Shown: positions 1 through 64,000, counted from the first letter of the stretch. The stretch is 64,000 nt of DNA from Alphaproteobacteria bacterium (GCA_045605805.1 JAZUQR010000010.1:70815-134814), one strand, 5' to 3'. Notes: a model not told the origin generated them from the sequence alone. Made by a program: numbers and translations.

Positions 1-180
1 GCCTTTGTTTTCAATGCTTCTGCCTTGGGATGTCAATTTTTCATTCCAGAGATTGTTGAATGTATTCAGACTGAGCTTAGATGAGAAAAAAGTGTTTCTA
101 TAACACGCTTATTTCTATTACCAGTTCTGGTGGCCTATTTCTTTATTTTTTTCTTGCTAAAAAAGCACACACATGCTACC

Positions 181-215
181 CTATCCGTATATCAATAATA
201 ATTATTTACGGATAG
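181..215 (+). promoter_or_regulatory. Perfect 9-bp inverted repeat (ctatccgta-N17-tacggatag) ending 5 nt upstream of the anmK-like start codon. Candidate operator or translation-control hairpin.
   Basis: Read directly: ctatccgta at 181-189 and tacggatag at 207-215. ATG at 220. Confidence 0.25.
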
Positions 216-219
216 AAAA

Positions 220-1527
220 ATGACAAAATATCGTATCATTGGCAATATGACCGGAAATTCTATGGATGCAATAGATTTAGTTTTAACAGAATTTGACGGT
301 GATATAATGCGAGACATTTGTACATACACAAAACCTTATTCTAAAGATATGCAGAATAAAGTTGAAAGTTTGCGTGCAAAGGTCTTTAATAAAACATCCA
401 CAGAGATAGAAACCCTTCCAGAATTTACTTCTGTCCATGATGAATATATTCGCCAAATTGCAGAATGTATTAATGAAATGTGTGAAAAATACGACATTGA
501 CAAAAACAATATTGATGCAATAGGATTTCATGGCAAAACACTAGACCATAATCCGCCATCAAAAGCTTGTTTAGACGGAAGTCAACCTTATACTTTGCAA
601 ATCGGTTCAGGACAAATGTTGGCCGATTTAACAGATATAGCGGTTGTTTATGATTTTCGTTCAGATCCATTGATGGCCGGCTTTGATGGCGCACCACTGG
701 TTCCACCCCATAATGCTCATATTTCGGCAACAGAGGGAGATGGTTGTTATTATAATGGAGGTAACACATCAAACTTTGCTTTGGTAGTTGATGGCTCTGC
801 ACTAATAGGCGCAGATGCCGGACCTTTTAATGAATATACTGATAATTATATTCGCAACCATACCGATGAATCTTTTGATAGAGATGGAACGTTCGGCAAA
901 AAAGGAATATTAAATAAAGCTTTACTGCAAGAACTATTTAATTTTGGTCGCAAATATTATGAAGCCCCTTTACCAAAATCTGGTGATCCCGCTTATTATT
1001 ACAAGGGACAAATTTTTCAATATATCAATCAGAAAAAATTTAAGTTTGAAGATGTTGTTCATACGTTTGAATATTTTGCAGCTTATATCGCTGTACAAGC
1101 TTTGAGTTTAATACCTAATGATATAAAAATACCAAATAAAATGATTTTGTTTGGTGGAGGCTGGAAAAACCCCATAGTTAAAGAAACTTTTGAAAAATTA
1201 CTAAAAGGTCAGAGATATGTTTTGCCGGAACATCAAGAACAGTTTACTAAATTGTTAAATCGCTTTTCTAGTTGTCCAGAAGTTCGCAACTCAACTTTTG
1301 GTGATTATATGGAAGCCAGATTGTTTGCTGATTTAGCTCGTTACAAATTAGATAATAAAGCGTGGGAAATTCCTGAGATAGTTAAATCAAAAAAATCGGT
1401 AATATGCGGACGGGTTGCAAAACCAAATAAAGATCGTAAAGAATATAACGATAGAGTTAATCGTGCAGCTAAAGGTTGGCAAAATTCTAATAATGTTAAA
1501 AATAAAATAGTAACAATAGAATATTAA
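220..1527 (+). CDS. anmK: Anhydro-N-acetylmuramic acid kinase-like (AnmK family) sugar kinase
   Basis: N-terminus IIGNMTGNSMDAIDLVLTEF resembles the AnmK MSGTSLDGID motif. It is longer (435 aa) than typical AnmK, so the family call is moderate. Confidence 0.5.
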   Translation: MTKYRIIGNMTGNSMDAIDLVLTEFDGDIMRDICTYTKPYSKDMQNKVESLRAKVFNKTSTEIETLPEFTSVHDEYIRQIAECINEMCEKYDIDKNNIDAIGFHGKTLDHNPPSKACLDGSQPYTLQIGSGQMLADLTDIAVVYDFRSDPLMAGFDGAPLVPPHNAHISATEGDGCYYNGGNTSNFALVVDGSALIGADAGPFNEYTDNYIRNHTDESFDRDGTFGKKGILNKALLQELFNFGRKYYEAPLPKSGDPAYYYKGQIFQYINQKKFKFEDVVHTFEYFAAYIAVQALSLIPNDIKIPNKMILFGGGWKNPIVKETFEKLLKGQRYVLPEHQEQFTKLLNRFSSCPEVRNSTFGDYMEARLFADLARYKLDNKAWEIPEIVKSKKSVICGRVAKPNKDRKEYNDRVNRAAKGWQNSNNVKNKIVTIEY

Positions 1528-1694
1528 TTATAATTCGTTTTTTACATCCAATATTTAGTAATTTTCTTGTAAAAATATAAAGGATTAGAAAGGTAGAACA
1601 TAAAAAACAATGTGTTACAACCAATCATAATTTAGCTCGTGAATTGTGCACTGTCCCCAGCCAAAGGAAAGGCCTCCTTTATGGGTGTTTTTTT

Positions 1695-1862
1695 GTTGGG
1701 TTGAGGGGGTGAGAGCCAACGAATGGTTGGTTCGGTCACGAAGCGAAAGCGCAGTAGACACCGAAGGTGGTCCCGAAGGGATAAATCGGCAAGCTGATTT
1801 ACAATCCAGCCACCCCCCCAGCCAAGTTGTGAGAGTCGTCAAATATGGCGACTTTTTCTTTT
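1695..1862 (+). ncRNA. Candidate small structured RNA of unclassified family with its own rho-independent terminator. No protein-coding signal.
   Basis: GC-rich and stem-rich: gggggtgagagcc pairs with ggctgg/cacccccc ~110 nt away. Terminal hairpin gtcgtc-aaatatg-gcgac followed by TTTTT at ~1838-1862. Overlapping ORFs on both strands are low-complexity. The 10-nt direct repeat ccccagccaa flanks it at 1650 and 1816. Confidence 0.25.
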
Positions 1863-1999
1863 GCTTCTAAGTGCTTATTGTGGCTCGGAAGAAGATTTTG
1901 GAAAAGACCTAGAAACAAACTGTCTCAAACTAAAAACAATTTGCTTTCAATATGTTGTATTTTGTGCCATTCTCTAATCCAAAAATAGCAAAAATTCAA

Positions 2000-2557
2000 T
2001 TATCTCTTTTTTAAATCAGAAAATCTTCTATAAACAAGCATCTCTAAATTAGGATGATTTCTGCTTATACCCATTTCTTGACCGTCCCAAATATGACCTT
2101 GAGCCTCAGCAGCTTTTCTAGAACGTGTATTTTCTTTTTGAATTTTTAAGATAACAGAATCTATTCCATTTTCAAACAACACTTTTTCAAAAGCTGTTGT
2201 TGCTTCGGGGCCATAATGTTGCCCCGCAAATTGTTCAAAAAGCATAACACCGAGCTCAATACTTTTGGGATTGTTTGGATTATCAGGATTAAATGCTCCG
2301 ATTGTTCCCATCAATTCATTTGTTTCTTTATTCCAGATGCCGTAATTTATTTCTTTTTCTTCTGATAACACCATTTTAATAAAAGTTTCTTCTTTTTCAA
2401 ATGTCATCGGTTCTTCAAAATGAGGTAAAAATCGTCCTAGCCATTCTCTTGACTTGTTAATAGAATCCACTAATAACTGTATATATTCTTTATCCAGTGT
2501 ATGTTTTTTCAGGACAATGCGTTCAGCTTCTATTTGTTGTGGTAAAACTAATTTCAT
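2000..2557 (-). CDS. GNAT-family N-acetyltransferase (RimJ/RimL-like)
   Basis: 185 aa with a GNAT-like core (…GIWNKETNELMGTIGAF…, …ENTRSRKAAEAQGHIWDGQ…). Confidence 0.55.
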   Translation of the reverse strand: MKLVLPQQIEAERIVLKKHTLDKEYIQLLVDSINKSREWLGRFLPHFEEPMTFEKEETFIKMVLSEEKEINYGIWNKETNELMGTIGAFNPDNPNNPKSIELGVMLFEQFAGQHYGPEATTAFEKVLFENGIDSVILKIQKENTRSRKAAEAQGHIWDGQEMGISRNHPNLEMLVYRRFSDLKKR

Positions 2558-2629
2558 TTTTACAGCCTTTCAGAGATTTTCTATAATTTAACATAGTTTT
2601 TCAGTTGATCAAGTTTCTTTTAGGACTTT

Positions 2630-2857
2630 TCAACAATCTATGCCATTTTCGGTGATTTGGCATTGTTCCACGACAGCCCCAACCGCTTGCTTAAAGTCAT
2701 AGTTAAAAGAAGATATTTTATCCGAAATGATGTTTTCAATTGTCCAACGCAAATCAAAATCATCAAACGCCCAAGCCACTTTTACCATACCGGACATCAG
2801 GCTGACAGTGGTATATACCACACAAAATCCCAAGAAAATAGCTTTTATTTTTTTCAT
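2630..2857 (-). CDS. Small hypothetical secreted or membrane protein. The start at MKKIKAIFLGF is preferred over the longer track ORF.
   Basis: Signal-peptide-like N-terminus MKKIKAIFLGFCVVYTTVSLMSG. No recognisable domain. Sits 14 nt downstream of the deaminase stop. Confidence 0.25.
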   Translation of the reverse strand: MKKIKAIFLGFCVVYTTVSLMSGMVKVAWAFDDFDLRWTIENIISDKISSFNYDFKQAVGAVVEQCQITENGIDC

Positions 2858-2870
2858 TTTTTCTTTCCTT

Positions 2871-3410
2871 TTATCTTTGAGTTTTATACACTTTTTTCCC
2901 ATTTGTGACATAGTCTTTTAACACTTGTTCCCCCGCCTCTGTTTCAAGGTTGCCATAGACAGTTATCCCTCGGTTCTTAAACTCGGTCAACCACCGTGGC
3001 TTAAAGCCTTCATCAAAGCCGGTTATTTCCTCTACACGCTTTGAAGGGACACCGTAATAGACCTCTTTGATACCAGACCACAAAATCCTACCCAAACACA
3101 TCATACACGGTTCGGCTGGCACATAAAGGGACAAATTATAAGGCGATAAATCATAAGTTTTCAAAACTTCTTGCGCTTTTTTAATGGTATTCATTTCGGC
3201 ATGATGATGGCTGCATTGTGTTTGAACAACGGTATTCGCCTCTTTGGCAATCAAGTGTCCGTTTTCATCATACACTGCGGCCAAAAACGGCCCATAGCCT
3301 TGTGTCATCATTTCTTTTAATTCTTGTTGAAGGGAGGCAATGATTTGGCAAGCCTGATTGACTTTTTGTGGATTTATTTTTTCATTCGCAATTATTTTTT
3401 GTGTGGACAT
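2871..3410 (-). CDS. Cytidine/deoxycytidylate-type zinc deaminase (TadA/guanine deaminase-like nucleoside deaminase)
   Basis: HAEMNTI (H-A-E zinc/catalytic motif) and PCMMCLGRI (PCxxC zinc ligands). Confidence 0.6.
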   Translation of the reverse strand: MSTQKIIANEKINPQKVNQACQIIASLQQELKEMMTQGYGPFLAAVYDENGHLIAKEANTVVQTQCSHHHAEMNTIKKAQEVLKTYDLSPYNLSLYVPAEPCMMCLGRILWSGIKEVYYGVPSKRVEEITGFDEGFKPRWLTEFKNRGITVYGNLETEAGEQVLKDYVTNGKKVYKTQR

Positions 3411-3493
3411 TTTTATCTCCTTTTTTCATCATAAGAAAAAAGCGATTATTTGTAAAGTCTTATTTGAAGCAAAAGCCTTTGTGCATTTTTTTC

Positions 3494-3522
3494 TTGATTT
3501 TTCTTTTGCTTTTTGTTATACT
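3494..3522 (+). promoter_or_regulatory. Putative sigma-70 promoter TTGATT-17-TATACT upstream of the DUF4167 gene
   Basis: ttgatt at 3494-3499 and tatact at 3517-3522 with a 17-nt spacer. It lies ~80 nt upstream of the ATG at 3602. Confidence 0.3.
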
Positions 3523-3601
3523 GTTTTTGTTTTGAAAAGGTTTAACATTCAATTCCCTTTATGGAATGCCTTTTTATAATTTACATTTTTTTTGAGGCTT
3601 T

Positions 3602-4054
3602 ATGAAACAGAACAATCACAATCGTCAAAACAGACGCTTTAATAACAGAAATAATCGTCCCACACAAACCATTTATCGCAACACCTGTTTGGATTCTTCC
3701 GGACCTGCTGGTAAGTTGCGTGGAACGCCCTTACAACTCAACGAAAAATATGTGGCTTTAGCCAAAGATGCCGCCACTCAAAATGATATGATTTTGGCTG
3801 AACAGTTTCGTCAATATGCCGATCATTATATGCGTTTACAAAACATTGCCATTGAAAATGAAAATGCTTTGAAGGCTTCAAAATCTGCCCAACAACAGGC
3901 GGGACAAGACTTGCCAAAAGACGAGGATTTGAATGCCAACGCTTCTGTGGAACAGGAAACACAACCGGCAATTCAAGAAGACTTATCCGTTCCTGTGCAA
4001 CAGATGAATGAAATGGCTGAGGTGGCAGCAGATTCTAATCCCGTGTCAGAATAA
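3602..4054 (+). CDS. DUF4167-family protein (conserved alphaproteobacterial protein with an Arg/Asn-rich N-terminus)
   Basis: N-terminus NRQNRRFNNRNNR followed by …YVALAKDAATQNDMILAEQFRQYADHYMRL…, typical of DUF4167. Confidence 0.5.
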   Translation: MKQNNHNRQNRRFNNRNNRPTQTIYRNTCLDSSGPAGKLRGTPLQLNEKYVALAKDAATQNDMILAEQFRQYADHYMRLQNIAIENENALKASKSAQQQAGQDLPKDEDLNANASVEQETQPAIQEDLSVPVQQMNEMAEVAADSNPVSE

Positions 4055-4424
4055 CAACCGCACCGGCAATTTTGTCATCTGCCAATGACACAGAGGCTTG
4101 GACATTATCCCCAAACTTATATTTTAAGCGAGACATCATTTTTTTACTGAGTTTCAACTTTGGGGCACCATTGGTATCATGGCTTAGAGCCACATCTTTC
4201 AATCCGACAAATGATCCAAATCCCGTACCACACGCTTTGGCAAAAGCTTCTTTCACTGCATAATGTTTTGCCCCGTAATTGATTTGGCCTGTGGTTGATA
4301 ATTCCTTGACTTCCTTAAACTCGCTTGGGGTGAGCATTTTTTTATAAAACGCAACGCCCCCTTTGTTTATAATGCGCTTAAAATGGGCAATTTCAACAAG
4401 GTCAAGACCCACTCCGACAATCAT
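4035..4424 (-). CDS. acpS: Holo-[acyl-carrier-protein] synthase (4'-phosphopantetheinyl transferase)
   Basis: MIVGVGLDLVEI… N-terminus and 129-aa length typical of AcpS. The start overlaps the spoT stop by 4 nt. Confidence 0.8.
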   Translation of the reverse strand: MIVGVGLDLVEIAHFKRIINKGGVAFYKKMLTPSEFKEVKELSTTGQINYGAKHYAVKEAFAKACGTGFGSFVGLKDVALSHDTNGAPKLKLSKKMMSRLKYKFGDNVQASVSLADDKIAGAVVILTRD

Positions 4425-6343
4425 TTTTTCTCCTTCGTTTCATAAACCCGTTGAACACCTTTACAACTTCGTATTGCATCTAACACATCCAACAGATGAT
4501 CTTTGCCTTTCACTTTTATCATCGCTTGGGCTTTTGTTTGGCTGTGTTCTTGGGATATAATTGTCATAGATTGAATATCTACTTTCATTTTAGACAATTG
4601 ATTGACAATTTGCCCCATACTTTCGGGATTTGTTTTCCACATAATACTTAATGCAACTACCTGTTTATTGTTGGTTTTATGTGTTGTGTTCCATTCTACA
4701 CTCATCCATTTTTCCGTTTGTGTAAAGTACCTTTTCAAAATTGGGCAGTTTCTTTTGTGAATCACCACTTTATCGTTTTCTTTAATGGCAATTATTGCAT
4801 CTTTTTCTTTTGGATGGCACACTGTATCCAATTCATAAGGAATTCCCTCCGGCAAGCCCAAAATCTCGGGGTTCACTTTCTTTTTAGACCATATTTTTTC
4901 GAAAAATGATTCTTTTTTGGGGGCTTTTTCTTCACTGAAAAAGTTTTCCAACAACAATTTGGCATAGGCCGTTGTCACATCTTTCAACCAACTTTTTTGA
5001 GCCACAATTTTGCTTGTCACTTTGAAGCTCACTTTATCACCATCATTCAGTTTTTGGTTTAATGGCGCTTTTTCGTTGTTGATTTCCACACCCGTGCATT
5101 TTAAGGCCACTTTTGACCCAAGATAACAAGCAAAGTCTAACGCTGTGGCGCCCTGAGGTAAAGAATAGACAATCCCTTTGTGATCAAAACAAAAGATTTT
5201 ATTGCGTTCCATATGCAATTTCGCTCGTCTTAAAAATTCGGCCGGACTTTCGGTGTTTGAAATAAGGGTTAAAAACTCTTTCATCCAAGGCAGATTTTTA
5301 CCATCATATTTTTCGCCTTGTTTATATGACCAATGGGCGGCCATTCCAAACATTGCTGCTTCTTCCATTTTTTCCGTTCTGATTTGGATTTCAAGGGGGA
5401 TTCCTTTTGACGACATTACCGTTGTTTGAAGTGATTGATAGCCGCTGTCTTTTGGAGTGGATATATAATCCTTAAAACGCCCCATAACGGCACGATATCG
5501 TTGATGGACAAGCCCCAAAGTTTTATAACAATCTGGGATATTCTTTGTAATGATTCTGATTCCCAAAACATCAAAAATGGACGACATTTGATTTTGATGC
5601 GTTTGCAATTTGTGCCATAATGAATAAGGCATTTTTACACGCCCAATCACACGAGCTTTGATTTTTGCCACACTCAATATCGTTTCAATTTCCTGAATCA
5701 GATTTTGGATGCTTATGTTTTGTTTCTTTTGCAACCCATTTATTTTTTGTGTTAAATTGTTATAGGCTTGCGGATTCAGCACACGAAACGACAAATCTTC
5801 CAATTCTGTTTTGATTTTATGCAACCCTAATCGTTCTGCCAATGGGACATAAATATCCATTGTTTCTTGAGCTTTGCGTCGTTTCTTTTCTGCGGAACAA
5901 ATATCCAATGTACGCATATTGTGAAGTCTATCCGCCAATTTGACAAACAAAACACGAATATCTTTACTGGATGCCAAAATCAACTTTTGAAAGTTTTCGG
6001 CTTGACCACTTGCCGAAGATTGCAACTGATAACTTTCCAATTTGGTCAACCCTTGCACCAAATCGGCCACACGTTTGCCAAACAACGCTTTGACCGAATC
6101 GTATGAAGCCGGTGTATCTTCCACCGTATCATGCAGTAAGGCGGCCATAATTGTTTCGGCATCCATTTTATAGGCTAACAAGATTTCGGCAACGGCCAAC
6201 GGATGAATCAGGTATTTTTCCCCTGTTTCTCGTTGTTGATCATAATGCATTTTTTCCGCAAAGATACAGGCTCTGCGTAAGCCTTCAATATCTGCCTTTT
6301 TATCGTATTTCTTAACCGATTCTATCAGCTCATCCGACCGCAT
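4421..6343 (-). CDS. spoT: Bifunctional (p)ppGpp synthetase/hydrolase of the RelA/SpoT (Rsh) family
   Basis: HD hydrolase motif HPLAVAEILL…HDTVEDT, synthetase domain, and C-terminal TGS/ACT region. Conserved rpoZ-spoT linkage. Confidence 0.9.
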   Translation of the reverse strand: MRSDELIESVKKYDKKADIEGLRRACIFAEKMHYDQQRETGEKYLIHPLAVAEILLAYKMDAETIMAALLHDTVEDTPASYDSVKALFGKRVADLVQGLTKLESYQLQSSASGQAENFQKLILASSKDIRVLFVKLADRLHNMRTLDICSAEKKRRKAQETMDIYVPLAERLGLHKIKTELEDLSFRVLNPQAYNNLTQKINGLQKKQNISIQNLIQEIETILSVAKIKARVIGRVKMPYSLWHKLQTHQNQMSSIFDVLGIRIITKNIPDCYKTLGLVHQRYRAVMGRFKDYISTPKDSGYQSLQTTVMSSKGIPLEIQIRTEKMEEAAMFGMAAHWSYKQGEKYDGKNLPWMKEFLTLISNTESPAEFLRRAKLHMERNKIFCFDHKGIVYSLPQGATALDFACYLGSKVALKCTGVEINNEKAPLNQKLNDGDKVSFKVTSKIVAQKSWLKDVTTAYAKLLLENFFSEEKAPKKESFFEKIWSKKKVNPEILGLPEGIPYELDTVCHPKEKDAIIAIKENDKVVIHKRNCPILKRYFTQTEKWMSVEWNTTHKTNNKQVVALSIMWKTNPESMGQIVNQLSKMKVDIQSMTIISQEHSQTKAQAMIKVKGKDHLLDVLDAIRSCKGVQRVYETKEKK

Positions 6344-6372
6344 TTTTCCTCCCCATGATTCAGCGGTTTGTT

Positions 6373-6744
6373 TTAAGCGTCTGTTCCCTCAATGACTTGA
6401 AAAGATTCCGATTCCACAAATTCATTATCAGCATACAGGGCATCTTCTTGTAAAGCCCCTGCTAATTCAGATTCCACTTCTTTTAATTCTTCGGCATCAT
6501 TATCGGCCTCGGTTGGCGCGGCATAGCGTTGCATACTTGCCACAACACCTTCGTGCAACAATTTCAAATCAACGGCGTCTTGGCCAATTTCACGCAAGGC
6601 CACAACCGGATTTTTATCCCCTTCTCTGTCCACAACGGGATCTGCCCCAGCATCCAGAGATTTTGCCCGACCTGAGGCCAATAATACCAATTCAAAATGA
6701 TTTGGAACTCGTTGAATACAATCTTCCACTGTTCTGCGTGCCAT
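6373..6744 (-). CDS. rpoZ: DNA-directed RNA polymerase subunit omega
   Basis: MARRTVEDCIQRVPNHFELVLLASGRAKSL matches the RpoZ signature. Immediately upstream of spoT. Confidence 0.85.
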   Translation of the reverse strand: MARRTVEDCIQRVPNHFELVLLASGRAKSLDAGADPVVDREGDKNPVVALREIGQDAVDLKLLHEGVVASMQRYAAPTEADNDAEELKEVESELAGALQEDALYADNEFVESESFQVIEGTDA

Positions 6745-6831
6745 ATGATTATCCTTTCTGATAAAATTTAACTTGTGGATAAGTATATCTTATTTTTTAT
6801 CCAAAATCAAGTTTTTAATGAAAAAACATTC

Positions 6832-6860
6832 TTGCACTTTCGTTTTGTTTCATATATAAT
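6832..6860 (+). promoter_or_regulatory. Putative sigma-70 promoter TTGCAC-17-TATAAT for metG
   Basis: ttgcac at 6832-6837 and tataat at 6855-6860 with a 17-nt spacer. It lies ~30 nt upstream of the metG ATG at 6892. Confidence 0.45.
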
Positions 6861-6891
6861 GTGTAAAAAAGTTTTTTTAGAAGGATTAAAA

Positions 6892-8589
6892 ATGACAAAA
6901 AAGAAATACTTGATTACCTCTGCTTTAACCTATATCAACGGCTTGCCCCATATCGGCCATTTGGCCGGGGCCATGCTCAATGCCGATATTTATGCCAGAT
7001 ATTTGCGTGCCAAAGGGGAGGATGTTTTGTTTGTGGGCGGTACGGATGTGCATGGCACGAAAATTGAAGTAGAAGCCAAAAAAGAGGGCTTATCCTTAGA
7101 GGCTTTCATCAACAAATATCATTTGGAACACAAAAAAGTTTATGAAGGTTTTAATTTGTCTTTTGATGCGTTTGGTAATACTGATTCCAAACAAAACGAA
7201 GAAATGACCTATCGTATTTTTGAAGGGTTAGACAAAAACGGTTATATCTCAGAAAAAATTACACAGAGGGCTTATTGTGCTGATGATGAACAATTTTTGG
7301 CAGACAGCCAAGTGGGGGGTACTTGTCCTTATTGTGGTTATGAAAAAGCAAAGGGCGATCAGTGTGAAAACTGCACAAAGCTGTTGGAACCGGAAGAATT
7401 AAAAAATCCTTACAGCACCATTTCGGGCAGCAAAAATATCGTTTTCAAAGAAACCAAAAATCTTTTTATTGATGTGGATAAAATGCAAGACAATTTGAAT
7501 CGCTGGGTGGAAACAAAAAAAGGTATTTGGTCTGACATTGCTTATACAACCGCAAAAAAATGGCTGAATGAAGGCTTACAGGCTCGGGGCATTACTCGTG
7601 ATTTGAAAAACGGCTTTACCGTTCCCCGTGAAGGATATGAAAACAAAGTGTTTTATGTATGGTTTGATGCCCCGATTGGATATATCGGCATTACAAAAGA
7701 ATGGGTAGATAAAGACCCTTCTAACCGTTCATTGGAAGATTGGTGGTTAAACCCAGATGAAGTTATTCATACCGAGTTTATGGGTAAAGACAATATTCCA
7801 TTTCATTCCATCTTTTTCCCAGCTATGTTATTTGGATCGGGCGAAAAATGGACACAAGTTCATTTCTTAAAAGCAACAAGTTGGTTGAACTTCCCCGGTG
7901 GCAAGATTTCAAAATCCGAACATCGTGGTGTGTTTTTGGATGAGGCTTTGGAAGAGTTTCCGGCTGATTATTGGCGTTATTGGATTTGTGCCAACTGTCC
8001 AGAATCAGACGATTCGTTGTTCTCGTTTGATTCCTTCCAAGCCACCATCAACAAGGATTTGAATGATGTGCTGGGCAATTTTATCAACCGTGTTTTGAAG
8101 ATGACTCATAACAACTTTGGGGATGTTGTGCCACCTTTAGGGGCTTTCACCGAAAAGGAAACCACTTTGTTTGCCACATTGGATGACTTGATTCAAAAAT
8201 ACACCAAACAGATGGACGCCATTGAGTTTAGAAAATCGTTGGCGCTTTTGCGTGAGATTTGGACCGTGGGCAACAACTATATTGCCCAGACAGAACCTTG
8301 GAAAGTTGTCAAAGAAGATAAAGAATATGCAGGCACTATTTTGAACATTGCTTTGAATTTGATTTGGCTGTTTGCTCAGCTGAGTGCGCCTGTGATGCCA
8401 CAAACTGCCACAAAAATGTTGGCTCTGTTTAACAAAGAGCCTTCCTTTACATGGCCTTGTGGCGAGGCAAAAGAATTATTATCCACACTGAAATCCGGTG
8501 ACGCCTTTACACCAAGCGAACCACTTTTCAGAAAAATTACGGATGAAGAAAAAGAACTTTTGAAACAAAAACATCATGAAGGGGTATAA
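6892..8589 (+). CDS. metG: Methionine--tRNA ligase
   Basis: HIGH motif (YINGLPHIGH), zinc knuckle CPYCGYE…CENC, and KMSKS variant KISKS. Start at MTKKKYLITS preferred over the upstream ORF extension. Confidence 0.9.
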   Translation: MTKKKYLITSALTYINGLPHIGHLAGAMLNADIYARYLRAKGEDVLFVGGTDVHGTKIEVEAKKEGLSLEAFINKYHLEHKKVYEGFNLSFDAFGNTDSKQNEEMTYRIFEGLDKNGYISEKITQRAYCADDEQFLADSQVGGTCPYCGYEKAKGDQCENCTKLLEPEELKNPYSTISGSKNIVFKETKNLFIDVDKMQDNLNRWVETKKGIWSDIAYTTAKKWLNEGLQARGITRDLKNGFTVPREGYENKVFYVWFDAPIGYIGITKEWVDKDPSNRSLEDWWLNPDEVIHTEFMGKDNIPFHSIFFPAMLFGSGEKWTQVHFLKATSWLNFPGGKISKSEHRGVFLDEALEEFPADYWRYWICANCPESDDSLFSFDSFQATINKDLNDVLGNFINRVLKMTHNNFGDVVPPLGAFTEKETTLFATLDDLIQKYTKQMDAIEFRKSLALLREIWTVGNNYIAQTEPWKVVKEDKEYAGTILNIALNLIWLFAQLSAPVMPQTATKMLALFNKEPSFTWPCGEAKELLSTLKSGDAFTPSEPLFRKITDEEKELLKQKHHEGV

Positions 8590-8591
8590 TT

Positions 8592-9800
8592 ATGGAAAAA
8601 TCACGCAATACCGGTAATTTTTTGTTTATTATTTTTTGGTGGCTTGTGCAACATTTGAACATTCGTTGGGCTCATAAACTTTTATATTGGGGATTAAGAG
8701 ATGGTTCTTTCCCTTCGGGGCATATGTCCGATCCGATTTTAGGGATTGATTTATTTGGTCGCCATTTATCCACGCCTCTTGGTATTTCAGACGGTGTGGA
8801 TAAACGGGGAAACATTTTAGACACCTTGATGCAGATGGGATATAGTTTTGGTACTTTTGGACCCTATACTTTGGAAAAAGAGATGCCCCCCAATGAAAAG
8901 TTTTTTTTCAAAAAAGATAAGGCTATTATTACTCAATGTACAGGATATCGCAACCCTGGTATCTTAAAAATGATGCCATGGTTTGTGAAGCGTCGTTATT
9001 TACCTCATTTTGTTGGGATTGACATTGCCATTCCTGCGGAAAATGAAGAAAGCAACATCAAACAGGGGCGACATTTTGCTTATGTGGATGAATTTGTTTT
9101 AATGTCACAACGCATTGCACCTTATTGTGATTTTATCACTTTGGATTTTTCGCACACCAACTCGGAACTGTGTGTTTTAATGGTGGATGCTTCAACGATT
9201 TTGCCCATTATTCGGGCTGTTAAAGAAACCGTGAAACAGGCCGCCCCTATTCGCCCACCAAAGGTTTTTGTTAAAATCCCGTTGGATTTGAATATGATGG
9301 AGATTCCGCTTGTTGCTCAAACTCTTTTAGGCGGTGAAGTGGATGGTGTTGTTGTGGCGGGCCCTATGTCTTTGGCCAAAAATACACGCATTCGCATTCA
9401 AGGCGCAAAAGAACATCAAATGTCGGGCATGGTTATTGGTCAACCCACACATGAATATACCACCGAACTTATTCGGCGTTTATATACCCATTTGAAAGGC
9501 CGGATTCCCATTATTGCTTGTGGCGGTGTGTTTGACGGTAAAAGTGCTTTTGAACATATTGCGGCCGGTGCTTCTTTGGTTTCCGTGGATGAGGCCAGCT
9601 TGATTTTTGAAGGCCCTGGCATTATTCACAAGATTCATAAAGAATTGATTGAAATTTTACACAACAAAAAATTTCATTCTTTTGCCGAAGCCATTGGTTG
9701 CGACACCCAAGAGGTTATTGCTGAGACAGCTGTACCTATGACTGCACCGCAACCGCAATCAACGCCTATGGAAAATTCTGTACCACCGCATCAAGGTTAA
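8592..9800 (+). CDS. pyrD: Dihydroorotate dehydrogenase (class 2, quinone-dependent)-like, divergent, with an extra ~45-aa C-terminal tail
   Basis: Colinear with the PyrD core: LGISDGVDKRGN…GYSFGTFGP…, IPIIACGGVFDGKSAFEHIAAGASLV…. Confidence 0.55.
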   Translation: MEKSRNTGNFLFIIFWWLVQHLNIRWAHKLLYWGLRDGSFPSGHMSDPILGIDLFGRHLSTPLGISDGVDKRGNILDTLMQMGYSFGTFGPYTLEKEMPPNEKFFFKKDKAIITQCTGYRNPGILKMMPWFVKRRYLPHFVGIDIAIPAENEESNIKQGRHFAYVDEFVLMSQRIAPYCDFITLDFSHTNSELCVLMVDASTILPIIRAVKETVKQAAPIRPPKVFVKIPLDLNMMEIPLVAQTLLGGEVDGVVVAGPMSLAKNTRIRIQGAKEHQMSGMVIGQPTHEYTTELIRRLYTHLKGRIPIIACGGVFDGKSAFEHIAAGASLVSVDEASLIFEGPGIIHKIHKELIEILHNKKFHSFAEAIGCDTQEVIAETAVPMTAPQPQSTPMENSVPPHQG

Positions 9801-9825
9801 GTCATTTCAAAAAAAAGGGGGGGAT

Positions 9826-11394
9826 ATGACTTCACAAGACCTTGTGACAAAACTTTGGGATGAAGCACGTCCTGTGATTCAAGAAGGGTTGGCCGTTTTG
9901 AATAAAACCCTTATTTTGGGTTTGCCGGCTTCTTCCATGCCGCCTGTTTCCAAAGAACAAGACACAGGCATTGGCTCTCCCTATGGCGAAGGGGCGGCTC
10001 GGGTATGGCGCTTTTGGCACAGTATTATTCACAAAATAATGATTGGACCGATTGGGAAGACCAGTGCGGTCACTTGGCATTCGCCCTATCTATCTTCATG
10101 GGATTACAATCCGTTTTTAATTGATTTGGAAAAATTGGTTCAACGCAAATGGCTTAGCAAAAAAACTTTGAATAAAATCTGGTACACGCCAAAAAAAGAT
10201 GGCTATATTGATTTTCATCAGGTTGAGTCCGACTATCTTATGGCGTTATCCGAAGCCCATCAAAAATCAAAATCTTTGCTTTCTTTTGACAGCTTTTGTA
10301 ATCAGCTTTTGCGTGAACAAATGCAACGCACTTCTTTTTTATATGTGGGGGATATTCCCATCAACATTCCCACCAGAGTCAGCACACGCCATCCTGATTG
10401 GTTTTTGAAAGATTGGAGTTTGGGGGCCCCTCCTGATCAATATTCGGATAAACCCCAAAAATGGGGATTTCCTGTCTTAAATCCAAATAAACTTTTTTCA
10501 TCCGATAAAACGCAGCCGTTGGGGCCGGCCGGCAGAATGTTCAAAAAATTGATGCGTTTTTATCTTGCCGGCAACAGGGGCGGCATTCGTATTGACCATT
10601 TTATCGGGTGGGTTGATCCTTATTGTTTTTATACAGGCAAAAAAAATTATTCCAACGGCAGGCTTTATTCTTCCCCAAAACATCCCTTATTAAAGGCTTT
10701 TTATTTGAAAGATAAAAGACTATTCCAACGGATGACTCAATCTTTTTTAATGCCGTTTATTGATATTTTTCACCTTTCACCTATGGATATTTTTCCGGAA
10801 GATTTGGGTATTCGGCCTCCCCAAATGGATAAGGTTTTGAAAACCTTTCGCTTGGGCCGAATGTTGCCTGTCCAATTTAACGAACCACAAGACGGTACAC
10901 ATCTTTATCATTTAACTCAGGCACAAAAAGAAGACATTGCGGTGTTGGACACCCATGACAATCCACCTTTGTTGGCTTTTTTTGAACAATTACCTTTTGA
11001 AAAAAGACGGGCTTTTGCCCAACAACTGGCCACAGATTTACGCTTTCATTATACAGATGATTTATGCCAACCGGTTTGGCTTTATCGGATGCAATGGGGG
11101 GCCGCTTTGGCCTCGCCTGCCAAGCGGGTGATGGTTTTCTTTCCCACTTTGATGGGACAGGAGGGACGATATAATATCCCCGGTACTTTGGATTCGTGGC
11201 ATCTAAGATGTATAGCCGATTTTGAACGACATTATTTCAATGCCTTAAAACAGGGAAAGGCTTTTAATCCGTTTGAGGCGATTTGTTTGGCTATTTATGC
11301 CAAAGGGGATGCTTTTTATCACCAGCACGAACCATTGGTTCATAAACTGAGAACTTTGGAAGCCGATTTTTTTAATGCGCTTCAAGCCTCATGA
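9826..11394 (+). CDS. malQ: 4-alpha-glucanotransferase (amylomaltase, GH77)-like
   Basis: GIGSPYG near the N-terminus, GGIRIDHFIGW (cf. conserved RIDHFRG), and DTHDNPP (cf. GTHDND). Confidence 0.6.
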   Translation: MTSQDLVTKLWDEARPVIQEGLAVLNKTLILGLPASSMPPVSKEQDTGIGSPYGEGAARVWRFWHSIIHKIMIGPIGKTSAVTWHSPYLSSWDYNPFLIDLEKLVQRKWLSKKTLNKIWYTPKKDGYIDFHQVESDYLMALSEAHQKSKSLLSFDSFCNQLLREQMQRTSFLYVGDIPINIPTRVSTRHPDWFLKDWSLGAPPDQYSDKPQKWGFPVLNPNKLFSSDKTQPLGPAGRMFKKLMRFYLAGNRGGIRIDHFIGWVDPYCFYTGKKNYSNGRLYSSPKHPLLKAFYLKDKRLFQRMTQSFLMPFIDIFHLSPMDIFPEDLGIRPPQMDKVLKTFRLGRMLPVQFNEPQDGTHLYHLTQAQKEDIAVLDTHDNPPLLAFFEQLPFEKRRAFAQQLATDLRFHYTDDLCQPVWLYRMQWGAALASPAKRVMVFFPTLMGQEGRYNIPGTLDSWHLRCIADFERHYFNALKQGKAFNPFEAICLAIYAKGDAFYHQHEPLVHKLRTLEADFFNALQAS

Positions 11395-11456
11395 TTTTAC
11401 TTGACAAAAGCCTGTAAAAGATTATGCTAGACTATATATTATAAAAAGGAGATTTT

Positions 11457-12230
11457 ATGTCAAAAGTTGCTGTGATTATCCCTACTCGTTTAGGTTCTAC
11501 TCGTTTGCCCAATAAGCCCTTGGCCATTGTGAACGGCAAAACCGTGATTCAACATGTTTATGAGCATGCTATTCAGGTTCACCCAAAAGAAGATGTGTAC
11601 ATTGCGGCCGGTGATGAAGCTATTGTGGAAGAAGCCAAAAAGTTTAATGCTCAATGTGTTTTAACGCCTGCCAGCTTACCTTCTGGAACAGACCGTATTG
11701 TTTGTGCGTTGAAAACCATTGACCCTGACGGCACAAAATATGACACCGTTGTCAATTTTCAAGGAGATGGTATCAATGTGGATCCAAAATTAAATATGCG
11801 TTTGGTGGAATTGTTGGAAAAAACTGGGGCTGATTGGGTGACTGTCGGTAAAAAAATTACCTGCCCAGACGAAATTCAAAATCCAAACTATGTGAAGATT
11901 GCAATGGGCTTGAAAGACGGTGAAGATTATGGTCGGGCGCTTTATTTTTCCAGAAGTGCTGTGCCCTTTAATCGGGATAAAGATCCCCAAAAAGATTTTG
12001 CTTATTGGCATATTGGGATTTATGTGTATCGCACCGAGGCCTTAAAACGCTTTGTTGAATGCCCTGTGGGCATTTTGGAAGCCACCGAAAAATTGGAACA
12101 GCTGCGGGCATTGGAAAACGGCATGCAGATTTATGCGCTGATTGTACCAACCATTAAACTGATTGAAGATGCGCCCACCGATATCAATACACCCGAGGAA
12201 TTAGCCGAGGCACAAAAGTTTAATTTTTAA
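11457..12230 (+). CDS. kdsB: 3-deoxy-manno-octulosonate cytidylyltransferase (CMP-Kdo synthetase)
   Basis: MSKVAVIIPTRLGSTRLPNKPL N-terminal signature. 257 aa. Confidence 0.9.
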   Translation: MSKVAVIIPTRLGSTRLPNKPLAIVNGKTVIQHVYEHAIQVHPKEDVYIAAGDEAIVEEAKKFNAQCVLTPASLPSGTDRIVCALKTIDPDGTKYDTVVNFQGDGINVDPKLNMRLVELLEKTGADWVTVGKKITCPDEIQNPNYVKIAMGLKDGEDYGRALYFSRSAVPFNRDKDPQKDFAYWHIGIYVYRTEALKRFVECPVGILEATEKLEQLRALENGMQIYALIVPTIKLIEDAPTDINTPEELAEAQKFNF

Positions 12231-12239
12231 GGACATTTT

Positions 12240-14216
12240 ATGTTTTATTTAACCGGATTTCATTTAACCAAAGATCATGTTCAACGGCTTGTCAAGCTGA
12301 CAAAAAGTGCCCCTTGGCCTAACAAAACCGTCCCTTTAATGGATGACCAAATGGGACAAAAATTGCCCGATCATACTGCTGTTTTGGTAAAAAATCCATC
12401 CGAACAAGAGTTGGTTCAATTGACCCGTCTTGCTCCCACAGCCATTGTAGATGCCAATGCATTAGATGCTTCGGTTCAATTTTTCTTAAAACGCATGGAT
12501 GCCTTGAAAAGCAAAAACAAGATGGGTTTTTTATTGACTTGTCCTGTGATTTATGCGTGCAACATTGCCCAAAACATTGTATCGGCTTTGCAAGAGTTTA
12601 TTCTTTTATCGGCCGATCAACAAGAAAGTATTCACTTTGCCCTTCACGAATCCATTGTGAATGGTTTGGTTCATGGTAATTTACAGATCAACAGTTCTAT
12701 GCGCCAATCGGCCCGAGATTTTATTGAATATGCCCGTTTATTGCATGACCGGTTAAATGATCCTAGCTATGCCCAAAAATCCATCAGTATCATTACCAGC
12801 TGGAACACCAAAAAATTGGAAATTAAAATTCGTGATGAAGGGGCGGGCTATGGTTCTACCACTTCTTCGGTGCGACAATCTTGTGCCATGCAGCACAAAA
12901 CAGGCCGAGGCATTCGGATTATTGCAGGGGCGGCCGATTCTTGTACGATTGAAGATTTTGGACGAGAAATTACTTTATCCTTTTTATTAAAAGAATCCAG
13001 CAATCCCCAGTGGACAAGTGGTTATTCAGAAGAAACTTCTTCCCAAAATGCATTGAACTTTTCCAAAGATTTATCTTCATCCAAGGTGTTGGTAATTGAA
13101 GACAATCCAAGCACACAAACTGTGTTAGGGCGACTTTTGAATTTAATCAGCATTGATGATGTCTCTTTTGCCTGTGATGGCGTTGAAGGCCTTAAATTAG
13201 CACATGACATCAAACCCGATTTAATTATTTTAGATATTACCATGCCTCGTATGGATGGTTATGAAGTGATTCAACACTTAAAAAATGATGCCTCAACTGC
13301 CACCATTCCTGTTTTAATTCAAACGGCTTCGGATAATCGGGAAACCAGAGAAAAAACTTTCAGGGCTGGCGCAACCGACTTTATTACTAAACCCATCAAT
13401 CCCTTAGAGTTCTTTTCTCGGGTGCGTGTTCATTTGGAAAACCGGTTATTGGTGCGTCATTTATCCACTCAATTAGAACAGATTGAATCCGAACTTCATT
13501 CTGCCAGACGCATGCAAATTGATATGCTTCCGAAAGACGATGTCTTAAAGACCTTGCAACAAGATTATCGTTTAACGATTGCACATCATTTTGCCCCTTC
13601 CTCATTGCTGGGAGGAGACTTTTGGCAAATTATTCCCATATCGGCCAACAAAGTCGGCTTTTATATTTGTGACTTTTCCGGACATGGTGTGGCCAGTGCC
13701 TTGAATACTTTCCGTTTACATGCTTTGGTCAGCCAAAACAACCGCCGTATTCATTCTCCGGCTGATTTTTTGAAAAAACTCAACAAGCAAATGCACACTC
13801 TTTTGCCCCGGGGCCAGTTTGCCACTTTGTTTTTGGGGATTTATGACAAACGCAAAAAAACTTTGCTTTTTTCGGGGGCGGGTGCGCCAAATCCGATTTG
13901 GATTCATCAAAACAAACAACTTTCTTTGAACGCAGAGGGGATGCCTTTGGGGATTGTGACCAATCCCACTTATCAAGATACAATCATTCGTTTGACAAAA
14001 GGGGATTCTTTACTGCTGTACAGTGATGCGCTGACAGAATCTTTAACCACAAAGGGGTTGCGTTTGGGCGATACCGCCTTTAAGCGGATGGTTAAAAAAC
14101 ATATTGTTGGGACAGATCCCAATGCGGGTTTGGATGAATTGATGCAACATTTTTTCAAATTAGCCCCTCCGCCCCCCTCGGACGATGTGACAGCCGTGTT
14201 ATTGAAGTGGGAGTAA
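12240..14216 (+). CDS. Multidomain signalling protein: N-terminal region, then an RsbW/SpoIIAB-like HATPase_c serine-kinase domain, a CheY-like receiver domain, and a PP2C (SpoIIE/RsbU-like) phosphatase
   Basis: HATPase-like HESIVNGLVHGN…LEIKIRDEGAGY…GRGIRII. Receiver: VLVIEDNP…DLIILDITMPRMDG…TDFITKP. PP2C: GGDFW…DFSGHGVASAL…LYSDALTE. Confidence 0.7.
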   Translation: MFYLTGFHLTKDHVQRLVKLTKSAPWPNKTVPLMDDQMGQKLPDHTAVLVKNPSEQELVQLTRLAPTAIVDANALDASVQFFLKRMDALKSKNKMGFLLTCPVIYACNIAQNIVSALQEFILLSADQQESIHFALHESIVNGLVHGNLQINSSMRQSARDFIEYARLLHDRLNDPSYAQKSISIITSWNTKKLEIKIRDEGAGYGSTTSSVRQSCAMQHKTGRGIRIIAGAADSCTIEDFGREITLSFLLKESSNPQWTSGYSEETSSQNALNFSKDLSSSKVLVIEDNPSTQTVLGRLLNLISIDDVSFACDGVEGLKLAHDIKPDLIILDITMPRMDGYEVIQHLKNDASTATIPVLIQTASDNRETREKTFRAGATDFITKPINPLEFFSRVRVHLENRLLVRHLSTQLEQIESELHSARRMQIDMLPKDDVLKTLQQDYRLTIAHHFAPSSLLGGDFWQIIPISANKVGFYICDFSGHGVASALNTFRLHALVSQNNRRIHSPADFLKKLNKQMHTLLPRGQFATLFLGIYDKRKKTLLFSGAGAPNPIWIHQNKQLSLNAEGMPLGIVTNPTYQDTIIRLTKGDSLLLYSDALTESLTTKGLRLGDTAFKRMVKKHIVGTDPNAGLDELMQHFFKLAPPPPSDDVTAVLLKWE

Positions 14217-14218
14217 AA

Positions 14219-14935
14219 ATGATTCGCTTATATGTTTCGGAGCCCTTATTAAAAGATATTGTGATTGCTTTGGATGACAAGGCTCAACACTATCTTTTGC
14301 ATGTTATGCGCCAACATGACGGTGATGTTTTATTATGTTTTAACGGCACAGATGGGGAATGGAAATGCCGCTTGACGATGACTGGAAAAAAGAAGGCTGT
14401 TTTGCAGGTTTTGGAACAAACTCGCCCGCAAACTCAACCCGAATTTTGTGCCATTTGTCCGGCTTTGATTAAAAAAGACAATATGGATATTATTCTTCAA
14501 AAGGCCACAGAGTTGGGGGTGACAGATATTTATCCCATTTTAAGCGAACACACCTCACACCCACACTTTAATATGCCTCATGCTTTGGCTGTGGTGAAAG
14601 AGGCGGCCGAACAATGCGAACGCTTGACTCTGCCTGTGATTCATTCTCCTATGCCGTTAGTGGATTTAAGTAAAAACTTGCCCTCAGATTGTGCTTGTTA
14701 TTATTTGGCGGAACGACAGGCGGCGTCCTCTTTATTGCCTGAGCGTGGGCCGGTTGCTTTTGTGGTTGGGCCAGAGGGCGGATGGAGTGAAAAAGAAAAT
14801 CTGTTTTTCCAAAAGTCCGATTTTATCCCTTTGCACTTTGATGTGGGTATTTTAAGGGCAGAAACGGCCTGTATTGCGATTTTGTCTTGTTGGCAGATTG
14901 GACGCCATTTACAAAAAAATAACTTGCATTTTTGA
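14219..14935 (+). CDS. rsmE: 16S rRNA (uracil1498-N3)-methyltransferase RsmE
   Basis: MIRLYV… start and C-terminal GPEGGWSEKE motif. The start overlaps the upstream gene's stop. Confidence 0.75.
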   Translation: MIRLYVSEPLLKDIVIALDDKAQHYLLHVMRQHDGDVLLCFNGTDGEWKCRLTMTGKKKAVLQVLEQTRPQTQPEFCAICPALIKKDNMDIILQKATELGVTDIYPILSEHTSHPHFNMPHALAVVKEAAEQCERLTLPVIHSPMPLVDLSKNLPSDCACYYLAERQAASSLLPERGPVAFVVGPEGGWSEKENLFFQKSDFIPLHFDVGILRAETACIAILSCWQIGRHLQKNNLHF

Positions 14936-14971
14936 TAAAGGGTTGCTAGTATCAAAAGAAAGGGAGTTATT

Positions 14972-15853
14972 ATGAGAAAGAAAAAATCTTTTTTTGCTTT
15001 GATGGTATTGTGTGTCGGTTTGTTTTCCGCCCACGCCCAAGCCTCGCTTGTTGTTTGTCAAGATGGATCTTGTCAAAAAGTTTTAGATCAAGCCGATTTT
15101 CTGCCTTGGTTAAAAAAACTGCATGCTTATTTCAAAACCCCCAATGCTCGGATTGATTTTTGTGAAGCAGAGGCGCAAAAGCGTTCCTGTTTGGCTGAGG
15201 GGTTGAATTGGACGGCCCAATCTGCTTTGGCGCCTGTCTCTTTTTCAACAAAGGTTGCCCGTACGGCCCCCTTTAAGAACACGCTTTTATTGGATTATTT
15301 AATTACAGCCAATTCTTCTTGGCCCGATTGTTCATACGCTTTAACTACATTTGACAAATCATCGGATAATTCCATCCGTATGGTATCGCATGCATTTGAA
15401 TGTCAATTGGCAGATTTTAGCAAAACACACCTTCAAAACTCGTTTTTCATTGATTACATCAACTTTGATGATGGTAAAATCGGGGCAAAATATGTGATTC
15501 AAATCAATGGGGCGGTGAATGGACAAGCCGCCGGATATGCCGTTATGACTTTCAGAGACGGCAACACTTTGCGTCCATTGATTCACCAAACAAATGTTGC
15601 GGATATGCCAGCACCACCTTCTTTGGCAGAGGCCAAACAAATTATACATCAACATCAATTGAATAACCCCAATCAACAGAAATCTAAATGGGAGATTTTC
15701 TCAGATGGTGTGAAGAATTGGTGGGGACAATTGAAAGATTCGTTTAACTTGGATATTGAAGAAGAACCCATTGAAGCCAAGGAGAATCCTTCTTGGTGGG
15801 ATAAGTTCACCGATAAGTTTATGAAAATTCTTTATTTAGAACCTCTGGATTAA
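14972..15853 (+). CDS. Hypothetical secreted or periplasmic protein
   Basis: Signal peptide MRKKKSFFALMVLCVGLFSAHAQAS. No recognisable domain. Confidence 0.45.
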   Translation: MRKKKSFFALMVLCVGLFSAHAQASLVVCQDGSCQKVLDQADFLPWLKKLHAYFKTPNARIDFCEAEAQKRSCLAEGLNWTAQSALAPVSFSTKVARTAPFKNTLLLDYLITANSSWPDCSYALTTFDKSSDNSIRMVSHAFECQLADFSKTHLQNSFFIDYINFDDGKIGAKYVIQINGAVNGQAAGYAVMTFRDGNTLRPLIHQTNVADMPAPPSLAEAKQIIHQHQLNNPNQQKSKWEIFSDGVKNWWGQLKDSFNLDIEEEPIEAKENPSWWDKFTDKFMKILYLEPLD

Positions 15854-15864
15854 AAGGATAGTAT

Positions 15865-17130
15865 ATGGCAAAAACAATTGAAATTTCCCGTTTATCAAAC
15901 GGCATTCAAGTTATCACAGACACACAACCTTCGTTAGATTCCGTCACATTGGGGGCATGGGTTGGTGTTGGGTCACGCTTTGAAAAAAAAGAAGAAAGCG
16001 GTATTTCCCATTTTTTGGAGCATATGGCTTTTAAGGGAACAACCAACCGTTCCACTTTGCAAATTGCCAAAGAGATTGAACAAGTTGGCGGTTTTATCAA
16101 TGCCTATACTGGCCAAGATGTGACAGCCTATCATGCTCGGATGCTAAAAAAAGACATGGATATTGGGTTGGATATTATTGCCGATATTACCCAACACGCC
16201 ACGATGAACGAAAAGGAATTAAACACAGAAAAAGGTGTGATTATTCAAGAAATCAATATGTATAAAGATCAACCGCATGCTGTGGCAGAAGAAAACTTTG
16301 ATGCAGTGGCTTATCCGAATCAACCATTGGGGCGTTCTGTGGCCGGCAATGCCAAAGTGATTTTGGCTATGACACCCGAAAAAATGTTGACTTATATGAA
16401 AACGCATTACACGCCCAACCGGATTGTGGTCAGTGCTGTGGGGGCCATCAAGCATGATGCGTTTGTGAAAAAGTGCGAAAAATTGTTTTGTGATTTTGAA
16501 CAAAAACCGGCCGTAGTGGCCGAACCTGCCCATTACAAAGGCGGTTTCAAATATGTGAAAAAAGCCAACGAGCAAGTGAACCTTATTTTGGGCTTTGAAG
16601 GAGAATCGTATTTTTCAGAAGATATTTGGAAATCAAAATTGTTGTCCATGATTTTGGGGGGCGGTATGACAAGTCGCTTGTTCCAAGAAATTCGTGAAAA
16701 GCGTGGGTTGGTCTACACCGTTCATGCTTATTCTTCGGCCGAAACGGACACCGGTATTTTTGGCATTTATGCCGGCACAGGCAAAAAAGAATTGGGTGTT
16801 TTGATGCCTGTGTTGTTGAATGAGCTTAAAAAAGTTTCGTGCAAGGTGACGGATGAAGAAGTGGCACAAGCCCAAACTCGTTTGGAAGCGGCTTTGTTGA
16901 TGCGCAATGAAGAATTGTCTGACCATGCTGATTTGCATGCCATTGAGCTGTTGCGTTATGGCAAGGTGCGTTCCAAAGCCTCGCTTGTGAAAGCCATTCG
17001 TTCTGTGACAGCCAAAGACATACAAACCTATGCGGCCAAGATTTTTGCCACAACGCCCACTGTTTCATGTTTGGGGCCGGTTCAAAATATGATGTCGTAT
17101 GACGATATTGTGAAAACTTTGAAAGCGTGA
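15865..17130 (+). CDS. M16-family zinc peptidase (pitrilysin/processing-peptidase-like)
   Basis: Inverted zinc motif HFLEHMAFKGT (HxxEH) and downstream E. 421 aa. Confidence 0.8.
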   Translation: MAKTIEISRLSNGIQVITDTQPSLDSVTLGAWVGVGSRFEKKEESGISHFLEHMAFKGTTNRSTLQIAKEIEQVGGFINAYTGQDVTAYHARMLKKDMDIGLDIIADITQHATMNEKELNTEKGVIIQEINMYKDQPHAVAEENFDAVAYPNQPLGRSVAGNAKVILAMTPEKMLTYMKTHYTPNRIVVSAVGAIKHDAFVKKCEKLFCDFEQKPAVVAEPAHYKGGFKYVKKANEQVNLILGFEGESYFSEDIWKSKLLSMILGGGMTSRLFQEIREKRGLVYTVHAYSSAETDTGIFGIYAGTGKKELGVLMPVLLNELKKVSCKVTDEEVAQAQTRLEAALLMRNEELSDHADLHAIELLRYGKVRSKASLVKAIRSVTAKDIQTYAAKIFATTPTVSCLGPVQNMMSYDDIVKTLKA

Positions 17131-17131
17131 T

Positions 17132-17752
17132 ATGCCCGATTTTTCCTTTGAACAGCAATATGCCGCGGGCGGATTTGTGTTTGGTTTTGATGAAGCGGGG
17201 CGTGGCCCTTGGTGTGGCCCAGTGGTGGCCGCCTGCGTCTGTTGGCCTCAGTTGAAGATAGATGCCAAATTGGCAAGGCAAATCAATGATTCCAAAAAGT
17301 TGACTGCCAAAAAGCGAGAGGTTTTGTTTGATTTGATTATGGCTTCGCCTGCCCTTGTGGGGGTTGGACAAGCCAGCGCCCAAGAAATTGACCGTTTGAA
17401 CATTTTACAGGCCACTTTTTTAGCCATGCAACGAGCGTTGGAGCAAGTGCAACAGCAAGGTCACAAGGTGGATTTTGTGTTGATTGACGGCAACCGTTTG
17501 CCCAAATGGGATATGCCTTGCAAGGCTTTGATTAAAGGGGATTCGTTAAGCCTTTCCATTGCTTCGGCCAGCATTATTGCCAAAGTGACCCGAGACAGAT
17601 TGATGTGTGCTTTGGCCAAAGAATGGCCCGCCTATGGGTGGGATAAAAATGCCGGCTATGGCACAAAGGAACATCTTTTGGCTCTTGAACAATATGGCGT
17701 CACCCCTCATCACAGAAAATCCTATCGCCCTGTTCAAAAGTTATTGGGTTGA
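17132..17752 (+). CDS. rnhB: Ribonuclease HII
   Basis: GFDEAGRGPWCGPVVAA catalytic N-terminus. 206 aa. Confidence 0.9.
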   Translation: MPDFSFEQQYAAGGFVFGFDEAGRGPWCGPVVAACVCWPQLKIDAKLARQINDSKKLTAKKREVLFDLIMASPALVGVGQASAQEIDRLNILQATFLAMQRALEQVQQQGHKVDFVLIDGNRLPKWDMPCKALIKGDSLSLSIASASIIAKVTRDRLMCALAKEWPAYGWDKNAGYGTKEHLLALEQYGVTPHHRKSYRPVQKLLG

Positions 17753-20700
17753 TTAAGGGTCTCTGTTTTCACCGGAGTAGTCACCTGTTTTAACTGTGTT
17801 ATTTGCGTCACAGTTTGTTGTGTGCTCTAGACTGTTACTGTTTCCACACAGCTTTCCAGGAGTTGTACAACCGTATTCTCTCCATTTTCTGTCGTGACTT
17901 TTCGGCGGGCATATGCTGGTTGGAGCAACCTCCCCCTTCTCAATACATGTTCCATCACCTTGTGCCATATCTGTGCACCCACACTGCGTTCTTACAGCAC
18001 AATTCGCACAGCTTCCATTGTGGCAGTGTTTACCAGGGCCACAATGGTCATGCAAGGTGCATTGCACACATTGTTGCTTGTTGGTGTCCCACTTTGACGT
18101 GTTCGTTGGACAGGCTATACACTCACCATTCTTCCATATTGGCGTGTTCGTTGGGCAGGGCTCACATGTTTTGTTTGTGGCGTTCCAAACTGGGTTTGTT
18201 GGATCTGCTGCGGCACAGGTCGCGCAGGCAGAACCATCCCAAGCTGGTTTGTTTTGATATACTGAAACACAAGGCACGCATGTTTTACTTGTGGCGTTCC
18301 AAACTGGTCTTGTTGAATCTGCTACGGCACATGACACACATTCTTTCTTTGTGTCGTTCCAAACTGGTGTGTTCTCATTTGCTGCGGCACAGGTCACGCA
18401 TGTTTTTCTTGTGGCGTCCCAAACTGGTGTGTCTGAATTGTTATCGGCACAGGTCACACAGGCGTTTCCGTCCCAAAACGGTTCCTCTGATGGGCATTCT
18501 GAACAAGAGTTGTTTTCACATTTTGGTGCGGCGCCAGGGCAATGGCTGTGTTCTGTACATTGTACACATGTGTTATTATTTGTGTTGTCAGCGTCCACTT
18601 TACAAACTCTTTTGTCAATGACCTCCCCACTTGACCTTTTGTTTTGCCGTGGGTTATAGCTTGAATGATCTACGGTGCTACCACACCCCAAATCTGTCCA
18701 ATTGGAGGAAATGGAATCATAACATTTCACACATTTTTCATTATATAGATCCCAAACTGGGGTCTCCGCTGGGCAGGCCTCACATGTAGTTCCGTTCCAA
18801 ACAGGCGTTTTTTCGTTATATCTGAAACACGAAACACAACGATTGCGCCACGCATCCCAGACGGGCGTTTTGCTATCCTTTGATGGATCTTCGGGATCCT
18901 TTGTTTTATCACATTGACAGGTTTTGTCGCCTTCATTTGGTACCATTGTGGTGTTGCACCCAGCCACACACAAACCATTTTCCAAATCACACCATTCGCC
19001 CGGGCAATCTCCTCCTTTTGTACACGCCACACATTTATTCCCCGCACATAATCCTTTTTTACAATCCTCATTTTCCAAACATTCCACACAGGCGGTTCCG
19101 TTCCAAAATGGTGTGGCTGAATTGTTGGCGGCACAGGTCACGCACTCAAAACCATTCCAAGCTGGGGTGTTCTCTGGGCAGGCCTCACAGGTAGTTCCAT
19201 TCCAGTGTTCGCCCTCTGGGCAGGCCTCACAGGTAGTTCCATTCCAAACTGGTGTGTCTGAATTGTTGACGGCACAGGTCACGCACTCAGAACCATTCCA
19301 CTTTGGCGTGGCCTCTGGGCAGACCTCACAGGTAGTTCCATTCCAAACTGGTGTGACCTCATCTACGTCGGCACAGGTCACGCAGGAAAAACTATTCCAT
19401 ATTGGCCTGTTCGTTGGGCAGGCCTCACATTCTTCTGATGTGGTTGCGCCGGTGCCAGCGGTGGTTTGATTATCACCACAGAATATACAACCTTCATTAC
19501 CTGCCGAGATTTTATATGTACCCTTGTCACATGGGGTGCAAGTGCCGTCGTCTTTTAATGTATAGCCGGCCTTACACTGGCATTGATCGCCGCTCCATTC
19601 ACTATTTGTTGGGCAGGCCTCACATGCTTCACTTGTGCTATTCCACTTTGGCGTGTCCTCTGGGCAGGCCTCACATTCTGTGCCACTCCAAACTGGTTTT
19701 TTTTGATCTGCTACGGCACAGGTCACGCATTGTCCCTTTTCTTCTATGACCTTCCAAACTGGTGTGTTCTCATTTGCTGCGGCGCAGGTCACGCATGTGT
19801 GATAAACTTTATCGCATACTGGTGTATCCTCAGAGCAAGACCATTCGCTTTCGGCACCAAAATCTCCATAACATTCCTGACAGGCCGTTCCATGTTTATT
19901 TTCATCTTCGCAGCCGCAGGTGTAGTCGGTCTTACAGATTTGATTGCCTTCGCAATTATCCTTTTCTGTACATTGCACGCAGGCCTCTCCGTTCCAATAT
20001 GGCGTGGCCTCATCTACGTCGGCACAGGTCACGCAGTCGTTTCCGTCCCAAAACGTATCAGCTTGGCAGGCCTCACATTCTGTGTCATTCCACTTTGGCT
20101 TGTCCTCTGGGCAGGCCTCACAGGTAGTTCCATTCCAGTGTTCGCCCTCTGGGCAGACGCAGGTGTTGCTTTCACATACTTTCCCCCCTGAACAATCAGC
20201 AGTTTGCACACACTCCTCACATTGATTTGTTGTATCATTCCAGTGTTCGTTCTCTGGGCAGGTACAGCTACATACATTGTCATTCCATGACCGTCCTCCC
20301 TCCCCACATGACGCTTGTTTTTGATAACATGTGCCGTCATACCAGCAACCGTTTTGGGTGGTACAAGCCGTTTTCTCTGTACAGGGAGATGTTGTGCTTC
20401 CCGGTACACAGGGGCAGGTGTCCTTTGGCATACACACACCAGCCTCACACCACTCCATCCCCTGTGTCTTTGTACATTTGTCTGCATCGCAGTGTAGCTT
20501 TCTTAGGTCTGTATCAGCTATTGCACAACCACACAGAGTGTAGTTTTGGGTACTAGTCTCCATTGCCGTTAAAACTTTACCCTCGTCATCACAACAGACA
20601 TTCTCATATCCTTTTGAACCATCTGGGCAACCACAGGCATCTGAATCATCACATATTTCAATTCCGCCTAACACTGTATAACAGTTCTGTCCATTTTTAC

Positions 20701-21109
20701 AACAAAGATTTTCTTTTGACACGTTGTCCCATGGTAATCTATATCCCTCTGGGCAACCACAGGTTGGCATAAAATAAGAACTATAATCCTTTCCGTCATA
20801 TATTTTCTTATCCTTACAGCAGACATACTGATTACCATGTGGCGTTAGGGTTCCGCCGTCCGGACAGGTGCATTCTGCTTCCTGAACTGTACCATCCGCA
20901 TTAACTGTACATTGATTCTCTTCGGCTGTGGTCAAGCCGCCTTGTTGGACAAAGACTTCGTCTATGGTGGGGGTGGAAACAGAACTTGTGGCCAAATCAA
21001 CCACCTGCATGTTTTCATTCAATCGGATTTGGATTGAACCAACATCTGCCCATATTTTATGGGAACACAAAAACGAAAGACAAAAAAGCAACAAATATTT
21101 CTTTTTCAT
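17753..21109 (-). CDS. Secreted, extremely cysteine-rich tandem-repeat protein (CXXC / TPxWNxT modules). Eukaryotic-like (VSP- or furin-like). Hypothetical surface or effector protein.
   Basis: Signal peptide MKKKYLLLFCLSFLCSHKIWA (the track ORF starts at an upstream TTG; ATG is at 21107-21109). More than 25 tandem ~17-aa modules such as C(V/E)(T/A)C-x(4-7)-TP(V/I/K)WNGT-x-C. Visibly higher G+C than flanking genes. Multiple overlapping out-of-frame ORFs, as expected for repeat DNA. Confidence 0.75.
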   Translation of the reverse strand: MKKKYLLLFCLSFLCSHKIWADVGSIQIRLNENMQVVDLATSSVSTPTIDEVFVQQGGLTTAEENQCTVNADGTVQEAECTCPDGGTLTPHGNQYVCCKDKKIYDGKDYSSYFMPTCGCPEGYRLPWDNVSKENLCCKNGQNCYTVLGGIEICDDSDACGCPDGSKGYENVCCDDEGKVLTAMETSTQNYTLCGCAIADTDLRKLHCDADKCTKTQGMEWCEAGVCMPKDTCPCVPGSTTSPCTEKTACTTQNGCWYDGTCYQKQASCGEGGRSWNDNVCSCTCPENEHWNDTTNQCEECVQTADCSGGKVCESNTCVCPEGEHWNGTTCEACPEDKPKWNDTECEACQADTFWDGNDCVTCADVDEATPYWNGEACVQCTEKDNCEGNQICKTDYTCGCEDENKHGTACQECYGDFGAESEWSCSEDTPVCDKVYHTCVTCAAANENTPVWKVIEEKGQCVTCAVADQKKPVWSGTECEACPEDTPKWNSTSEACEACPTNSEWSGDQCQCKAGYTLKDDGTCTPCDKGTYKISAGNEGCIFCGDNQTTAGTGATTSEECEACPTNRPIWNSFSCVTCADVDEVTPVWNGTTCEVCPEATPKWNGSECVTCAVNNSDTPVWNGTTCEACPEGEHWNGTTCEACPENTPAWNGFECVTCAANNSATPFWNGTACVECLENEDCKKGLCAGNKCVACTKGGDCPGEWCDLENGLCVAGCNTTMVPNEGDKTCQCDKTKDPEDPSKDSKTPVWDAWRNRCVSCFRYNEKTPVWNGTTCEACPAETPVWDLYNEKCVKCYDSISSNWTDLGCGSTVDHSSYNPRQNKRSSGEVIDKRVCKVDADNTNNNTCVQCTEHSHCPGAAPKCENNSCSECPSEEPFWDGNACVTCADNNSDTPVWDATRKTCVTCAAANENTPVWNDTKKECVSCAVADSTRPVWNATSKTCVPCVSVYQNKPAWDGSACATCAAADPTNPVWNATNKTCEPCPTNTPIWKNGECIACPTNTSKWDTNKQQCVQCTLHDHCGPGKHCHNGSCANCAVRTQCGCTDMAQGDGTCIEKGEVAPTSICPPKSHDRKWREYGCTTPGKLCGNSNSLEHTTNCDANNTVKTGDYSGENRDP
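19173..20156. repeat. Internal DNA repeats in the Cys-rich gene. A ~51-bp exact direct repeat (19173-19223 and 20106-20156) plus a local tandem copy (19216-19247) and many degenerate copies of tctgggcaggcctcaca…
   Basis: Read directly: tctgggcaggcctcacaggtagttccattccagtgttcgccctctgggcag occurs at both positions. Confidence 0.8.
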
Positions 21110-21128
21110 TTCCAAATCCTTTGAATCT

Positions 21129-21158
21129 ATTTTACCGCACTTCTTTGATAAAAATCAA
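21129..21158 (-). promoter_or_regulatory. Putative promoter TTGATT-18-TAAAAT for the Cys-rich gene
   Basis: Minus-strand ttgatt (plus-strand 21153-21158) and taaaat (plus-strand 21129-21134). RBS aaggat lies before the ATG at 21109. Confidence 0.3.
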
Positions 21159-21167
21159 CAAAAAAGT

Positions 21168-22296
21168 TTATCCCCCACACAAAGCCAACAAAATGCCGGC
21201 TGCTATGGCAGAACCGATGCTGCCCGCCACATTTGCCCCCATGGCGTGCATCAGCAGGTGATTATTCGGGTTGGATTCTTGCCCCAACTTTTCGCTGACT
21301 CGGGCAGCCATTGGGATAGCACTGACACCTGCCGATCCGATCAACGGGTTGATTTTATTCTTGGAAAACAGATTCAAAAATCTGGCCATTAAAACACCAC
21401 TTGCCGAACCAAGGCTGAATGCCACAACACCCAAGCCCAACACCACCAATGTTTCTTTTTTCAAAAACAGGTCGGCCGACAGTTTTGACCCAACGGAAAT
21501 CCCAAGCAAAATTGTGACGATATTCATCATTTCGTTGCTTGCCCCTTTGGCCAATCTGTCTGCCACGCCCGATTCTTTTAGCAAGTTCCCAAACATCAAC
21601 ATTCCAATCAACGGAATGGCCATTGGGATAAACAAGGCTGTTAGGACAATCACCATAATCGGAAAAATGATTTTTTCCTTTTGGCTGACTTCTCGCATTT
21701 GTTGCATCACGATTGTGCGTTGATTTTTGGGTGTGCACAAACGCATAATCGGTGGTTGAATCACAGGTACAAGTGCCATATATGAATAGGCCGCCACAGC
21801 GATTGCTCCCAACATTTCGGGGGCCAATTTACCCGCCAAAAAGATTGAGGTTGGGCCGTCTGCCCCACCGATGATGGCAATGCTGGCCGCCTGTTTCAAG
21901 GTTAAAGCAATTTCGGGAAACAGAGAACTTAAACTCAATGCCCCCAAAAATGTGCCAAAAATAGCAAACTGCGCTGCGCCCCCTAACAAAGCTGTTTTCG
22001 GGTTTGCCAGCATGGGGCCAAAGTCTATCATTGCGCCAACGCCCATAAATATCAACAGCGGGAAAATGCCTGTTTCTATGCCGGCATGATACATATAATA
22101 CAACAAACCACCTTCTTCGGTCATCCCTGCCCCTGGGCAATTGGACAACAATCCCCCAACAGCAATTGGTATCAACAAAAGCGGTTCAAATTGTTTTTTT
22201 ATCCCCAGATACAACAGCACAAAGCATATCAACATCATAATGCCTTGCCCCAGTGTCATGTGCACCAAACCCAAACTGTTTATGATTGCTTCCATC
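21168..22296 (-). CDS. oadB: Oxaloacetate decarboxylase (Na+-pumping) beta subunit, the membrane carboxybiotin decarboxylase
   Basis: Polytopic membrane protein of the OadB/GcdB/MmdB family (…[13 protein letters not shown]…, …[15 protein letters not shown]…). The start at MEAIINSLG abuts the oadA stop. Confidence 0.8.
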
Positions 22297-24078
22297 TTAC
22301 ACCTCCACGACTTTATCGCCCGTTTTGATGTTATCGCCTTTTTTAACAAACAGGTGTTTTACTGTACCATCTGTGGCGGCTTTGATAGGCGTTTCCATTT
22401 TCATCACTTCCACAACCACCAAAGTATCACCCGCTTTTACCGCTTGACCTTCGCTTACCAACACTTGCGTCACCATCCCAGGCATGGGGGCCGTTATGAT
22501 GCCACCCACCCCTGATGCTTGGGCGGGTTGTTCGGCCGTTGGTGTGGCAACTTTTTCTTCACCAATGGTATATTCTTTACCATTCACAATGGCCTTATTC
22601 CCATCCAATTTCACTTCAAACTTTTCACCATTGATGATGATGTTGTCCGTATTTGTTTTTGGGGTTTGCTTTTCTTCGTTCAAGCGCACAGATACTTTGC
22701 CTTTGCCCAACAGGAAATCAATTCCCTTTTGCCCGCAGGCGGCCGCAATAAAGATATTTTCATCCGTTGTCGGCAAGTTCGCTTCTTTTAACTCTGCCAC
22801 ATAATGTGCTTTGGCCTTTTGTGGGTTTTTATCGTTTAAGGCCAACACTGTTTGTGTTGTGGGTTTTAATCCCAATTGTTCCGAAGCCAGCTTCACAATG
22901 CGTGCATCCGGTGAAACAGGCGTTTTTCCAAAATAACCCAGTACCATTTTGCCATAGCCTTCTGCCATTTTTTTCCATTTGCCATACAGCACATTATTAA
23001 ATGCCTGTTGGAAATAGAATTGGCTGACCGGCGTCACAGAAGTGCCAAAGCCCCCCTTTTGGACAACCTCCTCCATCGCATTGATGATATCGTTATATTT
23101 ATCCATAATCCCATTATCACGCAACATTTGTGTGTTGGCTGTTAAAGCCCCACCCGGCATGGGTGAAAAGGGAATGCGTGGATCGGCATGTAAGGCTTCC
23201 GGCGGCAGATAGTATTTACTTAAAGCCTCTTTCAAATGTTCTTCCACCTGCATCACTTTATCTATATCACAATTCAGTTCGTACGGTTTGCCACGCAAGG
23301 CGTGCCACATGGTGGCGACATCCGGTTGGCACGTGCCACCCGATACAGGTGCCAATGATAAGTCAACTGTATCAGCCCCTGCTTCAATGGCAGCCAGATA
23401 ACAGGCCAAACCTGTGCCAGCTGTTTCGTGTGAGTGATATGTGATTGGGCATTTTGGCCCCAAAATCTTGCGAGCTGCTTTGATTGTTTCATAAACAGTT
23501 TGCGGTGTGCCTGTACCACTTGCATCCTTAAACGCCACCGAATCAAACGGTATTTTTGCTTTGATAAAGGCTTTCAGGCGATTGGCATAAAATTCGGCCG
23601 TATGCGCCCCAGATAACGCCGGTGGCAGACTCATCATTGCAACAGCCAGTTGATGTTTTAAGCCAGCTTTTTTAATACATTCGGCACTGTATTTCAAATT
23701 ATTTGGATCATTTAATGCATCAAAATTACGAATTGTTGTCATCCCATGTTTTTTGAACAGTTCGGCATGCATTTTAATCAGTTCGGAACTCATAGAATCC
23801 AACGCCACCACATTGACACCCCGTGCCAATGTTTGAAGGTTGGCTTTTGGGCCGGCCGCTTTTCTGAAATTATCCATGATATCAAAAGCATTTTCGTTCA
23901 AATAGAAAAAAGCCGATTGAAAGGCTGCCCCACCCCCTGCTTCCAAATAAGTCAAACCGGCCTTAGCGGCTTCCGATACCACAGGCAGATAGTCTTTACT
24001 TTGCACACGCATCCCAAACACAGATTGAAAACCGTCCCGAAAAGCCGTACACATAACATTTATTTTTTTTGGTTTCAT
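22297..24078 (-). CDS. oadA: Oxaloacetate decarboxylase alpha subunit (carboxyltransferase plus biotin carboxyl-carrier domain)
   Basis: N-terminal pyruvate-carboxyltransferase/HMGL-like fold ([11 protein letters not shown]…). C-terminal biotinyl domain with EVMKMETPI (the biotin-attachment AMKM-type motif). Confidence 0.85.
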
Positions 24079-24236
24079 TTTCCTCTCCTTGCCAAAGAAA
24101 TTGCCAATGCGATTTTATTCAAATCTTCTTTTTCTTGTACACAACAGGTTAACACTTTCATTGCCCCAATCAACAGCAATAAAAACGCAAAAACACCGCC
24201 CATGCCGGTCACCGTAATAAACAAAACTTGTGTCAT
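24075..24236 (-). CDS. oadG: Oxaloacetate decarboxylase gamma subunit (small membrane anchor). Not in the ORF track; read by hand.
   Basis: 53-aa [56 protein letters not shown]. Single TM helix. Its TGA overlaps the oadA ATG (ATGA), giving translational coupling. Confidence 0.55.
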   Translation of the reverse strand: MTQVLFITVTGMGGVFAFLLLLIGAMKVLTCCVQEKEDLNKIALAISLARRGK

Positions 24237-24306
24237 AAAATCCTCCCTTTTATGCGTTTATTTTAAGACATCCTTTTCCAAAAGTCAACGCCAAATAGAG
24301 ACTGAT

Positions 24307-24335
24307 TTGACAATTTTTAAGTTTTATGGTATAAT
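24307..24335 (+). promoter_or_regulatory. Consensus sigma-70 promoter TTGACA-17-TATAAT plus a strong AGGAGG RBS for the 24366 gene
   Basis: ttgaca at 24307-24312 and tataat at 24330-24335 with a 17-nt spacer. aggagg at 24354-24359. ATG at 24366. Confidence 0.5.
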
Positions 24336-24365
24336 TTTATTGTTCCCATTTCACAGGAGGTTTTT

Positions 24366-25886
24366 ATGAACAAAAAAGAAACTGTTTTTCACATCGAAAC
24401 AAAAAACGCAATCAATACTTTACAACCACATCCTAAAACCGCATATCTAACAGAGCTGGCTGAGGAGAAAAAACGTTCCTTCCAACGCAAAGGTTTGTTG
24501 GCTATTGCCACTTCTGCTGTTTTAGGTTTGACGGCTTTCTTTTCTTTTGGTAAAAAAGGAAATGATACGACCCGACCTGATACACCTGCTTCTTCAAAAA
24601 TACAAAAAACAGAAAAAGCCAAACGACCAGCAACACCATTGTATGAAACATTGGCTGCTACACAAACAAATGTGTTGGACAATGCTGCGACCGTGTTGCC
24701 CCCTGATCCTTTTAACTATTATACAAATCAATTTTCCAAAGTTTTGTCAAAGGATGTTTCTCTTGATACGATTCAAACATATGCTTCGGCTATGACAAAT
24801 TTGCCCCCTAATCCTTTTAACTATTATACAAATCAATTTTCCAAAGTTTTGTCAAAGGATGTTTCTCTTGATACGATTCAAGCATATGCTTCGGCTATGA
24901 CAAATTTGACAACCAACCCTAAAACACAACGGGTTGCGCTGGTTTCTTCCGAAACATTATTGAAAAAAATGGTTGCCTTGTTTGAGACTATGCCCACACA
25001 TCAATTGACAGATTTGGCTGAGGGTAAATTAGACACCGGATATTTTTCTTATGACAGAATCACACAAGCTGTGGTTAAGAATCCAGAAAATACACGGGAT
25101 ATCATCCAACGCACTGTTGAAGTGACACAGGCTTATGCTTTACATCGCCAATGCCAATCCCACATTGAAGCAAACGAAGGAAACTGTTTATATCTTTATT
25201 GGGACAATGCCACAAAGGATGAAAAACCCAATCCTCAACCCACAGTGGGCATTGGGCTTAACATCAATGCCAACCCTTCTTTAAGAAATCTTCGTTATAA
25301 AAACAGCCCAAAAGTTCAACAGATTTTAGGCACAAATGCTCAAGATGAATATATTACTTTATCCTCCGCTCAGATGCGCCGGTTAACGCAATATGTTAAA
25401 AATAATCTCTTTGACAAAGATGCTTCCATCTATCAGAAAGAATTAGGTTTGAATATTCATCCTGAGGATGTGGCAAAGCTGGATGCCTTATTCAAGCAAA
25501 AACTTGCCCAGTCTATTCAAAATGCCGAAACTTTTTTACAGACAAAAAAACCAAGTGCTTCCTCTGTTATGTTTGGGACTTATCACACCCCTGTGCCATT
25601 AGAGTTTGCCAGTGTTGCTGTTGATTTGGATTTTAATTTAGGAACAACAAAGTTCCAAGAATATAACAACTTTGCAACTGCCTATGCCAACAGACAGTGG
25701 ACTGTAGCCAAACAAGAATGTTCCACAAAACAAGAACGCAAGCAACGCGCATTACATCAGTCTGATGCCTCAAAAAGCGATTCTAAACGTCTTATGTGGA
25801 AGGAAGCGACTTTTGATAAAGGCATACAGGCAGTAACCAAGCAAAATGCTGAAAGAGTTTATTCAGATAAGAACGCTGTTCGCTGA
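24366..25886 (+). CDS. Membrane-anchored hypothetical protein with a phage/T4-type lysozyme (GH24)-like catalytic motif and an internal 35-aa tandem duplication
   Basis: TM helix LLAIATSAVLGLTAFFSF at ~aa 44-61. Motif IEANEGNCLYLYWDNATKDE…TVGIGLNIN parallels T4 lysozyme E11-x8-D20…T26 ([23 protein letters not shown]). Confidence 0.45.
   Translation: MNKKETVFHIETKNAINTLQPHPKTAYLTELAEEKKRSFQRKGLLAIATSAVLGLTAFFSFGKKGNDTTRPDTPASSKIQKTEKAKRPATPLYETLAATQTNVLDNAATVLPPDPFNYYTNQFSKVLSKDVSLDTIQTYASAMTNLPPNPFNYYTNQFSKVLSKDVSLDTIQAYASAMTNLTTNPKTQRVALVSSETLLKKMVALFETMPTHQLTDLAEGKLDTGYFSYDRITQAVVKNPENTRDIIQRTVEVTQAYALHRQCQSHIEANEGNCLYLYWDNATKDEKPNPQPTVGIGLNINANPSLRNLRYKNSPKVQQILGTNAQDEYITLSSAQMRRLTQYVKNNLFDKDASIYQKELGLNIHPEDVAKLDALFKQKLAQSIQNAETFLQTKKPSASSVMFGTYHTPVPLEFASVAVDLDFNLGTTKFQEYNNFATAYANRQWTVAKQECSTKQERKQRALHQSDASKSDSKRLMWKEATFDKGIQAVTKQNAERVYSDKNAVR
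24699..24908 (+). repeat. Perfect in-frame tandem duplication of 2 x 105 bp (35 aa) with 2 mismatches
   Basis: Copy 1 at 24699-24803 and copy 2 at 24804-24908 (PPDPFNYYTNQFSKVLSKDVSLDTIQTYASAMTNL / PPNPFNYY…QAYASAMTNL). Confidence 0.9.
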
Positions 25887-25898
25887 TTCTTTTTGGCT

Positions 25899-25938
25899 TT
25901 TGAAAATCCCTCTTTTTTAAGGGGGATTTTTTCTTTTT
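25899..25938 (+). terminator. Rho-independent terminator after the lysozyme-like gene
   Basis: aaaatccctc-tttttta-agggggatttt followed by a T-run. Confidence 0.5.
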
Positions 25939-26010
25939 TTTATGCTTGCTTTTTCTTTTTTTTTATTTTATATTTTTTGTATCATTTATCTTAAAGAAGG
26001 GGGAAATCTT

Positions 26011-27819
26011 ATGGCAACAAAATTACCAACAAAAAATAAAAAAGTATTGGACTGGGTGAAAGAAATGGCCACACTGTGTCAACCGGATAAGGTTTATTGG
26101 TGTGACGGTTCCGAAAAAGAAAATACTTTACTGTGTGACGAATTGGTAGACAAAGGAACTTTCATTCGTCTGAATCCCAAAAAGCGGCCTCATTCTTTTT
26201 TGGCTCGTTCCAATCCCAAAGATGTCGCTCGGGTGGAAGGACGCACTTTTATTTGTTGCAAAAATGAAATTGATGCCGGACCAACCAACAACTGGGCTGA
26301 CCCAAAAAAGATGAAATCCACTTTGAAAAAGTTGATGAAAGGCTGTATGAAAGGCCGCACGATGTATGTGATTCCTTTTTCCATGGGGCCTTTGGGCAGT
26401 GAGATTGCCAAAATCGGCGTGGAAATTACAGACAGCCCTTATGTTGTTGTCAATATGCGTATTATGACACGCATGGGTGAAAAAGTTTGGTCTGTATTGG
26501 GTAAGGATGACTTTGTTAAATGTTTCCATTCGGTTTGCTCTCCTCTTAAAAAGGGCGAACAAGATGTGGCTTGGCCTTGCAATCCAGACAACACTTATGT
26601 GACTCATTTCCCTGAAACACGAGAAATTATCTCTATCGGTTCGGGCTATGGTGGCAACGCTTTATTAGGTAAAAAATGTTTGGCTTTACGCATTGCCAGC
26701 ACGATGGCCAAAGAAGAAGGTTGGTTTGCCGAACATATGCTGATTGCCGGCTTTGAAAACAAAAAGGAAAAGATGAAAACCTATGTAGCGGCCGCTTTCC
26801 CTTCTGCCTGTGGCAAAACAAATATGGCTATGTTGATTCCACCAAAGGCTATGGCTGATTGGAAGGTGACAACGGTGGGTGATGATATCGCTTGGATTAA
26901 ACCAGATAAAAACGGTGTGTTGCGAGCCATCAATCCCGAGGCTGGTTTCTTTGGGGTGGCTCCGGGCACAAATCCCGAAACAAATGAAAATGCCATTTTA
27001 TCTTGCCGAGCAAACACCATTTTTACAAATGTGGCTTTAACAGATGATGGAGATGTTTGGTGGGAAGGACTTACGAAAACCGCCCCAAAACATTTGATTG
27101 ACTGGCAAGGGAACGATTGGACACCCAACTCCAAAACACCTGCGGCGCATCCAAACTCTCGTTTTACCGCTCCGGCAAAACAATGTCCTTGTATTGACAA
27201 GGATTGGGAAAATCCAGCCGGTGTGCCGATTGGGGCCTTTGTATTTGGTGGCCGAATGTCCACAAATACCCCTCTTGTTTATCAGGCCTTTAACTGGCAA
27301 CACGGGGTTTATTTAGCCAGCACAATGGGCTCAGAAAAAACCGCTGCGGCCGAAGGCACTATGGGCGAAATCAGACGTGATCCTTTTGCAATGTTGCCTT
27401 TCTGTGGCTATAATATGGGTGATTATTGGAAACATTGGTTTGATATGTTTGGCAAAATTAAACAACATCCGTTGATTTTCCGTGTGAACTGGTTCCGCAA
27501 AGACAAAAAAGGCAACTTTATGTGGCCAGGGTTTGGGGACAATATGCGTGTGATTGAATGGATTGTACGCAGAACTTACCAAAAAGCAGGGGCCACAGAA
27601 AGTGTGTTAGGTTGGATGCCCACTTATAAAGACTTGTCATGGCGTGGCTTAAAAATGAGTGAAAAACAATTTAACGACTTGATGTGTGTGGATGCCAATT
27701 TGGCCGAACAGGATGTCAATTCTCAAGGGATTTATTTTGAACAATTCCTGAATGGCAATCGCTTGCCTTCGGATATTGATGCTGAATTGGTTTTACTGTC
27801 CAATCGGTTAAACAGATAA
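26011..27819 (+). CDS. pckG: Phosphoenolpyruvate carboxykinase (GTP-dependent)
   Basis: GTP-PEPCK signatures: FPSACGKTN (kinase-1a P-loop), …GDDIAWIK…, …WMPTYKD…. Start at [11 protein letters not shown] is preferred. Confidence 0.9.
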
Positions 27820-27835
27820 AATCCTTTTCACCAAA

Positions 27836-27868
27836 AAAATCTCCCGCTTTTCAACGGGAGTTTTTTTT
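27836..27868. terminator. Bidirectional rho-independent terminator between the convergent pckG and NYN genes
   Basis: aaaaaaatctcccg-cttttcaa-cgggag-tttttttt: a 6-bp GC-rich stem flanked by an A-run and a T-run. Confidence 0.6.
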
Positions 27869-29399
27869 AGTCACGATCGTTTCCCTTCATTTTTGATTTT
27901 TGACGCAGACGAAGTGTTGCACTGCGTTCTTGTTTTGTTGGTTTTCTTATATAGACAAAATCTTTTTCTTCATCCAACAAGTCGGCCGCCTCGTATTTCA
28001 ACAAACCTGCTTTTTTCTTAAATAATTTATGCTCTGTTTGTTTTGATTTGTTGTGTCTTCTTTTATTCTCGCTTTCCTTTGGAATTGGACCAACCGCCTC
28101 TTCGCACAATTTTTTATCATCAATCGCAAATGAATAGACTCCGGTGACATTTTCAAACAATTGTTTTGGGACACGTGTATTACTGATATCCAATAATTCC
28201 ACACACACACCGGCATTTTTCATCTGTTCTACGCCCTGCATAAAATCTGTATCCCGTGACAACAAGTGAACGGTATCTATACTTGAATCAAAACGGGCCA
28301 ATGCCATGTCATAGGCAATTCTGTCATCCACATCATACTGTTGAATATTCGCATCAAAGTCAGTTGCTTGGCGTTCTGAGTGTGGCACTTTCCATTTTCT
28401 TTCTTTCAAAATTGTATAATAAGGTTCTTTTTGTTGGATTGTTCCTTGACTGATTATAGATTTTTTTGGCATCTCATGCGGCACTTCGGACAATAAGAAC
28501 ACCCGACTTTGTCTTTTCGGATTCTTGACTTTGCTGTGCATTTTTGAAGAAGTATAGCAAATGATTTCCAAATCTTGTGTGTTTATTTTTTCCAAAACTT
28601 TTCCCAACAACAAACTTAGATTTTTTTCTGTCAACTTTATTTTTTTTGAATGTAAATAAGCACTCATCAAGCCCATATCTATCATCAAGATATTTCTTTT
28701 TATGGGATTGTTTTGTCGCATTTGACTTAATACCTCAGGCAACTGTTCTGGTTGAATTGAGCTGATTTTGTCTTGTATTTTTTTCAACTCTTCAATGGAA
28801 GACAATTTTGGCTCTTGTGCTTCAAATGATGCTTCTATCTTTGGTCTGTTGCCATTAAACTCTATCCAATCAACATCCACACCTAATGCTGTTGTGACTT
28901 TTGCAGCATACGCTAAATCTTTTGAGTCACCCAACACAAATATCTTTTTCACCTGACCTTTAACAGCGGTTTCTGCCATGTGGTCCACCAATTTTGTTGT
29001 GACCCCTTTTTTTTGAACCTGTAATTCAAAATCATTATCCCTTAGGTCTTTTGGTTTTTTTTCAAAACTTTCTGGTTTCATAATCCATTTGCCATAATCC
29101 ATCTTTTGGCTGCGTCCCCAGTCTGTTTCAAAACTTTTTGCATTTGAAACGCCTTTTTTGTATAGCTCGCTTTTCATATCCTTTTCAAGATATGCTTTTT
29201 TACTGATTGGCCATTGCGCATCATAGATAGGGCGGGAACCATAATAGTGTATGGACACATCCGCACGAGGATGATTTTGTTTTATTTCCGATACCGCATT
29301 ATACAAAAACTTGATAATTGATTGCGCACCATAAGGTTGACCAGCCTCTATGATGTGTTTTTTAAGTGTTTCCCCATCTACAAATAAAATTGTATCCAT
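27867..29399 (-). CDS. Tandem NYN (LabA/PIN-like) domain protein with a basic C-terminal tail. Putative RNase or RNA-binding protein.
   Basis: Domain 1: ILFVDGETL … KIFVLGDSKD. Domain 2: ILMIDMGLM … HLLSRDTDFMQGVEQMKNAGVCVEL. The C-terminus is Lys/Arg-rich. Confidence 0.6.
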   Translation of the reverse strand: MDTILFVDGETLKKHIIEAGQPYGAQSIIKFLYNAVSEIKQNHPRADVSIHYYGSRPIYDAQWPISKKAYLEKDMKSELYKKGVSNAKSFETDWGRSQKMDYGKWIMKPESFEKKPKDLRDNDFELQVQKKGVTTKLVDHMAETAVKGQVKKIFVLGDSKDLAYAAKVTTALGVDVDWIEFNGNRPKIEASFEAQEPKLSSIEELKKIQDKISSIQPEQLPEVLSQMRQNNPIKRNILMIDMGLMSAYLHSKKIKLTEKNLSLLLGKVLEKINTQDLEIICYTSSKMHSKVKNPKRQSRVFLLSEVPHEMPKKSIISQGTIQQKEPYYTILKERKWKVPHSERQATDFDANIQQYDVDDRIAYDMALARFDSSIDTVHLLSRDTDFMQGVEQMKNAGVCVELLDISNTRVPKQLFENVTGVYSFAIDDKKLCEEAVGPIPKESENKRRHNKSKQTEHKLFKKKAGLLKYEAADLLDEEKDFVYIRKPTKQERSATLRLRQKSKMKGNDRD

Positions 29400-29408
29400 T
29401 TTGGCTCC

Positions 29409-30674
29409 TTATTGGTTCATTTTATCAAAAAAATCATCGTTGTTTTTGGTGGCTTTTAATTTTTCAATTAAGAACTCCATGGCATCCGTCACACCCATGG
29501 GCATCAAAACTCTGCGCAACATCCACATTTTCGGCAAGCGTTCTTTGCCCACCAACAATTCTTCTTTTCGTGTACCAGATTTGGTGATATCAATGGCTGG
29601 GAAAATGCGTTTATCAGACACCTTTCTGTCCAAGATAATTTCGCTGTTGCCGGTGCCTTTGAACTCTTCAAAAATCACTTCATCCATGCGTGAGCCTGTA
29701 TCAATTAAAGCTGTACCAAAAATGGTTAAACTGCCCCCTTCTTCAATGTTGCGGGCAGCCCCAAAAAAGCGTTTTGGCTTTTGCAACGCATTGGCATCCA
29801 CACCACCGGTTAAAACCTTACCGCTGGATGGAATCACTGTATTATAGGCACGAGCCAATCGGGTGATGGAATCCAACAAAATAATCACATCTTTTTTATG
29901 TTCCACCAAGCGTTTGGCTTTTTCTATTACCATTTCGGCCACTTGCACATGGCGGGCTGCCGGTTCATCAAAGGTGGAAGAAATCACTTCGCCTTTGACA
30001 GAACGAATCATATCCGTCACTTCTTCGGGCCGTTCATCAATCAACAACATAATCAGATGAGCCTTTGGATAATTGGCGGTGATGGCATGGGCGATATTTT
30101 TTAACATCACTGTTTTACCGGTTCTTGGCGGGGCCACAATCAAACTTCTTTGGCCCATTCCTTGGGGACAAATCAAGTCAATAATTCTGGCGGTTAAATC
30201 TTTATCATCTTCTTTACCGGTTAAATCATGTTCCATTTTAATTGAGTTTTCGGGATACAGCGGTGTTAAATCATCAAAGTTCACACGATATTTTAACTTT
30301 TCAGGTTCCACAAAATTGACTGTATTTATTTTTTCCAAAGCAAAATAGCGTTCATTTTCTTTTGGGGCAGTTATTTCCCCAGAGATAGTATCGCCGGTGC
30401 GCAATCCCCAGCGTTTGATATGATATGGTGCCACATAAATATCATCCGGCCCTGCCAAATAGTTCGCTTCCGGAGAACGCAAAAATCCAAAACCATCTTG
30501 CATCACTTCCAAAACGCCTTCTCCATATAAAGTGTTTTCTGATTCAGACAGTTTTCTTAAAATCGCATACATCAAATCCTGTGTACGCAAACTTGTGGCA
30601 TTTTCAACATTTAATTCTTCGGCATAGCGCAACAAATCGGCCGGCGATTTCTTTTTCAAATCCTGTAATTGCAT
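29409..30674 (-). CDS. rho: Transcription termination factor Rho
   Basis: N-terminus [15 protein letters not shown]…[15 protein letters not shown]. Walker A GKT in [11 protein letters not shown]. The start is chosen at the conserved Rho N-terminus, not the longer ORF. Confidence 0.9.
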
Positions 30675-30838
30675 CTTTATCCTTTGGAAAGTTTTTTTAT
30701 AGAACATAGTCAGAACGACTATGGGTTTTATTATAACATATTTTGTCCAATTGTCAAGCATTCTTTATGAAGGCATCTTAGCTCTTGACTTTTTTGTTGC
30801 TTTGGGATACATTTTATTTGTTATATGGAGGTTTTTTT

Positions 30839-31657
30839 ATGTATTCAGGCATCCCTTTTCCAGACATCAATCCTGTGGTTTTTCAATGGGGTTGGTTTGC
30901 TGTCAGATGGTATTCTTTAGCCTATATTTTCGGTATTTTGGGTGCTTGGTGGATGGCCAGAAAGATGTCAGAAAAATCACACAGTACTTTCACTGTTTTG
31001 AAGATAGACGACTTTTTAATTTGGGCCACTGTCGGCATCATTTTGGGCGGACGATTGGGGTATTGTCTGTTTTATAATTTACATTATTATTTAGAGTTTC
31101 CTTGGCAAATCCTTCAAGTGTGGCAAGGCGGTATGTCTTTTCATGGAGGGTTATTGGGTGTGATTGTGGCAACACTTTTGTTTGCCAAAAAGAAACAGAT
31201 TTCTTTGTTGAGTATGGGCGATATTGTGACCTGCGTGGCCCCTATTGGTTTATTTTTGGGACGATTAGCCAACTTTGCCAATGGCGAACTTTACGGTCGG
31301 GTGACCCACTCTGTGCCATGGGCTATGATTTTCCCAAATGCCGGCTCAGAACCTCGGCATCCCAGTCAATTATATGAAGCTGGGGTTGAAGGGCTGTTTT
31401 TGTTCCTTATTTTGAATCTTTTATGGTGGTTTGCGCCACCCATTCGCAACCGCAGGGGATTGATTACCGGTTTGTTTTTTATTCTGTATGGCGTTGGGCG
31501 TTTCTTTTTAGAATATACTCGTGAACCGGATGCTCATTTAGGATTGGTATGGCATAATTTTTCTATGGGACAAGTGTTATGTTTGCCGATGATTTTGTTG
31601 GGGATATTTTTTATTTTGTGTTCCAAAAAAAATACTGTTTATCATCAGGAGGTATAG
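30839..31657 (+). CDS. lgt: Prolipoprotein diacylglyceryl transferase
   Basis: MYSGIPFPDINPVVFQWGWFAVRWYSLAYI… and the G-rich Lgt signature region. Multi-TM. Confidence 0.85.
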   Translation: MYSGIPFPDINPVVFQWGWFAVRWYSLAYIFGILGAWWMARKMSEKSHSTFTVLKIDDFLIWATVGIILGGRLGYCLFYNLHYYLEFPWQILQVWQGGMSFHGGLLGVIVATLLFAKKKQISLLSMGDIVTCVAPIGLFLGRLANFANGELYGRVTHSVPWAMIFPNAGSEPRHPSQLYEAGVEGLFLFLILNLLWWFAPPIRNRRGLITGLFFILYGVGRFFLEYTREPDAHLGLVWHNFSMGQVLCLPMILLGIFFILCSKKNTVYHQEV

Positions 31658-32245
31658 ATGGCCAAGCGACATTCGTGGTGTGAAAATATACGGCGTTTAT
31701 TCAGAAAACAACTTATTGTCCCAATTATTCGTTCACCTCATCCTCCGGAACATACCGCCAGAGGGGTTGCCATTGGAACGATGTGGGCTATGACGCCGTT
31801 GGTTGGCATTCAGATGTGGCTTGTCACCATGACATGGTTGGGCTTTAAGAAGTTTTCTTCAAAGACTTTTTCTTTGCCATTGGGGTTGGCTTTTACATGG
31901 TTGACCAATGTGTTTACACTTGTCCCTGTCTATTATGCCTTTTATGTGACCGGCCAAATTATGATGGGGCATTGGGAATCTATCAGCGGTTATGACCATC
32001 TTCAAGAAATTATTCGTCAAACCTTTATGGCCAATCTTTCTTTTGTTCAAGAATGGGCTTTGTTTTTTAAGTTGCTGTTAAAAGATTGGGGCATTGCCAT
32101 GGTTGTGGGGTGTTTGCCTTGGGCTGTTGTGGGATATTGGCTTGGTTTTCGTTTAACTTTACAGTTTTTGAAAGACTATCATCTTTTACGAGAGAAAAGA
32201 AGATTAGCCAAACTTCAACGCAGATTAGAGGCAAAACACAAATGA
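31658..32245 (+). CDS. DUF2062-family membrane protein
   Basis: …HPPEHTARGVAIGTMWAMTPLVGIQMWL… typical of DUF2062. 195 aa. Multi-TM. Confidence 0.45.
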   Translation: MAKRHSWCENIRRLFRKQLIVPIIRSPHPPEHTARGVAIGTMWAMTPLVGIQMWLVTMTWLGFKKFSSKTFSLPLGLAFTWLTNVFTLVPVYYAFYVTGQIMMGHWESISGYDHLQEIIRQTFMANLSFVQEWALFFKLLLKDWGIAMVVGCLPWAVVGYWLGFRLTLQFLKDYHLLREKRRLAKLQRRLEAKHK

Positions 32246-32886
32246 TTTGTCCATTTTCTTTTCAAAATCTTTCGTTTATTCGGGCCGGCTTTTTGGATAA
32301 AGAGGAAAGTTTAACTTTTTCCCAGCCCATTTTGATGACTCAGGTGCACAGTGCGGATGTCATTGTTTTGAAAGAGCCACCCTCAGGGGATTTGGTTTGT
32401 GATGCATTGGTGACCGATTACCCTGATTTGAAATTGACTGTTAAAACGGCCGATTGTGCGCCAGTGCTGTTTGTGGATGAAGAAAAGCACATTATCGGGG
32501 CAGCCCATGCCGGTTGGAAAGGTGCTTTTCAAGGGGTGATGGAAAATACTGTTTTGAAAATGATTTCTTTGGGGGCTTCTGTGGATAAAATTAAAGTGGC
32601 GATTGGCCCTCACTTGACCCAAAAAAGTTTTCAGGTTTCTGAGTCTATGCGGGCGCTTTTTCCCAAAACGGAACACCTGTTTTTTCAAGAATCTGACAAA
32701 GGGATTTATTTTGATTTTACGGCTTATTTGAAAAATCGTCTTAACAAAATGGGCATCCAAAATCCAGAAGTGTTTTCTCTTGATACTTTTTCAAAAAAGG
32801 CTTATAATAGTTATCGCAGAGAGCCAGACAATCCGGCTCGGCAATTCAGTTTTATTCAACTTATTAAAGGAGAGTCACATGTATGA
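32242..32886 (+). CDS. pgeF: Polyphenol-oxidase/laccase-domain protein YfiH/PgeF (purine nucleoside phosphorylase / peptidoglycan editing factor family)
   Basis: …TADCAPVLFVDEEKHIIGAAHAGWKG… (conserved C…H…AGW motif). The start overlaps the upstream stop (ATGA). Confidence 0.7.
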   Translation: MICPFSFQNLSFIRAGFLDKEESLTFSQPILMTQVHSADVIVLKEPPSGDLVCDALVTDYPDLKLTVKTADCAPVLFVDEEKHIIGAAHAGWKGAFQGVMENTVLKMISLGASVDKIKVAIGPHLTQKSFQVSESMRALFPKTEHLFFQESDKGIYFDFTAYLKNRLNKMGIQNPEVFSLDTFSKKAYNSYRREPDNPARQFSFIQLIKGESHV

Positions 32887-33778
32887 AAATATAGAGTTTG
32901 TTATTTGTGCGGCCGGTGAATGCACTCGCAATTTTCCCCATTCCAAGGCTATTGCACACAAATCTTTGTTGCCGATGGGGGACAAACGCATCATTGATTA
33001 TACTTTGAAAGACATTGTTCAAATGGGGGGGCGGCATGTGACTTTTGTTTGTTCTAATCAACAGGTGGTGGATTCGTTCAAAAAAGCCTTATCCAATACA
33101 CCACAAGTGGCCGAAAAATTGCGTTCAAAAGGCAAAAATGATATTGCCGAGATTTTGGAAGATACTTTTTTGCCCGCAGATATGGACTTAAAGTTTGCTA
33201 TTCAAGACGAGCCTTTGGGAACAGCCCATGTTTTGTATGTTGCCAAAGAGGCCATTCAAGACCGACATGTTGTTTTGATTTTCCCAGATGATATTATCCT
33301 TTCACACGATGTTCACAATTCCCATTTCAAACGCCTTGTGGATGCTTTTTTATCCAATCCGAAACAGGTTTTATTGACTGGTTTATGGCGGGAAGATGTC
33401 AGCAATAATGCTATTATTGAAAACAATCGCATTGTGGAAAAACCCAAAAATCCAACCTCGCACATTGCCGGTATGTCCCCCAATGTGTTGCCTAATGAAA
33501 TTGTGAAGTTTTTATGGCAACAAGCCCCTCAACGCTTGCAAGAGGTGAAACAAAATCACAAAGAATGGCTTTACATGGATGCTGTCAATGACTTTTTGGA
33601 TCAAGGCGGTGAACAAAATGGCTTTTCTGTGGCGATGTTCTTGAAAGACGATGCCGATGAAATGTTGGATACCGGCAATTTATTCTTTTATGAACAATGC
33701 TGTTTGCAAACACTGCTTAAATGTTCACGCTATAAAGAACAACACACAGAACTTGTGAAAAAACTTTTGACTCTTTAA
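32879..33778 (+). CDS. Sugar-phosphate nucleotidyltransferase family protein (RmlA/GlmU-like N-terminal fold)
   Basis: IEFVICAAGECTRNFPHSKAIAHKSLLPMGDKRIIDYTL resembles the G-x-G-T-R nucleotide-binding loop of NDP-sugar pyrophosphorylases. Confidence 0.5.
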   Translation: MYENIEFVICAAGECTRNFPHSKAIAHKSLLPMGDKRIIDYTLKDIVQMGGRHVTFVCSNQQVVDSFKKALSNTPQVAEKLRSKGKNDIAEILEDTFLPADMDLKFAIQDEPLGTAHVLYVAKEAIQDRHVVLIFPDDIILSHDVHNSHFKRLVDAFLSNPKQVLLTGLWREDVSNNAIIENNRIVEKPKNPTSHIAGMSPNVLPNEIVKFLWQQAPQRLQEVKQNHKEWLYMDAVNDFLDQGGEQNGFSVAMFLKDDADEMLDTGNLFFYEQCCLQTLLKCSRYKEQHTELVKKLLTL

Positions 33779-34239
33779 CGAGAGGTTAAAACCAGTGTGT
33801 ATCCATCCGCTGCTGAACTACACTCACCTGCCGTCATATTGGCATAGCTCATTGTTCTTAGGCGGCCACAGGCCAATTCGGTGAGGCCAGTGACGGTGAT
33901 TTGATATCCGGCTCCCTCATTGGGGTTATCGTATCGGCTTATGTCTATACCACCATATTCATCCAAAATGACATTGCCGGTGCTACATTCCGTGACGGCA
34001 TTTTCACAAACAGCCGTGATCATTGCGCTTCTCTCTGGATACTTTCTTGACCATGAATATAAATCTGTCAAACCTTGCGAGATTTCTTCCAATTGATTGA
34101 AGGTGGCGTTGATTTTATACATACTGACACCAAAACCAATGCCCGAGATAGCCCCGTACATGATGATGCCCATAACGGCCAAAACGCCCAACATTTCCAG
34201 CATGGTGCGACCAGATTCATTTTGTTTTATGTTATTCAT
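33775..34239 (-). CDS. Prepilin-type N-terminal cleavage/methylation domain protein (type IV pilin or pseudopilin-like)
   Basis: N-terminus …SGRTMLEMLGVLAVMGIIMYGAI…: Gly then a hydrophobic helix with Glu at +5, the class III signal-peptide pattern. Confidence 0.5.
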   Translation of the reverse strand: MNNIKQNESGRTMLEMLGVLAVMGIIMYGAISGIGFGVSMYKINATFNQLEEISQGLTDLYSWSRKYPERSAMITAVCENAVTECSTGNVILDEYGGIDISRYDNPNEGAGYQITVTGLTELACGRLRTMSYANMTAGECSSAADGYTLVLTSR

Positions 34240-34254
34240 TTGAAACTCCTTTTT

Positions 34255-35061
34255 TTAACTTTTATACCCCGAAAAGCCAAAACTTTCAAGTTTTTTTTCT
34301 AATTGTTTTTCTTGGAAGATTTTGCGTTGTTTTTTTGAAAACGCAACATTCAATAAATCGGGCGTTAAAACATTTAACTTTTTCATCACTTTCAAGATGT
34401 GTGTCGCACAGGGGCCTGTGATAATCTTAAACAATTCATCTCTGCGTCTGTCAACCGACAGGTGGCCCAGATGTGGCACAATTTGTGGCAAAACTTTTAC
34501 CACCTCTTCCGACACTTTTTTTTGCCCCATTTTGCCCATAAAGCGAAAATATCTGAGGGCTCTTAAATAATCCTCTTGCATCCGTTTTTTAGGCGAGCCG
34601 ATAAAGCGAACCGTTTTTATTTTCAAATCATCCAACCCGCCTGTATAATCATAGATTTTACCGTGAATATCGGCATACAGAGCATTGATGGTAAAATCTC
34701 GGCGCTTGGCATCCGTTGCCCACGATTTTGTAAAACCAACCACTGCATGGCGGCCATCGGTTTGAATATCTTTCCTTAATGTGGTTATTTCAAACGGTGT
34801 ACCATTGACTTTGGCCACAATTGTCCCGAAGGCTTTACCAATTGCCAAATACGGCATGTGATTTTTGATTAAAATATCTTCCACTTCCTGTGGCGTTAAA
34901 GGGGTGGCCATATCCCGATCGTTTATTTTTTTGTGCAACAGCCAATCCCGCACACACCCCCCCACCAAACGCACTTGGCCGTTCAGTATTTTGTGTAAAT
35001 AGCGTGCTTTTTCATCCCACAGTTGTTGCATATTTTTATCATAATCAAAGATTGCTTGCAA
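34255..35061 (-). CDS. cca: tRNA nucleotidyltransferase / poly(A) polymerase family protein (head and neck domains only; short)
   Basis: GGCVRDWLLHKKINDRDMAT (Pol-beta-like G[SG]…D.D motif). At 268 aa it is ~120 aa shorter than typical CCA-adding enzymes. Confidence 0.55.
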   Translation of the reverse strand: MQAIFDYDKNMQQLWDEKARYLHKILNGQVRLVGGCVRDWLLHKKINDRDMATPLTPQEVEDILIKNHMPYLAIGKAFGTIVAKVNGTPFEITTLRKDIQTDGRHAVVGFTKSWATDAKRRDFTINALYADIHGKIYDYTGGLDDLKIKTVRFIGSPKKRMQEDYLRALRYFRFMGKMGQKKVSEEVVKVLPQIVPHLGHLSVDRRRDELFKIITGPCATHILKVMKKLNVLTPDLLNVAFSKKQRKIFQEKQLEKKLESFGFSGYKS

Positions 35062-35090
35062 ATCAAGTGAAAAAAGGATATACTCACTTT

Positions 35091-36230
35091 ATGATGATTA
35101 CAACGACAAAGCAATTACAAGAACTGTGCCATCGCTTTGAAAAGCATCCTTTTATGACGGTGGACACCGAGTTTATTCGTGAGAAAACTTATTATCCTCA
35201 GGTGTGCCTGATTCAACTTGCCTCACCGGAAGAGGCCGTTTGTGTGGACCCTTTGGTAGAAGGGCTGGATTTATCGCCTTTATTTGAATTATTCCAAAAT
35301 ACAAATGTGATTAAAGTTTTTCATGCCTGCCGGCAGGATATTGAGATTTTTTATCACCTTTCGCATCAGATTCCCGTGCCGGTGTTTGACACTCAGGTGG
35401 GGGCTATGGTTTGCGGATATGGGGATAATGTCAGCTATCAACAACTTGTCAATGACTTTGTGGGTGTTTCTCTTGACAAAACGATGCGTGTGACAGATTG
35501 GTCTAAACGCCCGCTATCCGATGCACAAGTTCAATATGCCTTGCATGATGTGGTTGAATTGCGCACTGTTTATGAAAAAATGATGACCCGTATTTGTGAA
35601 CAAAACCGATTGGATTGGTTGGCCGAAGAAATGGCGGATCTTGTCAATCCCAAAACTTACGAGCCAGATGTTTATTCGCTTTGGAAAAAGGTGCGTGTCC
35701 CTTTCAAAAAGCCTTTATTGATTCATGTGTTTGCCAGATTATATGCGTGGCGGGAACTGATGGCTCAACAAAAAAACAGACCCAAAAAGTTTTTTATGAA
35801 AGACGAGGCTTTGATTGAATTGGCCGTTCAAATGCCCCAAACTGTGGAACAAATTGATGGGTTGCGTTCTTTTCCAAATAATTTCAGCAAATCAGACCTT
35901 GCCAAAGAGATTATTGCTGTGATTCAACAAGCTAAATCAGACAATCCACAAACCTTTGAACAACCTTGTGAGCTAAGGCCTTTAACGCCTAAACAACGCA
36001 ATTTAGCCGATGTTTTACAACTTGTTTTGAACATTGTTGCCGAAAAGTTTGGTGTGGCCCCAAAGTTGGTTGCCACCAATGCGGATATTCAACAATTTAT
36101 TCAAACCGGTGATGCGCCGTTCTTAAAGGGATGGCGGCAGAAGGTTTTTGGGGAGGCTGCCCTTGCTATGCAGGCCGGCACCTTATCCATTTCATTTGAT
36201 ACCTCTTCGGGCAATATCGTTTTACGATAA
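35091..36230 (+). CDS. rnd: Ribonuclease D
   Basis: DEDDy 3'-5' exonuclease N-terminus (…FMTVDTEFIREKTYYPQVCLIQLA…, …YALHDVVEL…) plus HRDC-like C-terminus. Confidence 0.8.
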   Translation: MMITTTKQLQELCHRFEKHPFMTVDTEFIREKTYYPQVCLIQLASPEEAVCVDPLVEGLDLSPLFELFQNTNVIKVFHACRQDIEIFYHLSHQIPVPVFDTQVGAMVCGYGDNVSYQQLVNDFVGVSLDKTMRVTDWSKRPLSDAQVQYALHDVVELRTVYEKMMTRICEQNRLDWLAEEMADLVNPKTYEPDVYSLWKKVRVPFKKPLLIHVFARLYAWRELMAQQKNRPKKFFMKDEALIELAVQMPQTVEQIDGLRSFPNNFSKSDLAKEIIAVIQQAKSDNPQTFEQPCELRPLTPKQRNLADVLQLVLNIVAEKFGVAPKLVATNADIQQFIQTGDAPFLKGWRQKVFGEAALAMQAGTLSISFDTSSGNIVLR

Positions 36231-36241
36231 ATGCCAAAAAA

Positions 36242-37048
36242 TTATTTTCCCTTATTGCTTTTGATGTTTTGCCCCATGTAGACACGCAAAGTATCTGTGT
36301 TTTGAATCTCTTGAATGGCCTTGTCATAACTTTGGCGCATTTGGTCACACATCATATTGTAAAAAACATGTGGCGTGCGTGTTTCATAATAATTTTCCAT
36401 CCCGGAGATATAATCTTCCCGATCATAGATGGACAACGGAATGTAGCCATTTTTATCCAATATCCACGCAGACACCAAACGCCCTGTTCGCTTATTCCCA
36501 TCGTTAAAGGGGTGAATTGCCACCGTATTGTAGTTGGCCTCAATCGCTTGCATCACCGGATTATGTGACAGCTTTTGAAACTCTTTATTTGGGGCTTCTT
36601 CCCAATAAAATGCCGGAATATGATTTTGGTTGATACCATCCACCAAATTTTCCATATGTACGGGGATTTTAATGCTGTTTGACAAGATAATGGTGGAATT
36701 ACGCCAACGGGCGGGCATTGTTCTGAAAACACCACCGATTCTGGGATTTTCCGAAGCAATCAATGCCCCATGTATATCTTTAATAAACGGCACTTCTAAC
36801 ACAGTTTTTGGGGCCATCCGAACCATATTATAGGCATTGGTCAAGGCTTGTCTATTTTCTTGTTGTAATTGAAAGGTCACTTTATCCGGCACAATATCAA
36901 AACGGCTTGCCAATTCGGCTGCGCTTTCCCACAATGCCTGTCTTAATTCTTGTTGATATTTACTTTTATTCAACAAAATCTTATAGGTTTTCTTTTGTTT
37001 TTCAATTGCTGCCAATTCTTTTGATAAGTGAGTCATCACAGCCTCCAT
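36242..37048 (-). CDS. Fic/Doc-family protein with a Doc-type active-site motif
   Basis: HPFNDGNKRTGR fits the Doc variant HxFx(D/N)(A/G)NKR rather than the canonical Fic HPFx(D/E)GNGR. 268 aa. It is 46 nt downstream of dnaJ on the same strand. Confidence 0.7.
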   Translation of the reverse strand: MEAVMTHLSKELAAIEKQKKTYKILLNKSKYQQELRQALWESAAELASRFDIVPDKVTFQLQQENRQALTNAYNMVRMAPKTVLEVPFIKDIHGALIASENPRIGGVFRTMPARWRNSTIILSNSIKIPVHMENLVDGINQNHIPAFYWEEAPNKEFQKLSHNPVMQAIEANYNTVAIHPFNDGNKRTGRLVSAWILDKNGYIPLSIYDREDYISGMENYYETRTPHVFYNMMCDQMRQSYDKAIQEIQNTDTLRVYMGQNIKSNKGK

Positions 37049-37094
37049 ATTATATGGCGGTTATTGTACATTCTTTTTGTGTTTTTGTCAAGTT

Positions 37095-38204
37095 TTATCC
37101 AAAAATCTTACCCAACAGGTTCTTAAAATCATCACACAGGCTGGAATCCGATTTATTCAGATTCGCAAACTGTTGCAACAGTTCTTTTTGTTCGGTCGTT
37201 AAATTGGTGGGTGTTTCCACTTGGAAAGTGACATACAAATCGCCAAACCTGTCTGATTTCAAAATCGGCATACCTTTTTTCGCTATTTTCACCTGTGTAC
37301 CCGATTGAAGTCCGGCTTTGATTGTATAGTTTTCGCCTTTGCCGTCCAAAGTGGGGATAAACACCTCTCCACCCAACGCAGCCGTCACCATTGGCACCGG
37401 CACTTTGATAAACAAATCATTACCTTGGCGTTCAAACAATTTATGCGGTTTGACATTCAAAAAGACATATAAATCGCCTGTTGTACCGCCATTTGGCCCC
37501 ACATCCCCTTCTTCCGAAAGGCGCATTCTGACCCCTGTTTCCACACCGGCAGGAATGGCTATTTCCAATTCTCGTTTTTTACGCACACGCCCTGTGCCAG
37601 CACAATCTTCACACGGATGTTTGATTGTTTGGCCTGTTCCATGACAGATTGGACAGGTTGTTTCCATCATAAAAACGCCCTGTCTTTGACGCACAACGCC
37701 CATCCCATTACATGTGGAACAAGTTTGTAAATCTTCACCGCCTGCGCCTTTACAGGCGTCACAGGCCACAAATGTGTTGACATTGATTTTTTTCTTTATC
37801 CCGTGAAAGGCTTCTTCCAAAGTGATATCCAAATCATATCGCACATCGGCACCATGGGCTTTTTCAGAACGAGGCCGCCCCCGTGCCATCCCAAACATTT
37901 CGGCAAACAAATCTTCAAAGCCAAAGCCGGAAAAATCAAAACCGCCAAAGCCTCCTTGAAAGCCGCCAGCACCCCCCATTCCTGACTTAAAGGCTTCGTG
38001 TCCCACTCGGTCATAGGTGGCCCGCTTATCGTTATCTTTTAACACCTCATACGCTTCGGCCAATTCTTTGAACTTTTTTTCGGCTTCGAGATCACCTGCA
38101 TGATGATCAGGGTGACAACTCATTGCTTTGACACGAAAAGCCCGCTTGATTTCATCAAACGAGGCTGTGCGTTCTACACCCAATGTTTCATAATAGTCTG
38201 CCAT
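37095..38204 (-). CDS. dnaJ: Chaperone DnaJ
   Basis: J-domain (…HPD…), G/F region, and four CxxCxGxG zinc-finger repeats. Confidence 0.9.
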
Positions 38205-38278
38205 TTACATAACCCTTTATGTGTTGATATGTGTAAAAAAGGGGTGGCTTTTTTCCACCCCCTTTTCGTTGTTTTTAT

Positions 38279-40189
38279 TTATTTTTTCACTTCTTCGTAG
38301 TCAGCATCTACCACTTCTTCTTGTGGCTTTTCGCCTTCGGAAGCATTGGCTGTGCTGTCACCAGCAGAAGCAGATTGTGCTTCTTGGGCCGCTTTATACA
38401 TGGCTTCGCCCATTTTAATGCTGGCGTTTTGAAGAGCTTCTGTTTTTTCTTTGATACGGGCTGTATCATTGGATTCAGAGGCTTCTTTTAATTCTTTGAC
38501 GCAGGCTTCAATGGCTTCTTTATCAGCCGGTTGCATTTTATCACCATTTTCTTTTAACATTTTTTCTGTGCTTGCAATCATCGCATCCGCATGGTTTTTC
38601 GCATCAGCTGCTTCTTTGAATTTCTTATCTTCTTCAGCGTGCGCTTCGGCATCTTTCACCATTTTTTCAATGTCTGCATCAGACAAACCGCCAGACGATT
38701 GAATGCGAATACTTTGTTCTTTGCCAGTTGCTTTATCTTTTGCTGACACATTCACAATGCCGTTGGCATCAATATCAAAGCTGACTTCAATTTGCGGCAT
38801 ACCCCGTGGTGCAGGTGGAATCCCCACCAAGTCAAATTGTCCCAACAATTTATTGTCACGAGCAATTTCACGTTCCCCTTGGAACACACGAATTGTGACG
38901 GCTGTTTGTCCATCTTCTGCGGTTGAGAAGACTTGGGATTTCTTTGTTGGAATGGTTGTGTTGCGTTCAATTAAACGAGTGAACACACCGCCCAATGTTT
39001 CAATACCCAATGACAACGGGGTCACATCCAACAACAGAACATCTTTCACATCCCCTTTTAACACACCGCCTTGAATGGCTGCGCCCATAGACACAACTTC
39101 ATCCGGATTCACACCCTTATGGGCTTCTTTACCAAAGAAGTCTTGTACCAATTTTTGAACAGCCGGCATACGGGTCATCCCACCCACCAAGATGACTTCG
39201 TCAATTTGGTTTTTGGACAGACCAGCATCTTTTAAGGCTTTTTCCATTGGACCTTTGGTGCGTTCCAACAAATCTTCCACCAACGATTCCAATTTGGCCC
39301 GTGTCATTGAGATATTCAAGTGCTTTGGACCTGTGGCATCGGCTGTAATAAATGGCAAATTGATGTCTGTTTGGTTGGCACTGGACAATTCAATTTTTGC
39401 TTTTTCGGCTGCTTCTTTCAAGCGTTGCAAGGCCATACGGTCTTGGCGCAAATCAATGCCGTTTTCTTTTTTGAATTCATCGGCCAAATAATCCATAATG
39501 CGAGCATCAAAGTCTTCACCACCCAAGAATGTATCTCCGTTGGTAGATTTCACTTCAAACACACCATCACCAATTTCCAAAATGGATACATCAAATGTGC
39601 CGCCACCCAAGTCATACACAGCGATTGTGCCAGATTTCTTTTGGTCCATTCCATAGGCCAAAGCGGCTGCGGTTGGTTCGTTGATAATGCGCAACACTTC
39701 CAAACCGGCAATTTTACCAGCATCTTTTGTGGCTTGACGTTGTGAGTCATCAAAATAAGCCGGCACTGTAATAATTGCCTGTGTGATTTTTTCACCCAGA
39801 TAGGCTTCGGCATCTTCTTTTAATTTTTGCAAAACGAACGCAGACACTTGACTTGGGGCATATTTTTTACCGTCCACTTCCACCCAAGCATCTCCATTAT
39901 CGCCAGAGATAATGTGATATGGCACCATATTTTTATCTTTTTCCACCATTTTATCGTCAAACCGACGGCCGATTAAACGCTTGATGGAATACAGCGTGCC
40001 TTGTGGGTTTGTCACTGCTTGACGCTTTGCCGGTTGTCCAACCAAGCGTTCCCCTTTGCTTGTGAAAGCCACGATTGAAGGCGTCGTTCTTGCCCCTTCT
40101 CGGTTTTCCAATACTTTGGCACTTTTGCCATCCATAATAGACATACAAGAGTTTGTTGTCCCTAAGTCAATACCTAATATTTTACTCAT
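38279..40189 (-). CDS. dnaK: Chaperone DnaK (Hsp70)
   Basis: [15 protein letters not shown]…, DLGGGTFD, and C-terminal EEVKK. Start at [10 protein letters not shown] is preferred over the upstream ORF extension. Confidence 0.95.
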
Positions 40190-40319
40190 TTTTGCTCCTT
40201 TGTTAAATAACTTGTGAACAGTATATGGGTCATACCATCGTATTTTGCAACAGGCAAATGCATTTTTTTCTTTAATTTTTTTATTTTTTTGATTAAACTG
40301 ATTCAAAAAAGGATGACAT

Positions 40320-41894
40320 ATGAAACAGATTTTAGATATTTTTTCAACACATTTTGCACAATATGGTGTGTTTTTTCTTGGGGCTTTATTGGCCGCTATT
40401 TCTTTTGGTATATTTTATGGGAAAAATACACAACACATTCGGTTTTATCTTATCAGTCGTGGCTTTTTTGTTTTGGCCTTTGCCGCATTTGGTCCTTTGA
40501 TTGCTCCGTTTTTTCCACTTTTGAATCCGGCTTTTGAGGTCTCTTCGGTTTTACAAAGTGCTTTCGCTTTTTCTTTTTCTTGTGTTGCTGGTGCTTTTTT
40601 TATTGCAAGTCTTTTTGTCAAAGCACCCCGCTCTACCTTATTATTGTTGGTTGTTCCTTTTTTTACCATTGTTTTATTTGCTTTGGCCTATGGCATTTTC
40701 TTTGTCAATATCACCCAAGACACCCATTTTGATATTTCTTTTCTTTTAACCGGTCTTTCTTTGGCTGTGGCTGCCTTTGGATTTTACAGCATTTCTGCCT
40801 TATCCCAGAAGGCCATCTTTTTTGCGCCACGCATTGCCTTGTGGTTTTTATCCATTTATTATTTATGTCGTGCCACCCATTTAATATCCGATGCACAATG
40901 GGTTCCTTTGATTTTATATGCCGTTGCGTCTATTGTTGTTTTGATTGCCCAAATCAGCTTCACCGAAGCTATGGCTATCTCGTATCATCAGGCCTTGTTA
41001 AAAGAACAGAAAAAGAAAACCTTGTTTTGGGATATGGCTCCTTCTCCGATTTTGCTGACCAAACTTTTGGATGATTCGGTGGTGTATATGAACACTGCTT
41101 GCCAAAAAGTTTTAGGCTTGCGCCAAACTCAGGTTTCAAATATTACTTTTTCAAATTATTTTGTCAATGCCACAAAACGAGATGAACTGATTCATCTGAC
41201 CCGACAAAACGGTATTGTAGATAACTTTGAAGTGGAACTCAATATTCAAAATACTCAAAATAAAACCGTTTGGATTACTCTCTCTTCTCGTGTGTTTGAA
41301 ATGGATGGGGATATTTTGCTGTATATCAACTTTACAAACATTACAAACCAAAAAGAGGTGGAAGAAAAACTTTTTATTCAAGCCTCTACCGATACATTGA
41401 CCGGCCTTTACAATCGTCGTCAATTTATGGCCCTTTCGCAACAGGTTTTTTTCCTTGCACAACGAGAAGGAACGCCTTATACCGTGTTGATGGCCGATAT
41501 TGACCATTTCAAATCTATCAATGACACTTATGGCCATGATGTGGGCGATGTGGTTTTGAAAGGCTTGGCTTCGTTGATGAAACAGACTTTACGCAAATCA
41601 GATATTATTGCCCGTTGGGGGGGAGAGGAGTTTATTATTTTGCTTCAAAATACACCCCCTGAAAAAGGCCTGTTGGCGGCAGACAAGTTGCGTTTGGCTG
41701 TTCAAGATTTTGCTGTGCCGGTTCAAAATGAAATGTTAAAGTTCACCATCAGCATGGGGGCTTCTGTAAGTCAAATACCTGATGTAGAAAAACTTCAAAA
41801 AGAAGCCGATTTAGCGTTGTATTATTCCAAAGAAAACGGCCGAAATCAAGTGACGCTTTTCAATTCCTCCTTTGGACAGAAAAAACCAGAATAG
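40320..41894 (+). CDS. Membrane-anchored PAS-GGDEF diguanylate cyclase
   Basis: ~8 predicted TM helices, a PAS-like region, and GGDEF-domain motifs (…[11 protein letters not shown]…, …YNRRQFM…). Confidence 0.8.
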
Positions 41895-41907
41895 GAGTTT
41901 TGTTATT

Positions 41908-42189
41908 ATGCGTATCAGATTGTTTCCTTTTTTATGCGTTTTGGTGATTGCTTATTTTTCGTATCACACGGTATGGGGAAATCGGGGCTTTTTTCGCTTA
42001 TTAGAAATTAAAGACCAGATTCAACAGGCTTCGGCTTTGGCCCAAAAAGTGGCCGAAGAAAAAAAACATCTTCAATATAAAACAAACGCCCTTAAAAATC
42101 CAAAAGCTATTGATTTAGATATTTTGGAAGAAGAAGCTCTTCGGGTTTTGGGCCAAACACATCGTGATAATCTTATTTTGTTTGATTAG
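41908..42189 (+). CDS. ftsB: Septum formation initiator family protein (FtsB/DivIC-like)
   Basis: N-terminal TM helix followed by a coiled coil (…LLEIKDQIQQASALAQKVAEEKKHLQ…). 93 aa. Confidence 0.55.
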   Translation: MRIRLFPFLCVLVIAYFSYHTVWGNRGFFRLLEIKDQIQQASALAQKVAEEKKHLQYKTNALKNPKAIDLDILEEEALRVLGQTHRDNLILFD

Positions 42190-43418
42190 TCTTTTAAGCC
42201 GATTTTGTTTTTATGTATCATATACAATGCCGGCAGCATTATGACCCCTGTGAAGGCAAAAAACACTGTCCATCCCATTTGTTCGGCCAACCATCCGCTG
42301 GTGCCGGCAATGAAGGATAACGGTATCATATTCAAGGCACTTAAAAACGCATATTGTGTGCCGGAAAAACGACGGTTGCAAAAAGAAGATAAGTACACAA
42401 CCCACACTGCACCCCCCATACCTGCCAAGATATTATCAAACAAAATCACCATGAAAAAAGCCGCCACATTTGGCCCTAATTCGGCCAATAAGGCAAAGGC
42501 AAAGGAAGTTAAAATCTCTAATCCTCCTAACCAGAATAACAACGGTTTGAACTTAAACTTCAACATCAACAGGCCACCAACAAATACACCGGCCATTGTG
42601 ATAAACACACCAAATGTGCCGGAAACCAGCGATATTTCTTTGGCGGTGAAACCGATTTGATTATAAAACGGATAGGCCATTGGCCCCAACATACAATTGC
42701 ACAACCGATACAAGATGATGAACAGGCATAGTGTGCCAAAATGAGATCGTTTTATGATATCTTTTAACGGTTCTATAATGGCTTTTTGAAAAGATATGCC
42801 TTGTGGTATCAATGCTTTTTCCTTAATGCACAACATTGAGATAAAGCCCACCACAATCAAGGCGATAGACACTTTATAGGCTGTTTCCCATGCCACATAA
42901 TCCGACAGACAAATCATGCCTGCCACGGCTGCCAGCTGCCCCAAACGAGCCCCCACTTGATAAAGAGCTGTCCCTTCTTTTAACTCGTCTCCCGACAGTG
43001 TATCTATACGCAAGGCATCAATGGCAATATCTTGGGTAGCCGAAGCAAAAGCGATGCCTATACACAGTGCAAAAATCCATGTTATTTGGGTGGCTGGATT
43101 CGCCTCGGACAAGAACAACAAAAACAAAATGACAAACAGTTGGGCAAGTAATCCCCATGTTTTTTTTCGCCCTATTTTATCCGCCAAGGGCAAGTTGGTT
43201 TGGTCAACGAATGGGGCCCACAAAAACTTTAAGCTGTATGGAATCAACACCAAGCTGAATATGCCAATTTGGCTTAAATCAACCCCTTGTGTGGAAAACC
43301 AATACTTTAATGTTCCTCCAACTAAATTGACAGGCGCTTGCGAGGCAAGACCTAATCCCAAAAACGGCCATACATGCGCATTGGCCAACACTTTTATCAA
43401 CTTATTTATAAAACGCAT
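42186..43418 (-). CDS. ampG: MFS transporter of the AmpG family (muropeptide permease-like)
   Basis: …SLKFLWAPFVD… AmpG signature. 12-TM MFS topology. Confidence 0.65.
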   Translation of the reverse strand: MRFINKLIKVLANAHVWPFLGLGLASQAPVNLVGGTLKYWFSTQGVDLSQIGIFSLVLIPYSLKFLWAPFVDQTNLPLADKIGRKKTWGLLAQLFVILFLLFLSEANPATQITWIFALCIGIAFASATQDIAIDALRIDTLSGDELKEGTALYQVGARLGQLAAVAGMICLSDYVAWETAYKVSIALIVVGFISMLCIKEKALIPQGISFQKAIIEPLKDIIKRSHFGTLCLFIILYRLCNCMLGPMAYPFYNQIGFTAKEISLVSGTFGVFITMAGVFVGGLLMLKFKFKPLLFWLGGLEILTSFAFALLAELGPNVAAFFMVILFDNILAGMGGAVWVVYLSSFCNRRFSGTQYAFLSALNMIPLSFIAGTSGWLAEQMGWTVFFAFTGVIMLPALYMIHKNKIGLKD

Positions 43419-43484
43419 TTTTACTCCATTTGAAAATAAATATGTCTTTTACTTTATATCCTATTTTGAAATGGATGTCTATTA

Positions 43485-45260
43485 TTATTCCTCAAATAAT
43501 GCCTTATATTTTTTAAGGCGTTTATAAGTTTTGGAGTTTTCGTTGGCCATCAACTTTTTCGGACTTCCATCTTCCACAATCTGCCCATTCTCTAACAAAA
43601 GGATACGGTTAGCACTGGCAATTTCCGCCGGCACATTGCTGGCAAAGATAACGGTCGGTTTATGCCCTTTCACTTTGGACAGGTTTTTAATCCCCTCCAA
43701 CACTTTTGTTTGGGCGTGTGTATCCAAGTTGGCAGTTGGTTCATCCATAATGATAAGCGGTGTATGGCGCAAAAGCGCTCTTGCCAAAGAGAGCCGTTGT
43801 TTTTGTCCGGCAGACAAAGAAGTGACTTTGCTGTCAATTTTCTTTTCTTTTTTCATAATTTCATCCAACAGATTGGCCAATTGCAACACTTGATAGAGTT
43901 CTGCCTCCGTTGCCTTCGGATTAAACATCAGCAAGTTTTCTTTGATGGTCTTTTGACTCCAAAAGGTGGGGTGTTGGTCAATGTAGGTCAGATTATCTCG
44001 CAAAGATTCCCTTGAAATCGACTGCACATTTTTACCATTATACAGCACTTTTCCTGATTGGATTTCATAGGCGTGTTGCATCACATTGATCAGCGTGGAT
44101 TTGCCCATCCCTGAGTTCCCGATAATGGCCACCCGTGAACCTGCTTTGATTTTCAAGGAAAGATTATTCAAAACAGGCTCTTTTTCCTCAGGATAAGTAA
44201 AACACACCTTTTCCAAAGCAATCTCTTTAATTGTGGACAGTTTCCCCTTTCCTGATTTAGGCATTAAGGAGGTATCGTAATTCGTTTGTTTGTCTAGATT
44301 GAGATAATCCATGCAGTAAAAATGAAGCCATTTTAAGACTGAAGCAACTTTTGTAATATAATGTAATGTATCAAACCCAAGTCCTGTCAACAGGACATAA
44401 GTGCCAATGTTTTTTTGTTGAAGTGCCAAGTGGATGCCTATAAAAACGATTATTAAATAACCAATGATATTGACAAAAGCTGGAACAAGTGACAGCAAAA
44501 CCTCTTTTGTCCTGTACTTTTGATTTAGATCATGGAAAATATTATATTTTTTTTGTAGCTCATCTAGAACTTTAAATTCTATTCCAAGCGCACGAACATT
44601 TCCTGCATTTTCCAGCGTATCCTCACGAATGGCAGCAATCTCTGTTTCCATCCTTGAAATGTTTTCAATATTTCTGGTTTGTTTTTTATTAATCCAAATG
44701 TTTAAAAAGCAATAACATAATGATAATGCTAGGATTGAGAAAGACCACAAGTGAATAAAGCCAATTAAAAAAATGATTGAAGCAATTAAACGGAATAACG
44801 GATAGAAAAGTCGTGTAATATTATAGACCATATTTTCTCCATAACTGCCAATACGTGGAATCAGACTCACAGCCTTTTGTCGAAAATCAGATAAAAATAG
44901 TAAAGGAGGAAGCTTCAAAAAGGATTTTGTTTTTTCTTGGCAGAAGAGAGTATTATACCTTCGAAAAACGATTTCCTGAAATGCAGTTGCAATATCATCA
45001 AACCAGCGTGAAAATTGCTTGATAAAAATATAAAAAAAGGTCCATGCAACCAAGATACCTGTGATCACATTTGAAGAAAGAGAATCTTGCAAGGTGTTCA
45101 ATACTTGTGCAGACAAAACAGGTGCAAGAGCTCCAAGTGTAGCAGCAATTCCAAAAAAGACAACAACACCTAAAAGAGCTCTTTTATCCTTTTTCGGGGC
45201 GGATAAACAAATCCCCAACACTTCCTTGATAAATTGAAAATTAGATGTTTTTTCTTGCAT
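43485..45260 (-). CDS. ABC transporter, fused permease/ATP-binding protein (type I exporter)
   Basis: N-terminal 6-TM domain. Walker A GNSGMGKST, signature LSAGQKQRLSLARAL, Walker B IIMDEPT. Confidence 0.8.
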   Translation of the reverse strand: MQEKTSNFQFIKEVLGICLSAPKKDKRALLGVVVFFGIAATLGALAPVLSAQVLNTLQDSLSSNVITGILVAWTFFYIFIKQFSRWFDDIATAFQEIVFRRYNTLFCQEKTKSFLKLPPLLFLSDFRQKAVSLIPRIGSYGENMVYNITRLFYPLFRLIASIIFLIGFIHLWSFSILALSLCYCFLNIWINKKQTRNIENISRMETEIAAIREDTLENAGNVRALGIEFKVLDELQKKYNIFHDLNQKYRTKEVLLSLVPAFVNIIGYLIIVFIGIHLALQQKNIGTYVLLTGLGFDTLHYITKVASVLKWLHFYCMDYLNLDKQTNYDTSLMPKSGKGKLSTIKEIALEKVCFTYPEEKEPVLNNLSLKIKAGSRVAIIGNSGMGKSTLINVMQHAYEIQSGKVLYNGKNVQSISRESLRDNLTYIDQHPTFWSQKTIKENLLMFNPKATEAELYQVLQLANLLDEIMKKEKKIDSKVTSLSAGQKQRLSLARALLRHTPLIIMDEPTANLDTHAQTKVLEGIKNLSKVKGHKPTVIFASNVPAEIASANRILLLENGQIVEDGSPKKLMANENSKTYKRLKKYKALFEE

Positions 45261-45272
45261 ATTTACTCCATT

Positions 45273-45476
45273 TTATTTTTTGGATTTTTTTGTGCCTGTT
45301 TCTGTGACATGTGAAATGCCTGTGCCTGGGATGGACACCGTTTTGCGAGTTCGGCCATTCGCCATTTTTGTGACCCGATAGCCGGGGATGCCAAAGCTGA
45401 ACCCTATGCCTGACTTGCTGAAATTGATTCTGAACAATCCCAAAATGTCTATTGACTTACGAAAGCGAAAACCCAT
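45273..45476 (-). CDS. DUF4236-like small protein
   Basis: MGFRFRKSIDILGLFRINFSKSGIGFSFGIPGYRVT… pattern. Start at MGFRF is preferred. Confidence 0.35.
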   Translation of the reverse strand: MGFRFRKSIDILGLFRINFSKSGIGFSFGIPGYRVTKMANGRTRKTVSIPGTGISHVTETGTKKSKK

Positions 45477-45498
45477 TTTTCCCCCTTTTTTGTTTTGA

Positions 45499-47316
45499 TT
45501 ACAACCTTCCCCGTTCAAACTTACGGCGATCGTTTAAGTCCAGATATTTTTTACGCAAGCGAATGTGTTTTGGGGTGACTTCCACCAATTCATCGTCCGC
45601 AATATAGGCTAATGCTGCCTCTAACGACAGGCGGGTGGGTGACACCAATGCCACAGCTTCGTCTTTACCGGCCGCACGCATATTTGTAAGCTTTTTGCCT
45701 TTAATCGGATTCACATCAATATCACCCGATTTGGCATTCGCCCCGATAATCATCCCTTCATATACATCCACACCGGCATCAATGAACAACGGCCCTCGTT
45801 CTTGAATGTACCACAAGGCATAGGCAACAGATTTCCCTGCTTCTGTGGACACTAAAACGCCATTTCTGCGGGCTTGGATTTCGCCTTTATAGGGTTGATA
45901 GCTGTCAAACAAGCGATTCATCACACCTGTGCCACAGGTATCGGTTAAAAACTCGCTGTGATAGCCGATCAGCCCACGAGATGGTGCCAAAAATACCATC
46001 CGAACTTTCCCACCGCCTGAGGGTGACATACTTGTCATTTCGGCCTTACGCTGGCTCATTTTTTCAACCACTACGCCCGAATAATTTTCGTCCACATCCA
46101 CCACAACTTCTTCAACCGGTTCCAATTTTTGTCCGTCTTTTTCTTGGAATACCACACGAGGACGGGACACAGAAAGTTCATACCCTTCCCGCCGCATTGT
46201 TTCAATTAAAATGCCTAATTGTAATTCGCCACGACCAGCCACTTCAAACGCATCCGTTGTGTCGGTTCTGGATATTTTTAAGGCCACATTTCCTTCGGCT
46301 TCTTTTTCCAATCTGTCCCAAATCATCCGAGAGGTCACTTTATCACCATCTTTGCCTGCCAATGGACTTGTGTTGATGGAAAATGTCATCGCCAAGGTGG
46401 GCGGGTCAATGGGTTGCGCTTGAATTGCTTCGGTCACTTCGCTGGCACACAAGGTATCGGCCACAGTGGCTTTTTGAAAACCGGCAATGCTTACAATATC
46501 CCCAGCAACGCCTTCTTCAATGGCTTGATGCTTCAAACCACGAAAGGCCAAAATCTTACTGACACGAGCCGTTTCAACTGTTTGTCCATCACGAGATAGG
46601 GCTTTAATCATTTCATTTGTTTTAATTTTGCCGGATGTGATGCGTCCTGTTAAAACACGCCCCACAAACGGATCCATATGCAAGGTTGTCACCAACATTT
46701 TGAACGGGCCATCAGCTTCGCTTGTTGGGGCCGGCACATGTTCAATGATTTTTTTGAACAGGGGTTCAATGTCTATATGTTCATCATTTAAGTTTTCAAC
46801 TGCCCAACCATCACGCCCTGAGGCAAACAGCACAGGATAATCCAACTGTTCATCTGTTGCGCCCAGATTTGCGAACAGGTCAAACACCTCGTTATTCACT
46901 TCCACAGGGCGGGCATCGGCACGGTCCACTTTATTGATAACAACAATTGGGCGCAGGCCTAACTTTAACGCTTTGCCCACCACAAACTTGGTTTGAGGCA
47001 GTGGGCCTTCGGCCGAGTCAACCAGCACAATGACGCCATCCACCATAGACAAGATGCGTTCCACTTCGCCCCCAAAGTCTGCGTGCCCTGGGGTATCAAC
47101 GATATTGATGCGATAGCCATGCCATTCCACAGAGGTGCATTTGGCCAAAATAGTGATGCCCCGTTCCCGTTCTAACTCACCCGAATCCATCGCACAGGTG
47201 GCGACTTGTTGATTTTCACGAAAAGCACCGGATTGACGCAAAAAAGCGTCCACAAAAGTTGTTTTGCCATGGTCCACATGGGCAATAATGGCAATGTTGC
47301 GCATATTATGACTCAT
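45499..47316 (-). CDS. typA: Translational GTPase TypA/BipA
   Basis: [28 protein letters not shown]. 605 aa. EF-G-like domain order. Confidence 0.9.
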
Positions 47317-47421
47317 CTTTAATTATTTCCCTTCCAAAAATATGCGCCTATTATAGCATAAAATCGCATAAATGTAAAGGCAGAAAAAAATCCCCAAAGA
47401 TTGCTTTCTAAGGATTGTTTC

Positions 47422-47814
47422 TTATTTTTTATTTTTCGCAGATCGGTCGTTCAAGATGATGATCAATAAGCCTGCTATATATATGAATTCATATACCAAA
47501 CCCAACGGCACAAATATCAACAGCAGATGTAGGAATGAGGTTATTGGCCACATGATATAAATTGCCGTGCACAGGCTGAGCCACCAAGCAATTTGTTTTA
47601 GCTTTTTTGTGTTTTTCACAACAGACTCTGTATCACTTTTGCCCAATTTACCAATCCAACAAGGCAGTGTTCCCACAGCGAACAATAATGAAAAGCAACC
47701 AAGAAAAATAAGCACAGAACAGCCCGTTCTAGACCCAATCGCAGCCATAAATGTTGCAATCAATCCTGACACACATCCCACAAAGATTGTCCACAGCAGT
47801 TTTATGATTTTCAT
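47422..47814 (-). CDS. Hypothetical integral membrane protein (4 TM)
   Basis: Hydrophobic segments only. No recognisable motif. Abuts the gyrB stop. Confidence 0.4.
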   Translation of the reverse strand: MKIIKLLWTIFVGCVSGLIATFMAAIGSRTGCSVLIFLGCFSLLFAVGTLPCWIGKLGKSDTESVVKNTKKLKQIAWWLSLCTAIYIMWPITSFLHLLLIFVPLGLVYEFIYIAGLLIIILNDRSAKNKK

Positions 47815-51379
<3,565 letters not shown>

Positions 51380-51380
51380 T

Positions 51381-52484
51381 TTACACCCGCATTGGCATCA
51401 AAACAAATAAAGAAGATGTATCGGCCGCATCTTGCAAAATCACCGGTGACACACCGTCTTGAAGTGTGATTTTTACATTTTGTCCTTTGATTTGCGCCAA
51501 AATATCCAACAGATAACGATAATTGAAACCAATATCCAATTCTTCGTTCATATAGGTGGCATCCAATTCATCTTCCGCAGAACCTTCATCCACCGCTGTG
51601 GCAGACACTTGAAGCAGGTTTTCACGCAAAGATAATTTGATACCTTTGGATTTTTCGCACACAACGGACACCCGTTCAATAACATCGGCCAACACTTTGG
51701 CATCGGCTTCTAATGTTTTATCATTTCCGGTTGGAATTACTTTTTGATAATCCGGATATGTGCCATCCACCAAACGGGAAGACAATTCAATTTCGTTCAT
51801 TTTGAAACGGATTTGATTGGCCGACAAAGCAATGTGCAGATTTTCCACATTATCCCCTGCCAATTTTGCCACTTCGCCAATTGTTTTTCTGGGTACAATC
51901 ACACCAGGGATATCTTTTGCCCCTTCCGGCAGTGTTGTTTTAGAACAGGCCAAACGATGACCGTCTGTGGCCACAGCAACCAACATGCCTTCTTTTTCAT
52001 GCAAATAAATACCGTTCAAATTGTAGCGTGTTTCTTCCAAAGAAACGGCAAAACTTGTTTGGTTGATAAGAGTCAAAAGCTGTTCGGCCGGCAAATCAAA
52101 CACAAATGGTGTTTCTTCCTTGGCCATGGAGGGGAATCCTTCCGGCGGAATGCTTGCCAACGCAAACTTAGAACGCCCAGAGGTGAGATTTACTTGATTT
52201 GTTTCTTCCGAAAAAGCCAAACAGACTTGCGCCCCAGACGGCAAGCGACGGACAATATCATACAACTTATGTGCCGGCACCGTGATTGCCCCTTCTTCTT
52301 CCACTTGGGCCGAGATTTTTTCCGAAATCTCCAATTCATTATCGGTGGCTTTTAACAAAACGCCTTCTGCGGTTGTTTCAATCAACACATTGGCCAAAAT
52401 GGGAATTGTTTGACGGCGTTCCACAATGCTTTGTGCGTGTGCTAATGCTTTCAATAAAGCGTCTTGTTCCACTGTAATTTTCAT
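51381..52484 (-). CDS. dnaN: DNA polymerase III beta sliding clamp
   Basis: MKITVEQDALLKALAHAQSIVERRQTIPILANVLIE… Three-domain length of 367 aa. No dnaA upstream. Confidence 0.85.
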   Translation of the reverse strand: MKITVEQDALLKALAHAQSIVERRQTIPILANVLIETTAEGVLLKATDNELEISEKISAQVEEEGAITVPAHKLYDIVRRLPSGAQVCLAFSEETNQVNLTSGRSKFALASIPPEGFPSMAKEETPFVFDLPAEQLLTLINQTSFAVSLEETRYNLNGIYLHEKEGMLVAVATDGHRLACSKTTLPEGAKDIPGVIVPRKTIGEVAKLAGDNVENLHIALSANQIRFKMNEIELSSRLVDGTYPDYQKVIPTGNDKTLEADAKVLADVIERVSVVCEKSKGIKLSLRENLLQVSATAVDEGSAEDELDATYMNEELDIGFNYRYLLDILAQIKGQNVKITLQDGVSPVILQDAADTSSLFVLMPMRV

Positions 52485-52603
52485 CATTTTCATTATCCTT
52501 TCTTTTAACTTTGTTTTTCTGAGATTATTGTACCTTATTTTTTTGAAAAAAACCACCGAAAAAACACTTTTTATATATTTTTCTTTTTTTATTTTGAAAA
52601 ATC

Positions 52604-52611
52604 TGTATAAT
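52604..52611 (+). promoter_or_regulatory. Extended -10 promoter element (TGtTATAAT) for the Lon-like gene. RBS aaggggga lies before the ATG at 52634.
   Basis: ctgTATAATag at 52603-52613. No good -35. The very AT-rich 150-bp divergent region is shared with dnaN. Confidence 0.35.
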
Positions 52612-52633
52612 AGAAAAAAACAAGGGGGATTTT

Positions 52634-54952
52634 ATGACCATTCAAACGCTTAAAGATGATGATTTATATCGGTTCAGTGCGCTGACGGCTGCCGATATAA
52701 AGAAAATTAAACCAAAGGCCACTATCTTGGGCCAAAATCGGGCTGTATCTGCCCTTAATTTTGGCATCAATATGCCAGCTAATGGTTATCATGTTTTTTC
52801 TGTGGGACCAAAGGGTGTGGGCAGAACTTCTTTAAGTTTGAACATTGTAAAACAGAATGCCTTAAAGTTTGATGCCCCTAATGATTGGTGCTATGTCACA
52901 AACTTTGATGATTATAACCGCCCTCAGCCCCTTTCTTTTCCTGCGGGACAAGGCAAACTTTTTGCCCAAGATATGAACAAAGCGGCCTTGGAAATTAAAC
53001 AAAAACTGGCTGTCACTTTTAATGATGAGGCTTATAAAATTGAGTTGGCTCACATTGAACAAGAGTTTGCCGCAGAAAAAGAATCTTATTTTCAAAAGCT
53101 GCACAAAGTTGTGGCCACAGATTATGTCACTTTATCCCGCCTTCCTTCTGGTTTAGTGGTGGCGCCTGTTGTTAAAGGACAAACTTTGAATCCAGACCAA
53201 TTTAATGCCTTGCCCTTAAAAACACGCAAGATGATTTTGAATCAAATGAAGGCTGCACAAGAACGATTGGAACAGGCCTTAAAAAATACGCCCGAATGGC
53301 AATTGTTGCAAGCCCAAAAAGTGATGGCGCTTAAACAGCATCTGATTGCACAGATTTTGAACACTCATTTGAAAAAAATTATTAAAACTTATGCGTCTTG
53401 CCCTTGTGTATCGGCTTATTTAACGGCTGTTCAAAATTATTTATTGGATAACATTGCTTTTGTTGTGCCGGATAAAACTGTTCCTGCCGATCAAATACGC
53501 CTTTTTTGGTCCAGATTGGCTGTGAATCCTTTTGTTTTGAATGACCCCAAAAAAGGGGCCCCAGTGGTTCATTTAAGTCGGCCTACCATTCCTCATTTAC
53601 TGGGGCGCATTGAACGAGTGCCTGTGGGTGGTTCATTGATGACTGATCATTCCATGATTCATGCGGGAGCTTTACATCAAGCCAATGGCGGTATTTTAGT
53701 GATAGAGGCACAAGAGTTTTTAGATTCCCCCCAATTATGGCCTTTATTAAAGCGGGCCTTATTTTCGGCTCAGATTAAAATGGATGCCGGTGATGAAACC
53801 AGCATTTTTACCAATATGACATTGGATCCCTTGCCCATTCCATTGTCTATTAAAGTTGTGTTGGTGGGAGATTCTCATTTGTATACCGCACTCAGCAGTA
53901 AAGACAGTGAGTTTTCTCAATTATTTAAGTTAGAAGCTCAATTTACCGAAAAAACAACACGGACAACCGATTTAGAAAAAGTATATATTGCCTCGTTGAT
54001 GGATTTTCGTGTGCAACACAAGTTATTGCCTTTTGCACCAACTACATTGAAAATCTTGGTTGAAATGGCAGCCAGAAAGGCTCAGGATAAAAACAGTTTA
54101 ACCATGCATGTTGTCTATATTCACGATTTAATGCGAGAGGCCGATTTTGAAGCCAGAACTTTGGGTGCTAAAACCGTCACGCCTGCCCATTTGGAACATG
54201 CTTTGGTTCAACGCTATTATCGCTTGGGCGCGCCGCAAGAAGAAATGATGAAGGCCATTAAAAGCGGCACGCTTCAAATTCAAACAGACGGCTTAAAGGT
54301 TGGACAATTGAATTCGTTGGTGATTCATCAATATGGTTCGTTTTCGTTTGGACGGCCGTCCCGAGTGACCTGTCAAATTCGCTTGGGCAGCGGAAAAGTG
54401 ACCGATATTGAACGAGAAGTTTCTTTGGGCGGTGCTTTACATACCAAAGGCGTTTTGATTTTGGCGGCTTATTTGGCCGGCACCTATGGTCGGGATATGC
54501 CTTTGCCTGTGGATGCCAGCTTGGTGATGGAACAATCCTATAACGAAATTGATGGGGATTCAGCCAGTGCAGCGGAACTTTATACTTTATTATCTGCTAT
54601 TTCTGATGTGCCTTTGAACCAATCTATTGCTGTGACGGGAGCCATCAACCAATTAGGCGAAGTGTTGGCTGTGGGGGCTGTGAATGAAAAAATTGAAGGC
54701 TATTTTGATGTGTGTGTTCAAAAAGGCTTGACAGGACATCAAGGGGTGATTATTCCCAAAGCGGTTGTGCAATCGTTGATGTTGGATGAACGGGTCAGAA
54801 ATGCGGTTGATAACAAACAATTCCATTTGTGGGCGGTGGATACCGTTGATGAAGGGATGCAGATTTTAACCGGATTGACTCCGGCACAATTCAAAAAACG
54901 TCTTACCAAACGCTTGGCCGAGTTCACCGCAAAAGCCAAAAAAGCAAAATAA
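52634..54952 (+). CDS. Lon-like (S16) protease with an N-terminal AAA-like domain bearing a degenerate Walker A (YcbZ/LonC-like)
   Basis: C-terminal Lon proteolytic domain with Ser (…DGDSASAA…) and Lys (…VGAVNEKIEG…). N-terminal P-loop-like GPKGVGRTS, where Arg replaces the canonical Lys. Confidence 0.7.
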   Translation: MTIQTLKDDDLYRFSALTAADIKKIKPKATILGQNRAVSALNFGINMPANGYHVFSVGPKGVGRTSLSLNIVKQNALKFDAPNDWCYVTNFDDYNRPQPLSFPAGQGKLFAQDMNKAALEIKQKLAVTFNDEAYKIELAHIEQEFAAEKESYFQKLHKVVATDYVTLSRLPSGLVVAPVVKGQTLNPDQFNALPLKTRKMILNQMKAAQERLEQALKNTPEWQLLQAQKVMALKQHLIAQILNTHLKKIIKTYASCPCVSAYLTAVQNYLLDNIAFVVPDKTVPADQIRLFWSRLAVNPFVLNDPKKGAPVVHLSRPTIPHLLGRIERVPVGGSLMTDHSMIHAGALHQANGGILVIEAQEFLDSPQLWPLLKRALFSAQIKMDAGDETSIFTNMTLDPLPIPLSIKVVLVGDSHLYTALSSKDSEFSQLFKLEAQFTEKTTRTTDLEKVYIASLMDFRVQHKLLPFAPTTLKILVEMAARKAQDKNSLTMHVVYIHDLMREADFEARTLGAKTVTPAHLEHALVQRYYRLGAPQEEMMKAIKSGTLQIQTDGLKVGQLNSLVIHQYGSFSFGRPSRVTCQIRLGSGKVTDIEREVSLGGALHTKGVLILAAYLAGTYGRDMPLPVDASLVMEQSYNEIDGDSASAAELYTLLSAISDVPLNQSIAVTGAINQLGEVLAVGAVNEKIEGYFDVCVQKGLTGHQGVIIPKAVVQSLMLDERVRNAVDNKQFHLWAVDTVDEGMQILTGLTPAQFKKRLTKRLAEFTAKAKKAK

Positions 54953-54971
54953 GTTTTCATCTTACAAAAAA

Positions 54972-54995
54972 ACACCCTGTGCGATGACAGGGTGT
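54972..54995. terminator. Bidirectional rho-independent terminator / repeated hairpin element, copy 1
   Basis: acaccctgt-gcgatg-acagggtgt: a 9-bp perfect stem flanked by an A-run and a T-run, between the convergent Lon-like and lipoprotein genes. Confidence 0.6.
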
Positions 54996-55011
54996 CTTTG
55001 TTTTGTTTTGC

Positions 55012-55416
55012 TTATTTTTCTGAGGTTTTATCCAGATTCATCATAATATCATTCTCTTTGAATGTCCACATTGCCCCAGTTGCAGGGTCAACAATTAACG
55101 CTCCAATTAATCCACCAAAAATTATATTTCCCCAATACCATCCGTTCATTCGTGTTTCTAAAACTTTTTCTGTTGGTGTATAACCTTTCTTTTCGGCTTT
55201 AATTGTATATGTTTCCCCTGAAAAAAAACCACGTTTTTTATCCAATGACAAAGAAATCGGGGCCTGTCCTGAATAAACAGTTTTGTTTTTACTATCTGTG
55301 ATTTTTAATGAGGTTTTAGGCGCATTACTGTTAAAAGATACTGTTTCATATTGAGAATCAACGATTGAACAGCATCCCGACAACAATAATAAGCTGAGAA
55401 TTAAAGATGTTTTCAT
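55012..55416 (-). CDS. Hypothetical lipoprotein with a glycine-zipper-like C-terminal segment
   Basis: Lipobox LLLSGC (MKTSLILSLLLLSGCCS). …GWYWGNIIFGGLIGALIVDPATGAMW…. Confidence 0.5.
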   Translation of the reverse strand: MKTSLILSLLLLSGCCSIVDSQYETVSFNSNAPKTSLKITDSKNKTVYSGQAPISLSLDKKRGFFSGETYTIKAEKKGYTPTEKVLETRMNGWYWGNIIFGGLIGALIVDPATGAMWTFKENDIMMNLDKTSEK

Positions 55417-55672
55417 TTTCTTCTTCCTTTCTTATAAAAAAAACGCCTTGATGAGAGGCGGTTGGAAGTTAGAAAACTATCAACAGAATAGCGTCACATA
55501 TTCGGATTAAACCTTATTTTGCAACCTTCCAACCCTTTAAGGTTGGAGTTTTACATCCTTTCAGATGCTGTTGAGAGGTTTTCTAAGCCTCGGAACAGGA
55601 ATCGCCTGTTCCAAAATAAGTTTACTCGTTTTCTTCTTAATTGTCAAGATGCCCTTTATTCTATATAACAAA

Positions 55673-55696
55673 ACACCCTGTGCGATGACAGGGTGT
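55673..55696 (-). terminator. Rho-independent terminator of rpoC. An identical 24-bp hairpin element, copy 2.
   Basis: Exact repeat of acaccctgtgcgatgacagggtgt, followed on the plus strand by tttttgttttttt and preceded by A-rich sequence. It is 17 nt downstream of the rpoC stop. Confidence 0.55.
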
Positions 55697-55712
55697 TTTT
55701 GTTTTTTTGCTT

Positions 55713-58700
55713 TTATGCTTCGGCAGGGTTTGCCGTTTCTTTGTTGCGAGCATCCAAAACCTCTTGGTCTTTGATGGCTGCTTCGGCACGCAAACGCTTG
55801 ATTTGTGCGCCTGTTCCGGCAGGAATCAAACGACCCACAATCACATTTTCTTTCAATCCTTTTAATGGATCTCTGCGTCCGGCTGTTGCCGCTTCCGTCA
55901 ACACACGAGTTGTTTCTTGGAAGGATGCGCCTGCGATAAAGGATGGTGTTTGCAAGCTGGACTTTGTAATACCAGACAGCACTGGGGTCACTTTGGCAGG
56001 CTTACCGCCAGCGGCCAACGCTTTTTGGTTTTCGTTCAACAATGCGTCTTTATCTACTTGTTCACCCAACAACAATGTTGTATCTCCGGCATCGGTGACT
56101 TCCAATTTACGCATCATTTGGCGGATAATCACTTCAATGTGCTTATCATTGATTTTCACACCCTGCAAGCGATAGACTGATTGAATTTCTTTAATCAGGT
56201 ATTTTGCCAAGGCTTCCACGCCCAATACACGCAAGATATCGGCAGGCACCAAGTCGCCTTCAACAATTTCATCACCCTTATGGATTGTATCCCCATCATA
56301 AACTGTGGGTGTTTTTCCTTTTGGAATGATATAGCTGTGTTTCTTGCCTTCTTCATCAATGATGGACATAATGCGTTTTGTTTGGAACTCTTCGCCCAAT
56401 TCAACTTGTCCGTCTTGTTCGGCAATGATGGCGGCATCTTTTGGACGACGGGCTTCAAACAATTCACTCACCCGTGGCAAACCACCGGTAATATCTTTTG
56501 TTTTTGAATCACGAGGAATCAACGCCAACACATCCCCTTCATGTAATTCTTGCCCATCATTCACTGTGATGATAGCCCCTTTTGGTAAGTACACCCGCAC
56601 ATCGGCATTTTTGGCATTTTTCACCACTTCACCTTTTTCATTCAATAAGGTAATATGCGGACGCAAGGCACGAGCAGAAGCAGATTTTTCGGATTCCATA
56701 ATCACTTTTTCCGTTAAACCTGTTCCCATATCTGTTCTTTCATCCAATGTTTTACCAACAATCATATCTTGGTATTTCACACGACCGGAAGCATCGGCAA
56801 TAATCGGGCTTGAATATGGATCCCATTCCACCAAGCGAGTGCCTTTTTTCACTTCTTGTCCGTCTGTCACCATGATTTTGGACCCATAGATGAGTTTATG
56901 ACGCGCTTTTTCACGGCCGTTTTTATCCACCAACACCATTTCGCAGTTTCTGGACAACACAACGGTATCTCCGTTAGAGTTTGTCACATTGTTGGCGTTT
57001 TCCAAATGAACTGTGGCTTCAAATGCAGCATCAATGGCTGATTCTGCCCCACGCTGTGCTGTACCACCAACGTGGAAGGTACGCATGGTCAACTGAGTAC
57101 CCGGTTCACCAATGGATTGTCCGGCAATTGTCCCAACAGCTTCGCCCAAGCTGACCAATGTGCCACGAGCCAAATCACGCCCATAACATTTGGCACAGAT
57201 GCCATCTTCGGCTTCACAAGTTAAAACAGAACGAATCTTCACTGTATCAATGCCCACATTATCAATGGTATTGACATCTGATTCATCAATCAATTTACCT
57301 TTGGCAAGCAACACTTCGCCTGTGGTTGGGTGTTTAATATCTTCTGCCAAAGTGCGCCCCAAAATCTGATCCCCAGTGGAAGAAATCACATCACCACCTT
57401 CAACAATCGGGCGGACGGTAATGCCATTTTCTGTGCCACAATCTTCCATTGTAATAACGGCATCTTGTGCCACGCCCACCAATTTACGGGTCAAATAACC
57501 AGAGGAAGCTGTTTTCAAAGCCGTATCGGCCAAACCCTTACGGGCACCGTGTGTGGAAATAAAGTATTCCATCACCGTTAAACCTTCCTTAAAGTTAGAA
57601 CGAATTGGGGTTTCAATAATGTCTCCGTTTGGTTTGGCCATCAAACCACGCATACCACCCAACTGGCGCATCTGGGTTTGAGAACCACGAGCCCCAGAGT
57701 CGGCCATCATATACACCGAGTTCACTGGTTTGCCGGCTTCCGATTTGGACATTTCGGCCATCATCTCTTTACCAACGGCATCATTACAAATTGACCAAGC
57801 ATCCACCACTTTGTTGTATTTTTCCAAACGAGTGATTAAACCATCTTGGTATTGTTGTTCGTATTCTTGTGTTTTGGCTTCTGTTTCGGCCATCAATTTC
57901 TTTTTGGCAGGTGGCACAATCATGTCATCCTTACCAAACGAAATGCCCGCCAACGCAGCATATTTGAAGCCCAAATCTTTCACTTTGTCGGCAAAAAGGC
58001 ATGTTTCTTGCTGACCACAATGATGATAGACTTCGCCAATGATGTCGCTGATATCCTTTTTCTTCAACAATTTGTTGATCAACTTGAACGGAATCTTATC
58101 CGAATCAGGCAAAATTGTGGAGATAATCACACGCCCTGGTGTTGTTTCAACCACTTTTGTGACTTTTTCCCCGTTTTCTTCCATAATTGGCATCCGAACT
58201 TTAATCTTGGCTTGTAAGGAGACTTCGTGATTGAACAAAGCGTGTTCAATTTCCTGCGGACATGAGAAAATCATCCCTTCGCCTTTTTCACCGTCTTTTT
58301 GCATGGACAAGTAATACAAGCCCAGCACCATATCCTGTGACGGTTCAATAATCGGTTTACCAGATGCAGGAGACAAAATGTTGTTTGTTGCCATCATCAA
58401 CACACGAGCTTCTAATTGAGCTTCTGTGGACAAGGGTACATGCACCGCCATTTGGTCACCGTCAAAGTCAGCGTTAAAGGCTTTACAGGCCAATGGGTGC
58501 AATTGAATAGCTTTCCCTTCAATCAACACCGGTTCAAAAGCCTGAATACCCAAACGGTGCAAGGTTGGCGCACGGTTCAACAATACAGGGTGTTCATGAA
58601 TCACTTCGGACAAGATATCCCACACCACAGGGATTTCTTTTTCCACCATTTTCTTGGCAGCCTTAATTGTATTCGCATGACCGTATTGTTCCAACTTTGC

Positions 58701-59849
58701 ATAGATAAATGGTTTGAACAATTCCAACGCAATGCGTTTGGGCAACCCACATTGGTGCAGTTTTAATTCCGGACCCACTGTAATCACAGAACGGGCCGAA
58801 TAGTCCACACGTTTACCCAACAAGTTTTGACGGAAACGACCTTGTTTACCTTTTAACATATCCGCCAAAGATTTGAGTGGGCGTTTATTTGTGCCAGTGA
58901 CTGCACGACCACGACGACCGTTATCAAACAACGCATCCACCGCTTCTTGCAACATCCGTTTTTCGTTGCGAATGATGATTTCTGGCGCACGCAATTCCAA
59001 CAATCTTTTCAAACGATTGTTGCGGTTGATGACACGACGGTATAAGTCGTTCAAATCAGATGTCGCAAAACGACCGCCATCCAATGGAACTAATGGACGC
59101 AATTCCGGAGGAATCACAGGTAATACATCCAAAACCATCCATTCCGGACGAGAACCAGATTCCAAGAAGGCTTCCACCAATTTTAATTTTTTAATAATTT
59201 TTTTGCGTTTCATATCCGATTTTGTTTCAATCAATTCGGCACGCAAGTTTTTGGCTTCGGTACTTAAATCAATTTGACTTAACAATTCTTTAATGGCTTC
59301 GGCCCCAATGCCCACACGGAAAGAATCTTCACCATATTCTTCCAAGGCTTGGTTATATTGTTCTTCTGTCAATAATTCCATTTGTTTCAATGGTGTTAAA
59401 CCTGGTTCAATCACAATGTATTTTTCAAAATATAACACTGCTTCCAATTGTTTTAACATCATATCCAACAAGGTGCCAATACGGCTTGGCAATGATTTTA
59501 AGAACCAAATGTGTGTCACCGGTGAGGCCAAGTCAATATGCCCCATGCGTTCACGACGCACTTTGGACAATGTCACTTCCACACCACATTTTTCACAGAT
59601 AATTCCCCGATATTTCATGCGTTTATATTTACCGCACAAACATTCATAGTCCTTCACGGGACCAAAGATTTTGGCACAGAATAATCCGTCTTTTTCGGGT
59701 TTGAATGTCCGATAGTTGATTGTTTCCGGATGTGTCACTTCACCAAAGGACCAGCTGCGGATTTTTTCCGGAGAGGCAATAGAAATCCGAATGTCGTCAA
59801 ACATTTGTGGCGACGGCATTTGACCAAAAGTTTTAATCAGTTCGTTCAT
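55713..59849 (-). CDS. rpoC: DNA-directed RNA polymerase subunit beta'
   Basis: 1378 aa. N-terminus …IRSWSFGEV…, zinc-binding Cys cluster, NADFDGD catalytic motif. Confidence 0.97.
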
Positions 59850-59866
59850 TTTACTTTCTCCTCTTC

Positions 59867-62800
59867 TTACTGTTCGTTTTGATTGAGTTCAACATCTAAG
59901 CCCAAAGAACGCATTTCTTTGACCAACACATTGAAGGATTCAGGAATACCCGCTTCAAAACTGGTATCCCCACGGATAATGGCCTCATAGGCTTTCACAC
60001 GGCCAGACACATCGTCAGACTTGATGGTTAGCATTTCTTGTAAGGTATATGCCGCACCATAGGCTTCCAAAGCCCACACTTCCATTTCACCAAAGCGTTG
60101 ACCACCAAATTGAGCCTTACCGCCCAAAGGTTGTTGTGTGACCAAGCTGTACGGCCCAATGGAACGAGCGTGAATCTTTTCATCCACCAAGTGGTGTAAT
60201 TTCAACATATACATATAACCAATTGTCACTTTGCGTTCAAATGGTTCACCTGTACGGCCATCAAACAATGTCACCTGACCAGAAACATCCAAGCCGGCTT
60301 TTTTCAACATGGCATCAATATCTTCTTGATGCGCCCCGTCAAACACAGGGGTTGCAATTGGCATTCCGTCTTTCAAGTTAGCGGCCATCTTCATCACATC
60401 TTCGTCATTCAATTCAGCCACTTTGGCGTTGTATTCTTTATCGCCATAGACATCTTTTAATTTGGCACGCAAATCTTCTACTTTGGCAGTGTTCGCTTTT
60501 ACTTGCTTCACCACTTCGTTGATTTGCTCGCCCAATTTATGACAGGCATAGCCCAAGTGTGTTTCCAAAATCTGACCCACATTCATACGAGACGGCACAC
60601 CCAATGGATTCAATACGATATCCACAGGCTTGCCATCGGCTGTGTAAGGCATATCTTCAATCGGCAACACCCGAGAAACCACACCTTTGTTTCCGTGACG
60701 ACCGGACATTTTATCACCCAATTGCAACTTCATTTTTGTGGCCACAAAGACACGAATCTTTTTCAATTCGCCCGCCATCATATCATCGCCTCGTTGCAAT
60801 TTTTCAACTTTGTTTTCAAACTTGGATTGCAAGACACGTTCGCCTTCGTCCAATGTTTGAATCAATTGTTCCATTTCGGCCATTACTTTGTCATCAGCAA
60901 CATTGATTTTGCGCAACGCTACATCGTTTAATTCTTGTAAATCTTCGGCCGTTAGCACATCGCCTTTTTTGAACTTATCGGCTTTGGAAACAGTTTGTCC
61001 AACCAACAGCTGACGGGCACGGTATGCAAAGTTGCCTTCCAAAATGGCTTTTTCATCATCTCTGTCTTTGGCCAATTTGCTGATTTCAGCTTGTTCAATG
61101 GCCAAGGCCCGTTCATCTTTTTCCAAACCACGACGGGTAAAGACACGCACATCCACAACTGTTCCGGATACACCAGGCGGCACACGCAACGAGCTGTCAC
61201 GCACATCAGCGGCTTTTTCACCAAAGATTGTTCTTAACAGTTTTTCTTCCGGTGTCATCACTGTTTCGCCTTTTGGTGTCACACGGCCAACCAAAATGTC
61301 ACCCGCTTTCACTTCGGCACCCACATAAATCACACCTGTTTCGTCCAAGTTGCGCAAGGCATCTTCACCCACATTTGGAATATCTCGGGTGATTTCTTCT
61401 TGACCCAACTTTGTGTCACGAGCTGTTATTTCATATTCACGAATATGAATAGATGTAAAGACATCATCACGGGCAATGCGTTCAGAAATCAAAATAGCAT
61501 CTTCGTAGTTATAACCGTTCCATGGCATAAAGGCCACCAACACATTACGACCCAAAGCCAATTCGCCCATTTCTGTACAAGCACCATCAGCAATGATTTC
61601 GCCCTTTTCAACTTTATCCCCAGTATGGACAAGTGGTTCTTGTGTCATACATGTGTCCACATTAGACCGTTGGAACTTACCTAAACGATAAATATCCACA
61701 CCCGAAGCATGTGTGTCAACTTCTTCTGTTGCCCGAATCACAATACGGGAAGAATCAACGAATTCCACCACACCAGAGCGTTTTGCGGTTAAAGCAGCAC
61801 GAGAATCTTTGGCAACCATCAATTCCATGCCTGTACCAACCAATGGCGATTGGTTCTTCAACAAAGGGACCCCTTGCTTTTGCATGTTAGAACCCATCAA
61901 CGCACGGTTAGCGTCATCGTTTTCCAAGAATGGAATCAAGCTGGCAGCGGCCGATACAATCTGGCGGGCAATCAAGTCAATGAAGTCCACTTCTTCCGGA
62001 CGCACCATTGTCACTTCGCCATCACGACGGGCTGTCACCATTTCTTCAATCAACTCCCCTTTTTCGTTTTTCAACGAGTTGGCTTGAGCAATTGTATATT
62101 TGGATTCTTCCATTGCTGTCATATACACAACTTCATCTGTCACCTTTTTATCAACCACTTTGCGGTATGGTGTTTCAATGAACCCATATTCATCCACTTT
62201 GGCATAGGTGGCCAACGAGTTAATCAACCCAATGTTTTGGCCTTCCGGTGTTTCAATTGGACAGATACGCCCATAGTGTGTTGGGTGTACGTCACGCACT
62301 TCCATACCCGCACGATCCCGTGTTAAACCACCAGGACCTAATGCAGACAAACGGCGTTTGTGTGTAATTTCTGACAACGGATTGTTTTGATCCATAAATT
62401 GGCTTAATTGGCTGGACGCAAAAAACTCACGCACTGCGGTGGACAATGGTTTTGCATTCACCAAATCAGACGGCATCACTGTATCAATATCGCTGGATGT
62501 CATATGTTCACGAATCAAGCGTTCCATACGCAACAAGCCAATACGATATTGGTTTTCCATCAATTCGCCCACAGGACGCACACGACGGTTGCCCAAGTTA
62601 TCAATATCATCCACATTCCCCAAACCATCTTTGATTTGTGTCAAGATTTTCATCACGCCCAACACATCTTCTTTGCGTAAGATACGCATGGTTGGCGGCA
62701 CTTCTTCGTTGGAAACACCCAAACGAGCATTCAACTTTACACGACCAACGGCCGATAAATCATAATGTTCCGGATTGAAAATCATATTCCGGAAACGTTG

Positions 62801-64000
62801 GTCGGCTGTTTCAACAGCAGGTAATTCACCCGGATTCATAATCTTATAGATATCAATCAAGGCTTCTTCTCTGGTTGTGTTTTTATCGGCCACCAATGTG
62901 TCACGGATATAGGACCCAACGGTCACATTATCAATAAACAAGACGGGGATTTCTTTTGTTTTTAACTCATTTAATTTGGCAAAATCGTCTTCTGTCAATT
63001 CATCACCGGCTTCCAAAATCACTTCACCTGTTTTTTCATCAATTAAATCAGATGCTACAAAACGACCATATAAATCTTCGTCTTTTAATAAGATTTCTTT
63101 TAGGCCATCTCGTTCCAACTTTTTGGCTTTGGCGGCAATCAATTTTTCGCCTTTTGGAGCCACAACTGTCCCATCTTCGGCGTTCACCAAATCATACATC
63201 AACTTTGTGCCTTTGATGCGTTCTGCATTATAGGCTGTTTTCCAACCTTTTTTCACACGAGTGAATACTGTTGTTTCATAGAAGGCATTTAAGATTTCTT
63301 CTTTGCTCATCCCTATCACATCGGATGGATCAATTTCTTTGCCCGCTTTGGCAGCTTCGGCCCGTTTTTCGGCTGTATACGCACTGTCTAAGGCATACAA
63401 GAATGTTGTAGCCGGCAATTTGCGGCGGCGGTCTATACGTACATAGAGCAAGTCTTTGGCATCAAATTCAAAGTCAATCCATGACCCACGATACGGAATA
63501 ATACGGGCGCTGAATAAATATTTACCCGAGGAGTGTGTTTCACCGTTATCATGCCCAAAGAAAACACCAGGGGAACGGTGCATTTGGCTTACCACCACAC
63601 GTTCTGTGCCATTCACCACAAATGTACCCTTTTCTGTCATCATAGGCAAATCGCCCATATAGACATCTTGTTCCTTAATATCACGAATGGAACGGGCGCC
63701 TGTATCAGCATCCACATCCCACACAACCAAACGCAATGTCGCACGCACCGGTACGGAATAAGTTAAACTGCGTTTCAAACATTCATCCACATCAAACTTT
63801 GGCTCATCCAGTTCATATTTGACGAATTCCAAATCCCCCCGTCCAGAAAAATCGTGAATCGGAAAGATAGAACCAAATACTGCTTGCAACCCTTTGTCTT
63901 CCCGCTTATCTGCCGGAACACCTTCTTGCAAAAAATGTTTATAAGACTGAACTTGGACATCAATCAAGTCTGGCATTTCCATAATGCTTTCAATGCGTCC
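59867..64000 (-). CDS. rpoB: DNA-directed RNA polymerase subunit beta (5' end truncated by the window edge, ~20 codons missing)
   Basis: Colinear with RpoB throughout. The reading frame is open to position 64000 (…[20 protein letters not shown]… aligns to E. coli residues ~20+). Confidence 0.97.

Follow-up and report, generated by a model that had tools for sequence, protein, structure and literature searches.

A Fic protein with lysine at the second glycine position of its catalytic motif, encoded downstream of dnaK and dnaJ in an alphaproteobacterial lineage

Described Fic enzymes closest to the locus

Human FICD (HYPE) and Caenorhabditis elegans FIC-1 are class II Fic enzymes that AMPylate and deAMPylate BiP/Hsp70; both have N-terminal helices, a flap that docks the target and a catalytic loop with a second Arg, in this order. 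FICD carries the motif HPFIDGNGR and an inhibitory helix, TVAIEN, whose Glu is needed for auto-inhibition and deAMPylation. FIC-1 is reported to modify Hsp70s and elongation factors (PMC4854385). Bacterial class II proteins (SoFic, BT_2513 and the metagenomic P0026, P0027 and P0029) keep HPFxDGNGR with an SxxLE-type inhibitory motif.

Doc of phage P1 (Phd-Doc) has the motif variant HxFx(D/N)(A/G)NKR, with Lys at the position of the second Gly, G2 (PMC4177925); this Lys imposes an inverted pose on ATP and makes the enzyme a kinase (PMC4177925, PMC8401265). Doc is a protein of about 125-126 aa described without the flap and without the second motif Arg, and its gene follows that of the antitoxin Phd. 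AnkX of Legionella, a Fic phosphocholine transferase, provides a precedent for an inverted donor, bound via an inserted element, whose distal group is transferred; its motif, HPFRDANGR, is free of Lys, and it carries ankyrin repeats besides a large insert that binds CMP.

Fold and catalytic motif of the Fic protein

The window (the whole 64-kb stretch of DNA analysed) carries a fic gene downstream of dnaK and dnaJ; coordinates of the features are collected in Table 1.

Table 1. Coordinates of genes, expression signals and protein segments at the dnaK-dnaJ-fic locus
Feature	Position	Strand	Description
dnaK	38279..40189	-	636 aa; Pfam HSP70, 925 bits
dnaJ	37095..38204	-	369 aa; Pfam DnaJ, CXXCXGXG (DnaJ_CXXCXGXG) and DnaJ_C domains
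fic CDS	36242..37036	-	264 aa from second ATG; ORF list, Pfam Fic
Catalytic loop	36479..36514	-	HPFNDGNKRTGR; residues 175-186; read from sequence
Family-specific insertion	36575..36616	-	(V/I)PAFYWEExP(D/N)xxFQ; residues 141-154
Flap (target-docking) segment	36662..36733	-	GGVFRTMPARWRNSTIILSNSIKIP; residues 102-125; hhalign to class II flap region
Inhibitory-helix-equivalent segment	36905..36922	-	AAELAS; residues 39-44; paired by hhalign with SNSLER of P0026
Hairpin in fic 5'-UTR	37042..37060	-	CCGCCAUAU/AUAUGGAGG; pairs Shine-Dalgarno sequence
Putative sigma-70-type promoter	37063..37091	-	TTGACA-17-TACAAT; dnaJ-fic gap; 11/12 consensus positions in scan
Terminator/attenuator-like hairpin	38235..38262	-	GGGGGTGG-loop-CCACCCC + T6; between dnaK and dnaJ; read from sequence
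Sigma-32-like promoter	40222..40250	-	TTGCAAA-N14-CCCATATA; upstream of dnaK; read from sequence

The Fic fold proposed in an earlier note on this DNA was borne out. The ORF matches Pfam Fic (PF02661) over residues 86-197 with 51 bits (gathering cutoff 24). The AF2 model (pLDDT 82.7, pTM 0.84) places the motif between helices H160-174 and H181-195 and is least confident at the flap and at the insertion (pLDDT < 50 at 112-116 and 144-146). Foldseek matched 49 Fic chains of the PDB at E <= 1e-3, the best being human FICD (TM 0.71, E = 1e-8; 6i7g), C. elegans FIC-1, BT_2513 (TM 0.70) and SoFic; the family profile searched against PDB sequences found FICD at 4e-10. Alignment with P0026 extends over residues 6-240 (hhalign probability 99.5%). 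Beyond the family, the nearest sequences are P0026 and P0027 (E = 1e-24 to 1e-20), which have the N-terminal 'K(I/L)xxQKxxY...W' region in common with it; the bacterial class II proteins are alike in overall length and helix order. As judged from these alignments and the model, the architecture is that of class II (FICD/SoFic-like): N-terminal helical hairpin, inhibitory-helix equivalent, flap and catalytic loop, with the second Arg retained. Unlike FICD, the protein lacks both a TPR domain and a membrane anchor.

The lysine-variant family has about 25 sequences, all metagenomic and alphaproteobacterial; among 1.84 billion proteins only 5 cluster representatives were found at E <= 1e-30. By sequence comparison it is a variant within the known Fic superfamily, a very small group confined to a single alphaproteobacterial lineage that is known only from metagenomes.

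Residues 175-183 read HPFNDGNKR, with catalytic His175, Lys182 in place of the second Gly and the second Arg at R186. The residues H, P, F, D, N, K, R, R and L of the loop are invariant in 21 sequences (HPFxD(G/A)NKRxxRL), all 21 having Lys at G2 together with the second Arg, and the family thus departs from the canonical class II signature HxFx(D/E)GNGRxxR by its Lys. At the position of the inhibitory Glu the window protein has Ala, and the members as a whole have A, T, L or Y. The search for an inhibitory (S/T)xxxE(G/N) helix in cis, proposed in the earlier note, returned nothing in the window protein; the motif is absent in 20 of 21 members, and its single match is not column-conserved. The insertion, 14 aromatic/acidic residues ahead of the helix that enters the catalytic loop, pairs with gaps in the canonical class II proteins P0026 and P0030, and is missing from SoFic, BT_2513, P0027 and P0029 as well as from FICD; its invariant residues in the family alignment are A142, F143, Y144, W145, E147, F153 and Q154. 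The flap segment forms short strands in the AF2 model and has R105, A109, W111, S114, N120, K123 and P125 invariant.

In the family alignment three changes are therefore fixed: Lys has replaced Gly at G2, the inhibitory Glu has been lost, and the PAFYWEE..FQ insertion has been gained. Taken together, they suggest a remodelled substrate site. A canonical transferase of AMP (or another NMP) might still be at work here, its second Arg, flap and Asp keeping nucleotide binding normal and its activity being constitutive without the inhibitory Glu. The second Arg, Asp/Asn, His and flap segment are all conserved, the sequences closest to the family are themselves canonical class II enzymes with HPFxDGNGR, and older motif statements (Kinch 2009, Worby 2009) reportedly permit either G or K at G2. 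However, the Lys is invariant and co-occurs with the loss of Glu and the new invariant insertion, and according to published structural reasoning canonical ATP binding is incompatible with a side chain of any kind at G2 (PMC8401265, PMC4177925). AMP transfer is unlikely because the G2 side chain would block canonical binding of the ATP alpha-phosphate, and we consider a canonical enzyme of this kind very unlikely.

The earlier note had called the protein Doc-type. Its motif does fit the Doc pattern and, as was also noted, it is about twice the size of Doc, yet the likeness goes no further than the Fido superfamily fold and the motif variant with Lys at G2. The match to the NCBIfam Doc model TIGR01550 scores 24.0 bits (cutoff 38.65) and covers only the 30 residues 173-202; by both profile and fold the closest enzyme is FICD, a class II Fic. 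No Doc structure was among the Foldseek or profile matches listed. The 264 aa protein differs from Doc in its class II N-terminal helices, flap segment and second Arg and in having no antitoxin gene next to its own; short Doc-like ORFs fetched for comparison were without both flap segment and second Arg. On its sub-cutoff score, size, flap, second Arg and FICD-like fold, the protein is not a Doc.

Two other groups were compared. Lys-type Fic proteins with a length of about 320-335 aa (HPFNDGNKRSGA near residue 260) are abundant in the fetched loci. They have Lys at G2 and are larger than Doc, but their Fic/Doc domain is C-terminal, their second Arg is replaced by Ala, Ser or Leu, and their match to the window protein is limited to about 30 residues surrounding the motif. 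Lys and second Arg occurred together in only 5 of 128 motif-bearing ORFs of the fetched genome loci. AnkX showed no sequence relationship with the window protein beyond the fold.

Gene layout and expression signals

By the ORF list, dnaK, dnaJ and fic are arranged head-to-tail on the minus strand, and the terminator scan detected no terminator-like site in the dnaJ-fic gap, both as claimed previously. The ORF of 268 aa described in the earlier note, 46 nt after the dnaJ stop codon, is present (36242..37048, from the first in-frame ATG at 37048), but translation almost certainly begins at the second ATG (37036), which widens the gap to 58 nt: its equivalent is the start in 20/20 homologues, it is preceded at 5 nt by the Shine-Dalgarno sequence GGAGG, and 11 of the 14 members of the corresponding cluster in a public collection were called at 264 aa. 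No ORF of the list fits into the gap. Downstream lies the convergent RNase D gene, rnd, its stop codon 11 nt away; with dnaJ upstream and rnd downstream no Phd-like antitoxin gene adjoins fic, in agreement with the earlier note. The gene has average GC content, is set among housekeeping genes and appears to be vertically inherited.

The dnaJ-fic gap contains a near-consensus sigma-70-type promoter. The exact pattern TTGACA-N17-TANAAT was found at 2 sites in the window versus 0.1 expected by chance, one of them being this gap. The same element precedes fic in all eight readable orthologous loci (L082, L084, L087, L088, L085, L086, L130 and L132), in 4 different upstream contexts; the spacer varies in sequence while the spacing is fixed at ~17 nt. 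The promoter is putative, being recognised by its match to the consensus. Between dnaK and dnaJ we observed a hairpin followed by a T-run, a palindrome that the scan listed on the plus strand; it is conserved in L081-L084 and L087, where the stem has undergone compensatory changes. Both this hairpin and the promoter in the gap had been overlooked in the earlier reading.

The heat-shock (sigma-32) consensus is CTTGAAA-N13-17-CCCCATnT. A search upstream of dnaK, suggested previously, did yield a sigma-32-like element, which bears a qualitative resemblance to this consensus and is near-identical in L081 and L082. Since no terminator separates dnaJ from fic, read-through from dnaJ and hence heat-shock-driven co-expression are possible.

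The earlier note regarded fic as a heat-shock gene, third in one operon with dnaK and dnaJ, whose product would modify DnaK/DnaJ or translation factors as a counterpart of FICD acting on BiP. The common strand, the gap of 46-58 nt free of terminator-like sites and the sigma-32-like promoter are consistent with such an operon, and the closest fold is that of FICD, the enzyme that modifies BiP; the reported action of C. elegans FIC-1 on Hsp70s and elongation factors (PMC4854385) fits as well. However, the conserved sigma-70 promoter precedes fic in every readable context, and the hairpin with T-run after dnaK already punctuates the unit; the description of fic as third gene of the operon is not supported. 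FICD-type chemistry is also unlikely because the protein has Lys at G2 and lacks the Glu that serves inhibition and deAMPylation in FICD, and our literature search found no bacterial Fic acting on DnaK. A separate promoter and terminator isolating fic had been named as evidence that would speak against the operon; the promoter was found in the gap, the terminator between dnaJ and fic was not.

The fic leader is predicted to fold into a hairpin (minimum free energy -7.8 kcal/mol, z = -1.9) that leaves the Shine-Dalgarno sequence about 0.2 unpaired at 25-45 C by computation. Comparable hairpins were found in 5 other orthologous leaders, not in all, and a hairpin pairing the Shine-Dalgarno sequence is predicted in most fic orthologues of clade A, the group syntenic with the window. 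A search of the leader against Rfam returned no matching family.

Such sequestration would suit an orphan Doc-like toxin, a kinase arresting translation through EF-Tu and restrained by low translation instead of an antitoxin. The exact match to the Doc motif pattern with its invariant Lys and the weak TIGR01550 match point the same way, and in clade B a conserved ORF of 69-70 aa about 90 nt upstream of fic could encode a partner protein. Against this, the TIGR01550 match is below cutoff and confined to 30 residues, the protein is twice as large as Doc and has both the flap segment and the N-terminal helices of class II, and the window contains neither an antitoxin gene nor a homologue of the clade B small ORF. 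A near-consensus constitutive promoter would be odd for an unguarded lethal toxin, and fic is stably and syntenically inherited, whereas toxin-antitoxin modules are usually patchy or mobile. We regard an orphan toxin as decidedly unlikely.

Linkage across relatives and proposed function

Adjacency of fic to dnaJ is limited to loci whose DnaJ shares at least 82% identity with that of the window, and these are collinear across the entire neighbourhood; in clade A synteny is complete to either side of fic. In the sister lineages L133 and L135, whose DnaJ has 65-70% identity to that of the window, the order MFS-DivIC-GGDEF-dnaK-dnaJ is preserved, and dnaJ is followed by rpmI-rplT-pheST or unknown ORFs, not by fic. 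Family members at 43-47% identity and more distant ones adjoin ssb, rplM or unknown genes, and in clade B as well as in P0024/P0025 fic stands in contexts other than dnaJ. The linkage on which a functional connection with DnaK/DnaJ had been based is thus confined to a shallow syntenic clade and absent from sister lineages and deeper members. With the gene having its own conserved promoter and adjoining dnaJ in one narrow group only, a chaperone-regulating role is not supported, and the operon with its FICD-like function is quite improbable. The earlier interpretation as a whole is partly supported; the evidence it had named as speaking against it was largely found. The sequence data point specifically to none of DnaK, DnaJ and EF-Tu as the target.

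The explanation we favour, with middling confidence, from sequence, model and analogy is that of an independently transcribed, cytoplasmic, stand-alone, non-AMPylating Fic transferase, probably a kinase, which adjoins dnaK-dnaJ by local gene order. By analogy with Doc, the nucleotide donor would most likely be bound inverted or otherwise altered, with His175 acting as general base and the distal group of the donor being transferred; if the donor is ATP, phosphate is what moves, and the enzyme would then act as a kinase. A target segment docked on the flap would offer a hydroxyl side chain as acceptor. Having no inhibitory Glu, the enzyme would be free of class II-type auto-inhibition. The near-consensus sigma-70 promoter would keep transcription steady, to which read-through from dnaJ may add somewhat, and the leader hairpin pairing the Shine-Dalgarno sequence would limit translation. 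The kinase assignment draws on one characterised precedent, Doc, which has another architecture and is without the second Arg; with second Arg and flap kept in the family, the nucleotide site could still be canonical, or another donor could be used.

A bolder version would be a new catalytic class, in which the three fixed changes have turned a FICD-like scaffold into a constitutive kinase or new-donor transferase, boosted at heat shock by dnaJ read-through and modifying the Hsp70 system or a translation factor. If true, bacteria would have an enzyme analogous to FICD with its substrate BiP but working by different chemistry; we see only a slim chance of this.

Among the block genes compared, fic is the fastest-evolving (51-65% identity versus 82-93% for DnaJ and 78-86% for Lgt). 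Basic disordered C-terminal tails resemble VirB/D4-type secretion signals, and the C-terminal tails of the family are disordered and variable, with net positive charge in 18 of 20 members. These features would agree with a secreted effector that is translocated and modifies a host protein, the lineage being possibly host-associated (protist symbiont-like). Among named organisms, the nearest relatives by DnaJ are Alphaproteobacteria MAGs and Candidatus Bealeia, a symbiont of Paramecium (54%); one protein encoded in the window has an Ephrin_rec_like domain of eukaryotic type, and relatives encode mTERF-domain proteins. We nevertheless judge an effector unlikely: host association of the lineage is presumed only, no gene for a secretion system or chaperone was seen near fic in the examined part of the window, and the housekeeping surroundings, average GC and apparently vertical inheritance of fic speak against it. 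The basic tail of the window protein is short (11 residues), and the variability of the tail could be explained alone by its overlap with the 3' end of the convergent rnd in relatives.

Gene order and transcription signals

The dnaK, dnaJ and fic genes follow one another head to tail on the minus strand; the order, the strand, the Fic motif and the 46 nt between the dnaJ stop codon and the first fic ATG, all described in the earlier note, were found to be accurate by the ORF list, Pfam and the sequence (see table). The 268-aa Fic protein proposed there stood as an ORF but not in its start codon. The second ATG (37036) is the start position in 20 of 20 fic homologues in the family alignment, GGAGG lies 5 nt upstream of it, and 11 of the 14 public gene calls in the cluster of the window's Fic protein are 264 aa long. 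Thus, we take the Fic protein to have 264 aa and the dnaJ-fic gap to be 58 nt. The downstream neighbour of fic is the convergent RNase D gene (rnd), with stop codons 11 nt apart (36231..36241); in relatives the two 3′ ends overlap by 4 to 108 nt (e.g. loci L081, 7807..7810, and L082, 7793..7900). Such tight spacing or overlap leaves no space for terminators on either strand.

Features of the dnaK-dnaJ-fic locus and the evidence for each
Feature	Position	Strand	Evidence
dnaK	38279..40189	−	636 aa; Pfam HSP70, 925 bits
dnaJ	37095..38204	−	369 aa; all three DnaJ domains
fic ORF (from first ATG)	36242..37048	−	Pfam Fic (PF02661), 51 bits vs cutoff 24
Fic motif HPFNDGNKRTGR	36479..36514	−	read from sequence
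Predicted promoter TTGACA-17-TACAAT	37063..37091	−	11 of 12 consensus positions in scan
TTGCAAA-N14-CCCATATA, 5′ of dnaK	40222..40250	−	near-identical in related loci L081 and L082
G+C-rich terminator-like hairpin with six T, between dnaK and dnaJ	38235..38262	−	read from sequence

The space between dnaJ and fic amounts, in essence, to a predicted promoter: TTGACA begins 3 nt past the dnaJ stop codon, and TACAAT comes after a spacer of 17 nt. Exact TTGACA-N17-TANAAT occurs twice in the 64-kb window (0.1 sites expected by chance); the only other site, 24307..24335 (+), is located 30 nt 5′ of a 506-aa ORF without a Pfam match (24366..25886 (+)). A predicted promoter precedes fic in all eight readable orthologous loci (L082, L084, L087, L088, L085, L086, L130 and L132). 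All eight retain the −35 TTGACA; the spacer, whose sequence varies freely, has 17 nt in seven loci and 16–17 nt in L132, and the −10 hexamers are TAAAAT, TACAAT, TATAAT, GATAAT, TAAACT and TAGACT. The gene upstream of the promoter is dnaJ in L082, L084, L087 and L088, a small ORF beside ssb in L085 and L086, a MORN-like gene in L130 and an unidentified gene in L132. Since the promoter is present whatever gene stands upstream, it travels with fic, not with dnaJ. The proposal that fic is the third gene of the dnaK-dnaJ operon is therefore not supported, given this conserved predicted promoter, which interrupts the dnaJ-fic adjacency. A scan of the gap for a terminator-like site found none, so that some read-through into fic is possible.

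The earlier note also suggested looking for a sigma-32 promoter 5′ of dnaK; TTGCAAA-N14-CCCATATA is present there and resembles the heat-shock consensus, which makes it a sigma-32-like candidate. The hairpin between dnaK and dnaJ recurs in five related loci, where substitutions in its stem are compensatory (GGGGGTGG/CCACCCC versus GGGGGCAG/CTGCCCC); together with its T-run it probably lowers dnaJ relative to dnaK by attenuation. Taken together, these predicted signals suggest a heat-shock dnaK unit with attenuation ahead of dnaJ, then fic on a promoter of its own.

In the 26 nt from the −10 hexamer to the fic start codon, a hairpin (CCGCCAUAU/AUAUGGAGG) is predicted to pair the Shine-Dalgarno sequence (−7.8 kcal/mol, z = −1.9). 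Predicted hairpins pair the Shine-Dalgarno sequence in L084, L087 and L088 as well, and abut the AUG in L082 and L086; the leaders of L085, L130 and L132 have little predicted structure. An RNA thermometer was considered and rejected: an Rfam search of the leader at E ≤ 10 gave no ROSE, FourU or other credible match, the predicted hairpins remain closed from 25 to 45°C, and folding gives a modest z-score of −1.3 to −1.9 everywhere but in L087 (−4.2). Judged by its predicted fold, the leader hairpin is probably a translation brake, not a thermosensor.

Distribution of the family and its gene neighbourhoods

We found 21 family proteins among 5.8 billion clusters, all metagenomic, at 43–95% identity. 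A search of 1.84 billion proteins returned only five representatives at E ≤ 1e-30, below which came generic Fic matches (next best 7e-24). Scans of genome contigs and JGI metagenome contigs gave no true fic orthologues; the motif-level matches (Doc-like, ∼325-aa Lys-type and generic Fic proteins) served only for motif-variant counts.

Linkage to dnaJ, whose absence in relatives was expected to reduce the functional inference, turned out to be confined to a single collinear clade. Five members at 50–59% identity have the dnaK-dnaJ-fic-(rnd) context (one contig starts inside the gene upstream of fic). Their neighbourhoods are collinear over >10 kb on both sides, and their DnaJ proteins share 82% identity with that of the window and 90–93% with one another; thus, the dnaJ-fic members form a single shallow clade. 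Lineages one step further out, with DnaJ 70% (L133) and 65% (L135) identical to the window's, both retain MFS-DivIC-GGDEF-dnaK-dnaJ; 3′ of dnaJ they have rpmI-rplT-pheS-pheT (L133, 5111..5212) and two unidentified ORFs (L135, 5108..5450). A shared upstream block followed by different genes places a synteny breakpoint exactly at the dnaJ 3′ end, which marks a recurrent rearrangement point in sister lineages. Elsewhere in the family, fic has ssb and a small ORF on one side and an ABC permease gene on the other (proteins P0019 and P0021, 43–45% identity), lies between a MORN-like gene and rplM (P0024), or is preceded by a gene without a DnaJ domain (P0025).

The small ORF of the ssb-linked loci is conserved (69–70 aa) and located ∼90 nt 5′ of fic (L085 3973..4182; L086 2366..2578). 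As a candidate antitoxin it was rejected, having neither a Pfam match nor a homologue in the window. Its sequence includes TIRPED, which loosely resembles the inhibitory motif (S/T)xxxE(G/N), so a partner or inhibitor is possible.

These neighbourhoods bear on the idea that the Fic protein is a regulator coupled to DnaK and DnaJ. The adjacency in its favour is phylogenetically shallow and interrupted by a conserved promoter, and the analogy with FICD acting on BiP, drawn through dnaK-dnaJ, rests on the same adjacency and gains no support from gene order. Our literature search brought up no bacterial Fic that targets DnaK; the only modifier it yielded was YdiU/SelO, which UMPylates DnaK and GroEL. 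We consider such a regulator quite improbable; it would be the more attractive idea, but is not to be assumed from adjacency alone.

Fold and active site

An AlphaFold2 model on the family alignment was confident (pLDDT 82.7, pTM 0.84) and, with the Foldseek matches in PDB, confirmed the Fic fold. The best matches were human FICD (6i7g, TM 0.71, E = 1e-8), C. elegans FIC-1, BT_2513, Dde_2494 and SoFic, with no Doc structure among the best 50. The family profile against PDB sequences matched FICD (4e-10) and, at E ≤ 0.01, did not match any Doc, and the NCBIfam Doc model TIGR01550 scored 24 bits (cutoff 38.65) over only 30 residues. The label ‘Doc-type’ given earlier is therefore not supported, FICD being nearest. 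PADLOC reported only generic SoFic and PDC-S04 Fic-domain matches, with system context absent. Residues 6–240 align by hhalign with P0026 and P0030, canonical class II Fic proteins taken from the representative search, including the flap-equivalent segment GGVFRTMPARWRNSTIILSNSIKIP. The same search returned two proteins of ∼265 aa with a similar N-terminus and the motif QPFSDANKR (P0042 and P0044); with the catalytic His replaced by Gln and the Lys kept, they may be, to judge from the motif, inactive or differently acting cousins.

The motif HPFxD(G/A)NKRxxRL is invariant across the family, with Lys at the second Gly position (G2) and the second Arg kept. The segment aligned to the inhibitory motif is AAELAS versus SNSLER of P0026, every member having A, T, L or Y at the inhibitory Glu position; a search for (S/T)xxxE(G/N) anywhere in the family proteins, as the earlier note had advised, found none conserved. 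A 14-residue insertion, (V/I)PAFYWEExP(D/N)xxFQ, has seven invariant residues and no equivalent in the canonical class II proteins aligned.

Lys at G2 is common among the motif-matched loci fetched, in short Doc-like ORFs and ∼325-aa proteins with HPFNDGNKRSGA; Lys and the second Arg occur together in 5 of 128 motif-matched ORFs. Many genomes among loci L001–L129 encode proteins of ∼320–335 aa with this C-terminal Lys-type motif near residue 260. These predicted proteins show a Doc-type lysine to be widespread beyond small Doc toxins.

The family resembles FICD in scaffold and differs from it in the Doc-like Lys and the missing inhibitory Glu; with Doc, to our knowledge the only kinase-type Fic member characterised, it has Lys at G2 in common but adds the FICD-like scaffold, the flap segment and the second Arg. 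We are left with a Fic subfamily of narrow distribution, not described before, whose active site is a hybrid.

With the Gly-to-Lys change at G2, Doc binds ATP inverted and acts as a kinase, while any side chain at G2 blocks canonical ATP binding (PMC4177925, PMC8401265). The family is thus expected not to AMPylate canonically, and a canonical AMPylase is very unlikely. FICD-type deAMPylation needs the inhibitory Glu (PMC8401265), and its absence is evidence against this activity. For insertions there is a precedent in AnkX, where one supports inverted donor binding (PMC4177925); by analogy, the invariant insertion may influence how donor or target binds. We infer that the most likely chemistry would move the distal group from a donor bound in inverted orientation, phosphate if that donor is ATP, to a hydroxyl of a flap-docked target strand; His175 would serve as general base. 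That the inhibitory Glu is missing agrees with a site for which class II auto-inhibition is no longer necessary or no longer available.

Fic enzymes are a versatile protein-modifying family, and the hybrid subfamily should be moderately interesting to Fic specialists. It offers a natural test of whether a single Gly-to-Lys change suffices for the switch from AMP transfer to phosphate transfer, and lets the contributions of Glu loss and of the new insertion be tested as well.

Possible roles

An independent non-canonical Fic transferase has, in our judgement, about an even chance of being the correct reading; readings of role and of chemistry overlap, and the confidence given to each is not meant to add up to 1. 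An orphan toxin like Doc, with which the protein shares the G2 Lys, has a low probability: a gene that is inherited stably and vertically and has a strong constitutive promoter seems unlikely to encode an unguarded lethal toxin.

A secreted effector is rather unlikely, with several observations in its favour. The window's DnaJ has its closest named relatives in Alphaproteobacteria MAGs and in the Paramecium symbiont Candidatus Bealeia (54%), and relatives encode mTERF-domain proteins. Fic evolves fastest of the block genes compared (51–65% identity vs 82–93% for DnaJ, 70–81% for Rnd and 78–86% for Lgt), and its disordered C-terminal tail carries a net positive charge in 18 of 20 members. A 1120-aa ORF of the window (17753..21115 (−)) has a eukaryote-type Ephrin_rec_like domain match and may serve in interaction with a host or have been acquired horizontally. 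Against an effector, the part of the window that we examined showed no secretion system.

The region of the 1120-aa ORF has a raised G+C content (0.47–0.50 vs ∼0.41). The window also encodes a 510-aa protein with a partial NYN-domain match (27867..29399 (−)) and a LonB/LonC-like AAA protease (52634..54952 (+)).
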